Part shown: positions 1 through 50,393 of the stretch, in pieces
Numbering within the stretch: position 1 is the first letter of the stretch
Layout of the letters: each line of letters opens with the position of its first letter
NCBI GenBank assembly: GCA_964652675.1
Contig: CAZZDZ010000005.1
Coordinates: 1 to 50,393, forward strand
Length of the DNA stretch: 50,393 nt
Origin: an uncultured Pirellulaceae bacterium
GTDB taxonomy: Bacteria; Planctomycetota; Planctomycetia; Pirellulales; Pirellulaceae
Direction: 5' to 3'
The notes under the pieces: generated by a model
Databases searched by the model: none
What the model saw: only the letters and a program-made list of their open reading frames with translations
What the model was told of the DNA's origin: nothing
Program-made: the position numbers and the translations under genes

Positions 1-96
1 GTTCGGCCACAATAAATCGACAAGTCGTCAAGACTTTCGGTTCTATGCGTCTTTGCCGAAAGTCTCCACGACTTCCGCTACGTTTTTTCAAGCAAG

Positions 97-345
97 TTAC
101 TTGCTTGCTTGGACAGCAGCGACGACTTCGTTGGTCTCTGGCCACCGCTTGCGAAAGAGCATGGCCAGCAAGCCGCCTTTTCGTGAAACGACTGTCTTGC
201 CATCGACGACCACATCGAATTGGCCTCGACTGCCTGTTTCGATCTTAACGTCGATTCCGATCGCGTCCTCAATGGCGGTAGCGTAACTCGCTACTCGTGG
301 TCGATACGCCTGTCATGTAGGGCAATGGATGATGGTTACTTGCAT
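97..345 (-). CDS. Rdx-family (SelW/SelT/SelH-like) selenoprotein, 82 aa, Sec encoded by in-frame UGA at 315..313
   Basis: Manual translation gives MQVTIIHCPT-U-QAYRPRVASYATAIEDAIGIDVKIETGSRGQFDVVVDGKTVVSRKGG...WPETNEVVAAVQASK*. It has CxxU after the first beta-strand, the Rdx signature GxFxVxVDG and a C-terminal WP. GAGGGG RBS upstream; starts 25 nt after the hemA stop. Absent from the ORF track because of the TGA. Confidence 0.88.
274..310 (-). promoter_or_regulatory. Putative bacterial SECIS element directly 3' of the UGA
   Basis: The mRNA after UGA reads CA-GGCG-UAUCGACCACGA-GUAGCG-AGUUA-CGCUAC-CGCC. This gives a perfect 6-bp upper stem, a 5-nt loop with G at position 2 followed by U, the loop 24 nt from the UGA, and a possible GGCG/CGCC lower stem. 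It fits the bacterial SECIS consensus. Confidence 0.7.
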
Positions 346-370
346 CGTTTTGCGTTCCCCTCGTTATTGG

Positions 371-1654
371 TTAAGAATCGTCACCTAGTTTGAAGAGATA
401 CCGCAGGGCTTCCAAGAGTCCTCGCTCGTGGCCTTCGGCTGCGTCGTCTCGCAGTGATGCCAGTGGCGGATGCAGTAGCTTGTTGATCAATCGATCAAAA
501 GACTTTTCGATCTCTTTTGCAACGGATTCGTCAACGTTGTTGTTTTGTAGCTTGCTGGTCAGTCGTGCCAACTCTTCTTGCTTTAATTCGTGTGCTTGTT
601 CGCGTAGGCGACGAACGACGGGACCGGTTGCCCGATGGTTCATATCTTGCATGAACCGCTGTGTTTCTTCTTCGATGATCGCCAGCGCCTTGGGCCATTC
701 CTTTTCACGTTCGCGACGATTGCGTTCGCATGCGCTTTGCAAGTCATCGATGTGATACAGATAGACACTGGTCATATCACCAATTGCGGCTTCAAAATCG
801 CGTGGCACGGCCAAGTCTAAGATCAGCATCAAGCGGTTTTGACGCTGAGTATGTAGCGGTTCAAAATCTGCGGCGGTCAAAATCGGCTCGGTCGCTGATG
901 TTGTACCAATCAACAAATCGGCTTGTACAACCAACTTGTGCAGATCGCTCCAACTGCCGCTTTGAACGCCGAATTCGCTTGCCAACGCGTCAGCCCGTTC
1001 ACGGGAGCGGTTCACGACACAAATCTGCTTTGCGTTAGCCTGTTTCAGATATCGAAGTGTTTCTTCGCCCATCTCGCCAGCGCCACAGATCACGACCTTT
1101 TTGTCTGACAACGAATCGAAGACTTCCGGAACGACTTCGCCAATTGCAACGCTTGGGATACTAACGCGCCGACGATGGATAGCGGTATCGGTTTGGACGC
1201 GTTTGGCGGCCCGGTTGGCAGCTTGAAAAACCGTGTGGGTTGCGGCGCCGGCGGATCCCGATTCGCAGGCCTTGTCGTATGCCTGTTTGACTTGCGACAA
1301 GATCTGCGATTCGCCCAGCACCATCGAATCCAAACTGGCGGCCACCGTAAAGAGGTGTTTGACGGCATCGCTGCCACTGCGAAAAATCATCTGGTCGACG
1401 ACTTCTGCAGGTGTCAGTTCGTGTTGCTCCGCCAGAAACGCAGCCACGCTGTCACGATCCAAATCTTGGTCACCACTGGTCGATGTATAAAGTTCGACGC
1501 GATTACAAGTGCTCAACAGCACCAGTTCGCTGGCGGGAAACCGCTTGCGAAACGCACTGAGCGTTTGGTCGATTTGGTCAGCGGAAAACGAAATGCGTTC
1601 CCGGAATTCAACGGCCGCATCTTGATGGCTGCAACCAATCATTTGCAGCTTCAT
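371..1654 (-). CDS. hemA: Glutamyl-tRNA reductase
   Basis: LSTCNRVELY catalytic Cys motif, SLDSMVLGESQILSQVK, GAGEMG Rossmann motif, DLAVPRD. Confidence 0.97.
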   Translation of the reverse strand: MKLQMIGCSHQDAAVEFRERISFSADQIDQTLSAFRKRFPASELVLLSTCNRVELYTSTSGDQDLDRDSVAAFLAEQHELTPAEVVDQMIFRSGSDAVKHLFTVAASLDSMVLGESQILSQVKQAYDKACESGSAGAATHTVFQAANRAAKRVQTDTAIHRRRVSIPSVAIGEVVPEVFDSLSDKKVVICGAGEMGEETLRYLKQANAKQICVVNRSRERADALASEFGVQSGSWSDLHKLVVQADLLIGTTSATEPILTAADFEPLHTQRQNRLMLILDLAVPRDFEAAIGDMTSVYLYHIDDLQSACERNRREREKEWPKALAIIEEETQRFMQDMNHRATGPVVRRLREQAHELKQEELARLTSKLQNNNVDESVAKEIEKSFDRLINKLLHPPLASLRDDAAEGHERGLLEALRYLFKLGDDS

Positions 1655-2592
1655 TGGTTGGACTCCCAGTCTTTGTCCATACCAAGTGGTTCATCAGATG
1701 CAAACAAGTGGGCGACGACTGCGGATTTCGTTTGATCGATCCAGACGCTGACGTCTTTGGTCGTTTGCCCATGGGATCCTCGTAAGACACTGAACATTGC
1801 CAAGATCAAGAAACCGAGACTTGCCAAAGTCAAATACACGGCTTTGCGTCCTCGGCTGGCCGGGACGTATAAAAATTCGAGTGCCGTCGTTCCCAACAAC
1901 CAGAAAAACAACAGCAAACTAAATAGCACGCCCCCTTCGGTCCAACCGATTTGACCGCTTCGGTTCAGGTTCATCACCATTCCAGCGAGCACACCGACGG
2001 CGACGGCGATCGTGCTGGTCACCAAACATCGCCGGTTCATTCGGCCGAGTGTTTCCAAAGTTGGCAACCGTAACGCCGAGCCGGCTTTCTTTTGCTTTAG
2101 TCGCGACGACTGAACGAGGTACATGATGCCGGCTAGGAAACCAATCAGCACCGCACCGGCGCCGACCATCATTGCCATTCCGTGAACGGTTCCCCAAACA
2201 CCAACCGCTTCGGTCCGCGAAAATGGTTGCATGTCGCGAACATAGACACCTAACCCAATCGTGGCCAACACGGCTGGCAAAAAGAAAAAACTGATGATCG
2301 TATCGGGGCGGCGCAGATACAAAATCAAAAAACAGATCGCCAGTCCCAATGCCAGTAGGTGAGACCAATCTGACCAAGTCGCCAACAACCCCACATCCGC
2401 GTGTTCCCCACCATCAACAGCCCGTAGCGTCAAATAGCAAACGTGGGTAAACAGTCCGATCACCATCATCACGATCACCGCCAGCCCACGACCAGGAATG
2501 CGACCGAGCAAACGCAACAGTTCTAAAACCAGCACAACAAGGTAACTGGTAAAGAAGCAGGTGACGGAGATCTCGCGAAGGATTGCGAGCAT
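1651..2592 (-). CDS. CcsA/HemX-like cytochrome c assembly family membrane protein
   Basis: About 8 TM helices, conserved His residues (FTHV, TVHG, GSHG), LPTLETL motif, degenerate WWD region; ATGA overlap with hemA. Confidence 0.8.
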   Translation of the reverse strand: MLAILREISVTCFFTSYLVVLVLELLRLLGRIPGRGLAVIVMMVIGLFTHVCYLTLRAVDGGEHADVGLLATWSDWSHLLALGLAICFLILYLRRPDTIISFFFLPAVLATIGLGVYVRDMQPFSRTEAVGVWGTVHGMAMMVGAGAVLIGFLAGIMYLVQSSRLKQKKAGSALRLPTLETLGRMNRRCLVTSTIAVAVGVLAGMVMNLNRSGQIGWTEGGVLFSLLLFFWLLGTTALEFLYVPASRGRKAVYLTLASLGFLILAMFSVLRGSHGQTTKDVSVWIDQTKSAVVAHLFASDEPLGMDKDWESNQ

Positions 2593-3140
2593 GGCAGGAT
2601 TTCATGTGAGAAAGTGACGGCACAACCCTTCATAGTACACATTCGCCGATAAATGTCAGCGCGGTGACTAATGTGCTTTCAACGAAAATCCGCAATCTTC
2701 GTCGCGCAGACAGCCAACGGGCAGCCAGCACACCGCAAACGCGGCGCGAACCAATTGCTGATAGAACTCGTCTGTTTAGCCAGACGCCGGGATTGGGCTG
2801 TGATTTTACGAGCCAGTAGGCTGTGATTTTGTGAGCCGAAGCCCCGATTGCTAACGTGTACTGCCGATCCAGTAACCGGGTCACCCTAAACGGCGCAGGA
2901 TAACCGAGTGAACCTCGTTTGCACGCCAACGACACTTCGTCAATTTACCTGACAGCGCAAAATCGAACGCAGTTCCGGCACACAAAACGTTTACTTGTTA
3001 CGGCCACCACAAATCGGCTCAGAGTGCGAACGTTTCTTATCAACGATCTGAAATAGCGCAAGCTTCGCTACCTCTCTGGCCGTTACCCACTCTGGCAGCG
3101 AGAGAAGCTGTCACCCAACCAACCTTCATGGAGAGTAAAA

Positions 3141-3773
3141 ATGAGAAAAGACTTAGCAGACATTACACTGGTCGTTGATCGCAGCGGATCGATGCAAAGC
3201 ATTTACAACGACGCGCAAGGAGGCATCAACGCCTTCATCGCCCAACAGGCCGAACTGCCTGGCGAAGCGTTTATTTCGCTGGTGCAGTTTGACACGAAGT
3301 ATGAATTTGTCGCCAAAGGAATTCCGGCGAGCGAATTTCCCGAATACAAACTTGTACCGCGTGGTGGGACGGCGCTTTTGGACGCGGTCGGTCGCGCCAT
3401 CAATGAAACGGGGCAACGTTTGTCACGGATGAACGAACAGGATCGACCAGGATTGGTTGCGATCGTTGTGATGACCGATGGCGAAGAAAACTCCAGTCGC
3501 GAGTTTACCCGTGCGGAGATCAAAAACATGATCGAGCACCAACAAACGCAATACAATTGGCAGTTTACTTTCTTGGGAGCGGATCAAGACGCGTTTGCCG
3601 AAGCAGCCTCGATGGGCGTGGCCCGTGCTGGCGCAGCGAACTTTGCAAAACACAAAGTGATGACAGCCTATCAACACACTGGCAGCAAGTTCGCTCGCAT
3701 GCGTCAGTGTGCCAGTCGCGGCGAAACGATAGACAATGCCTACACGGAAGCCGAGTTGAACGACATGGAGTAG
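3141..3773 (+). CDS. Stand-alone von Willebrand factor A (vWA) domain protein
   Basis: MIDAS DRSGS, GGTALLDA, MTDGEENSS; GGAG RBS. Confidence 0.85.
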   Translation: MRKDLADITLVVDRSGSMQSIYNDAQGGINAFIAQQAELPGEAFISLVQFDTKYEFVAKGIPASEFPEYKLVPRGGTALLDAVGRAINETGQRLSRMNEQDRPGLVAIVVMTDGEENSSREFTRAEIKNMIEHQQTQYNWQFTFLGADQDAFAEAASMGVARAGAANFAKHKVMTAYQHTGSKFARMRQCASRGETIDNAYTEAELNDME

Positions 3774-3779
3774 ATCAAA

Positions 3780-6700
3780 CTACTTTTTCGAAAGCGATTG
3801 CAGGTAGTCGACGATGGAGGCAACATCATGAATGGTGAATTTGTCCACCAAGCCTTTTGGCATGATCGATGTCTTGAGAGTTTTACGCAGCTCAATAATA
3901 TCTTTTGAGATCGTAAACTCTTTCGCCTCCTTGTCGCGGACGATCACTTCGTTGGAAGACTCCTTGGTCACGAATCCGACAATCAGTTTGCCGTCATCGG
4001 TCAAGATGCTGGTTGTCGCGAAACCCTGTGCAATCGTTTTGCTGGGTTGCAAAATGGCTGCGGCCAAATCAGGACGTTTGTATGTCTGAGCAATGTTGCC
4101 CAAGTACGGACCTTTCTGGGCGACATCTTTGCTGACGGTGTGACAAGCAGTGCAATTGGCTTTGGCAAATAATCGTTCGCCAAGATCGCGGTTGCCTTTC
4201 GTCGAGACCACTTGGGCAACGGCCGTTTCGACGTCCAGGGTTTCGACCAATGGAGAATCTACTTTTTCCATCACCGTCAACTTCAGTCGTTTGATGGCCT
4301 CCGCTACGGCCATGGCAACTTTGGGGTCTTTATCATCGAGCGATGCAAGAATCTGTTCGTCAATCATGTGATTGCGAGTTTGCGTGGCCGCGTTGATCAG
4401 TCGCAGTTTTCGCTTTGAATCTTCCCATCCTTGTTCGATCGATTTTTGGCAAGCCGCTTTGGCTTCTGGACTGGAGTTTTTCTGTCCACCCAAGTGCAAG
4501 ATCGCAGCGTCCGCCCAGTAACTTTCGCTCGGGTTGTCGTTTGCGAGCGCACAGACGACCGCAATCTGGTTTCCCAGTAAACGCGACCGAAAGAACGCGT
4601 TCTTGCTGCTTTGAAGTTCTCGGTTCGCGCCGGTCAGTCCACTCAAACGATCAATCGCCGCCAAGATTGGCTTGATCACATCAGGCCGGTCGTAGCGAGA
4701 AAGGGCAGTGACCGCGTTGGCAAGAGTCTGCGCATCAGCGTTTTCGCTCGAAGTCACCGGAACCAACAATTTCAGTGCTTCGGTTGACGTATTGTTCGTC
4801 GCAGCGACCAGCGCAACGGCGTCGGGAATCATTGCTTGATTTTTCGCCGCCAACGAAATAATCCGGGTGGTTGTTTGGTCAAAATGAATTCGGTTGCGAT
4901 TCATTTCTTGGACAAGCATCGCGGCATCTTCTGCGTTTGCCTGATCCATTTCCGCTTTCAGCAGACTGGCGATCCGATCGGTTTCACTCCAAGGTTCTGG
5001 TTGGTAATAGGGACCACGCGTGTCCGGGCGTGTGCCCCACGATTGACCGCTCCACTTACCTTCGATGAAATGCAATCGACACAACGATCGTAGAATCCCA
5101 CGACGAAGTTCGGCGTTTTGATTTTTTTCGTAGCGATGGATCAACCCAGTGACGACTTCACTTTGGTGCATCATGGCTAGTGAGCGCAACAGCGCATCGC
5201 CGCTTGATTCATCCCGATCAAGTGCATCAAAGCAATCGGTCCAAGCGTTTCTGCTTGCGAGTGATCGGATGGCAACATGAACCACTACCGGGTCAGTATG
5301 CGAAAGCGCCTTAATGACTTCGGCATCACTGGCTTCGTTTTGTAAACGGTCAACCAAATTACGATCGGCGTGTCGGTTCTTTTTCGCGCGACTCAACAAT
5401 TGTTCCGAGGCTGGATTTCCGCGGCGAACCAATTCTCGTTGGGCCGCGACGCGCCTTCGGTAGCTTGGCGAATCGAATAGGGCGATTAATTCATCATCAG
5501 ATAAGGTGGCAAAATCGGGCAACGGGGTGGCATGGTATTCTTTTGGCCGTACGCATACGACAAAGCCAACGTTTGGACCCGCCCAAGAAAAACTGGCGCC
5601 GCGCCAACTTGCCGCGTACATTCGGCTCATACCGTCCACGTCCGCATCGGTTGCCCGTTCAATGGCAATGAACTTTTCGGGGGTTTGCGTTTCGACGAAA
5701 GTGGCGCCTTTTGGTTTTACTTGATGGTGGTAGATCGCGCCGCGGCCCCAGTCAGCCGTCATGGGAGCTCCGTTCCATTTTCCAAACCCGGGCTCGTCCA
5801 GATAGACCGCGCCACAGCCAGAGCCGCCGCCATAATCGGCTAACGGAGCGATGCATTCGTCGGCAAAGTTTTTGTATAACCGCGGATATCCATGATCTTC
5901 GCCACCGGTGAAGTGATGAAAGCGAACGTCCCAACCACCACCGTCATTGGTATTGTCTCGGGCAAAGATATCCATCTGCGGGCTGATCGCGACTTCCAAA
6001 ATGTTCCGTGTGCCGGTCGAGTAAATTTCTAAGCCTGATCCGTCGGGGCGAACGCGAATCACGCCGCCACCGCGATGCGTTAGTTTGCGACCGTCACTTC
6101 CTTCGGCATCCATGAACCCAAAATCGCCTCCGGCAATGTACAAGTAACCATCGACACCCAAACTGAGCCCGTTTGTCGTGTGGTCAGCAGGCCGTTTGTC
6201 ATAGCCGAACGCCAAATTTTTGACCAAGATCTTTTGTTCATCCGAAACACCATCGCCGTCTTTGTCGATGAAGACGCTGAGATGCGGAGGGTGCATCAAG
6301 TACAAACGATCGTGGTCCCAAACGAGCCCACGTGGCGAATCGATTTCGCAAAACACTTTCGTTTCGTCTGCTCGACCGTCGCCATCTTTGTCGCGCAATC
6401 GAATCACGCGACCGCGACTTGGATCGCGTCCTAGAGACCCGTTGCCATCGCTACTGACGTACAGAGTTCCATCGGGTGCGGCAGCGACGAAGACCGGGTA
6501 GTTTACCGCTGGAGGGGCAGCGAAAACGGTCGCAACGAATCCTTCGGGAACTTTGACTTTTTTCAAAATGTCCGCTTCCGCATTCGCTGAGTAGGGCGCG
6601 ATTTCTGGAGGCACGTTCCCGGACTTTTTGAACGGATCGCCTTGTACCGTTACCGGTTTAAATCCGTTGCCCGGCATGGCGGGCCAAAACGACTTGACGT

Positions 6701-7943
6701 CATCGGCTTCTATTCGAACTTCGCGAATACTGCACCAACCTTTGCCGCCCAAACCTGTGATGCGCATGTGCTTGATCGGTTTGGGATCGACAACGTTTTC
6801 GTCAAACGGATTGCCAACTTGGTTGTTCGTGTGATCCGAGAGTGTTGACCACGTTTTGCCATCGATCGATGATTCGACGACGTATTGATAAGCGTGTGAA
6901 AATTCCCAATTGATATTGAATTTTGTCACCGTGGTTGGCTTCTCGAACTCAAACGCTAGCCATTGGGGATAGCTGGAGTTGCTGGCGCACCATCGTGTAT
7001 TGGTGTCTGCGTCCATGGCGCTGGCGATTTCGTTACCGTTTTGAACGCTTGACGCTGTGATTTTTACAAGCGTTGCGTCGGCGGGCATCTTTTTTAACAT
7101 CGCTTCGGTTTTCTTCTTGGCCCGTTTGGCCAATTCCGCAGCCATTGCCTCGTTGAACCGAATTTTGTTTTTGCCTTCGAACGGCGTCAGGTATTCGTCG
7201 TTCAGCTTGTCGCAGGACCAGAGCAATCCACGAGTGATTAAATCCAGATACCGATCATCGGCAACGGTTTTGGTGTTATGTCCGATGGTGGTGGAAAAGC
7301 TGCGCGCACCTGATTTTTCGTTTGTCCAAGCCACGACTGCTTCGGCAGTTCGTGTCTTGTCGCCGCGTCGGATCAATTGCTTTCCAGTTGCCAGCGGATG
7401 CGCGTCGTACATTTTGGCGTTGTTGTAAAGTTCTTCTTTGATCGTCGTCCAGTTCTTCAAGCCCTGGGTGATGGGATGATCGGTATCGGTGAACTGAATT
7501 TCGATCGGCTCTTGCGGGCCATGGCTGGTGGACAACAACCCCAGGTGCCGCGCCCACGCGTCGGTGCCATTGCGAAAGCTGTGCATCGCGCAGTGCAAGT
7601 GAACCGCCGGGATCTTTTCATGGACCGCCAGGATCCTAGCGGTGACGGCGACGTCTTTGTTGCTGGCCGCGCATTCATCGTGAATGATCACATCGTAACC
7701 GCTAGCCCAAGTCGCTTTGTTGTAAAGCGGCAGAGGCGGATTGGTGCTTCCATCGCTGGTCCAGTACACGTCAACTTGGACATTCGCGCGGGCCTGGATG
7801 CCATCGGAGATCGCTTTGGTTTGGCCTTTGTAGTCATGGCAACAACCACCGGCGATCAAGAGCGCTTTGATCGGCTTGCCGGCCAACGTGACACTTGGGG
7901 TAAGTGATAGAAATGCACACAGCAAAAGAAAACGGTTGTTCAT
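3780..7943 (-). CDS. PVC-type heme-binding CxxCH protein (ThuA-like + F5/8 discoidin + beta-propeller dehydrogenase-like + HEAT + cytochrome c)
   Basis: Signal peptide; GGCCHDY/TIGH ThuA motifs; D-x-NTRW discoidin motif; DKDGDGRADE repeats; GTRN; C-terminal CTACH...GPYL...SIMPKGL. Confidence 0.88.
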   Translation of the reverse strand: MNNRFLLLCAFLSLTPSVTLAGKPIKALLIAGGCCHDYKGQTKAISDGIQARANVQVDVYWTSDGSTNPPLPLYNKATWASGYDVIIHDECAASNKDVAVTARILAVHEKIPAVHLHCAMHSFRNGTDAWARHLGLLSTSHGPQEPIEIQFTDTDHPITQGLKNWTTIKEELYNNAKMYDAHPLATGKQLIRRGDKTRTAEAVVAWTNEKSGARSFSTTIGHNTKTVADDRYLDLITRGLLWSCDKLNDEYLTPFEGKNKIRFNEAMAAELAKRAKKKTEAMLKKMPADATLVKITASSVQNGNEIASAMDADTNTRWCASNSSYPQWLAFEFEKPTTVTKFNINWEFSHAYQYVVESSIDGKTWSTLSDHTNNQVGNPFDENVVDPKPIKHMRITGLGGKGWCSIREVRIEADDVKSFWPAMPGNGFKPVTVQGDPFKKSGNVPPEIAPYSANAEADILKKVKVPEGFVATVFAAPPAVNYPVFVAAAPDGTLYVSSDGNGSLGRDPSRGRVIRLRDKDGDGRADETKVFCEIDSPRGLVWDHDRLYLMHPPHLSVFIDKDGDGVSDEQKILVKNLAFGYDKRPADHTTNGLSLGVDGYLYIAGGDFGFMDAEGSDGRKLTHRGGGVIRVRPDGSGLEIYSTGTRNILEVAISPQMDIFARDNTNDGGGWDVRFHHFTGGEDHGYPRLYKNFADECIAPLADYGGGSGCGAVYLDEPGFGKWNGAPMTADWGRGAIYHHQVKPKGATFVETQTPEKFIAIERATDADVDGMSRMYAASWRGASFSWAGPNVGFVVCVRPKEYHATPLPDFATLSDDELIALFDSPSYRRRVAAQRELVRRGNPASEQLLSRAKKNRHADRNLVDRLQNEASDAEVIKALSHTDPVVVHVAIRSLASRNAWTDCFDALDRDESSGDALLRSLAMMHQSEVVTGLIHRYEKNQNAELRRGILRSLCRLHFIEGKWSGQSWGTRPDTRGPYYQPEPWSETDRIASLLKAEMDQANAEDAAMLVQEMNRNRIHFDQTTTRIISLAAKNQAMIPDAVALVAATNNTSTEALKLLVPVTSSENADAQTLANAVTALSRYDRPDVIKPILAAIDRLSGLTGANRELQSSKNAFFRSRLLGNQIAVVCALANDNPSESYWADAAILHLGGQKNSSPEAKAACQKSIEQGWEDSKRKLRLINAATQTRNHMIDEQILASLDDKDPKVAMAVAEAIKRLKLTVMEKVDSPLVETLDVETAVAQVVSTKGNRDLGERLFAKANCTACHTVSKDVAQKGPYLGNIAQTYKRPDLAAAILQPSKTIAQGFATTSILTDDGKLIVGFVTKESSNEVIVRDKEAKEFTISKDIIELRKTLKTSIMPKGLVDKFTIHDVASIVDYLQSLSKK

Positions 7944-8100
7944 AACGAACCAAGGTGGGTGAGAAACGCTGGCGTGCGTAGCGGCCTTTCAATCAAGGTC
8001 AACTACGGTCTGCAGCACGTAGGTGGGAACAAACAGTCTGATTCGAGCAGCAAGCAGGGTCAATGGACGCCAGCAGGCACGGCCAAACGTGATTTGGTTT

Positions 8101-10683
8101 TTACCAGGGTTTATCTTTCCAGCAGCGAATGTCGATCTGGCCTTTGTCATCGATCTTCACGCGGATGGCGCCGACTTTTGCGGTCACGTGAACTCCGCTG
8201 CCGGTAACCGCTAGCATCTGAGCAACTTCGACGCGGCCAGCGCGCCGGCTACCGCTGACCGCAGTCTCGCTTGGCCTTGCCCACTGCAAAACAGATTCGG
8301 CATCCATTGTCAGGCTGCCGTGGTGAGGTGCCATCAAAACGCCGCCCGGTTTGGGGCGTGGTTGATTGATCAAAACTTGAGTTCCGGGCGGTTCCAAGTC
8401 GCCGGGCAGTAGCAGAACGCGACCGCCATTTTGAATGCTCAGCACGATGCTGTTTGCATTGTCGTTGCCGCCAACTCCAGCCAGCGGTGGATGCAACACT
8501 TCAAGCTTACGGTCGCTGGTTGCCACTGTTTGCCCGGCCCAGGTCTCATGAACGGCCACATCGTATTGCTGGATCGCCGCACGTGTTGCGTCCAACGCTC
8601 CGGATTCGTCTTGAGCCAACATTCCTGGCGGAGTGACAATCTGGTCACAACTGAAACGCTTCAAAACGCCGGGCATTGCGTTGTAGTGATCCGAGTCAGC
8701 ATGCGATAGCACGATGCCATTGAGGTGTGTCACGCCCATCGACCAAAGAGTCGCATCGATGTCACGACTGCTGCCCTGGTCGTTTGCCATCCGACCACAA
8801 TCGTAAAGCCAAACGTCGTCATCGCTAAATCGCAGGACGACGCTTGTGCCGTGGCCGACGTCAACAAAGGTTGCTTCGATGGCACCTTGTTGCAGCGGCG
8901 CCGGCCACGTTGCCAGAACGTATGCGATCACGCTCCAAATCAGAATCCACGAACGACGTAGCCACTTGATTCGTTCGCGCCACATCAACGATCCGACCAA
9001 GACGACATAAAACACCGCAATCCAAATTCCCGGCGGTGATGGCAACCAAAAGTGCCCCATTGGAATCGAGGCCGCAATCTGAATGATGCAATGCATCAAC
9101 CACAAAACGGCTGAACAAAGCAAGCCAAAAACGCTGCCCACTGGTGTCGAAAAAATACCCGACAACACAGTACAAACACCAAAGCCCAACGCAAAAATCA
9201 GTAGCGGCGACAAAAGAACGTTCGTAACAACGCTGATGGGCGACACGACATGAAAGTGATACCAGACCAACGGCACGCTGGTGGCAGTGACACACGCGCT
9301 GAACCAAGCGAGTTGTCCGACGTATCTCAACAGAAAACGACTCCAACGCGCAATCACCGAACGTGACCCATCCGACAATCGTCGCAAGCGTTCTTCTTGT
9401 TGTCGCGCCTGTTCAACGGCAGCAGATTCGCCGCGATGTCGCTGCCCACACAACAGCAACGTCGCCACGGCCAAAAACGAAAGCTGCACACCGACCGCCG
9501 TTGCGTTTTGCGGGTTGTAGAAAAGTAACAACAGCGCCGCAAACGCCAACGTGTTCATCGGCTGCATTGGCCGTCGCAGCCACATCGAAAACAGCAACGC
9601 CGCGACTAAAAACGCGGCCCGCATCACCGGCGGACGACCACCTGTAATCGCGACATAGAAAACGCAAACAGACAGAATCCAGATTGTCTCAGTAGTTCGT
9701 GACATGCGAAAGAAAAACGCGACGATTTTTGCCAGCACAACGATGATGGCAAGATGCATACCGCTGACTGAAAGTAGATGCACTGTTCCGGTCACCAACA
9801 ACAAATCACGCGTATCGGGTTCCACAAATTCACGCTGACCAATCACCAACGCGATTGCGAGCGGTCCTGCCGAATCCGTCGTGTGCTGCAACAACAATTC
9901 TCGGCTTGTACTTGCGAAATGTGCGATCGGCGACATGACCGCTGAGATCCCCGAATACCGACGACTGAGCAATAAAATTTGGTCTTTGGATTCGACATCG
10001 ATCCGCGCATGCAAAGATCGACGCCGATAGACGTCACGCAAATCTCGTTCGCCGGGATTGGTCGGTCCATCAAAAGCGCTTAACAATCCATAGATTTCTA
10101 ATTCGTCTCCAGGTCGTCGATCGTCTAATTCGCCGTCGACCACTGCCAACAGTCGTCCCGAGAGTGGTTTGAATTGATTTCCAACGCGAGCCTGTTGCAA
10201 AGAGCATTCGAATTGCGTCTGCCACTGACTGTGGTCGCGACGTCTTGGGAAATTTGCCAGCGGATGGCGTCGCAAAACGATTGCCCGATCGATCGTGGCG
10301 CGAACGATTGCGGGCTGTGGTTCGGTTGACAGAATTTGGTGAACGGTTGCCGATGAGTGTTTTGTAATGACGGCCGAATGCCGCGCAGCAAACAACGGCA
10401 AACAGATCAACGCCGCAATCAGCCAAGAAAGCTCGCCCCTACGCAGTACCACCCACAGCGACATCGCAGCCAGGATCGATCCCCACAACAGATAAGTCTC
10501 CCATCCATGCAGGGAGATTGCTGACCCGATCAGGATCCCGATGACGGCAAAAGACGCGATAAAAACGAGGGGTAATTGATGAACGGCTCGCCGCAAGACA
10601 CCATGTTGGTTCAGAATGAGGCGGGAGCGCAACGATAGCCACCACGAAAACCTTTCTCGCGCAAGATTCGTTGTATCCGCCAT
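8101..10683 (-). CDS. comEC: ComEC/Rec2 DNA internalization competence protein
   Basis: HLLSVSGMH competence motif, many TMs, metallo-beta-lactamase motifs DVGHG, SHADSDH, GDLE, PHHGS; start codon uncertain. Confidence 0.92.
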   Translation of the reverse strand: MADTTNLARERFSWWLSLRSRLILNQHGVLRRAVHQLPLVFIASFAVIGILIGSAISLHGWETYLLWGSILAAMSLWVVLRRGELSWLIAALICLPLFAARHSAVITKHSSATVHQILSTEPQPAIVRATIDRAIVLRRHPLANFPRRRDHSQWQTQFECSLQQARVGNQFKPLSGRLLAVVDGELDDRRPGDELEIYGLLSAFDGPTNPGERDLRDVYRRRSLHARIDVESKDQILLLSRRYSGISAVMSPIAHFASTSRELLLQHTTDSAGPLAIALVIGQREFVEPDTRDLLLVTGTVHLLSVSGMHLAIIVVLAKIVAFFFRMSRTTETIWILSVCVFYVAITGGRPPVMRAAFLVAALLFSMWLRRPMQPMNTLAFAALLLLFYNPQNATAVGVQLSFLAVATLLLCGQRHRGESAAVEQARQQEERLRRLSDGSRSVIARWSRFLLRYVGQLAWFSACVTATSVPLVWYHFHVVSPISVVTNVLLSPLLIFALGFGVCTVLSGIFSTPVGSVFGLLCSAVLWLMHCIIQIAASIPMGHFWLPSPPGIWIAVFYVVLVGSLMWRERIKWLRRSWILIWSVIAYVLATWPAPLQQGAIEATFVDVGHGTSVVLRFSDDDVWLYDCGRMANDQGSSRDIDATLWSMGVTHLNGIVLSHADSDHYNAMPGVLKRFSCDQIVTPPGMLAQDESGALDATRAAIQQYDVAVHETWAGQTVATSDRKLEVLHPPLAGVGGNDNANSIVLSIQNGGRVLLLPGDLEPPGTQVLINQPRPKPGGVLMAPHHGSLTMDAESVLQWARPSETAVSGSRRAGRVEVAQMLAVTGSGVHVTAKVGAIRVKIDDKGQIDIRCWKDKPW

Positions 10684-10849
10684 CGATTACCCCATCGACT
10701 TCGGTATAAAGGAAAACGCCGTTCCAGTCACTCAACCACGGAACTCAGCTGGTGACCTGCACAATCCAATCGTTTCTCCGCTGCCGTATCGCCGACAATT
10801 TTCTATTCGCAAAACGCAATTGAAAGATTTCCAACAACAGGCTCGCAAC

Positions 10850-12982
10850 ATGAATGTATACCGCACGATCGCACTCGTGTTTTTTGTCATTGTCACAACC
10901 CAAATTCACATTTTCGCGCAGGACGCAGAAAAACAAGCGATGAAATACCCGCAAACCCAAAAAGGCGACACCGTTGACGATTACTTTGGCAACAAAGTCG
11001 CTGATCCCTATCGATGGCTAGAAGACACCGAGAGCGACGAAACCGCCGATTGGATCGAAAAGCAAAATGAAATCACGCAAAGTTACTTAAAATCGCTACC
11101 TGATCGCGAACCGATGCGTGCGCGGTTGGAGAAACTTTGGAACTACGAACGATTTGGTTTGCCGCGTCGCAGAGGCGAAACGTATTTCTATTCTCATAAC
11201 GATGGTTTGCAGGACCAGAGCGTGCTTTACAAAGCCGCCGCCCTTGATGCAGACCGCGAAGTGTTGATCGATCCCAATACGCTGAGCGAAGACGGCACCG
11301 TGTCGTTGGCAGGGACCGCAACGACCGAAGACGGCAAACTGATTGCGTATGGTTTGGCTGACGGCGGCAGCGACTGGCGGACTTGGAAAGTTCGCGATGT
11401 GGCGACCGGCAAAGACCTGGACGATGTCGTCCAATGGGTCAAGTTCAGCGGTATCGCTTGGATGCCCGACGCAAGCGGTTTCTTTTACTCGCGCTACAAA
11501 GAACCCGTCGAAGGCGAGGAACTGCTGGCGACAAACGAAAACCAAAAAATGTACTTCCACAAACTGGGGACCGACCAAAGTGTCGATAAGTTAATTGTCG
11601 ATCGACCCGATCATCCCAAGTGGGGTTTTTCGCCAGCGGTCACCGACGACGGTCGGTACTTGATCGTGCAAAACTGGAAAGGCAGCGAACCAAAGGCTCA
11701 GGTCTTTATCAAAGATCTTCGCGATGCCGATAGCCCCTTGGTCGAACTGATCATGGGTTTTGACGCGGAATACGAATGGGTCGCCGCTGTAGACGACACG
11801 TTGTACTTCGTCACCGATCACAACGCGCCCAAAAAACGGCTGATCGCTGTGGATGCAAACAATCCCAAGCGTGACGCATGGAAAGAAATCATCGCCGAAA
11901 GTGACGACGTGATCGAAGGCGTCAGTTTGTTTGGCGAAACGTTTTATGTTGAGACACTCAAAGACGCTCGCGGCAAAGTGGCTCGGCACCATATCGATGG
12001 CAACCTGATCGATGAACTCCCGTTGCCAGGAGTTGGCAGCGTGGGCGGCTTTGGTGGTCGCCAAGATGCCAAAGAAACGTTCTTTAGTTTCACCAATTAC
12101 GTCACACCCGCGTCGATCTATCGCATCGATCTGGCTGATGCAGGCAAAGTCACTTTGTGGCGGCAGCCCGAAGTCGCATTTAATGTCGACGAATTCACGA
12201 CCGAGCAGATTTTTTGCAAAAGCAAAGACGGAACTCGTGTGCCGATCATCGTGACACGACGCAAAGACACCAAGCTGGACGGCAGCAACCAAACGTTGTT
12301 GTACGCCTATGGCGGGTTCAATATTTCCCTGACTCCATCATTTTCGCCAGCGATCGCCGGTTGGATCGACGCGGGCGGTGTTTATGCCGTCGCGAACTTG
12401 CGAGGCGGCGGTGAATACGGGCGACAGTGGCACGAAGACGGGATGCGATTGAAAAAGCAAAACGTGTTCGATGACTTCATCGCATCGGCAGAGCACTTGA
12501 TTGAAGCGGGCTACACCAAGTCAAACTTGCTGGGCATTCGTGGCGGCAGCAACGGTGGATTGTTGGTGGGCGCGGTGATGACCCAGCGACCAGATCTATT
12601 TGGCGCTTGCTTGCCAGCAGTGGGTGTGATGGACATGTTGCGATATCACAAATTCACGATCGGTTGGGCTTGGGCGACGGAATTCGGCAGCAGTGACGAA
12701 GAAGACCAAATCAAGAACTTGTTGTCGTATTCGCCACTGCACAACGTCAAACCGGGAACCTGTTATCCGGCAACGATGGTGACAACTGCCGATCGCGACG
12801 ACCGTGTCGTGCCAGGACACAGTTTCAAGTTCGCCGCCGCACTACAGGCCGCGCAGTCATGTGAAAATCCAACTTTGATTCGAATCGAAACCAGGGCCGG
12901 CCACGGCGCGGGCACGCCGGTCAGCAAAAAGATCGAAGAGTACGCGGATCTGTGGGCGTTCCTGATGGCAAACTTGAAATAG
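10850..12982 (+). CDS. Prolyl oligopeptidase (S9A), secreted
   Basis: DPYRWLE, YGGF, GGSNGG catalytic Ser, DDRV, AGHG. ATG 10850 gives a signal peptide and avoids overlap with comEC. Confidence 0.95.
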   Translation: MNVYRTIALVFFVIVTTQIHIFAQDAEKQAMKYPQTQKGDTVDDYFGNKVADPYRWLEDTESDETADWIEKQNEITQSYLKSLPDREPMRARLEKLWNYERFGLPRRRGETYFYSHNDGLQDQSVLYKAAALDADREVLIDPNTLSEDGTVSLAGTATTEDGKLIAYGLADGGSDWRTWKVRDVATGKDLDDVVQWVKFSGIAWMPDASGFFYSRYKEPVEGEELLATNENQKMYFHKLGTDQSVDKLIVDRPDHPKWGFSPAVTDDGRYLIVQNWKGSEPKAQVFIKDLRDADSPLVELIMGFDAEYEWVAAVDDTLYFVTDHNAPKKRLIAVDANNPKRDAWKEIIAESDDVIEGVSLFGETFYVETLKDARGKVARHHIDGNLIDELPLPGVGSVGGFGGRQDAKETFFSFTNYVTPASIYRIDLADAGKVTLWRQPEVAFNVDEFTTEQIFCKSKDGTRVPIIVTRRKDTKLDGSNQTLLYAYGGFNISLTPSFSPAIAGWIDAGGVYAVANLRGGGEYGRQWHEDGMRLKKQNVFDDFIASAEHLIEAGYTKSNLLGIRGGSNGGLLVGAVMTQRPDLFGACLPAVGVMDMLRYHKFTIGWAWATEFGSSDEEDQIKNLLSYSPLHNVKPGTCYPATMVTTADRDDRVVPGHSFKFAAALQAAQSCENPTLIRIETRAGHGAGTPVSKKIEEYADLWAFLMANLK

Positions 12983-13035
12983 TTCGTACGCCAGATCGAC
13001 GAACTTTCGCAACCACGGTCCGGCAATCGAACTGA

Positions 13036-13372
13036 TCAGATCTTCATCCCCAATAAGGCCCCGTAGCGTCGCAAGATGTGCGGGTGAGTCGACGCGGATT
13101 CCGATTTTTTGGTCTTCTTGTTCTTCATCACTTTTTCAACCTGCTCTCTCAAGGCAGCTTGATTGACTTGGGGATAAAGCTGAGGACCGACAGTCAGCAA
13201 GGTGATTGCGTTAAGTGACACGTTTTGGTCGCCAACCAATTCGTTAGCGACTGCATCACAGGAAAATTCGTCTAGGCGTGAAATTGGGCGATAGACTTGG
13301 CGCATCGTCCCGCGAATGATCCCGGTGTGACCAAGGGCGTGATGAGCCAGTTCATGACCGATCAGCTCGGCT
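13036..13372 (-). pseudogene. C-terminal remnant of an M48 (HtpX/Ste24-like) zinc metallopeptidase
   Basis: IGHELAHH, SRLDEFSCDAVA and STHP...RR are M48 hallmarks, but the upstream in-frame sequence is not M48-like and the N-terminal domain is missing. Confidence 0.6.
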
Positions 13373-13541
13373 TTGGGAGAAGGTATCGTCGCAACCGGCC
13401 TACATTCAGCGCGACCAATGCCATCAGCAGGCCGCTGGTGATCAGCAACTTGCACACGCTGAATTGAATTCGCGGCGTCCAACGTGCTGTTGCATCGGTT
13501 GCTTTGGATTCGTTCTCTTGAGTTTCTAAATTCGCTGCCAC
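13362..13541 (-). CDS. Small single-TM protein or 5' gene fragment (59 aa)
   Basis: GTG-start frame (M)AANLETQENESKATDATARWTPRIQFSVCKLLITSGLLMALVALNVGRLRRYLLPKPS*. The R-x-QFS-x-x-x-LL plus TM pattern is typical of planctomycete membrane proteins. Confidence 0.4.
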   Translation of the reverse strand: MAANLETQENESKATDATARWTPRIQFSVCKLLITSGLLMALVALNVGRLRRYLLPKPS

Positions 13542-13610
13542 ATATCATTCATCAAAACGTTAGACTCAGTTTTTGATTGCCGCCATTTTAAGAGAACACG
13601 CGAGACGCCC

Positions 13611-14435
13611 ATGTTGCAAGCACCGCCGGAAAACGAATACGACCTACGTTTTGACTTGATGGGTTTTCCTGTTCGGATTAGCTGGACATTCTGGCTTGGC
13701 GCGATCGTGTTTGGGCATGGACTGGCGCAGAATCTTGACCGCTACTTTGACGAGCTCAGTCCCGGAATCCTGCCGCTGCTGTTGTTGTGGGTCGTCAGTT
13801 TGTTGGTGTCGATTTTGATTCACGAACTGGGGCACGCGTTGGCATTTCGCCAATATGGAATTCACTCGTCCATCGTGCTGTATCACTTTGGCGGGCTAGC
13901 GATTCCATCTGGTTCGTATATGCCGGGCCAATCAGTCGGAAGACTTGGCCCCAAGCAGGATCTATGGGTATCAGCGGCGGGACCGTTATTGCAACTGTTG
14001 TCCGCAGCGTTGTTAATCGCGGTCTTCAAATTTTCTGGCTACGAAATTGATGCGTTCCTTTGGATGCCAGAATTCTTGTTGAGCGTCACCGACAAGGCAA
14101 CCGAATCGATGAATCTACCAGGGATGCTGGATGGAAACCCAGTCGATAGCGTTGGGTTGTACGCGTTGCTTGTTTGTTACTTGTTGCCAAGCATTATGTG
14201 GGCGTTCTTGAATCTTGTACCGGTTTGGCCATTGGACGGCGGTCACATCTCACGTTCGTTGTTTTTGATCTTCGGCGGAACGATTACACAGTCGCTTTGG
14301 GTGAGCGTGATTGCAGGTGGCGCGCTCGCTTTGTACGCCGGCAAGAGCGAACAATGGATGATGGCCTTATTCTTTGGAATGTTCGCTTTCAGCAGTTACC
14401 AACTGCTTCAACAACAAAGTCACTGGCGTTATTGA
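13611..14435 (+). CDS. Site-2 protease family (M50) membrane metalloprotease
   Basis: HELGH, AAGP, NLVPVWPLDGG; multiple TMs. Confidence 0.92.
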   Translation: MLQAPPENEYDLRFDLMGFPVRISWTFWLGAIVFGHGLAQNLDRYFDELSPGILPLLLLWVVSLLVSILIHELGHALAFRQYGIHSSIVLYHFGGLAIPSGSYMPGQSVGRLGPKQDLWVSAAGPLLQLLSAALLIAVFKFSGYEIDAFLWMPEFLLSVTDKATESMNLPGMLDGNPVDSVGLYALLVCYLLPSIMWAFLNLVPVWPLDGGHISRSLFLIFGGTITQSLWVSVIAGGALALYAGKSEQWMMALFFGMFAFSSYQLLQQQSHWRY

Positions 14436-14995
14436 ATTTTTTTTACGTGATCAACACGGCTTTGAAAACACTCAATCACGTTGCGTTAATGTGCGATGCG
14501 CAAAGCGTTATCAACTATCGCGCAAAGAGTGTTTTGGTTTGCCGAAGCGCTGGATTTTGTTGTTTCAGCGCAAAAACACAAAGTCAAAACTTGTTGTGGC
14601 GCATCAGTTTACGTCAACGATGTTAAAATAGGTTCGCGCGCGTCATGCGCTGTGCATTTAAGTAGATTGACAGAGTTGGCAATGACAAAATCAGTGCGCA
14701 GAACGGTTGGCGTTCGAACAAGACAACTCATCGCGCGCAGGAAAAAAATTTTGTGTGCGAGCATTTTTTTCGCGAAAAGATGTTGCGGAATCTGTGGAAG
14801 CGCGTAAAGTTACGCCCAGTTTTAACGGCTGGAAGGATAAGCAAGGTCGGGTAACTGTACCAAGCACGTTGGAGGTCTTGTCAAAGTCTCCTCGACGTAA
14901 GTCAAGGAAGCAGAGACAAATCGAAAACGCGCTACTGGTGAGCGACTCGAAGCTTTGGGATCCAGCTACCATCGACGATAGGTGAGCCGTGGCCG

Positions 14996-15024
14996 GTGAC
15001 TTTTAAAATTAATTCAAAAGTCAC
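14996..15024. promoter_or_regulatory. Inverted repeat upstream of the histone-like gene (operator or leader hairpin)
   Basis: GTGACTTTT-aaaattaattc-AAAAGTCAC, perfect 9-bp arms, about 45 nt before the ATG. Confidence 0.45.
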
Positions 15025-15068
15025 AAGGATTCGCCTTCGTTAAACATCCTTCGCGGAGGAAAAAGATT

Positions 15069-15320
15069 ATGGCTAAGAAGAAAAAGAAAAAAGCCAAGAA
15101 GAAAGTAACGAAGAAACGCGCAGCAAAGAAGAAGCCAGCTAAGAAGAAGAAGGCTAAGAAGAAAGCTGCCAAGAAGAAGGCTAAAAAGAAGCCAGCTAAG
15201 AAGAAGGCTAAAAAGAAAGCCAAGAAGAAAGCTGCTAAGAAGAAGGCTAAAAAGAAGCCAGCTAAAAAGAAAGCCAAGAAGAAGACTAAAAAGAAGAAAG
15301 CTGCCAAGAAGCGTCGTTAG
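15069..15320 (+). CDS. Histone H1-like Lys/Ala-rich nucleoid protein (83 aa)
   Basis: 54 of 83 residues are Lys and none are acidic; (P/A)AKKK repeats; GGAGGA RBS at 15055-15060; followed by a terminator. Confidence 0.85.
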   Translation: MAKKKKKKAKKKVTKKRAAKKKPAKKKKAKKKAAKKKAKKKPAKKKAKKKAKKKAAKKKAKKKPAKKKAKKKTKKKKAAKKRR

Positions 15321-15367
15321 TCTTCACGAAGAATCGATCGTCTTGATTGATTCATCGCAAATCATAG

Positions 15368-15404
15368 AAACCGCTTGGAAGCGTCATGCTTCGGGCGGTT
15401 TTTT
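15368..15404 (+). terminator. Rho-independent terminator
   Basis: AAACCGCTTGGAAGC-gtcat-GCTTCGGGCGGTTT followed by a T tract, between convergent genes. Confidence 0.8.
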
Positions 15405-15492
15405 CGTGCGCCAATCGACGACGCTTGAGAACTAGTAAACAGAAACTGGTTGGCTGCGAATCGGCATCTGAAAACCAAGCCAACCGCCGCCT

Positions 15493-16569
15493 TTATAGCG
15501 TTGGCAAGCTGACTTTTGGTGGGGCAACAGCGGCTTTGGATACCAAGCTGCGGACCAGCGATTTTGTAACGGCTTCTAAAGGGGCGCGTGCGGCGTCGTT
15601 GGATTCAATGACATGCGCTAACTCGCCAGCATCACCGGCTTCTCGCAAAGTAATGTTGATTGGCAATTCGCCCAAGAAAGGCACGTCCAACTGCTGAGCT
15701 TTTTCGCGCGCACCGCCACGACCAAAAATGTCATACGTCTTACTGCAATCAGGGCAAGTAAACCCGCTCATGTTTTCGACCATCCCCAGAATCGGAATGT
15801 TTACTTTGCGAAACATACTGATCGCTTTGATCGCGTCTAACAACGCGACCTCTTGTGGTGTGCAAACGACAACGCTGCCTGCCAGCGGTAGAGCTTGCGA
15901 AAGAGTCAGCGCGACGTCACCGGTACCCGGCGGCATGTCGATAATCAGGTAATCCAAATCGCCCCAATCGGTATCGCCCAAAAACTGGTTGATTGAACCA
16001 TGCAGCATGGGCCCACGCCAAATCACGGCTTGGTCCGGTTCAACAAGGAACCCCATCGACATGACCGGCAAGTCATCGCCCAGCATGATAGGCTGAATCT
16101 TTTTGTTGTCCGAGATAGCAGGCCGACCTGATAAGCCCAACAAGTGTGGCACGCTTGGTCCATAGACGTCCGCGTCCATCAAGCCAACTTTCGCGCCTAG
16201 CTTGCGTAGCGTCAACGCAATCGAAACGGCAACCGTACTCTTACCAACACCACCTTTGCCGCTGCCGACCGCGATCACACTCTTGGCTCGCAAACCAATT
16301 TGTCCGACACGAGCTGGAGGACGATCGTGAGCAACGATGTCGATGTTGACCGTCGTCCCGGGGTTAGCCGCAACAATCTTTGACACAAGTGTTTCTTTGA
16401 CATCGTCCACAATCGGCATGCTGTGCGACGTGATGCCGACGGTCACATTGGCGGTTGAGCCGTCGATGCGGATGTCTTTGATTTGACTGGTGGAATCAAG
16501 CGGGCGGCCAGTTTCGGGGTCCGGATGCTTGGCGATCGCGTTTTGGACGGATTCAGTCGTCAGAGTCAT
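15493..16569 (-). CDS. mrp: Mrp/NBP35 (ApbC) Fe-S cluster carrier ATPase
   Basis: GSGKGGVGKST, DADVYGPS, VIWRGPM, DMPPGTGD, ENMSGFTCPDC. Confidence 0.95.
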   Translation of the reverse strand: MTLTTESVQNAIAKHPDPETGRPLDSTSQIKDIRIDGSTANVTVGITSHSMPIVDDVKETLVSKIVAANPGTTVNIDIVAHDRPPARVGQIGLRAKSVIAVGSGKGGVGKSTVAVSIALTLRKLGAKVGLMDADVYGPSVPHLLGLSGRPAISDNKKIQPIMLGDDLPVMSMGFLVEPDQAVIWRGPMLHGSINQFLGDTDWGDLDYLIIDMPPGTGDVALTLSQALPLAGSVVVCTPQEVALLDAIKAISMFRKVNIPILGMVENMSGFTCPDCSKTYDIFGRGGAREKAQQLDVPFLGELPINITLREAGDAGELAHVIESNDAARAPLEAVTKSLVRSLVSKAAVAPPKVSLPTL

Positions 16570-16735
16570 GCGTTTAAGCCGTAGGAGAGGTTTTTGGGAG
16601 CCCCGTCAGTCTAGGGATTCAGGCAAATCTGAAAAGTGACGGTAAAAACGCTTTTGGATCGAATCGAATCCAAGGTGTCACCTGGTCGCCCAGGAACACG
16701 GCGGAAAGCCAAAACGCGGCATTTTTAGCAGGTCG

Positions 16736-17209
16736 CTATCGTCGTACCCGATACCGTCGCCCAAGATATCGTCGTACCAAAGGCGCCAGAGCAGGCAGTT
16801 GTTCGACATGGTTGATCAACGTTGTGACACCCATCTCGGTCAACGCGGCGGCTGCTGTTGAGGAAATCGCCTGGGACGCCGCCGAATCCATCACAGCCAG
16901 TTGTAACGCACTTGGTGCCGCGATCGTGGTCCGCGCGACATGATCCAGGTGAGCCGCAATCGTTGATGGGTTGATCTCCCAAATCACGATCGATCTTTGT
17001 TGAGTTTTCTGTTGACCAACCAGCAGAGCCAATGCCTGATTGGCCTTGGCGGCCACGATCGAAGCAACGAGATCCTCAGGTATCACTTCGGTGACGAATC
17101 GTCGCGTCGCGGTGATCCATCGATCCCCCGATTCACAGACCACCCATAACCGTTGCTGCTGTGCAGCGGTCAAGATGGCGGCGCTATGTTTGTTGCCACT
17201 GGGTATCAT
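16736..17209 (-). CDS. Hypothetical protein, possibly a degenerate receiver-like domain
   Basis: ATG 17209 overlaps the upstream stop (ATGA); alpha/beta pattern ending EMGVTTLINHVEQL resembles a REC C-terminus without the phospho-Asp. Confidence 0.55.
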   Translation of the reverse strand: MIPSGNKHSAAILTAAQQQRLWVVCESGDRWITATRRFVTEVIPEDLVASIVAAKANQALALLVGQQKTQQRSIVIWEINPSTIAAHLDHVARTTIAAPSALQLAVMDSAASQAISSTAAAALTEMGVTTLINHVEQLPALAPLVRRYLGRRYRVRR

Positions 17210-18636
17210 TCCGACTCGTCCAGTTTTCGCAACAAACGTGCACGACTGATTCCAAGTCGCCGTGCCGCTTCGGCGCGATTGCCGCCAGCAGACTCCAACA
17301 CGTCGCGGATGATTTTGTTTTCGTATCGACGAACAGCTTCGTCCAACGAAACGTTGGCCAGTTTTTCTGAAACGGGATTTTCTCCGGGCCGATAGGAACG
17401 TACGGCTAACGGCAGATGTTCGACTCCGATTGATTCGCCGGGACAAGATTGAATCGCGTGGCGAATCACGTTTTGGAGTTCGTCAAAATTTCCTGGCCAA
17501 GGATAGATCACCAACGCGTCCAATGCGGCACGGCTGAAACGTTCGGCAGTTCCTTCGCCAGCGGCATGACGCGCGTCCAACGCGGCGGTTGCCAAAACGG
17601 GGATGTCATCCACCCTTTGCGAAATCGGTTCGATGGCCACGTTCATTCCGCTCAGCACATCGACCAGCTTGGGATGCAGTCCGATCGTGGTTGCTTCTTC
17701 TAGCGAAAGCTCCGATTCATTATTGGAGGCGTCTTGCAGCGGTTCACGCAACAACTTGGGTGCGTCTAAGCAAATCGCAAGCAACCGCAACCTTGGGCGA
17801 AACGTCGCGATCAGTTCCGAGAGCCGCTGTTGTGCTTCGATCGGCGTGTCATCCAAGTCAGTGATCAGGACGGTCGCGGTGGATGAACTTGATTCCGCCA
17901 ATTGGTTGATCGCTGGCATCAAGGTCGCATCCAGTAGTTCTGCGTCCATCAAGGGTCCGTCGACTTTGACCAACGATTCGTCCGGTGCGGTCAGATGATG
18001 AACACGCATTGCGATCGAAAGAGCTCCGCAGCCTTGGGGGCCGAAGAACCCGACGTGCATACGGCTTGACGTGGCGATATTGATCCGCGATCGCATCCTG
18101 CGTGCCGCAGCGGACACGCCTGCGGTGGCGATTGTGGCAATTCCGATATGTCGTTTTCGCCAATCATCCAACCGTTTCCGCAATCCCACGGCGTCTTGGA
18201 TTTCAAGGTTGTTTTCCGCGTCGTCAAACTTGCCGCCGATGGCGACGATCAGAGATCCACTGGACGACGAATCCTTTGCAGCAGATTTTTTGCTCGCTGG
18301 ATCCGAACTGTCTCCCAAACGGATGAACCTGACATCCAACGTTTCGATTTTGCGACCATCAATTGGCGGTGGCTGAATACGCAGCGACGCAGTGCCACGT
18401 GAATCAAACCCAGGTGGCGGGGACAGTGACGCGGCAACAAAGTCCAGTGGGTCATCGGAGATCGGCGATCCAGCGACGCTGCGGCGTTCCAAAAGAGAAT
18501 CCACGTCGATGCCAAGCCACAGCGACACACCAGCAGACAGATACACCAACCGACCCGTGGGACCAATCACCCACAAGCAGCCCGGCGACGCGTCCAGCAG
18601 ACGCGACAGCGATCGAATTTTTGTGCCAGCGGCCAT
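17206..18636 (-). CDS. NtrC/Fis-family regulator with degenerate sigma54-activator AAA+ domain
   Basis: PAS-like N-terminus, YPWPGNFDELQN, C-terminal Fis HTH GGNRAEAARRLGISRARL; Walker A altered (GPQGCGALS); no GAFTGA. Confidence 0.85.
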   Translation of the reverse strand: MAAGTKIRSLSRLLDASPGCLWVIGPTGRLVYLSAGVSLWLGIDVDSLLERRSVAGSPISDDPLDFVAASLSPPPGFDSRGTASLRIQPPPIDGRKIETLDVRFIRLGDSSDPASKKSAAKDSSSSGSLIVAIGGKFDDAENNLEIQDAVGLRKRLDDWRKRHIGIATIATAGVSAAARRMRSRINIATSSRMHVGFFGPQGCGALSIAMRVHHLTAPDESLVKVDGPLMDAELLDATLMPAINQLAESSSSTATVLITDLDDTPIEAQQRLSELIATFRPRLRLLAICLDAPKLLREPLQDASNNESELSLEEATTIGLHPKLVDVLSGMNVAIEPISQRVDDIPVLATAALDARHAAGEGTAERFSRAALDALVIYPWPGNFDELQNVIRHAIQSCPGESIGVEHLPLAVRSYRPGENPVSEKLANVSLDEAVRRYENKIIRDVLESAGGNRAEAARRLGISRARLLRKLDESE

Positions 18637-18715
18637 AGAGACGTTTGTCAGTAGAAAAGAACAGCCGCGCAGGTTTTTGACCTACGACAACAAAAGACAC
18701 TGACCACTATAACTA

Positions 18716-18745
18716 CAGAAAGAGGCCGATCGCGGTCGGCCTCTT
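18716..18745 (-). terminator. Probable terminator hairpin
   Basis: AAGAGGCCGA-ccgcga-TCGGCCTCTT then TCT on the minus strand, downstream of the 18855 gene. Confidence 0.55.
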
Positions 18746-18854
18746 AAAGTTGGCAGTCGATTGAGGGCATTGCCGACAATCTGTCATGCCAAATTGCGAT
18801 AGAAACGACGGTAATAATCGGCCGTTATTCGCAAGTTGATCAACAGGTCGTCTG

Positions 18855-19178
18855 TTAAAAAACGTCCAACATGAAGTGGTGGCCGGAGTGATAGCGGCGA
18901 TTGCTTGGGTAGTAGTTGTGCCACTTTTTGTTGTAGACCGGGATCCGCATTTCTTGTGGATAACGGTGGTACAGGCTGTCACTGCTGCGATAGTATTCCT
19001 GACCATAGAAATTCTGTGGGTAGTACACGTACGGGTAGTGGTACATGCGGTTCCAGTCGCGGCTGGAGGCCTGGCCGCCCCATGACTGCCCGAAAGCCCG
19101 TTGGTCCGCCGATGCGGTATCGGTCACTACCAAAGCACTGCTTAAAAGCACGGCTGCGAAAATTAAATGACGGAGCAT
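18855..19178 (-). CDS. Small secreted Tyr/His-rich conserved planctomycete protein
   Basis: ATG 19178 with a GGGGGA/AGGA RBS, signal peptide, mature part YHYPYVYYPQNFY...HHFMLDVF. Confidence 0.75.
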   Translation of the reverse strand: MLRHLIFAAVLLSSALVVTDTASADQRAFGQSWGGQASSRDWNRMYHYPYVYYPQNFYGQEYYRSSDSLYHRYPQEMRIPVYNKKWHNYYPSNRRYHSGHHFMLDVF

Positions 19179-19604
19179 TCCTGCTTCCCCCTTAGCGGTC
19201 GAATCGGTCACAGATCGTTAGACGATCGTTCAAGCCAAGTGTGTTTGCTTGGTGCAATCAACGCTTGGCGATATCAGCAAAGCTGACAATCTGTTCCCGA
19301 CACCAAATGGTTTGAAAAAATGTGGGTCTGTGTCGTTCCGCAATCGCCACCTTGTGTCCACCCAAACAGAACCAATCTCATAGACTGACCTGTGGATAGA
19401 CCCGCAAATGACGTGCTGCGGCCCGGCCTACCCTCACTATCGGCACAATCAGCATCATCGGTTGAGTCGTTCAGGAGGGGAATTTGGCGTCAAAACTTGC
19501 CCCACTGATGCTGGCAAGCCCAAAACGACTTCTCATAACACCTCCCTGGCACCTATGATTAGAAGGATCTTGCCTCTTTCCCCTCCCAATTTGGACGTTC
19601 CGAA

Positions 19605-21032
19605 ATGATGTTACGTCGTTTCCAGTCGTGCACCACCACTTTGCTTGCCTTGCTAGCAGTGTTGGTCGTGATCCCACCGACTGCAAAAGCTTGCCCATTC
19701 TGTAACGCTGTCTCTCAGACCTTGCGACAGGAAATGGAAGCGATGGACGCGGTCGTGATTGCCACGGCTCTGCAAGGTGACGCCGAGCGAGACAAAGAAT
19801 CCGGCGAAGTCTTGATGCGAGTCGAACATGTCCTTAAAGGTAGTGACCTTTGCACGAAGGGACAAAAAGTAACCGCGGTCTACTACGGCGAAGTTGCCGA
19901 AGGTCGCAAGTTCATGCTCAGCGGCGTCGATCCACCCGAACTGCAATGGTCATGTTTGCCCTTGACGGAGCGTTCAGAAAATTACGTTAAGCAGATTCCC
20001 GAACTGAAAGACGATCCACTGGAGCGGTTGAAATTCTTTCAGGGACATTTAGAAGACGCCGAATCAATGTTGGCTCGCGATGCCTACGATGAATTCGCAA
20101 TCGCTCCCTACGACGCCATCAAATCGCTCGCGCCCGACATGGACCGCAAACAACTGATTGAGTGGATTCGACATCCCGAGCAATCAACCGATCGCAAGCG
20201 ACTTTATTTGACGATGTTGGGTGTGTGCGGCGACGAAAAAGATCTGCCCATGTTAGAAGAGATCATGCGTAGCACCCAAAAGAGTTCGCGTGGTGGCTTG
20301 GATGCACTGGTCGCGTGCTACCTGACGCTTGCAGGCGAGAAAGGCCTACCGTTAATAAACGAACTGTTCTTGGCAAACAAGAAAGCACCTTACGCAGACA
20401 CGTATGCCGCCATCATGGCCATTCGATTCCATGGCACCGAAGGCGACGTGATCGCCCGCAGCGCATTGACTGAATCGCTGCACTATGTATTGGAACGCAA
20501 AGACCTAGCCGACTTGGTGATTCCCGACCTGGCTCGCTGGAGTGATTGGAGTCAAATTGATCGCCTGACAGATTTGTTCGTTGACGCGGATCAAGACAAC
20601 AACTGGGTCCGAGTGCCCGTCGTGAACTATCTTCGTGCTTGCCCGCTGCCAGAAGCTGCCGAGTCTCTCAAGAAATTGGAAAATATCGACTCTGAAGCCG
20701 TTCGCCGGGCAAAAACGTTTTTCTCAATCCCCGTCCCCGCCCGGGACACCTCCGGCGATGGGACAGCGGTACCCAAAAGGCCCGCGAATCGCTACGTTTC
20801 ATTGCCCATCGTGCCACAAGAATCAACCAATGATTTCCCCAGCGGCCTTGCTAAAGAGCCAAATCACCTGACCGCTGCCGTCTCAGCGGCCCCGATTGGT
20901 GGATTATCGGCTCCAAAAGCAATGAACCCTTGGCGGATTATCACCGTATTAGCGATGGCGCTCGCGACCATCATGATCGGCCAATTTTTGCTTTTGACCG
21001 GTGGTGCAATAACAAACTCGGACCAAGCGTAA
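19605..21032 (+). CDS. Exported/membrane-anchored hypothetical protein with N-terminal CPFC motif and HEAT-like helices
   Basis: Signal peptide ending AKA, followed by CPFC; C-terminal TM. Confidence 0.75.
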   Translation: MMLRRFQSCTTTLLALLAVLVVIPPTAKACPFCNAVSQTLRQEMEAMDAVVIATALQGDAERDKESGEVLMRVEHVLKGSDLCTKGQKVTAVYYGEVAEGRKFMLSGVDPPELQWSCLPLTERSENYVKQIPELKDDPLERLKFFQGHLEDAESMLARDAYDEFAIAPYDAIKSLAPDMDRKQLIEWIRHPEQSTDRKRLYLTMLGVCGDEKDLPMLEEIMRSTQKSSRGGLDALVACYLTLAGEKGLPLINELFLANKKAPYADTYAAIMAIRFHGTEGDVIARSALTESLHYVLERKDLADLVIPDLARWSDWSQIDRLTDLFVDADQDNNWVRVPVVNYLRACPLPEAAESLKKLENIDSEAVRRAKTFFSIPVPARDTSGDGTAVPKRPANRYVSLPIVPQESTNDFPSGLAKEPNHLTAAVSAAPIGGLSAPKAMNPWRIITVLAMALATIMIGQFLLLTGGAITNSDQA

Positions 21033-21083
21033 ACACGGACCAAGCGTAAACACGGACCAAACATAAATCAGACCAAGCGTAAA
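21019..21083 (+). repeat. 4-copy ~17-bp tandem repeat spanning the stop codon
   Basis: CGGACCAAGCGTAAACA x2, then CGGACCAAACATAAAT and CAGACCAAGCGTAAA; the first copy contains TAA 21030-21032. Confidence 0.9.
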
Positions 21084-21153
21084 AGCGACTGTCTGTGGAT
21101 CGATCGCGCCCCACTTCCAACACCCACAAATTCTGAACGTCACAGAGAACAAG

Positions 21154-21834
21154 ATGTCAGTCGAGATTCAAATGACATCGACCGACGATTCGGTCGACTT
21201 CCCTTACCGAACCGTCAGTCGCGCAGCAGTAGTCTCCGTTTTCTTTGCACTGTTGAGTGCGATTGGTCTGATCCCAACGTTCGAGCCGATGTTAGCCCTT
21301 GGGTTGATCGCGATCATTGCTGGGATCATTGGCTTGCGAGCCGTTCAACAGTTTCCAGAAGAATACAGCGGACGTCCGCTAGCAATGTTTGGCTTGATCG
21401 CCGCTGCGATAATCGTGATCGGGGGCGCTTCAATGCACCGATACATTTATCTGACCGAAGTCCCAGATGGTTACGAGCGTGTTCCATTTTACCAATTGCA
21501 ATACCGTGACGGGCAAGGCCCCGATCAGCCAACCAAATTGGCATTCGACATCAACGGCAAGCCTGTGTTTATCAAAGGCTACGTTCACCCATCATCGGGT
21601 GGCGGAATGCTTCGCCAGTTCGTTTTGGTGCCAGATTTGGGAACTTGTTGTTTTGGCGGTCAGCCCAAAAGTAGCGATATGATCCAAGTCAAACTGATGG
21701 GTGGACAAACTATTAAAGCCGGTTTGCAACGACGAAAACTCGCTGGCACGTTCACGCTAAGCCCAGCGGCCCAAGATCTGACTGATTTTGACAACCACGT
21801 ATTTTACAAAATGCGAGCTGACAAGGTAAAATAG
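21154..21834 (+). CDS. DUF4190-like TM region + DUF3299-like domain protein
   Basis: 3 TMs then an OB-like domain with GKPVFIKGY and FVLV...TCCFGG. Confidence 0.7.
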   Translation: MSVEIQMTSTDDSVDFPYRTVSRAAVVSVFFALLSAIGLIPTFEPMLALGLIAIIAGIIGLRAVQQFPEEYSGRPLAMFGLIAAAIIVIGGASMHRYIYLTEVPDGYERVPFYQLQYRDGQGPDQPTKLAFDINGKPVFIKGYVHPSSGGGMLRQFVLVPDLGTCCFGGQPKSSDMIQVKLMGGQTIKAGLQRRKLAGTFTLSPAAQDLTDFDNHVFYKMRADKVK

Positions 21835-21939
21835 CAAGTCGCGACATCAGCCATCTTGGTGAAAACTAGATTGATATGTCGCTGGTGATAATGTCGATGC
21901 TATAAACGTCCGACTGTTCCAACCACCCACGACGGTTCA

Positions 21940-22584
21940 ATGCTTGTTAAACGCGCGGCACTCTTTTTCACGCTTGTTCTCATTGCGGTGATGACCATCG
22001 TCATGTTGCGACCAAGTCACGTTGTCGCAAACGATGACCAAGACGTCGTCGCAGAGAGCACGGACGAAGCCGAAAAGGCTCAAACGAGCGCTGAGGTCAA
22101 AACAGAAAAAGCGACCAAAGAAAAGAACATTGACCCACGCACTCGCGGCGTCGTGATCAAAAAGTCCAGCGCGGCTGCTCGTGCCAAAGGCGAGATCACG
22201 TTTGACGATTTGAAATTCGAGATCGAAAAAGACGCGCCATTTGACGACAAGATGCTCGACAAAGACGTCAAGTCGCTCGACGGTATCAAAGTTAAACTCA
22301 GCGGCTATATCTTGCCGTCCACCCTCTTTCGAGAAACCAATATCGATCAGTTCGTTCTCGTTCGCGACAACCAAGAATGTTGTTTCGGCCCTGGTGCGGC
22401 TTTGTTTGACTGCGTCATTATCGAAATGAACCCAGGCAAAACCACCGACTTTGTCACCCGCCCGGTGACCGTCCACGGCAAACTAAAGATCGACACCAAA
22501 AAATACAAATACCCAGGCGGCAAAGGTCCTCGCGGCGCCACTCACATGGCCATCTTTCGCATCGAAGGCGATGCAGTGAAGTAA
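21940..22584 (+). CDS. DUF3299-family protein
   Basis: ITFDDL, LDGIKVKLSGYILP, FVLVRDNQECCFG, PVTVHGKL. Confidence 0.8.
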   Translation: MLVKRAALFFTLVLIAVMTIVMLRPSHVVANDDQDVVAESTDEAEKAQTSAEVKTEKATKEKNIDPRTRGVVIKKSSAAARAKGEITFDDLKFEIEKDAPFDDKMLDKDVKSLDGIKVKLSGYILPSTLFRETNIDQFVLVRDNQECCFGPGAALFDCVIIEMNPGKTTDFVTRPVTVHGKLKIDTKKYKYPGGKGPRGATHMAIFRIEGDAVK

Positions 22585-22663
22585 ACAACACCCGTTGGAG
22601 TCCAGCGCTGCTTCGGCACCACCGCGGGCCGCGGCTTTTGCGTTCAGATTGCGACTTACTTTC

Positions 22664-23839
22664 TTATGCGCCTGGTGACCAACCTGGTCTTGGTACGTTG
22701 TGAACCTTGGTTGGTTCGTCTCCTTGGATGGCTGCGATCTGCTGGGAAACTTCTTTGACCGCTTCGGCACTTGTTAGCGGATTCAAGCTTACTCGAAACG
22801 ATGCGGTTTCTTCAGAGCCGATCTCCACGACGCGACCTTGTTTTTCTTCATATGATCTGCCGTTGGGTAAGTTCGTTGCTGGCTCCAACCCGGTCACGTA
22901 TCCATCTCGCAGGTCAGCCGTGTTTTTCCACAACACAAATCGCGGCAGCCCTTTGACATTGAACGAAACACTCAGCCCCTGTTCGCCATCGGCACTGCGC
23001 AGTAGTGAGACACATTGGTTTGATTCGTCCGCGCGCGGCTTGGCAAAATAGACACGTTCGGCGTAGCCAGTTTCGGGACCACCGTACTGGTTCCATTGTT
23101 CAATTTCGCTGGCCGACAATTCGTCCTTGGGTGCTAGTTCGTCCAATGGAATTTCCAATGTTGCACCTTCGCCCAAAACGGGTTGCCCGACGTTGATGTG
23201 ATACAGCAATTGCATCGTCGCCGGTCTGGAAAGTTCATTGGTCACATCGTCCAGCAATTCGACTAACGCGCTTGCAGCGTGAACTCTGACACGACTTCGC
23301 AAGGTAAAATTCTTAAAGAACAATCGCGACTCTTTGACTTCGCCGATCAACTCCAATCGCCCAGTGGCTTCGTCGAATTCGATCGACAGCGAATCGGCGG
23401 CCAAGTTCCCGATACAACCGTGCAGTGGATACGTCAGTTTTCCAGTTTCGTCATGTTCGGGTGCCCCGTTGCTCTCCAGTCCACATCGCACAACCAGTTC
23501 GTCGAAACCGTCCAGCCAACCCAGGCCGCTTGGTTCGCAAACGGGCACGCGTGATGGGTGAACGGGACCACTGACCGGCGAATTCCAGCCAAACCGGACG
23601 CCAGCGGATTCCATTTGCCAAATGGACATTCCGCGAGTGGGCAGGACCATCAGTCGGACCGCGCCCGTGTCGATTTCGACGACTTCGACTTGGTCCGCCG
23701 CCCCACCCCAAAAACGTCCATGCCGCGTACGGATTTCGCCTGCTCGTGTCTCGATCGTCAGACTCAGCGGTGAATTGTCGTCCCATCGAATGGTATCGAT
23801 GCGTTTCCCAAGTGTTCGATCGGTTGCGGAGTCAATCAT
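22664..23839 (-). CDS. Aldose 1-epimerase family protein (DUF4432)
   Basis: LPTRGMSI, RCGLESNG, LHG, LYHIN, GYVTGLEP. Confidence 0.85.
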   Translation of the reverse strand: MIDSATDRTLGKRIDTIRWDDNSPLSLTIETRAGEIRTRHGRFWGGAADQVEVVEIDTGAVRLMVLPTRGMSIWQMESAGVRFGWNSPVSGPVHPSRVPVCEPSGLGWLDGFDELVVRCGLESNGAPEHDETGKLTYPLHGCIGNLAADSLSIEFDEATGRLELIGEVKESRLFFKNFTLRSRVRVHAASALVELLDDVTNELSRPATMQLLYHINVGQPVLGEGATLEIPLDELAPKDELSASEIEQWNQYGGPETGYAERVYFAKPRADESNQCVSLLRSADGEQGLSVSFNVKGLPRFVLWKNTADLRDGYVTGLEPATNLPNGRSYEEKQGRVVEIGSEETASFRVSLNPLTSAEAVKEVSQQIAAIQGDEPTKVHNVPRPGWSPGA

Positions 23840-24241
23840 GAAATCCCATCAGTTGTGCAGATTTGTCAGGTGAAAAAGATTTTTTTGTGCCTCAAACATC
23901 GCTGAAAACGACGCATTCTTGTACCCCGCGCTGGCAGCCAATAAAACAGTGTCTCGCAAGAATCGTGTGAAAAACGTTTTCGGACCTGCCACCGAGCTTT
24001 TTTGAAGCGGCACGACGATACTCAAAAAACCAAAGTTAAGCGATCTATGGCAAATGTGAAGTTGAATCCTGGATTCGGCGATAGATGTTAGCAGCGGACT
24101 TTTGCGACCAACACCCAAAACAACCTGCCAAAAACCGGCAGCTAATTGAACTCAGAAATAGTAGTACGGACTTCGGTCCGTTAACCCCGTACACAGTGAT
24201 CTCTGCAGCGGACGGTAGTCCGTTCTACAAGGAAAAACAAA

Positions 24242-25261
24242 ATGAAACTTCATAATGCGATGTGGCCCGGACTTGTTGGCAAAGGTGATGACGAAGGCCA
24301 AGAGCCCCCCATCGGCCTCGAAAAAATGTTGGACTTGTCCGCTGCGGCCCAAGTCGGTGACCAAAAGTTTGACGGCATCGATTACTTTTTGTTCCTGCCT
24401 CACACCAATCCCGAAGCCAGCGATGATGAGTTGCGTGGCATCGCCGACATGATCCAAAGCAAAGGGTTCAAAGTCGGTTCATTGGTCGCGCCGATCTGGC
24501 CAGGAACGGTTGGCGATTCGGCCATGGGCGACAAAGAACAAACCGACAAGTTTCTTTCGGCGGTAAAGATGGCTTGTCGTATTGCTGCCGTCTTCAACGA
24601 TCATGGTGTTCGCCAATACGGTGCGATCCGCATCGATAGCGCCGAATTCGGATTGGAAAAATGGGCAGAAGATCCCAAGGCCAATACAACAAAGATCGCC
24701 AATACTTTCCGCGAAGCGGCCAAGATTGCAGCCGATCATGGCGAACGTTTGGCAGCCGAAGGCGAAATTTGCTGGGCCGGAATGCACAGCTGGAAAGACA
24801 TGTTGGACTTGTTAGAAGAAGTCGGCATGCCGGAATCACTCGGTTTCCAAGCCGACCTTGCACACACTTATTTGTACTTGATGGGCTACAACGCTCCTGA
24901 GCACGCATTGCTGCAAGAAGGTTACGGCGAAGAAGAGTTCTACGCCAAGTACGAAGAGATGACCGACAAGTTGCGTCCTTGGACAATCGATTTTCACGTT
25001 GCCCAAAACGATGGCGAAGTCCACGGGGCAGGATCGCACGACAAGACCGGTAAACACTGCCGCGCGGACGACACCAACGGCAAACTGGATATCACGCGTT
25101 GCTCGGGCTATTGGCTAAAAGACGCTGCCGAGCGTGGCATCAAACACATCTGCTGGGACGGATGCATGTTCCCCAACAGCACTCTGGAAGACGCCAGTAC
25201 GTGGAACACGATCTTGGACGCCATGATTAAAGTTCGCGACGCGCACTGTGCTACCGCATAA
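24242..25261 (+). CDS. Sugar phosphate isomerase/epimerase (xylose isomerase-like TIM barrel)
   Basis: [18 protein letters not shown]; AAGGA RBS. Confidence 0.85.
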
Positions 25262-25308
25262 ATGCAAACAGTGCCACTGCATAAACACGCTCTGTGCCAC
25301 CAAAAAAA
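25246..25308 (+). repeat. Degenerate 3-copy 23-bp-period repeat spanning the stop codon
   Basis: CTGTGCTACCGCATAAA / CAGTGCCACTGCATAAA / CTGTGCCACCAAAAAAA starting at 25246, 25269 and 25292. Confidence 0.6.
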
Positions 25309-25345
25309 TAATCCTCTTTAGACTTTCAAAAACAGACTCCGAAAT

Positions 25346-26485
<1,140 letters not shown>

Positions 26486-26508
26486 ACGACTTTCAAAAAC
26501 GGTTATTT

Positions 26509-26546
26509 AAGAGCGTGTTCATCAGTTTGGTGAGCACGCTTTTTTT
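26509..26546 (+). terminator. Rho-independent terminator
   Basis: AAGAGCGTGTTCATCA-gtt-TGGTGAGCACGCTTTT plus T tract. Confidence 0.85.
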
Positions 26547-26736
26547 ATGCTCGTTCCCAGCGGGGGATGGCCAAACGGTCCAATTGTTCGCGTTCTGTGG
26601 TGGAAAATGGTTCAAAATCCCACCGAATCGCAAGTTTTCGTTGCGATACACGCGAAATTGCGACCTAGGATTCGATCGAGCCCAGCATCTTTGGATGGCT
26701 AGCGTCTTTGGCTGGATAGAACTACCGATCAATCAA

Positions 26737-26922
26737 ATGAATACCCTGCGAACCATCATCCGCTTTATTGCAGACGAAGACGGCACGACTGCTGTTGAGT
26801 ATGCGGTTATTTTGATGCTGATTCTCTTGGCGGTCATTGGATCGGTCCAATTCTTTGGTGGTGCCACACGCGACTCGTTCGAAAACACATCCGCCGCGAT
26901 GAGTGGTGCGTTTGGCAACTAG
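26737..26922 (+). CDS. flp: Flp family type IVb pilin
   Basis: FIADEDG|TTAVEYAVIL Flp motif followed by a hydrophobic helix; 61 aa. Confidence 0.9.
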   Translation: MNTLRTIIRFIADEDGTTAVEYAVILMLILLAVIGSVQFFGGATRDSFENTSAAMSGAFGN

Positions 26923-26956
26923 CTAGGCTTTCTTGCCGAATAGAGAACAAACAAAC

Positions 26957-27373
26957 ATGAAAAAGACCACTCGAAAAAATCTGTATGTCGACAGCGTTAT
27001 CCAAGGCGCCATTATCAAACGAGTTTTAGCCTATTGGTTTGCCTGTTTGCTGTTTCTGACTTTGCCAATGGTTTTGACAATGACGATCATGCAACCAGAA
27101 ATCTTGTTTGTCGATCACATTCCAACCGTGCTGAAACGGTTTTGGCCTGTGTACCTGATCCTCGCATTGATGTTGCCGTTTTTGGTTCGTGACGCATTGA
27201 GTCTGAGTAACCGTTTTTGTGGTCCCATGACACGATTGCTAGGCGGCATCAAGCAGTACAACGAAACGGGAGTTTACAATGACATCAAGTTTCGCGAACG
27301 AGATTTCTGGAAACCGGTAGCAACCGCGATCAACACCGCGATGCAAAAATCGCAAGGTGAAAACAAAGCTTAG
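26957..27373 (+). CDS. Two-TM hypothetical protein with HAMP-like C-terminus
   Basis: RKNLYVDSVIQG...SNRFCGP...KFRERDFW pattern and two hydrophobic segments. Confidence 0.7.
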   Translation: MKKTTRKNLYVDSVIQGAIIKRVLAYWFACLLFLTLPMVLTMTIMQPEILFVDHIPTVLKRFWPVYLILALMLPFLVRDALSLSNRFCGPMTRLLGGIKQYNETGVYNDIKFRERDFWKPVATAINTAMQKSQGENKA

Positions 27374-27394
27374 CGAAATCTAAATCGCCGGTGG

Positions 27395-28402
27395 TTACTT
27401 GTTCGATTTACCAAGCCCTATCAGATCGTTCAGGGCGTTGTGTTCTACTTCGGGTGCAAATTTTGGCGCCAACTTATCGATTGCGTCTTTCAGGCTTTGC
27501 GCGAACGATGATTCATTTTCCAGACGCGTCATCAATTGCCGCAGTCCTTTGGCGTCGCCGACGGTGAACAATCCTGGATAATCGTTTCCAAGCAATCCGA
27601 TGGATGCGGGGATCCGCGTTGCCAGGATCGGAATGCCATTGACGATGGCTTCGGAAACAACACTCGGCGCACCTTCCGTTTTTGAACTCAGGATCATCGC
27701 TTGACTTGCTGCGAGCCGCGATTGGGTTTCGGCATGTGACTGGCCGCCGATCCAACGGTAACGCGCACAGGACTGCATCGCTTTTTCTGCCTGTCGCCGC
27801 ATTTGATCATTCAGCGCAGCACCTAAATGGATGATTTGAATTCGAGATTCGGTTGGCAAAAGCAGTGCCGCTCGCGCGGCTAAGAAAGGATCTTTTTCAT
27901 CGCGAAGGTGCCCGATGACACAGATTTCCAGCTTCTCATCATCGACGTGGTTGTGTGGTGCAGCTGCCTTGCAGGGCACGGCGGATTGCAGGATGACAGT
28001 GGATTTGCGCCGCGTTTCAGCAGGCAACTGTCGCAAACATTCCGGTTCCAGCACAACGATCCGGTTTGATCTGGCAATGGATTCACTGGCCTGTTTGGCT
28101 GCTTCGGCGCCACGATGGCCATTTAAGTCCAAATGAATGTCTGTTCCCGTCAAACACAGAATCACATCACGATGCGGATAGGTGTTTCGAAACGATGCGA
28201 TTGCGTCCGCCGAGTGAGTTGCGTGCAAGGCAATCAACAGATCAAATTCGCCGCCGAAATCGGATGGATGGCTGCCGATTTGCGTTTGATGACCACTGCG
28301 TCGCAGAAACTCGGCCCATCGCTCAGCGGTGATCCGGTTACCCTTCGTTGAACGCTCGGGAGCGTTGGTGACGATCAAAATTCGTTTCGTCTGAGTCCGC
28401 AA
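27395..28402 (-). CDS. senB: SenB-like selenosugar synthase glycosyltransferase (TIGR04348 type, GT-B)
   Basis: GNRITAERW, LIALHA, LTGTD, GHLRDEKDP, SKTEG..V.SEA, GLLGNDYPGLF.VGD match the family signatures; TTG start. Confidence 0.82.
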   Translation of the reverse strand: MRTQTKRILIVTNAPERSTKGNRITAERWAEFLRRSGHQTQIGSHPSDFGGEFDLLIALHATHSADAIASFRNTYPHRDVILCLTGTDIHLDLNGHRGAEAAKQASESIARSNRIVVLEPECLRQLPAETRRKSTVILQSAVPCKAAAPHNHVDDEKLEICVIGHLRDEKDPFLAARAALLLPTESRIQIIHLGAALNDQMRRQAEKAMQSCARYRWIGGQSHAETQSRLAASQAMILSSKTEGAPSVVSEAIVNGIPILATRIPASIGLLGNDYPGLFTVGDAKGLRQLMTRLENESSFAQSLKDAIDKLAPKFAPEVEHNALNDLIGLGKSNK

Positions 28403-28408
28403 AGTCGT

Positions 28409-29347
28409 CTAGAACTCGCCCGTGAGTTCGCCATCGCTGCGATGGGTTAGTCGTCCCAGCAGGTCTGTCGATATGGATGGAGTCAAAGTACGAACGCTAC
28501 CATCGGCAAAGACAAAGTTGCATCCGGCTGAATGATAACTGCCAAAGTTGGTGCGATACGTGTCGGTTGGAAATCTTGCAATTGGACTTCCTGGGCCACC
28601 GATTCGCGAAAAGTTTGCCGGATGATCACCGTTATAGATCGCGCCGTCTTCGGGACTGATGCCCTGATTAAATGGGCGGACATGTTTTTCGCCAACCAAA
28701 ATTGTGTGACTTAGTCCGTCAAGCAAGTCCGCAAATGAGGTCCTGCTTTTCCACGTCACCAGTTCCGCATCGATGGGAGCAAAGAAGTTTTCGGGGACCG
28801 TGGGAGGCTCTGTCTTGCCGATCCCCATCACCATTGCGCCATTGGAGTGGATCCAGTTCCATATGCCTGGTGGTCCGTGTCCCGCTGAACAGGCATAGTC
28901 GCTGACCGTCCCTGGCACATGGGGGCTCGTCTCGAAAGGCGACAAGATATCGTCTCCGGCAATACTCAGAATGTCCCCGCTGCGACGCGAGGGGCAATAG
29001 TAGAGTGACACGCGTGTCGTACGTGCTTCCTCACTCTGATAGTAGTACTTTATCTTGTCATCCCACTGATCACTCAGCGCGCTCTGTTCTAAGAATGGCA
29101 GGATCAAAAATGCCCAACTGGTGTAGTGATCGTAATTTCGACTCGGTGGAAGTTCTTTGTTTTGAGCGTGGAAGTTTTGAACGGCCAGCCCAACTTGTTT
29201 CAGATTGTTTAGGCACTGAGTGTTTCTTGCTGCTTCGCGCGAGGCCTGTACAGCAGGTAGCAGCAAACCAATCAGGATCGAAATGATCGAAATGACGACG
29301 AGCAACTCAATCAGTGTGAACGCGGCGCGATGTTTGCGAGACGACAT
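28409..29347 (-). CDS. DUF1559 prepilin-type N-terminal cleavage/methylation protein
   Basis: AFTLIELLVV...LLLPAVQASREAAR...CLNNLKQ, DGLSHT..VGEK, H-x9-DG (HSAGCNFVFADG). Confidence 0.93.
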   Translation of the reverse strand: MSSRKHRAAFTLIELLVVISIISILIGLLLPAVQASREAARNTQCLNNLKQVGLAVQNFHAQNKELPPSRNYDHYTSWAFLILPFLEQSALSDQWDDKIKYYYQSEEARTTRVSLYYCPSRRSGDILSIAGDDILSPFETSPHVPGTVSDYACSAGHGPPGIWNWIHSNGAMVMGIGKTEPPTVPENFFAPIDAELVTWKSRTSFADLLDGLSHTILVGEKHVRPFNQGISPEDGAIYNGDHPANFSRIGGPGSPIARFPTDTYRTNFGSYHSAGCNFVFADGSVRTLTPSISTDLLGRLTHRSDGELTGEF

Positions 29348-29519
29348 AAGCGGATACACCTGAATTCATCAGAGATGGGAAAATGCTGTTGGGGTCGCTA
29401 TTTAACAACCTTTTATGGTTGCAAGAGTTTCACCAACATTTACCGACACAAAAGTCTATTATTTAGGGGCACTGTTACGCCATTCCTTTTTGGTTGTTTT
29501 TGCAAAAAGCAATGAAAAG

Positions 29520-31094
29520 ATGACCGCTTTCTTTATCAAAACCGAGGAAAAAGCCGTCGGTCCCTTCTCGGGAATCGAATTGCGAGAGGCTGCCATGGCC
29601 GGGATTCTGCGGCCCGATACCAGATTGGGTGGCAGCGCAAGTGGTCCATGGGTCGTGGCAACCGACACCGGTTTGTTTTCAGAAAAGAAGATGCCGTTGC
29701 CGCATCCTCCTGGAACACCCATCTCCAGCTTTCAAGTTCGTGGTGGTATTGGAGGGATGAAGGGGCCTTTCAAATTGCGCGAGTTGATCGGTTTTGCAAC
29801 GCGTGGCTTAATGCCTGCCGAATCGATGATCCGTAGTGATCAATCGCCAGAGTGGATTTCGGTTGGTCGAATCAACATTTTGTCTGCCTGTTTGGATGGG
29901 CATCTGGTCCTGATTGATGCGGACGGAAAGGTGGTGCGACGGGCAACACAGTCAGCAAAGAAGCAAACGGGGCTTGCACCGGCAAGTTTGGCCGCCACAC
30001 GCGCGCCGTCAAAGCGGGTGCAAGACAAAGACCTGGATGACGCCCAAGAAGACGATGTGTTTCCCGAATCCACCGAGCCCGAAAACAGTGATGGTAAAAA
30101 CGTTCTGGTAGCGACTAGGCGAACGGCTACAGACGATGAAGAGGAAGAAGAGGAACAGGACATCTCCGACACCAAGCCAAAGTGGTGGAAACGCGGGGTG
30201 TCGTTCTCAGGTCTGATTTCTGTCATCACCGGTGGATCACGATGGCGAGTGATCGCTTCTGTTTGCTCGATCGCGTTGGTCATTGGCATGGCGGCAGCAT
30301 TTTCCAAATATCGCAACCTGGGACTCCAGCAAGAAAAAGTTATTGGCGACTGGATTGCGAACGATTCATCTTACGGCGTGTCGTTTAAGAGCGACGGAAC
30401 CTGCGTTGTTTTTGACACCCGTTCGGATTCTTGGACCGGCGACTACGATTGGATCGAGCGCATAAAAAGTGATGAAAGCCTTGGTGGCATGGAACCGTTT
30501 ACCGCTGAAGTCACGGAACCAGTAGAAGACCATGCGGTCCGTCCGATCGAAGCAACCGATGGCTACATGCGCTTGCGTGGTCGCAGCGATTTACCGACAC
30601 AGATCGGTAAGGTTGAAACGCCTGATTGCTTTTTGCGCAAGTTCGGCGACCAACTGCGGATTGGATACCTATCTACGGTCGTTGGAAATGCAAACGGCAA
30701 AACGATGTACGGTGCTTGGATGACATTGAACCCCAGCCCGTTGATCGGTGTCGATCCAATGGTGGATTTGGCATCCATGGAAATGGAGCCTCCGCCACAG
30801 GCTGGATTTTCTACGATCAAGGCGCCACACATTTCAGAGGTGGTTAGCGAACTTGCAAAAGCGAAATCGGCGGCCGAAAACCTGGGTTCGTTGTGCTACA
30901 GCCAAATCGTTAACGCCAAGTATTTGTTGGAAAACTATGGCATTCCCGACGAAGCACGAGCGTTGTTTCGTTTTGAATTGGCGACGATGCCCGAAGGCCA
31001 AGATTACACCGGCTCGCAGATGGTGCGGTATGGATCGCTGAAATTAATCTTGGCTCCGGACGGTACGTTGCAATACGCGACGATTATGAAGTGA
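29520..31094 (+). CDS. Membrane protein with tandem GYF_2 (DUF4339)-like domains
   Basis: Two GPF-x-x-x-EL...G...W repeats, an acidic linker, one TM and an external domain. Confidence 0.7.
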   Translation: MTAFFIKTEEKAVGPFSGIELREAAMAGILRPDTRLGGSASGPWVVATDTGLFSEKKMPLPHPPGTPISSFQVRGGIGGMKGPFKLRELIGFATRGLMPAESMIRSDQSPEWISVGRINILSACLDGHLVLIDADGKVVRRATQSAKKQTGLAPASLAATRAPSKRVQDKDLDDAQEDDVFPESTEPENSDGKNVLVATRRTATDDEEEEEEQDISDTKPKWWKRGVSFSGLISVITGGSRWRVIASVCSIALVIGMAAAFSKYRNLGLQQEKVIGDWIANDSSYGVSFKSDGTCVVFDTRSDSWTGDYDWIERIKSDESLGGMEPFTAEVTEPVEDHAVRPIEATDGYMRLRGRSDLPTQIGKVETPDCFLRKFGDQLRIGYLSTVVGNANGKTMYGAWMTLNPSPLIGVDPMVDLASMEMEPPPQAGFSTIKAPHISEVVSELAKAKSAAENLGSLCYSQIVNAKYLLENYGIPDEARALFRFELATMPEGQDYTGSQMVRYGSLKLILAPDGTLQYATIMK

Positions 31095-31100
31095 ATTGCC

Positions 31101-32240
31101 TTAACCTGCTTTGAAATTGACGATTGGTGTTCGTTCGGCTTCGATTCGCGTTAGATCTTTCTGCGCCCGCATGACTTTGCGAATGTCCTTGTACGCTTTG
31201 GGCGCTTCATCACACAGTCGATGCGTCTTTCTGTTGTCGTAGCAGACGCCTTGCATCTGCTTTTTTAGATCTCTCGCCGAAATTCGATTCGCGGCTTGCG
31301 TACGGCTCATCCGTCGCCCCGCTCCGTGTGAACACGATTGCAATGCCCCTTGGCTCTGACGCCCCGTGACCACGAAACTGGATGTTCCCATCGATCCGGG
31401 AACGATCCCAACATCATCGGGCAACAGTCGCTGCGTTCCTTTGCGATGGACCCAGAAAGTACCACTGCCGTGTGATTCGATTTGCACGTGGTTGTGGTCT
31501 CGGTCGATGATGGATTCAAAATCGACACTCAGCCCGAGTTTGCCCACGACTTCGGCGATTGACTGCAGCATTCTCCGTCGGTTTGCAGCGGCATACTCCC
31601 GCGCCCACTGCATGTCTTGCAAATAGGCTGCGCCCTGAGAACTCGCTGCGTCCAAAAACAGGAGCTTTGAATCATCGTCGTATTGGGCAGTCCGCAGGTG
31701 GTGCGCCAGCACGTCAGGTCCAACGGCGCGCGATCCACTGTGAATCAAAACGTGCAGTCCGCCGTTTGCGGAACTTTGAAATTCGACAAAGTGATTGCCT
31801 CGTCCTAGCGTGCCAAGTTGCACACGTGCGTCGCGGGATTTCAGTTTTTCAAGACCCGGGAAAGACAAAGCGGCTTGTTGAAGCGCATCGGGCAGTTGAT
31901 CGGCCATCGATCCACTTGAATGACGAATGATGGGAACGACACGATCCAATAAGCCCAACAGTTTTTCACCGTTTCGCTTATTCATCAGCGATCGCGCAGC
32001 ACCCTGCACATTGGCCATCAAGTATCCGCAGCCGATGTCGCCGCCAACGGCTTCGGGAAAGATCGTTCCCTCGGTCGCGACAGCGATCCCGTTGCAGAGT
32101 TTTTTTGACAAATGAATGTCTGGCATCACGGCAATGTGGGCAACACCTGGAGCGCGGCTCAATCGATGCAGATTTTGAACAATCTGCGAATCGATCGGGC
32201 GATCGATCCAGAACTCAATCTTAGGATTCTTGGGATTCAT
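31101..32240 (-). CDS. rtcB: RtcB family RNA 3'-phosphate/5'-OH ligase
   Basis: MPDIH, GGDIGCG, GTLGRGNHF, HSGSR, HNH, HRKG, PGSMG, SHGAGR, DEAPKAYKDI and C-terminal K all intact; start may be 32252. Confidence 0.95.
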   Translation of the reverse strand: MNPKNPKIEFWIDRPIDSQIVQNLHRLSRAPGVAHIAVMPDIHLSKKLCNGIAVATEGTIFPEAVGGDIGCGYLMANVQGAARSLMNKRNGEKLLGLLDRVVPIIRHSSGSMADQLPDALQQAALSFPGLEKLKSRDARVQLGTLGRGNHFVEFQSSANGGLHVLIHSGSRAVGPDVLAHHLRTAQYDDDSKLLFLDAASSQGAAYLQDMQWAREYAAANRRRMLQSIAEVVGKLGLSVDFESIIDRDHNHVQIESHGSGTFWVHRKGTQRLLPDDVGIVPGSMGTSSFVVTGRQSQGALQSCSHGAGRRMSRTQAANRISARDLKKQMQGVCYDNRKTHRLCDEAPKAYKDIRKVMRAQKDLTRIEAERTPIVNFKAG

Positions 32241-32661
32241 TTTCGTTTCCATTGGTAAGAGTGATGGCGAATACCAAGTTGGGGACGCGTTTGCGGTGGA
32301 TCGATTTTGAAATTTCAAAACGCAATCGACTCACTTGGCGTTGCAACGCTTCATACGCCTCGCTCATGGAGCACATTTCACCGCAAGCCACATGAACGCG
32401 CACGCAGGAGCTGTCCGGATTTGGCGCTACCGTAACCAGATCCATTGATTGGACCAACGAATCGTCGCAGTCGGTCAACACGAGCTGCAATGTTTGCAAG
32501 ACTTGTTGGCACAACTGGAGTGCTTTTCGATTGTGTTTGTTTGAATCGGGTTTGTGGCGAAAGTACTCGCGCGGATCGATTCCGTCGTCTTCGCGGATTT
32601 CTCCGCATGATTGCAGCATTTCAGCGCGCAGCTGCCGCGCAGTTCTCTTTCTTTGTGACAA
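32221..32661 (-). CDS. RbfA-like (ribosome-binding factor A paralog) protein
   Basis: KH-type pattern: helix, DDSLVQSMDLVTVAPNPDSSCVRVHV, LRFEISKSIHRKRVPNLVF; atypical N-terminal EDDGIDPR extension; overlaps rtcB by 20 nt. Confidence 0.78.
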   Translation of the reverse strand: MSQRKRTARQLRAEMLQSCGEIREDDGIDPREYFRHKPDSNKHNRKALQLCQQVLQTLQLVLTDCDDSLVQSMDLVTVAPNPDSSCVRVHVACGEMCSMSEAYEALQRQVSRLRFEISKSIHRKRVPNLVFAITLTNGNENESQES

Positions 32662-32896
32662 AATTCTGTGCCTATTGAATTCAAAAATGGGACGCCAGTC
32701 GCGGAAACAACGCGCAGGCGAAAGCGATCAATCAGAACGATTGCAATAGAAGTGGATCGGTGCACATGACACGGCAAGCCGTGCTAGGCAGTCAATCCAA
32801 GCGGCACAGAAGAAAGAAGTCGCACGATTTTGGCTCCAAAAATGGGGTGTCTCAAGAGCATGGAGCGGATTGCTTCAGAAAGGTTCGCTGCAAAAC

Positions 32897-32964
32897 CGCC
32901 GGTTTATTTCAACGCCGGTTTATTTCAAACCTGGTTTATTTCAAAATTGGTTTATTTCAAAATT
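32897..32964 (-). repeat. 4-copy 16-bp-period tandem repeat spanning the stop codon
   Basis: Core GGTTTATTTCAA at 32901, 32917, 32933 and 32949 with 4-nt variable spacers; the last copy contains the TAA of the 32952 gene. Confidence 0.9.
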
Positions 32965-33851
32965 GGGGCGACGCTGTTCAGCTCTCGGGAAAGACGCAGT
33001 TTTTCTGCCCGCGGCTTTAGTCCGGCGGTTTGGAATCGATCGATCAAAGTTTGATTTGGACCGTTTTGCAAAACGATCGGCAACTCGGCGACTCTCGCTT
33101 GCCATTGATCGGCTTGCTGTTTGATTTGCGGTGGGGTTGCGCTTCGCCATCGGACGATCTCTGCCAATCGGGCAACGACCGGTCGCTGGTTTTCCAACAC
33201 CAAACGATCCAGCGCGGCGATCGCTTTGTCGCGTTGCGGCGACGAAAGTAGCCAACTGGCGGCGACCAAGCGAACGGCTGCAGATTTGTCTGTGAGTCTC
33301 TCGCTGGCTGCGGCTGCGATGGCTCTTGAGTCGGCACTGCTGTCCCAATGGATGGGTAGCCACGCTAGGATCAGCGGTGCGAGTGGTCTTGAATCTAGTT
33401 GGGCCACAAGCTCCAGTGAGATCTTGCCATTGGATCCGCGCGACGCGGCGACCGACGCCATCATCGACAGCCATTGCTGACGCCAAATGGGCGGCTTTTC
33501 GTTTAACGAGTCCAACAGCGGCCGCAAAGATTCTGCGTACTGACCGTCGGCAAATAGCTTCATCGCTGCGACTTCTGTTTTGGATGCTCCGGCGGATTCG
33601 ATCCAAATCACGCGATGTGACGCGGCCAGCGTTTCGGCTTCGTCACCGGCTACGACGAATCGCAATTGTTTGTTGTCCAGTTGCGTGATCTTGCCATCGA
33701 TTTGTTTGATCGATCGAGCAAACCAAGTGCTATCGGACTTGGCGGGTCGCAATGGTTCAAGCCAAACGCGATCTTGGGCGTTCAATCCAGACGTGGCCGA
33801 GCCTAGCACAGCGACGCCAAACATGATTTGAATGATCAGAGAACGGATCAA
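32952..33851 (-). CDS. Exported hypothetical protein, TPR/HEAT-like helical
   Basis: Signal peptide (...NAQD), helical repeats; overlaps the upstream vWA gene stop. Confidence 0.7.
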   Translation of the reverse strand: MIRSLIIQIMFGVAVLGSATSGLNAQDRVWLEPLRPAKSDSTWFARSIKQIDGKITQLDNKQLRFVVAGDEAETLAASHRVIWIESAGASKTEVAAMKLFADGQYAESLRPLLDSLNEKPPIWRQQWLSMMASVAASRGSNGKISLELVAQLDSRPLAPLILAWLPIHWDSSADSRAIAAAASERLTDKSAAVRLVAASWLLSSPQRDKAIAALDRLVLENQRPVVARLAEIVRWRSATPPQIKQQADQWQARVAELPIVLQNGPNQTLIDRFQTAGLKPRAEKLRLSRELNSVAPILK

Positions 33852-34936
33852 GGTTTCGCCTTTGTCGTTGGATCGATATCCAGTGGACGCCGACCCAGGT
33901 TGCGAACATCCACGTACTGATACTGGCCGTTGTTTTGTTTTGCTAGATCGCGCAAGAAACTATCATTGGGCGCGAACGCATCGGGGCCAAACTCAATCGT
34001 GTGAATCGTCGTACCTGATTTTTCGGCTCGCTGTTTAATCAAACGCAGTTCGTTGCCGGACAAGCGAGGAATACGTGCGTCAGTCAAAAAGAAGATGACG
34101 TCGGGCGACATTTGCAAAGCCAGTTTCAATGCAGTGTCGTGCTTGGTACCGCCGAATGCTGCTATCGACTGCACGTAGCGTTCGGCTTGAACGACATTGG
34201 GTTGTTCGCCACTGATTAACTGCAGCGGCGCGCCGGACAATTGGAATGGTTTGGGTTTGTCGTTGTAAAAGATGATTTGAAAACGTTGTTTTTCGGTTAG
34301 CGATTTTAAGCTTCGAATCAATTCGGCTTTGGCAGCACGAAGCGGTCGTCCGCTGTGTCCGTTCATGCTGTCGCTGCGATCAAACACATAGACGAACCGC
34401 GATCCGCTGCCCGATACGCCAAACACCATCGTGGTTGCTTCGCTGCCCGTACCGGAGGACATTTTTCCGCGACCATTTTCAAGCGAGTCGCCCGTTAGAT
34501 CGGTTTCACCGGAAAGTCCTGTGCCCGAGACAGGCGCCGGGGTGGATTCCATCGCATGCAAAATGCCTGCCAAGTCGATCGGCGGAGACATGTCCGCTGG
34601 AGGAGCGGCTGCGGCGGCCGATTCGCTACTGGACTGCTCGGATTGTTCGGTTTGGACCTCTGGGTTTGGCTGCATCTGTGCCGCGTCGACGTACTTTTCG
34701 CGATCGGGCATCTGGTGGACGATCGCGATCCCAACCTGCCGATCGTTTGATTCACCTGTCCCGCTGGGCGTGCGAGACCAGATCAATCCAAGAGTTGTTA
34801 GCAAAATAAAGTGCAATCCAATCGACATCAGCAAAGCGGGCGTCGTCCGCTGGGGGGCGTGGACATGAGCGGGGCCCGCCGGATCGGGGGCCTTTAACAC
34901 AGTGTTTTTCGAGGCTTTTGGATTTTGGTCCGCCAT
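33848..34936 (-). CDS. Membrane-anchored vWA-domain protein with TonB-like SxxxH anchor
   Basis: TM LLMSIGLHFILL, Pro/Ser/Glu-rich linker, VFDRSDSM MIDAS, GGT, FLTDA, IHTIEFG, LAKQNNGQY. Confidence 0.8.
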   Translation of the reverse strand: MADQNPKASKNTVLKAPDPAGPAHVHAPQRTTPALLMSIGLHFILLTTLGLIWSRTPSGTGESNDRQVGIAIVHQMPDREKYVDAAQMQPNPEVQTEQSEQSSSESAAAAAPPADMSPPIDLAGILHAMESTPAPVSGTGLSGETDLTGDSLENGRGKMSSGTGSEATTMVFGVSGSGSRFVYVFDRSDSMNGHSGRPLRAAKAELIRSLKSLTEKQRFQIIFYNDKPKPFQLSGAPLQLISGEQPNVVQAERYVQSIAAFGGTKHDTALKLALQMSPDVIFFLTDARIPRLSGNELRLIKQRAEKSGTTIHTIEFGPDAFAPNDSFLRDLAKQNNGQYQYVDVRNLGRRPLDIDPTTKAKP

Positions 34937-35157
34937 GGGTGGTCACGACTGAAGTGATACGGGATCAGCAAATGGGAGTTTTGGGGCTGGTAGGGTGTCA
35001 AATTTCCGACCAATCGCGGCGGGACGCTTCTCAACACGCTCTTTCGCAACTAATTTAGGCGTTCTCAATTCTAGCCGCATCGCGGATTTTTTGAGCCGTA
35101 AAACATCACCCTGCATGGCAGGGTTTCCAATTCGCTACCTCCAAACCCCGTATTTTC

Positions 35158-36354
35158 ATGGGCAATAGCTTCATCTTTTCTTCGGAATCTGTTACCGAAG
35201 GCCACCCAGACAAAACTTCGGACACTATTTCGGATGCCGTTTTGGACGCATGTTTGGCCCAAGATCCCAAGTCACGTGTGGCTTGCGAGACAATGGTCAA
35301 GGACAACGCGGTCATTCTTGGTGGTGAAATTACCACAGCAGCCGAGTTCGACTATGAACAACTTGTCAAGAAAACGCTGACCGAAATCAACTACGATTCA
35401 AAGTACGCCGAAGGAACCGACTATTCCTACACGTGCAAGTTTGACGCGCAGAATTTCTTTTTCATGAACCTGCTCGGTCAGCAGTCACCCGATATCGCTC
35501 AAGGTGTCGATGCTGCAGCCGCCGCAGACAAAGAGACTGCCGAACAAGGCGCCGGCGACCAAGGCATTATGTTTGGTTACGCCTGTGACGACACGCCGGA
35601 ATTGATGCCCGCCGCGATCGCTTACTCGCACCAACTTGGCGACGCGATCACGAATCTGCGAAAAGACCGTGTGCACACTTGGCTGCGTCCCGACTCCAAA
35701 ACCCAAGTCTCGGTTGAATACGTCGACGGCAAACCATCACGCATCACTGCGGTTGTTGTTTCGACGATGCACGCTGCGGAAATCTCCACCTCGGAAATTC
35801 GCGAACTGCTCAAAAAGGACTTGATCGAAAAAGTCTTGCCAGCCAACTTGTTGACTGACGACACCGCGTATCACATCAACCCAACCGGTTTGTTCATCGT
35901 TGGTGGTCCCGAAGGCGACTGTGGTTTGACTGGTCGCAAAATCATCGTTGACACCTACGGTGGCATGGGCCGACACGGCGGTGGTGCTTTCTCCGGAAAG
36001 GATCCATCCAAAGTCGACCGCAGTGCTGCGTACATGTGTCGCTGGGTCGCCAAGAACATCGTTGCAGCTGGTTTGGCAACCAAGTGTGAATTGCAAACGG
36101 CTTACGCGATTGGGTTCCCTGAACCTGTTTCGCTGACCGTCGACACATTCGGTACCAACACCGTCGACGAAGCGAAAATTGAAAAGGCTGTCAATGAAGT
36201 CTTTTCGTTCAAGCCTGCTGACATCATCAGCCAGCTTGATCTGTTGCGTCCGATCTACGCCAAATCGACCAACTACGGTCACTTTGGTCGTGAGATCGCA
36301 GAACTGACTTGGGAAAAGACTGACAAAGTCGACGCGCTCAAGTCTGCCGTCTAG
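35158..36354 (+). CDS. metK: S-adenosylmethionine synthetase
   Basis: [26 protein letters not shown]. Confidence 0.98.
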
Positions 36355-36370
36355 TTTCGCAATTGGCATC

Positions 36371-37240
36371 ATGACGCATAACGAAACGATGCCAAATCGA
36401 ATTGTTTGGATCACCGACCCGCACTTGAACCACGTTCCAGTGCAGGCTTGGGACCAAATGATTTCTCAGGTGGTTCAGAACAATCCCGATTCGATTGTCA
36501 TCACAGGCGACATCTCCGAAGGTGACGATGTCGTCTTTCAACTCAATCGGATTGCCGAAGCGATTGCTGTCCCGATCCATTTCGTACTTGGCAATCACGA
36601 TTTTTATCACAGTAGCATTGCCAAAACACGACGCGATGTGGTCGATGCCGCCCGCAGCAACCCGCTGTTGAATTTTTTGACAGACAGCGGCCCGATCCAA
36701 TTCGCTGACGACGTCTTTTTGATCGGCGATGACGGATGGGGCGACGCAACAGCCGGTGACTACGAAAATTCGCCGGTTCGGTTAAACGATTTTGCACGAA
36801 TCGAAGATTTCTATTTGCGTCATCCCAAGCATTGGAAAGAGATGTTGATTCAGCAAGGCGCTGCGTCCGCGTCTCGACTGAATGAAAAACTGAACTCGCT
36901 ACCCGAAACGACTCGGCACGTGATCGTCGCCACCCATGTGCCACCCTTTTGTGAATCGTGTTGGTACGAAGGCAAAACGACAGACGAAAACTGGGCGCCG
37001 TTTTTTGTTTGCGGACAAGTTGGCGAAGTGCTAAAGCGGGCCAGCCAATCAAACACAAAGCGCCAACACACTGTTTTGTGTGGTCACACGCATCACGATG
37101 GGATCGCAAACATCAGCGACAATCTAATCGTCTACACCGGCGCCGCCCAATACGGCAAACCCGGTGTCGAAGGAGTCGTCATGGTGCAAGACGGCGAGAT
37201 GGAAGTGATTTTGTCAGTCGACCAGAGAAAAGAGCTTTAG
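36371..37240 (+). CDS. Calcineurin-like metallophosphoesterase (CpdA/Icc-like)
   Basis: DPH, GDIS, GNHD, THVPP, GHTH. Confidence 0.9.
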   Translation: MTHNETMPNRIVWITDPHLNHVPVQAWDQMISQVVQNNPDSIVITGDISEGDDVVFQLNRIAEAIAVPIHFVLGNHDFYHSSIAKTRRDVVDAARSNPLLNFLTDSGPIQFADDVFLIGDDGWGDATAGDYENSPVRLNDFARIEDFYLRHPKHWKEMLIQQGAASASRLNEKLNSLPETTRHVIVATHVPPFCESCWYEGKTTDENWAPFFVCGQVGEVLKRASQSNTKRQHTVLCGHTHHDGIANISDNLIVYTGAAQYGKPGVEGVVMVQDGEMEVILSVDQRKEL

Positions 37241-37303
37241 CGACGCTGATCCGACCGGGCTGTGTGCTTGAGGGCTTGAAACTGGCGTTGGATAACGCGC
37301 TCG

Positions 37304-38566
37304 CTACGAACGCATCTCGCCCCACAGTCGCAACAACTCTACCAAGTGCTCCACCGCTTCGACCATTTCATCCAAACAAGCAAATTCGCCGACGCTGTGA
37401 ATATTGTGTTGGCCGCTGGAAAGATTCGGAGTCGGCAGGCCTTTCTCAGTAAGCCGGCTGCCATCGGTTCCACCTCGCACGATCGTTTTCTTGCACTCGC
37501 GACCCAAATTGGCGAAAGCGGTTTCGGCGAACCCGACGGCTTCGGGTAGTTCCTTTAAACCTTCGCGTAGATTGCGATACTGTTCGCGAACATTGACTTC
37601 GACTTCTAATCCTGGCGTTTGATCGGCAATTGAGTTTGCGGTGGTTCGAACAACGTTGGCGTAGTCCTTTAAGTCATCAGTCTCGAACGATCGCAAAATC
37701 AGTTCCACGCTTGCCTCGCCAACACCACCACTGATCGTATGCGGGTGAATGAACCCATTTCGGTCATCGGTTGTCTCCGGAGTGCAAGTGTCGCGGGGCA
37801 ACGCGGAAACGAAATCCGAAGCCGCGCGAATCGCGTTGACCATGCGATTTTTTGCAATCGCCGGATGAATGTTGTGTCCGATGAATCGTACCGACGCCGC
37901 ATCGGCCGAAAACGTTTCCACGTCCAAGACTCCCGCACCGCCACTGTCCAAGGTATACGCGACTGTCGCATCCAGTTTGGCCAAATCGATCTTGTCGGTG
38001 CCACGACCGATCTCTTCGTCGCACGTGAACAAGACTCGCACGTTGCCATGAGTCAGGTTTGGGTTTTCGATTAGTGTGTGTGCCAATTCCATGATGATCG
38101 CAACGCCTGCTTTGTCATCGCCGCCCAGCAAAGTGGTGCCATCGGTCGTGATCAACGTCTTGCCGACCAGATCGTTCAACTCTTTTGCCGAAGACGGCGA
38201 AATAACCGTACCGGATGGCAATTCGATATCGCCGCCTTCGTAAGTGATGACCTGTGGTTTCACACCATGACCGGGGGCTTCGGGCGAAGTATCGACGTGG
38301 GCAACAAGTGCCACGACCGGTGTGCCGCCGCCATTGGTCGCGGGCACGGTCCCCCAAGTCAACGCATTTTCGTCCATGTGCGCGTCGTCGATCGACATCG
38401 CGGCGAGTTCTTCGGCCAACAACCGGTTCAAATCCGCTTGCTCGGGCGTGCTAGGATACGTATCGCTGTTGGGATCAGCGTTCGTGCCGATCTGAACGTA
38501 TCGCAAGAATCGCTGGAGCAGTCGTTCGCGGTTGATATGGATTTCTTGGGTGCTGTTGGGAATCAT
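37304..38566 (-). CDS. pepT: Peptidase T (M20B tripeptide aminopeptidase)
   Basis: AHVDTS, TDGTTLLGGDDKAG, DEEIGRG, RGGTDG. Confidence 0.95.
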   Translation of the reverse strand: MIPNSTQEIHINRERLLQRFLRYVQIGTNADPNSDTYPSTPEQADLNRLLAEELAAMSIDDAHMDENALTWGTVPATNGGGTPVVALVAHVDTSPEAPGHGVKPQVITYEGGDIELPSGTVISPSSAKELNDLVGKTLITTDGTTLLGGDDKAGVAIIMELAHTLIENPNLTHGNVRVLFTCDEEIGRGTDKIDLAKLDATVAYTLDSGGAGVLDVETFSADAASVRFIGHNIHPAIAKNRMVNAIRAASDFVSALPRDTCTPETTDDRNGFIHPHTISGGVGEASVELILRSFETDDLKDYANVVRTTANSIADQTPGLEVEVNVREQYRNLREGLKELPEAVGFAETAFANLGRECKKTIVRGGTDGSRLTEKGLPTPNLSSGQHNIHSVGEFACLDEMVEAVEHLVELLRLWGEMRS

Positions 38567-38720
38567 GTGTCGTTTCGCTTGCGAAAAAGGGTCCGTGTCG
38601 ATAACAGTTTTTCTGTGGTAAGTTGTAGTCAGCGTGTGGAAGGTCTGCACGGCCTGGTCGGTTGTCTGTCGACAGAATCAATCGCTTGGCCACTGCACTT
38701 GAGAAATGGTTGGCAAGCCG

Positions 38721-39545
38721 ATGGCGGATAAAGTCGCACACTTAATTTTCGATGCCGAAAGTATCGCCGACGGCGAACTGATTGCGAAAGTGCGCTATCC
38801 GGGACAAAATCTCGCACCAAAAGAGGCGGTTCAAAAATACCAAGACGAGTTGATGGAACAAAAGGGTTCAACCTTTATTCCCCATACGTTTCAAATCCCA
38901 ATCTCCGTCGTGATTGCGAAAGTCAGCGAAGGGTTTGAACTGATGGACATCGTCTCGCTGGACGAACCAGAATTCCGAAGCCACTTGATCACGGCGAATT
39001 TCTGGAAGGGTTGGGAAGTTTATCGAAGGCCCCAGTGGGTGACTTTCAACGGCCGATCGTTCGACATGCCGCTAATGGAGTTGGCAGCTTATCGATACGG
39101 AATCCCATTGAAACGCTGGTTCACCGGCGAAGGCTACAAGTCTCCACGAAACCGATTCAACGGTGACGCGCATTTGGATCTACAAGAATTGCTGACAAAT
39201 TTTGGGGCTGCACGCTTAAACGGGGGCTTAAACTTGGCCGCACAACTGTTGGGCAAACCCGGAAAAATGGATTTGCGCGGTGACCAAGTCCAAAAGCAGT
39301 ACGACGATGGCGAGTTGCAATCAATTAGCGACTACTGCCGCTGCGATGTCCTGGATACTTATTTTGTCTTTCTGCGTTCGATGGTTCTGGTTGGACGACT
39401 GACATTAGAACGAGAGATCCAGATCGTTGCGGATGCAAAAGCCTGGATCGAAGAGAGAGCCAGCAAATGCGAAGCCTACAGCGCTTATCTGGAACACTGG
39501 GGCGATTGGCGTGATCCATGGGAAGCCGAAGAGCTTGTTTCATAG
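38721..39545 (+). CDS. PolB-like 3'-5' exonuclease (DEDDy, stand-alone)
   Basis: FDAES, TFNGRSFD, YCRCDV. Confidence 0.88.
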   Translation: MADKVAHLIFDAESIADGELIAKVRYPGQNLAPKEAVQKYQDELMEQKGSTFIPHTFQIPISVVIAKVSEGFELMDIVSLDEPEFRSHLITANFWKGWEVYRRPQWVTFNGRSFDMPLMELAAYRYGIPLKRWFTGEGYKSPRNRFNGDAHLDLQELLTNFGAARLNGGLNLAAQLLGKPGKMDLRGDQVQKQYDDGELQSISDYCRCDVLDTYFVFLRSMVLVGRLTLEREIQIVADAKAWIEERASKCEAYSAYLEHWGDWRDPWEAEELVS

Positions 39546-39762
39546 CAAGGTTGAATCGTCGTGAAACCCTCTGGCGTGAAACTTGATCGTGACGCCACGC
39601 AGACTTCAAAACTTGCGGTTCGGGTTGGAAATGTCGACATCCCGCAGATTCACTCTTTACCCCGGTTGATCTGCACCAGTAGTGTTGGTCTTTGGAAGAA
39701 TGCGAAGCCCAGGAAGTTTTGGGACCGCGACAGATCACAAACCGATAGAGATGAACCGGTAG

Positions 39763-42700
39763 ATGGCCAGACACGGAAGTCAGTGCCAACCGAGAGTACA
39801 CACGTACGCCAGAAAGTTGGCTTGCGCGCAGTGGCTTTGCGCGTTCATGTTAATGTGCGGCCTACTGCAAATTGGCCCACTGCAAATCGGTTCTGCGCAA
39901 GTATTCGCGCAAGACGCCACGACGCAAGCAGATCAACAAAATCAAACAGACCAACAAAATGTTGACGCAAACTTGCAGCTTTCCTGGGCGGCATCGCAAA
40001 ATCAGTTTTGGCGAGTAAGCCTGCGAATCGCTCCCAACCAACAAGGCACGTTTTCCGACTTGCGGAATCACTGCCGGAGCGATCTGGTTACTGGCGCGTT
40101 TGAATTAGCCGCCGACGGAAAGTCCGTGACCTTTTCTCCGCGATTCGCGACCCCCAATGGTCAATTGCGAATTCGATATCAAGGCAGCGAGAGCACCAAA
40201 ATCATTGTTGATGTGGAGGCTGGCCAGCGCCGGCTTTCGGCAACGAAAACTCCAAGCGTTTCAAACTCGAAACAGATTCCTGTTTCGCAACTACTTGGCG
40301 GTACGCCCGAGCAACAAACAGATGACGCTTCGGTAGCGACTTGGTCGTTGCAACGCGTACCAAATGATGCCTTGCGAATCGAGCTGGCTGATTCAAAAAG
40401 TTACGTCAAGCCTGACGAACCGATTGCGTTTTCGATTGGAACGCGCGGCTTTGTTAATTTCGTCAACAAAAAGCTGTCAGCCCACTACGACGTCGTTCGC
40501 GTGGCCGATGGCAAAGTCGTACACCAAGACGATCAAACGATACAGACCGACGGATCAGGAAACTCAAATCTGGTTTCGGTAAGCGTGCCGCGACCTGATC
40601 AACCCGGCGCGTATGAAATCCGCTGTCGCCTAAGTGAATCGGATCCATCTTGGACTCGTTTTGGCCGCGAACCAGAGTCGCTTGTTCAGACCGCCCAAGC
40701 CGTCCTGGTGATGGCCGACCCAAATCAAAAACTCTCCAAGTCTCAGACGCAATCTTGGCGTCTGCTTGGTCAGATTCAACCTGCCAAACGCCCTGAGTGG
40801 GAGTTGAAACAATGGTTGCCCGGTGGAAACCGCAGCCTGCGATCCCTTGGAGGATCACGCTCGGGCGGATTGGAGCAAGCCAAACACAAAGACACCGTTG
40901 TTTCGCTACTGGATCCCAACGGCACATACGCAACCGCATTGCCGAAGATGCGTGTCGGTTGGCCTCATCGAATCGTTCTTCGTTATCCATCTGGCCAACG
41001 ACTGAAACTGCAGGTGCAAATCGCAGGATCAGAACAATTCGACAACATTCACAAGACAATCGAGTTTCAAGAAACACCTCAAGAAAGTTCAAAAGAACCG
41101 TTTCACGAACAGTCCTTTTGGCACTACCCAACTGAAGGCAGCGAGTTCATTCGGCTGACCAACACGACCAGCGACGAGGTCCTGTCGTTTGCGTCGATCG
41201 ATGTTTTGGGTGGCCCCTATCGCATCAATACCGCCGACCACAGCGTTGATCCATCGCAGCGACTAGCGGTTTTGCATCTGGCTGATTTCAATTGGGTCAA
41301 TCAAATTACTGCAGATCAAGCCAATCGATTGTCAAGCGAGAGTTTTCTACGCAGTAGTGTGGAAATGCATCGATTGTTTTTGGCAACGGAGCGATTGCAA
41401 GATTACCTGAAAGTCGCTGGCTACAACACGGTTTCCGTCCCAGGAAATGTTGGCGGCAATGCTTGGTACTCTTGCCCCACTTTCGCCGCAAACCAAAGTA
41501 ACGGTGACCGTCGTTCGCTTCTGACGCTGTTCATGCAAATGATGGACACAACGGATTTGAAAGTGTTGGTTGGGGTCGATCCGCGGCTGACACTGTCAAG
41601 TGTTGAATCGGAAATGCAACTTTCAAATCAACCTTTGACAAACTGGCTGCGAGTTCGGTCAAGTCAAGTCATGGCGACGCAGTACAATTTGCTTAATGAA
41701 GTCGTTCAATCCAGTTTGATTTCTTGGATGCAGCATCTTGCTGGCCAGCTAAGTGTGCATCGCTGCTACAGCGGAATGGTGATCCACAGCGGTCGCAATA
41801 GTCACTGCAAAAATCTAACTCCATCGGTCATTGCGAGCGAAGATACACTGCGGTTGATCTTCCGTTCGACGGGCAAAGACACCGCTAACGCAACGCTGGC
41901 ACAGTTGCGCACTTGGTCTCAGTCGGAGGGTCGCGAGATTATCCAACAATGGTGCGACTTGCAAACCACGGTCGCGCGAAATCGAATCGCCAAAGTTGTA
42001 CCAGGCAAGACTCTGTTTGTCGGAGTTCCCAGAAAGACGATCGAAAGAAAGAGTTTCTACGATGTCGCGGACATGCGGCGCAGTGGAAACGGATCACCGA
42101 AAGTAGACGCTGACGACATTGATGATGTTGATCGTGGCGCGATCATTGGCACAGCCCAAGCCTCCAATGGAGCTTCGGTTCCGGTTCATTCGCTGCAATC
42201 GGTCACGGATTTATCCAAGGCACTCGACTTGGTGGACCCAGAGGTGCTTTTGTTTTCCGAATCCGCGTTAACAACGGCGTGGCATCGGGAGCTGGCAGAC
42301 GCGATCAGAACATTCACGATGTTGCCAGCGTCACCGATGCGAGATGTAGCCAACTCCGATCCCGGTATGAAAACGGCTCGTGTTCGCTACGGGTTGCGAG
42401 GCGGAACCACGATCGTTTCAGTCATAAATGCAGCGCCGTGGAGTTCGCTTATCGAAATGCAATTCAACGGCGAACATCCGTGGCGATCCGTTTTGGCGGA
42501 TTCAAAAGAAAAACCCGAGCCAACTGTAAAGCCGGAACCGTCTGATGCGAATGATGGTACGAACTGGTCGGCAAATGGAACGATCATTCGCGCTCTATTG
42601 GAACCAGGCCGGACGCTTGTGTTGGCGTCGCCTGCATCGGGAGCAGACGCGCCGCCGATGTCGTGGACGTCACAAGTTGACGGCGGCGAAGACGCATTGA

Positions 42701-43494
42701 AAAAGATTCAAAAACAAGTCACCACTGTGGTCGAGCGAATCGGTAGCCTGAGTACTCCCGATAGTTATTTTGCGTTGACCAATGGTAGCTTTGAACAAGT
42801 CGGAGGCGTTGGAATCCCAGGATGGATGCACAAGCAACATCCGCCAGACGCCGTTCGAATCGACGCGAGAGAAGCGTCCGAAGGTTCCAGCTCCGTTTTA
42901 TTGAAAACCGATGCTGCCAACCCTGGGCGCACGTGGATCGTGAGTGAGCAATTGCAACCACCCCAATCCGGTCGACTGGCGGTTTCGATGGCGTGCCGCG
43001 GTGAACTGATTGTTGGCAACACGACCACACACAAAATCAAGGTCTCGATCGAGGGGACTCGATCGACGACACCGGTTCGACATTCGCAAGAATTTGAAAT
43101 ACCGCGCGACGGAAAGTGGCAACCACGTGTCGTCGTTTTGGAAGCATTGCATATCGATCCGACGACAGTTGATTCGATCCGACTAACAATTGACAGCTTG
43201 TCACCTGGGCGGGTCTGGGTCGACGATATTCATCTTCATGATAGGTTCTCCACCGCCAAGGAACGTGGGGATTTGCAGGGTGAAGCGTTTTTGGCAGTGC
43301 AAGGATTGCAGCAGGGAAACTTGACTCCAGCAGCACAACTGTTGAAGAATGACTGGGCGCGTCACTTGCTAGCCAGAAAACCCGCCAAACCGGTGCTCAC
43401 TATCCAGCCAGCACGCGCGGCTCCTTTGCGAAAGGAACCACCCAGCGTCGCTGATCGTATAAAGAGTTGGATCCCCAAGCCGTTGCGGTTCTAA
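39763..43494 (+). CDS. Large exported hypothetical protein; possible degenerate GHL10-like barrel and C-terminal CBM-like domain
   Basis: 1243-aa ORF with N-terminal hydrophobic segment; LQDYLKVAGYNTV and YNLLNEVVQ segments; LTNGSFE..IPGW...VWVDDI CBM pattern. Confidence 0.65.
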   Translation: MARHGSQCQPRVHTYARKLACAQWLCAFMLMCGLLQIGPLQIGSAQVFAQDATTQADQQNQTDQQNVDANLQLSWAASQNQFWRVSLRIAPNQQGTFSDLRNHCRSDLVTGAFELAADGKSVTFSPRFATPNGQLRIRYQGSESTKIIVDVEAGQRRLSATKTPSVSNSKQIPVSQLLGGTPEQQTDDASVATWSLQRVPNDALRIELADSKSYVKPDEPIAFSIGTRGFVNFVNKKLSAHYDVVRVADGKVVHQDDQTIQTDGSGNSNLVSVSVPRPDQPGAYEIRCRLSESDPSWTRFGREPESLVQTAQAVLVMADPNQKLSKSQTQSWRLLGQIQPAKRPEWELKQWLPGGNRSLRSLGGSRSGGLEQAKHKDTVVSLLDPNGTYATALPKMRVGWPHRIVLRYPSGQRLKLQVQIAGSEQFDNIHKTIEFQETPQESSKEPFHEQSFWHYPTEGSEFIRLTNTTSDEVLSFASIDVLGGPYRINTADHSVDPSQRLAVLHLADFNWVNQITADQANRLSSESFLRSSVEMHRLFLATERLQDYLKVAGYNTVSVPGNVGGNAWYSCPTFAANQSNGDRRSLLTLFMQMMDTTDLKVLVGVDPRLTLSSVESEMQLSNQPLTNWLRVRSSQVMATQYNLLNEVVQSSLISWMQHLAGQLSVHRCYSGMVIHSGRNSHCKNLTPSVIASEDTLRLIFRSTGKDTANATLAQLRTWSQSEGREIIQQWCDLQTTVARNRIAKVVPGKTLFVGVPRKTIERKSFYDVADMRRSGNGSPKVDADDIDDVDRGAIIGTAQASNGASVPVHSLQSVTDLSKALDLVDPEVLLFSESALTTAWHRELADAIRTFTMLPASPMRDVANSDPGMKTARVRYGLRGGTTIVSVINAAPWSSLIEMQFNGEHPWRSVLADSKEKPEPTVKPEPSDANDGTNWSANGTIIRALLEPGRTLVLASPASGADAPPMSWTSQVDGGEDALKKIQKQVTTVVERIGSLSTPDSYFALTNGSFEQVGGVGIPGWMHKQHPPDAVRIDAREASEGSSSVLLKTDAANPGRTWIVSEQLQPPQSGRLAVSMACRGELIVGNTTTHKIKVSIEGTRSTTPVRHSQEFEIPRDGKWQPRVVVLEALHIDPTTVDSIRLTIDSLSPGRVWVDDIHLHDRFSTAKERGDLQGEAFLAVQGLQQGNLTPAAQLLKNDWARHLLARKPAKPVLTIQPARAAPLRKEPPSVADRIKSWIPKPLRF

Positions 43495-43526
43495 ATCAGA
43501 TTCATCCGTCAGAGGAGATAGTTTTG

Positions 43527-44306
43527 ATGCGTGTTTGGATTAAGCGAATCGCCATCACGATAGGTCTCCTGATTTTAGTTGGCTGTGGCGTCGCTTGGTG
43601 GGCAGTTCGTCAAACGAAACATGTCCCCGAATTCTACGCACGCGCCAAAGAGCGGCTACCCGAAAAAACAGTCGAAGCAAGTCGGCGGCTTCAGCAGGAT
43701 GTCGAACAACTACAAAGCGATGCCGCCAAGCCAGGATTGTGGCGAGCAAGATTTAGTGATTCTGAAATCAATTCGTGGTTAATCGAAGAACTACCAAAAC
43801 GTTTCCCCGCGTTGACGCAGCGTGGTGTCAGCGATCCACGGATCGTGATCGAAGACGATCGGTTGCTTGTTGCCGCCCGCTACAAAGACAAGCGAATCGA
43901 TACGGTTATCTCATGTGAGTTAGAAGTAGAGCTTACCCAAGAAGCCAATATGCTGGCGATCCGTTTGTTCAAGTTGAGCGCAGGTGCATTGCCGTTACCG
44001 TTAGAAAAATTCCTGAGCGGAATCACCAAGGAAGCTGCTCGAGGTGATATCGATGTCCGATGGGATATGACCGATGACGGCCCCGTTGCTTTGGTAACCG
44101 TACCGAGCGAACATCCCCACTATGTGATCAATCCAGTCATCGTTGAATCGGTCGAATTGAAATCCGGCGACCTATTGTTATCGGGCCACACGGGGGCGTT
44201 GGCCGAAGAGTCTTTTCAACCGCGTGGGTCGATTCATCGATTCGTATCGTTCCGCCCCAAACACAACTCCCATTCGTCTGGCAAGTCGATACGGCCACTG
44301 CGATAA
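43527..44306 (+). CDS. Membrane-anchored hypothetical protein
   Basis: GAGGAG RBS, N-terminal TM, SEINSWL motif. Confidence 0.7.
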   Translation: MRVWIKRIAITIGLLILVGCGVAWWAVRQTKHVPEFYARAKERLPEKTVEASRRLQQDVEQLQSDAAKPGLWRARFSDSEINSWLIEELPKRFPALTQRGVSDPRIVIEDDRLLVAARYKDKRIDTVISCELEVELTQEANMLAIRLFKLSAGALPLPLEKFLSGITKEAARGDIDVRWDMTDDGPVALVTVPSEHPHYVINPVIVESVELKSGDLLLSGHTGALAEESFQPRGSIHRFVSFRPKHNSHSSGKSIRPLR

Positions 44307-44704
44307 AAACCCAGGCGATAAAAACCCAGTGACTGCTGCTTGTCGTGACCGCCTTGGTCTGCGGGTTCTTTCCAGGCAACACGACATCGGAACATCTTTT
44401 CGCTCGCTTGGGCGATTTCGTAAGTCCCGCGTGCGACCTGCGAAACCACACCTCGATCGTCGCCAATATCGCCTTGGATTTCCAAGTACGCGGCGCGATG
44501 TGCTGGAAGTTTAGTCGCGCTGATGCTGGCGTCTTGCATCAGTGAATCAATCGGGTCGGTCGACCACGTTCGCAGGGCACCGTCGACCAAGAACATCCAA
44601 TCGTAGTGGACCGAATCGACCGTTACGCCATCTCGCGTCGGACAGGATCCGACTTGATGACGTAAGACGACGAATTGCGAAACGGCTTGAGGATTCGTTG
44701 TCAT
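44234..44704 (-). CDS. Stand-alone LigD phosphoesterase (LigD_N/PE)-like domain protein
   Basis: FVVLRH, HYDWM, GALRTWS, HRAAYLE.QG, RGTY. Confidence 0.75.
   Translation of the reverse strand: MTTNPQAVSQFVVLRHQVGSCPTRDGVTVDSVHYDWMFLVDGALRTWSTDPIDSLMQDASISATKLPAHRAAYLEIQGDIGDDRGVVSQVARGTYEIAQASEKMFRCRVAWKEPADQGGHDKQQSLGFYRLGFYRSGRIDLPDEWELCLGRNDTNR
44300..44329 (+). repeat. Perfect 15-bp tandem duplication spanning the stop codon
   Basis: GCGATAAAAACCCAG x2; TAA at 44304-44306; reads LGFYR twice on the opposite strand. Confidence 0.9.
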
Positions 44705-44706
44705 GG

Positions 44707-47070
44707 TTATGGTTGACTGGCGGATTCGTAACGCTGCAGCAAACTTGGTTGCTGCGGTGCGTTGGTCAACAAGATGTACTTTGCACGCCGCATCGATTCT
44801 TGTTTTTCACCTTGCAACACCAAGAGATCGATCGCAGCCAGTTTTGCATCGTGCCACGCTTGCGAACCTTTCGGAAGCCCACTGGCCAATCGATCCCAAA
44901 TTTTGATCGCTTCGGCCCGGCATGCTGGCGAATCAGCGGATGCCAAAGTCTTCGCAAAATCTCTCCAGATTTCGCCCGCGTTATTCGAACCGCTTGCGGC
45001 TTTGGAAATCCGCTCAACGGCTTGGTCGATCTCGCCATTCCAAACCAGAATCGTCGCCTCGTCCTGCAAAGAATCGCTGCCCCATGTTTTCAATAGGTTC
45101 GCGATCTTTCTGCGAGTCGTTGGGTCTTGATCTCCATCACGCATCAACCGCCAGCGAGCTGCCGCCAGTTGATTCTCGGGAGCTTTCGCCAGCGTCGTTG
45201 TGTTGCCTCGGCGAAAATCCAGCAGCTCTCCAGCGAACTTGTCTGCTTGGTTTTCAGCGGTGAATGTTGTCGGCAAATTGCCCAGTGAAGCCACGTCTGC
45301 CAAATAGATCGCGGTTGGAATGTAGCGTTTGCTGATTGCTGGGTTTTCTTGCAGCGTGCGAAAGGCAACGTCGAATTTTTGCAACACGATGGTTGCGGTT
45401 TCTGGATCACTCTCTGTCGCGATGCGAATCCAGCGTTGCATTGCTTCGTCAACTTTTTGTGCTTCGGCGTTGTGCTTCAAAAACGCGGTCGCCATTTCCG
45501 CAGCATCCAAGTCTCGTTTTTGGCGTTTCAGTATTTCCAATAACCAAGTTTGCGCTTTGGCCGCCGAATCGCTCTTTGGCCAAGTCTCGCTTGTTTGTAA
45601 TAGCAGTGATTCGATCTGCTTGGCAGCATCGGGCACCTTGGCTTTTGCCAGCAGCAAAGAAGCTTGTAGGTGTGCGGCGGAAGCCGATTGCGCTGTCGAA
45701 TTCTTGATGGCGATTTCGGCCATGATCGTCGCGGCATCTTTGGACCGCTTGGCTTTGACCAACGCCGCCGCCGCTTCGCTTGCTCGTGTGATCGCTCGCG
45801 ATGGATTGGATTCCGCGCGAGCGGCAGCAGAAAGCAGTTCACCGGCGCGGACTGGATTGTCGCGACGCAACCATTCTTTGCCCTGAGCCGCCACGATCGA
45901 CGGGTCAAGATGACCGGCGCTGGTGGATTTGGAACCAGATTTCATGTTTGACAACGAAATCGCTTCGGCCCGGCGTCGCGCATAAGCTCCATGTCGCCGC
46001 TCGATCGAATCCAGCCAATCGCTAACCTCTGCGTTGCCTTGACGGATTAGCCAATCGAGTTTCGCCAAATCCATTTCAATGGAAACCGCAGTGGGTTGAT
46101 CGGCGTAGAACGCATTGATTCGTCGGCCCGCTTGACTGACACGCCCAAGCGCCAGATCAATGTTGACCATCATGGCTTGGATTCGAGGGGGAATCGGCTT
46201 TCCGACTTCGCGAAGTAGCTCGGCTAGATTGGTTTCGGCACGCTCCGTTGCACCGCCTCGCAAAATCGATTCGACTCTCAATCGCGCGATCTCCAAACGG
46301 GCTCGGCTGTTGACGGGCAAGCTTTGTAGCGTGCTGTCCGCCAATCGTTCTGCTTTGTTCGCGGCGGTCGATTGATCGCGACTCCCACGTGCAAACAGAT
46401 CCGTTTGCATCAGTGCCATGCTGACGACGTCTATTTGTGATTCGTGTTGCATTCGCAGCAGGTCACGTGAAAGCGCTTTTTCTGCCAAATCCGTTTTGCG
46501 TACATTCAGATCACTCTGCGCCTCGCGCAATTCGGTCACGAATTCGTTCATTGCCGTCGTCACCCTCAGCAACCTCGCGAATGCAGCATCCACTCGCTGG
46601 GTATTGGAGAGTGAAATCGCCGCGATCACGACGTCGTGTTTGGCTGCGTCTTGCTGAACGGCAATGGACTGCGCTTTCAAGAAAAGTCGACGGCGGTGAT
46701 CTGGATTGTTTTTCAACAGATCCGCAACGGGTTTCTGAGCCAGAGCAACGGCAGCTTCGTCGAATACCTCTGCGGTCATTTGCTGTTTGGAAAGAACATT
46801 GCTTTGACGGATCGCCCATTTGGCTGCCGCATCGCTGCTTGGTTCAAACGCATTTTGTTCCGATGCACACAACTGCGCCGCTTCGTCGAATCGCTGTCGC
46901 TGAATCAGAGCATTTACCAAATCCAAATCGGGATCGTCGGTTTGACGTTGGACCACTTTGGGCCACGGCGAATCTGCCACCGCCGCAACCGTTGTCGCGA
47001 CAACCAGCAGCCAAGCGAACATCCATCGAATGGGTAGACATGTGAAAGGCATCGCAAACATTTGTCTCAC
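44707..47070 (-). CDS. Exported TPR-like helical protein
   Basis: Signal peptide; all-alpha repeats; stop/start overlap with exbD. Confidence 0.72.
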   Translation of the reverse strand: MRQMFAMPFTCLPIRWMFAWLLVVATTVAAVADSPWPKVVQRQTDDPDLDLVNALIQRQRFDEAAQLCASEQNAFEPSSDAAAKWAIRQSNVLSKQQMTAEVFDEAAVALAQKPVADLLKNNPDHRRRLFLKAQSIAVQQDAAKHDVVIAAISLSNTQRVDAAFARLLRVTTAMNEFVTELREAQSDLNVRKTDLAEKALSRDLLRMQHESQIDVVSMALMQTDLFARGSRDQSTAANKAERLADSTLQSLPVNSRARLEIARLRVESILRGGATERAETNLAELLREVGKPIPPRIQAMMVNIDLALGRVSQAGRRINAFYADQPTAVSIEMDLAKLDWLIRQGNAEVSDWLDSIERRHGAYARRRAEAISLSNMKSGSKSTSAGHLDPSIVAAQGKEWLRRDNPVRAGELLSAAARAESNPSRAITRASEAAAALVKAKRSKDAATIMAEIAIKNSTAQSASAAHLQASLLLAKAKVPDAAKQIESLLLQTSETWPKSDSAAKAQTWLLEILKRQKRDLDAAEMATAFLKHNAEAQKVDEAMQRWIRIATESDPETATIVLQKFDVAFRTLQENPAISKRYIPTAIYLADVASLGNLPTTFTAENQADKFAGELLDFRRGNTTTLAKAPENQLAAARWRLMRDGDQDPTTRRKIANLLKTWGSDSLQDEATILVWNGEIDQAVERISKAASGSNNAGEIWRDFAKTLASADSPACRAEAIKIWDRLASGLPKGSQAWHDAKLAAIDLLVLQGEKQESMRRAKYILLTNAPQQPSLLQRYESASQP

Positions 47071-47510
47071 GGATGCGCGGCAAAGAGAACTCGGTCGGCG
47101 CCTGCATCGCGGGCCGCGTCGTAAGCGGCAATCGCGCTAGCCATCGTGACGCGATCGTCTGGATCGACAATGACCGGAGGCTGTACGCCCAATGCAATGA
47201 TTTCTGCAAGCTTTTGGCGCAGTTCCTTGTAGTCAGCGAGACGTTTTCCGTTTAGTTGAATGTACGTGGTGGCTTCTTGAATCACTAACTTAACAACGAT
47301 TTCGTCGAATGCCTCTACTGGTTCGCTATCGATTTCGTTCAACTGAGAACCGGCTGCTGGAGTTTCGGCCAGCGAGCTTGGCAAGTCATATTCTGGCAAT
47401 TCAAAACTGCTGGTCCAAACAAAGAAAACCAACAACAAAAAGACGACGTCGATCATCGGCGTCATTTGCAGTTCCATCGATTGGCTACTAACTCGATTCG
47501 GCAATTTCAT
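47067..47510 (-). CDS. exbD: ExbD/TolR family protein
   Basis: MTPMIDVVFLLLVFF TM with conserved Asp. Confidence 0.92.
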   Translation of the reverse strand: MKLPNRVSSQSMELQMTPMIDVVFLLLVFFVWTSSFELPEYDLPSSLAETPAAGSQLNEIDSEPVEAFDEIVVKLVIQEATTYIQLNGKRLADYKELRQKLAEIIALGVQPPVIVDPDDRVTMASAIAAYDAARDAGADRVLFAAHP

Positions 47511-47926
47511 GATGTCGGCTCCAGCACGGCGATGGTCGCGTCAGTCACACCCGCCTTGGCGCTCTCGCGTAAAATCGGTTCCACGTATTGGTACTCGACA
47601 TCGCGATCTGTGCGAATTCGTATCGCTGCATTGACGCCTTCTTGGCGAGCCAGGTCTTGCAGAATCAATCGTAGTTGTTCAATCTTGATGACGTCCCCGT
47701 TGACTCGCCATTGGGCCAATGAATCGACGCTGATCGTCAGCGGGGCTCGTTCAAAATCAACCGGGCCGTGTGTCGAAGCGCTCGGTAGGTCCAGCGGCAA
47801 CCGATTCTCTTGTCTGGCCAAATGGCTGGAGACAAGAAAAAAGATAATCAACAGGAATACGACGTCGATCATAGGCGTCATATTTGCGCCGACGCCGCGA
47901 CGATTTGTGCTCGATGGGACTCGCAT
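47507..47926 (-). CDS. exbD: ExbD/TolR family protein
   Basis: NMTPMIDVVFLLIIFF, LDLPSA, IRTDR. Confidence 0.92.
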   Translation of the reverse strand: MRVPSSTNRRGVGANMTPMIDVVFLLIIFFLVSSHLARQENRLPLDLPSASTHGPVDFERAPLTISVDSLAQWRVNGDVIKIEQLRLILQDLARQEGVNAAIRIRTDRDVEYQYVEPILRESAKAGVTDATIAVLEPTS

Positions 47927-47975
47927 GGGTTTATGGTACCTGAACTGGGGGCATTTATCCGATACCCTTTCTGCT

Positions 47976-48554
47976 ATGAAAGACTCGCTTACATTCTTAA
48001 AAACATTCTTGCGTCACCCCACTCAGGTAGGCGCGATCGCTCCCAGCAGCCCAGGATTGGTTGATGCGATGGTGGATTGGTTCGATTGGGAAACAGCGCG
48101 AGGAGTCGTGGAATTTGGCCCTGGTACGGGAGTTTTTACCGAAGCCATTGGGCGGCATCTGCACGCGGATGCAAAGTTCTTCGCGATCGAGCGTTCAGCC
48201 GAAATGGCCGCAGCGGCTCGAAATCGCTGCCCGGATCTTCAAATTTATGAAGACAGCGTGACCAACATCAGCCAATTGTGTGATCAAGAGTCGATGGACC
48301 AGGTCGATGCGATCATATGTGGGTTGCCTTGGGCATCGTTTTCTCAATCGCTGCAAAACGAAATCATGGAGACGATGTTGGAGAAGCTTCGTCCGGGAGG
48401 CCAATTTGCAACATTCGCCTACTGGCAGGGTGTCATCTTGCCCGCCGGACGACGGTTTTCAAAGCGACTTCATAGCACGTTTCAAAGCGTCGAAAGAAGT
48501 CACACGGTTTGGCGAAACTTGCCACCAGCGTTCGTCTATCGCTGCATTCGTTAG
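47976..48554 (+). CDS. PmtA/OlsG-like lipid N-methyltransferase (class I SAM-dependent)
   Basis: FLRHPTQVGAIAPSS, VVEFGPGTG, ICGLP, FATFAY, VWRNLPPAFVY. Confidence 0.85.
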   Translation: MKDSLTFLKTFLRHPTQVGAIAPSSPGLVDAMVDWFDWETARGVVEFGPGTGVFTEAIGRHLHADAKFFAIERSAEMAAAARNRCPDLQIYEDSVTNISQLCDQESMDQVDAIICGLPWASFSQSLQNEIMETMLEKLRPGGQFATFAYWQGVILPAGRRFSKRLHSTFQSVERSHTVWRNLPPAFVYRCIR

Positions 48555-48587
48555 CGTGCGATTGATGGAATTGGACCAAGTCAGTGT

Positions 48588-50201
48588 TTACTTGTTTTCT
48601 TGTAGCCGCTCTTGGGCTTCGCTGATTAGCGGCGCCAATTCGGTATTGTTGCCGTACAGATCGATCAAGCTGTACCAGATCTTTCTGGCTTCAACGAGAC
48701 GTGATTCTTTTAGCAGCTTATCGGCTTTGTCCAATTGATCGCGAACGATGCGCGAAGCTTCGGTATCTTTCTCACTCGTTTTTTCCAGCGATGCGATTTT
48801 TGCTTTCGCTGCGTTCACCGCGACTTTGTATTTTTCGTCGTCCCCAAGCACGGTGACCATACTGCGATACAAATCCAACGCTTTGGAAACGTCACCGATG
48901 TCGACAAACGCTTGGGCACGCTTGTGTAATTTTTCGCCTTGGTCATTGATTGGGAAGTTGTTTTTAATTTTGACGCCCAGCTGATGGAAAAACAGAATCA
49001 CGTCAATTCGGTCGATTTGTCCGCGCGCCCAAGTGGCATGCTCCCCATCGGGAAATCGGCGCAACAGTTGGCGTAACGGATGCAATTTGGCTTCGGATAA
49101 TGCCGATCGCGTATCCTCCGCGATCAATACTTCTGCTTTCTGACGCAAAGACGATTCGCTTGCCGGCCAAGCGACCCATGCCAAGACGACAAAAATCAAA
49201 ACCATCAAAGACAACAACACCCACGATTTGTCATGCCAAAGAGTCGCATCAGGAATCTCGTCTTTCCTGTCCAAGTCGACCACGTCGCGTCCAAGCAACG
49301 TTCGTGCTTCATCGCGTTCTTTCTGGTCTGTCATTTGCAACGCACTAAAGCCCGATGACGCATGCTCGGCGACACCTGTGCGAGACATCGCGCGTTTACG
49401 CACTTCTGCCAACGCCAGCTTTACGGCGTTGGCGTTTTGCGGTCGTTTGGCGGGATCTTTTTCCAATAACTGCGAGACAAGTTTGTCCAGCCAGATCGGA
49501 CAATCCAAAACGACCTTTGCTGGAGCGATGGGTTTTTGAAAATTAACATTGCCACGGACTTCTTCGACGCTGCTGCCAGAGATTGGCGGCTCACCCGTAA
49601 TCGCCCAATACAAAACAGCGCCCAACGCGTACAAATCGGAACTCGTCGTCGACGTGGAATCCGCAACCAATTCCGGCGATTGCAATGCAACTTGTGTTGG
49701 GGTGATCGGCTGATTGGTTTTGTAGGGAGTTTGACCGCGGTTGATACGGACGTCCAACAAAACGGGACTTAGACCAGCGATCATGATTTTGTCGGGGCGG
49801 ACCGCACCGTGTACGATCTTGTTTTTGTGCAAATACTCCAGGGCGTTAGCAAGCGGTTCGGCTAAATCCAAAACCGATTCCCACGACAGCCGTCCCAACC
49901 GATTGATTTGCGACTGAAGCGTTTCGCCTTCGATCAACTCGTGCGCCAAGTATGCGTCGGTTTCTTCAAACCCGCCACCAAAGCACTTCACAATGGCTGG
50001 GTGCTGGACTTTCTTTAACAACTCCCATTCGTTTGCGAATGCCATTCGCGCCTCAGGTGTTCCACCAAAAGGAGCAGCAAAAATCTTAACCGCCACGGCG
50101 CGTTGCATCTGAACATGAACGGCGCGCCAGACCGAACTTTGCGACGGTTCGTCGCCCAGTTTCGATTCGATCGCGAGTGGTCCAAGACGGCTGCGTGGCA
50201 T
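48588..50201 (-). CDS. Membrane Ser/Thr kinase-fold protein (probable pseudokinase)
   Basis: VAVK, HPAIV, SPE and SDLYALG are retained, but HRD is replaced by HGA and DFG by DVR; one TM and a TPR-like external domain. Confidence 0.85.
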   Translation of the reverse strand: MPRSRLGPLAIESKLGDEPSQSSVWRAVHVQMQRAVAVKIFAAPFGGTPEARMAFANEWELLKKVQHPAIVKCFGGGFEETDAYLAHELIEGETLQSQINRLGRLSWESVLDLAEPLANALEYLHKNKIVHGAVRPDKIMIAGLSPVLLDVRINRGQTPYKTNQPITPTQVALQSPELVADSTSTTSSDLYALGAVLYWAITGEPPISGSSVEEVRGNVNFQKPIAPAKVVLDCPIWLDKLVSQLLEKDPAKRPQNANAVKLALAEVRKRAMSRTGVAEHASSGFSALQMTDQKERDEARTLLGRDVVDLDRKDEIPDATLWHDKSWVLLSLMVLIFVVLAWVAWPASESSLRQKAEVLIAEDTRSALSEAKLHPLRQLLRRFPDGEHATWARGQIDRIDVILFFHQLGVKIKNNFPINDQGEKLHKRAQAFVDIGDVSKALDLYRSMVTVLGDDEKYKVAVNAAKAKIASLEKTSEKDTEASRIVRDQLDKADKLLKESRLVEARKIWYSLIDLYGNNTELAPLISEAQERLQENK

Positions 50202-50393
50202 AAGAGAATTCTAAATTCGACAAGTTAAGTTGTGAGTCGAAGGGCGCTCACGATTTTGAAAAGACGTTCATTCAGTATAGCGAGACAAACCGGGGTGCCG
50301 GTTACCAATTGCGCGAATTGCCGTGACGCGCAAAACGCTTGTGTAACGCGCACTGCCGCGATGCAAAAATGTGAACACTGTCTGTTACAATTG

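What the first reader, a model, noticed from the sequence alone, without database searches (positions are those of the whole stretch)
97..345. Hidden selenoprotein (CxxU Rdx family) closing the hemX/ccsA-hemA operon
Seen: an 82-codon minus-strand frame with RBS, interrupted only by one TGA that falls exactly at the second position of a C-P-T-U motif, followed by the Rdx signature GQFDVVVDG. Established: SelW/SelT/SelH (Rdx) proteins use CxxU/CxxC, and gene callers routinely miss them. Inference: its position 25 nt behind hemA, which is itself coupled to a HemX/CcsA-like gene, suggests co-transcription and possibly selenium-dependent redox control of GluTR (which has a catalytic Cys) or of heme delivery. 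I know of no such linkage being described.
Basis: partly seen in the sequence, partly recalled or inferred. Interest (0 to 1): 0.85.

Follow-up and report, generated by a model that had tools for sequence, protein, structure and literature searches.

The report
SelW-like selenoprotein gene parked behind hemA
This is a real 82-codon gene for a small SelW-like (Rdx) redox protein whose in-frame UGA is very likely read as selenocysteine; the family has been known since 2005, and its place behind the heme-synthesis gene hemA was found in no other genome examined, so it is probably an accident of gene order rather than a link to heme control.

Summary
Window 345-97 (minus strand) is an 82-codon Rdx gene (PF10262 above cut-off; predicted SelW fold) with TGA at codon 11 in C-P-T-U. 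The genome has selB, selA, selD and selC on one contig. All 65 related loci fetched have TGA at the same codon, and the hairpin 18 nt downstream meets the published bacterial SECIS model, with compensatory third-position changes (95 of 102 pairs against 44 in shuffles). The proposed hemA link is not supported: no Rdx near hemA in 29 other genomes (5 of the same genus, where scpB follows hemA), and no hemA beside 71 other Rdx loci; the nearest congener's copy follows recA. Co-transcription here is likely (25-nt gap, no terminator-like site) but looks like a recent, lineage-specific arrangement. The protein belongs to a mostly planctomycete clade carrying an extra short basic amphipathic helix, the one unusual feature. 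The scan noted this family earlier in other planctomycete genomes. Verdict: new member of a known kind, low interest.

The parts
97..345 (-). Rdx/SelW-like selenoprotein gene, 82 codons plus TAA
313..315 (-). in-frame TGA at codon 11 (U of C8-P-T-U11), predicted selenocysteine
   Evidence: TGA at this codon in 65 of 65 related loci
278..294 (-). SECIS upper stem and apical loop (GUAGCG / AGUUA / CGCUAC), loop 24 nt after the UGA; the predicted longer stem spans about 309-263
   Evidence: model in PMC13188914
357..362 (-). ribosome-binding site GAGGGG, 11 nt before the ATG
   Evidence: sequence
142..177 (-). codons 57-68 (KGGLLAMLFRKR): clade-specific insertion of about 8 residues, predicted short basic amphipathic helix (residues 59-64)
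22..74 (.). inverted-repeat pair of a dispersed palindromic repeat directly after the gene, at the contig end
371..1654 (-). hemA, glutamyl-tRNA reductase (neighbour, not shown to be functionally linked)
   Evidence: TIGR01035 377.9 bits, over cut-off
1651..2592 (-). hemX/ccsA-like membrane protein gene (PF01578), overlaps hemA by 4 nt
   Evidence: stays with hemA in 28 of 30 loci

Best explanation
The gene encodes a small SelW-like (Rdx) protein whose UGA is very likely decoded as selenocysteine by the genome's own SelA/SelB/SelC/SelD system using the hairpin just downstream, and which likely works as a general thiol/selenol redox protein that came to lie behind hemA only in this lineage. Shown: the frame, the Rdx match, the Sec machinery, the invariant TGA, the covarying hairpin, the lack of conserved synteny. 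Inferred: SelB-tRNA(Sec) binds the G-containing apical loop and inserts Sec at codon 11; Cys8 and Sec11 then cycle between selenenylsulfide and thiol/selenol states at the start of helix 1 of the thioredoxin-like fold, reducing or reshuffling disulfides on partner proteins; the extra basic amphipathic helix may serve as a membrane-surface or partner-binding patch. Also inferred: the gene is transcribed as a passenger on the hemX-hemA mRNA, after a local insertion or rearrangement separated hemA from scpB, without a dedicated role in heme synthesis.
For: Rdx family hit over cut-off; model pLDDT 90.5 matching bacterial SelW-related structures 3dex, 2oka, 2p0g at TM 0.78-0.79. selB, selA, selD over cut-off and tRNA-Sec(UCA) on contig C214. 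TGA at this codon in 65 of 65 related loci. Hairpin: G at loop position 2 in 51 of 51 distinct sequences, loop 21 or 24 nt from UGA, third-position pairs Watson-Crick in 95 of 102 against mean 43.8, maximum 60 in 5000 synonymous shuffles. 79 of 81 family genomes with a TGA-type Rdx have a selA match. No synteny: Rdx profile hits 1 of 30 hemA loci (the window itself), positive control 10 of 10; no hemA in 71 other Rdx loci; neighbours of clade members differ from genome to genome; the congener G153 copy follows recA; in congeners scpB follows hemA.
Against: No expression or proteomic evidence was obtained. On its own the hairpin is only modestly stable against shuffles (z -1.5 for 61 nt, 12 of 200 as good; z -2.4 for 43 nt, 4 of 200). 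TIGR02174 is missed by 1.6 bits. The 25-nt gap is among the tightest upstream gaps of the 33 clade loci listed, and GC/GC3 of the gene match hemA, so it does not look foreign. No genome of the same species was available, so 'recent' is bounded only at the species level. The substrate of bacterial Rdx proteins is not established in the papers I saw.
Confidence: 0.85

Rival explanations
1. The selenoprotein was recruited into the hemX-hemA operon as a dedicated redox partner that keeps GluTR's catalytic cysteine reduced or works with membrane HemX to tune heme synthesis.
For: 25-nt gap, own RBS, same strand, no terminator-like site between the genes; GluTR carries the STCNR cysteine (Cys50 here; its catalytic role is recalled); the predicted amphipathic helix could place the protein at the membrane near HemX.
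Against: Adjacency seen in 1 of 30 hemA loci and 0 of 71 other Rdx loci; 5 of 5 congeners have selA and 4 of 5 an Rdx gene, yet none behind hemA; the real partner hemX stays adjacent in 28 of 30, and in 106 of 113 genomes in PMC5801465 (passages).
Confidence: 0.05
2. The gene is a real selenoprotein gene but a separate transcription unit, driven by a promoter inside the 3' end of hemA, so it is not even co-transcribed.
For: Most clade members stand 130-370 nt behind their upstream neighbour or face away from it, so the gene normally has its own promoter.
Against: Only 25 nt are available and the consensus scan found no minus-strand promoter-like site within hemA; the only one lies at 2659-2632, upstream of the hemX-like gene. 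The scan is weak (3 found, 1.8 expected).
Confidence: 0.07
3. The TGA is a true stop (nonsense pseudogene) or is read as Trp, or translation starts at GTA/GTG-like codons behind it to give a 65-residue protein without the redox motif, as databases annotate.
For: 16 of the 19 database homologs are 55-72 aa forms lacking the N-terminus, and three full-length ones show W at the site.
Against: TGA stops end ordinary genes in this window (for example the hemX-like gene), tRNA-Sec and SelB are present, the codon and the ten codons before it are conserved across phyla, and a near-identical locus (L136) has TGA where database entry P0009 has W, which points to a gene-caller code artefact.
Confidence: 0.03

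Closest known systems
Bacterial SelW-like (SELENOW-like) selenoproteins, Pfam PF10262 Rdx, TIGR02174 CXXU_selWTH (PMC1088965, PMC2398784, PMC13188914; passages seen)
   Same: N-terminal CxxU, GxF(D/E)V strand motif, thioredoxin-like fold, in-frame UGA with a coding-region SECIS, about 70-90 residues.
   Different: An insertion of about 8 residues (predicted basic amphipathic helix) before the last helix and one extra residue after the Sec; scores just under the TIGR02174 cut-off; sits behind hemA.
Mariniblastus fucicola WP_075085087.1 'SelT/SelW/SelH family protein' (65 aa)
   Same: 67% identical over the shared part, same insertion.
   Different: Annotated without the N-terminal CxxU part; its genomic context was not examined.
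Solved bacterial SelW-related proteins 3dex (SAV_2001), 2oka, 2p0g, 2obk, 2ojl, 2fa8; mouse SelW 2npb; human MIEN1 2ljk
   Same: Same fold by Foldseek (TM 0.76-0.80 for the bacterial entries).
   Different: 17-25% identity; the bacterial entries are recalled to be Cys forms (not checked here).
hemX-hemA (gtrR) gene pair (PMC5801465; passages seen)
   Same: PF01578 membrane protein gene adjacent to hemA, reported also in Planctomycetes.
   Different: Already described; no Rdx gene is part of it in the passages seen or in 29 other loci examined.

Membership tests
Rdx / SelW-like family | Match to PF10262 above the gathering score | tested here: met
   36.1 bits against 22.6, positions 1-73 of 74
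Rdx / SelW-like family | Match to TIGR02174 above its cut-off | tested here: not met
   32.6 bits against 34.2, full-length match, E 7.1e-8; the insertion probably costs the difference (inference)
Rdx / SelW-like family | CxxU/CxxC after the first strand | tested here: met
   C8 and U11, both invariant in the 59-row alignment
Rdx / SelW-like family | SelW-type thioredoxin-like fold | tested here: met
   predicted model pLDDT 90.5; best Foldseek hits are SelW-related structures
Rdx / SelW-like family | Redox activity of the motif | not testable with these tools
   needs an assay
Bacterial selenoprotein | selA, selB, selC and selD in the genome | tested here: met
   all on contig C214, each over its cut-off
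Bacterial selenoprotein | SECIS: 3-9 nt loop, 4-16 bp upper stem, G in first two loop positions, 16-37 nt from UGA, energy at or below -7.5 kcal/mol (PMC13188914) | tested here: met
   5-nt loop AGUUA, 6-bp stem, 24 nt, -18.1 kcal/mol for the 61-nt stretch; covariation in relatives
Bacterial selenoprotein | UGA aligned with Sec or Cys in homologs | tested here: met
   TGA in 65 of 65 loci; Cys at this place in MIEN1 2ljk
Bacterial selenoprotein | Selenium shown in the protein | not testable with these tools
   needs 75Se labelling or mass spectrometry
Conserved member of the hemX-hemA operon | Adjacency to hemA kept in relatives | tested here: not met
   1 of 30 hemA loci, 0 of 71 other Rdx loci
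Conserved member of the hemX-hemA operon | One transcript with hemA | tested here: inconclusive
   25-nt gap and no terminator-like site; no RNA data available

The most novel reading that the evidence does not exclude
A membrane-leaning Rdx selenoprotein (extra amphipathic helix) has been freshly captured by the hemX-hemA operon in this species and now acts as a selenium-dependent redox switch on GluTR or HemX, tying heme synthesis to selenium supply.
Probability: 0.04. Interest if true: 0.7.

Novelty: new member of a known kind. Interest (0 to 1): 0.2.

Why it matters
As it stands it corrects an annotation (gene callers cut the active site off) and adds to the picture that Sec use is common in this planctomycete family (selA match in 115 of 151 genomes, TGA-type Rdx in 81 of 151), a group that a full-text search for 'selenoprotein' with 'Pirellulaceae' or 'Planctomycetes' and 'SelW' barely touches. 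The helix-bearing clade is a reasonable handle for asking what bacterial Rdx proteins act on. If the heme link were real it would be a new selenium-dependent control point of tetrapyrrole synthesis, but comparative genomics gives it no support.

Tried and rejected
RNA evidence: no RNA holder listed for window 90-2600; three same-study metatranscriptome assemblies gave no laid contig; this is no evidence either way. Sequence search of the PDB with the single protein gave only a non-significant MIEN1 match (E 0.34); the fold search settled it. The first synteny test used a single-sequence query that misses canonical Rdx genes (it missed L036 and L032), so it was repeated with a profile and a positive control. 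An order-wide search at E 1e-9 found the close clade in 0 of 400 other genomes, so it gave no new neighbours. A crude genome-wide scan for other Sec genes gave 16 candidates, of which only two looked like real proteins (this gene and an HMA-domain gene), and it missed the second Rdx gene, so it is not a selenoproteome. My pattern for the insertion labelled 22 of the 27 rows of the clade and so the tree's label test is not usable; four of the five unlabelled rows show the insertion and one is cut by a contig end. Composition gave no sign of foreign origin. Complex prediction with GluTR was not run: adjacency in one genome is no reason to claim binding. Papers: searches 'glutamyl-tRNA reductase' + 'selenoprotein' listed 4 genome papers with one mention each (listing only); none was read, none suggests a link by title or abstract start.

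Full report
Observation. The minus-strand frame 345-97 reads 82 codons and a TAA, with a single internal TGA at 315-313 (codon 11) in C-P-T-U. GAGGGG lies 11 nt before the ATG, hemA ends 25 nt before it, and the upstream PF01578 gene overlaps hemA by 4 nt. With U read as C the protein matches Pfam Rdx over its whole length and above the cut-off (36.1 against 22.6 bits); TIGR02174 scores 32.6 against a cut-off of 34.2. hemA is confirmed by TIGR01035. The relatives named in the databases are Pirellulaceae and other Planctomycetota.

Is the TGA selenocysteine? The genome (96% complete, 3% contaminated) has selB, selA, a fused selD and tRNA-Sec(UCA) in one cluster on contig C214, each over its family cut-off. 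I fetched 65 related loci (13 from a 150-genome family sample; the genome's second Rdx gene; one congener; 50 from a species-wide collection). All 65 have TGA at the aligned codon (61 parsed, the other four read); none of the search patterns covered that codon. In a family-wide profile search 81 of 151 genomes had a TGA-type Rdx gene and 79 of these had a selA match; the two without are 82% and 86% complete (kin are not independent, and some selA matches are weak). Seventeen full-length matches without a stop also occur in the family and were not inspected. Database proteins are mostly cut forms of 55-72 residues (16 of 19); three full-length entries show W at the site, but a near-identical locus has TGA there, so these look like gene-caller artefacts.

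SECIS. Eighteen nt after the UGA lies a 6-bp stem with the loop AGUUA (294-278), part of a longer predicted stem (-18.1 kcal/mol; z -1.5 for 61 nt and -2.4 for 43 nt, modest on its own). [quoted passage not shown] In relatives (60 of 62 parsed loci could be anchored, 51 distinct sequences) the loop always has G in second position and starts 21 or 24 nt after the UGA; the two stem pairs formed by third codon positions are Watson-Crick in 95 of 102 cases, switching between G-C, C-G, A-U and U-A, against a mean of 43.8 and a maximum of 60 in 5000 shuffles of synonymous codons (the shuffle ignores relatedness).

Protein. The model built on a 59-row alignment has pLDDT 90.5 and the SelW topology; the best structural matches are bacterial SelW-related proteins (3dex, 2oka, 2p0g; TM about 0.79). 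It differs from the usual bacterial form by an insertion of about 8 residues before the last helix, predicted as a short helix (59-64, in the least confident part of the model, block pLDDT 77-81), basic and amphipathic in all 20 members that my pattern could cut out (no control computed). Insertion-bearing proteins form one side of a supported branch (97/91, 27 of 72 rows, short alignment, midpoint root), almost all from Planctomycetota. The close clade is scarce: 2 of 150 family genomes and 0 of 400 order genomes at E 1e-9. NCBI already names a cut member from Mariniblastus fucicola as a SelT/SelW/SelH family protein.

The hemA link. I fetched 30 of the 40 hemA matches from 41 genomes. A profile built from the alignment finds Rdx in 1 of these 30 loci, the window's own, while it finds 10 of 10 control Rdx loci not used to build it (flank 1.5 kb, shorter at a few contig ends). 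The hemX-like gene stays with hemA in 28 of 30, as described for hemX-gtrR, Planctomycetes included (PMC5801465, passages). In three of five congeners a convergent scpB follows hemA, and the other two show its acidic tail before the contig ends; scpB is there in 9 of 30 loci overall. All five congeners have selA and four have an Rdx gene elsewhere; the one congener with a copy from the insertion clade has it 199 nt behind recA. Conversely, none of 71 other Rdx loci holds hemA (the 65 above and 6 metagenome loci of the close clade; flanks 1.5-4 kb, some cut), and neighbours of the clade differ from genome to genome. In this genome the Rdx gene is followed by a dispersed palindromic repeat (158 blastn hits); the contig end shares a unique 55-mer with contig C174, whose first gene is a convergent fatty-acid desaturase, while scpB lies on another contig. 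The simplest history is a local insertion or rearrangement in this lineage that placed the gene behind hemA.

How it most likely works. Shown: frame, family, machinery, invariant UGA, covarying hairpin, missing synteny. Inferred from established knowledge of the bacterial Sec system: SelB carrying Sec-tRNA binds the apical loop and delivers Sec at codon 11, giving a Cys8-Sec11 redox pair in a thioredoxin-like fold. Inferred: the gene rides on the hemX-hemA transcript (25-nt gap, no terminator-like site between, the only minus-strand promoter-like site upstream of the hemX-like gene, a weak scan), and acts as a general redox protein, possibly at the membrane surface. No RNA data could be found to test transcription.

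Comparison with what is known. [quoted passage not shown] A 2006 survey notes few Cys homologs in Sec-using organisms (PMC1794560, passages). I found no report of an Rdx-hemA link, nor a study of the family in Planctomycetes; supplements were not read and the library lacks most subscription papers. Earlier notes of this scan describe the same family in other planctomycete genomes and other contexts; they are unchecked and were not used as support.

Verdict. A real and well-supported selenoprotein gene, an ordinary member of a known family with a small clade-specific insertion; the link to heme synthesis rests on one genome's gene order. Interest 0.2.

Noticed in passing
L076:4001-4255 and L086:4001-4252 (Planctomycetota MAGs): Two Rdx genes of the insertion clade have TGA at both redox positions (H-U-x-x-U), an apparent UxxU form; reviews seen list only CxxU for this family.
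   Followed up: partly
G000:C197 about 9237-9614 (+), L130:1238-1615: A predicted lipoprotein-like HMA-domain gene with an in-frame TGA in MH-U-GAC (UxxC) followed by a GGUCC hairpin: a second likely selenoprotein, metal-binding type.
   Followed up: partly
G000:C6:33123-33344 (+), L036: A second, canonical Rdx gene with CxxU in the same genome, over the TIGR02174 and NF041051 cut-offs.
   Followed up: yes
L124-L127 (G140, G127, G012, G070): In at least 16 of 81 family genomes with a TGA-type Rdx, a canonical copy lies within 13 kb of selA, in the order ABC-F gene, Rdx, efp-like, unknown, proC-like, unknown, selB, selA (names by eye).
   Followed up: partly
window 1-95 and G000:C174:1-155: Dispersed palindromic repeat (REP-like) with an inner perfect 24-bp inverted repeat; 158 blastn hits on 109 contigs, 44 near contig ends, so it likely breaks the assembly.
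   Followed up: partly
G000:C214:1838-8467: Sec cluster selB, transglutaminase-like gene (named by eye), selA, pyridine-nucleotide oxidoreductase-selD fusion (Cys form), selC, next to a formyltransferase-like gene.
   Followed up: partly
L040-L046, L061, L062, L067: ScpB in these planctomycetes ends in a very long Asp/Glu-rich tail of about 100-150 residues.
   Followed up: no
G000:C138, C294, C348: tRNA gene arrays of 8, 7 and 14 genes.
   Followed up: no
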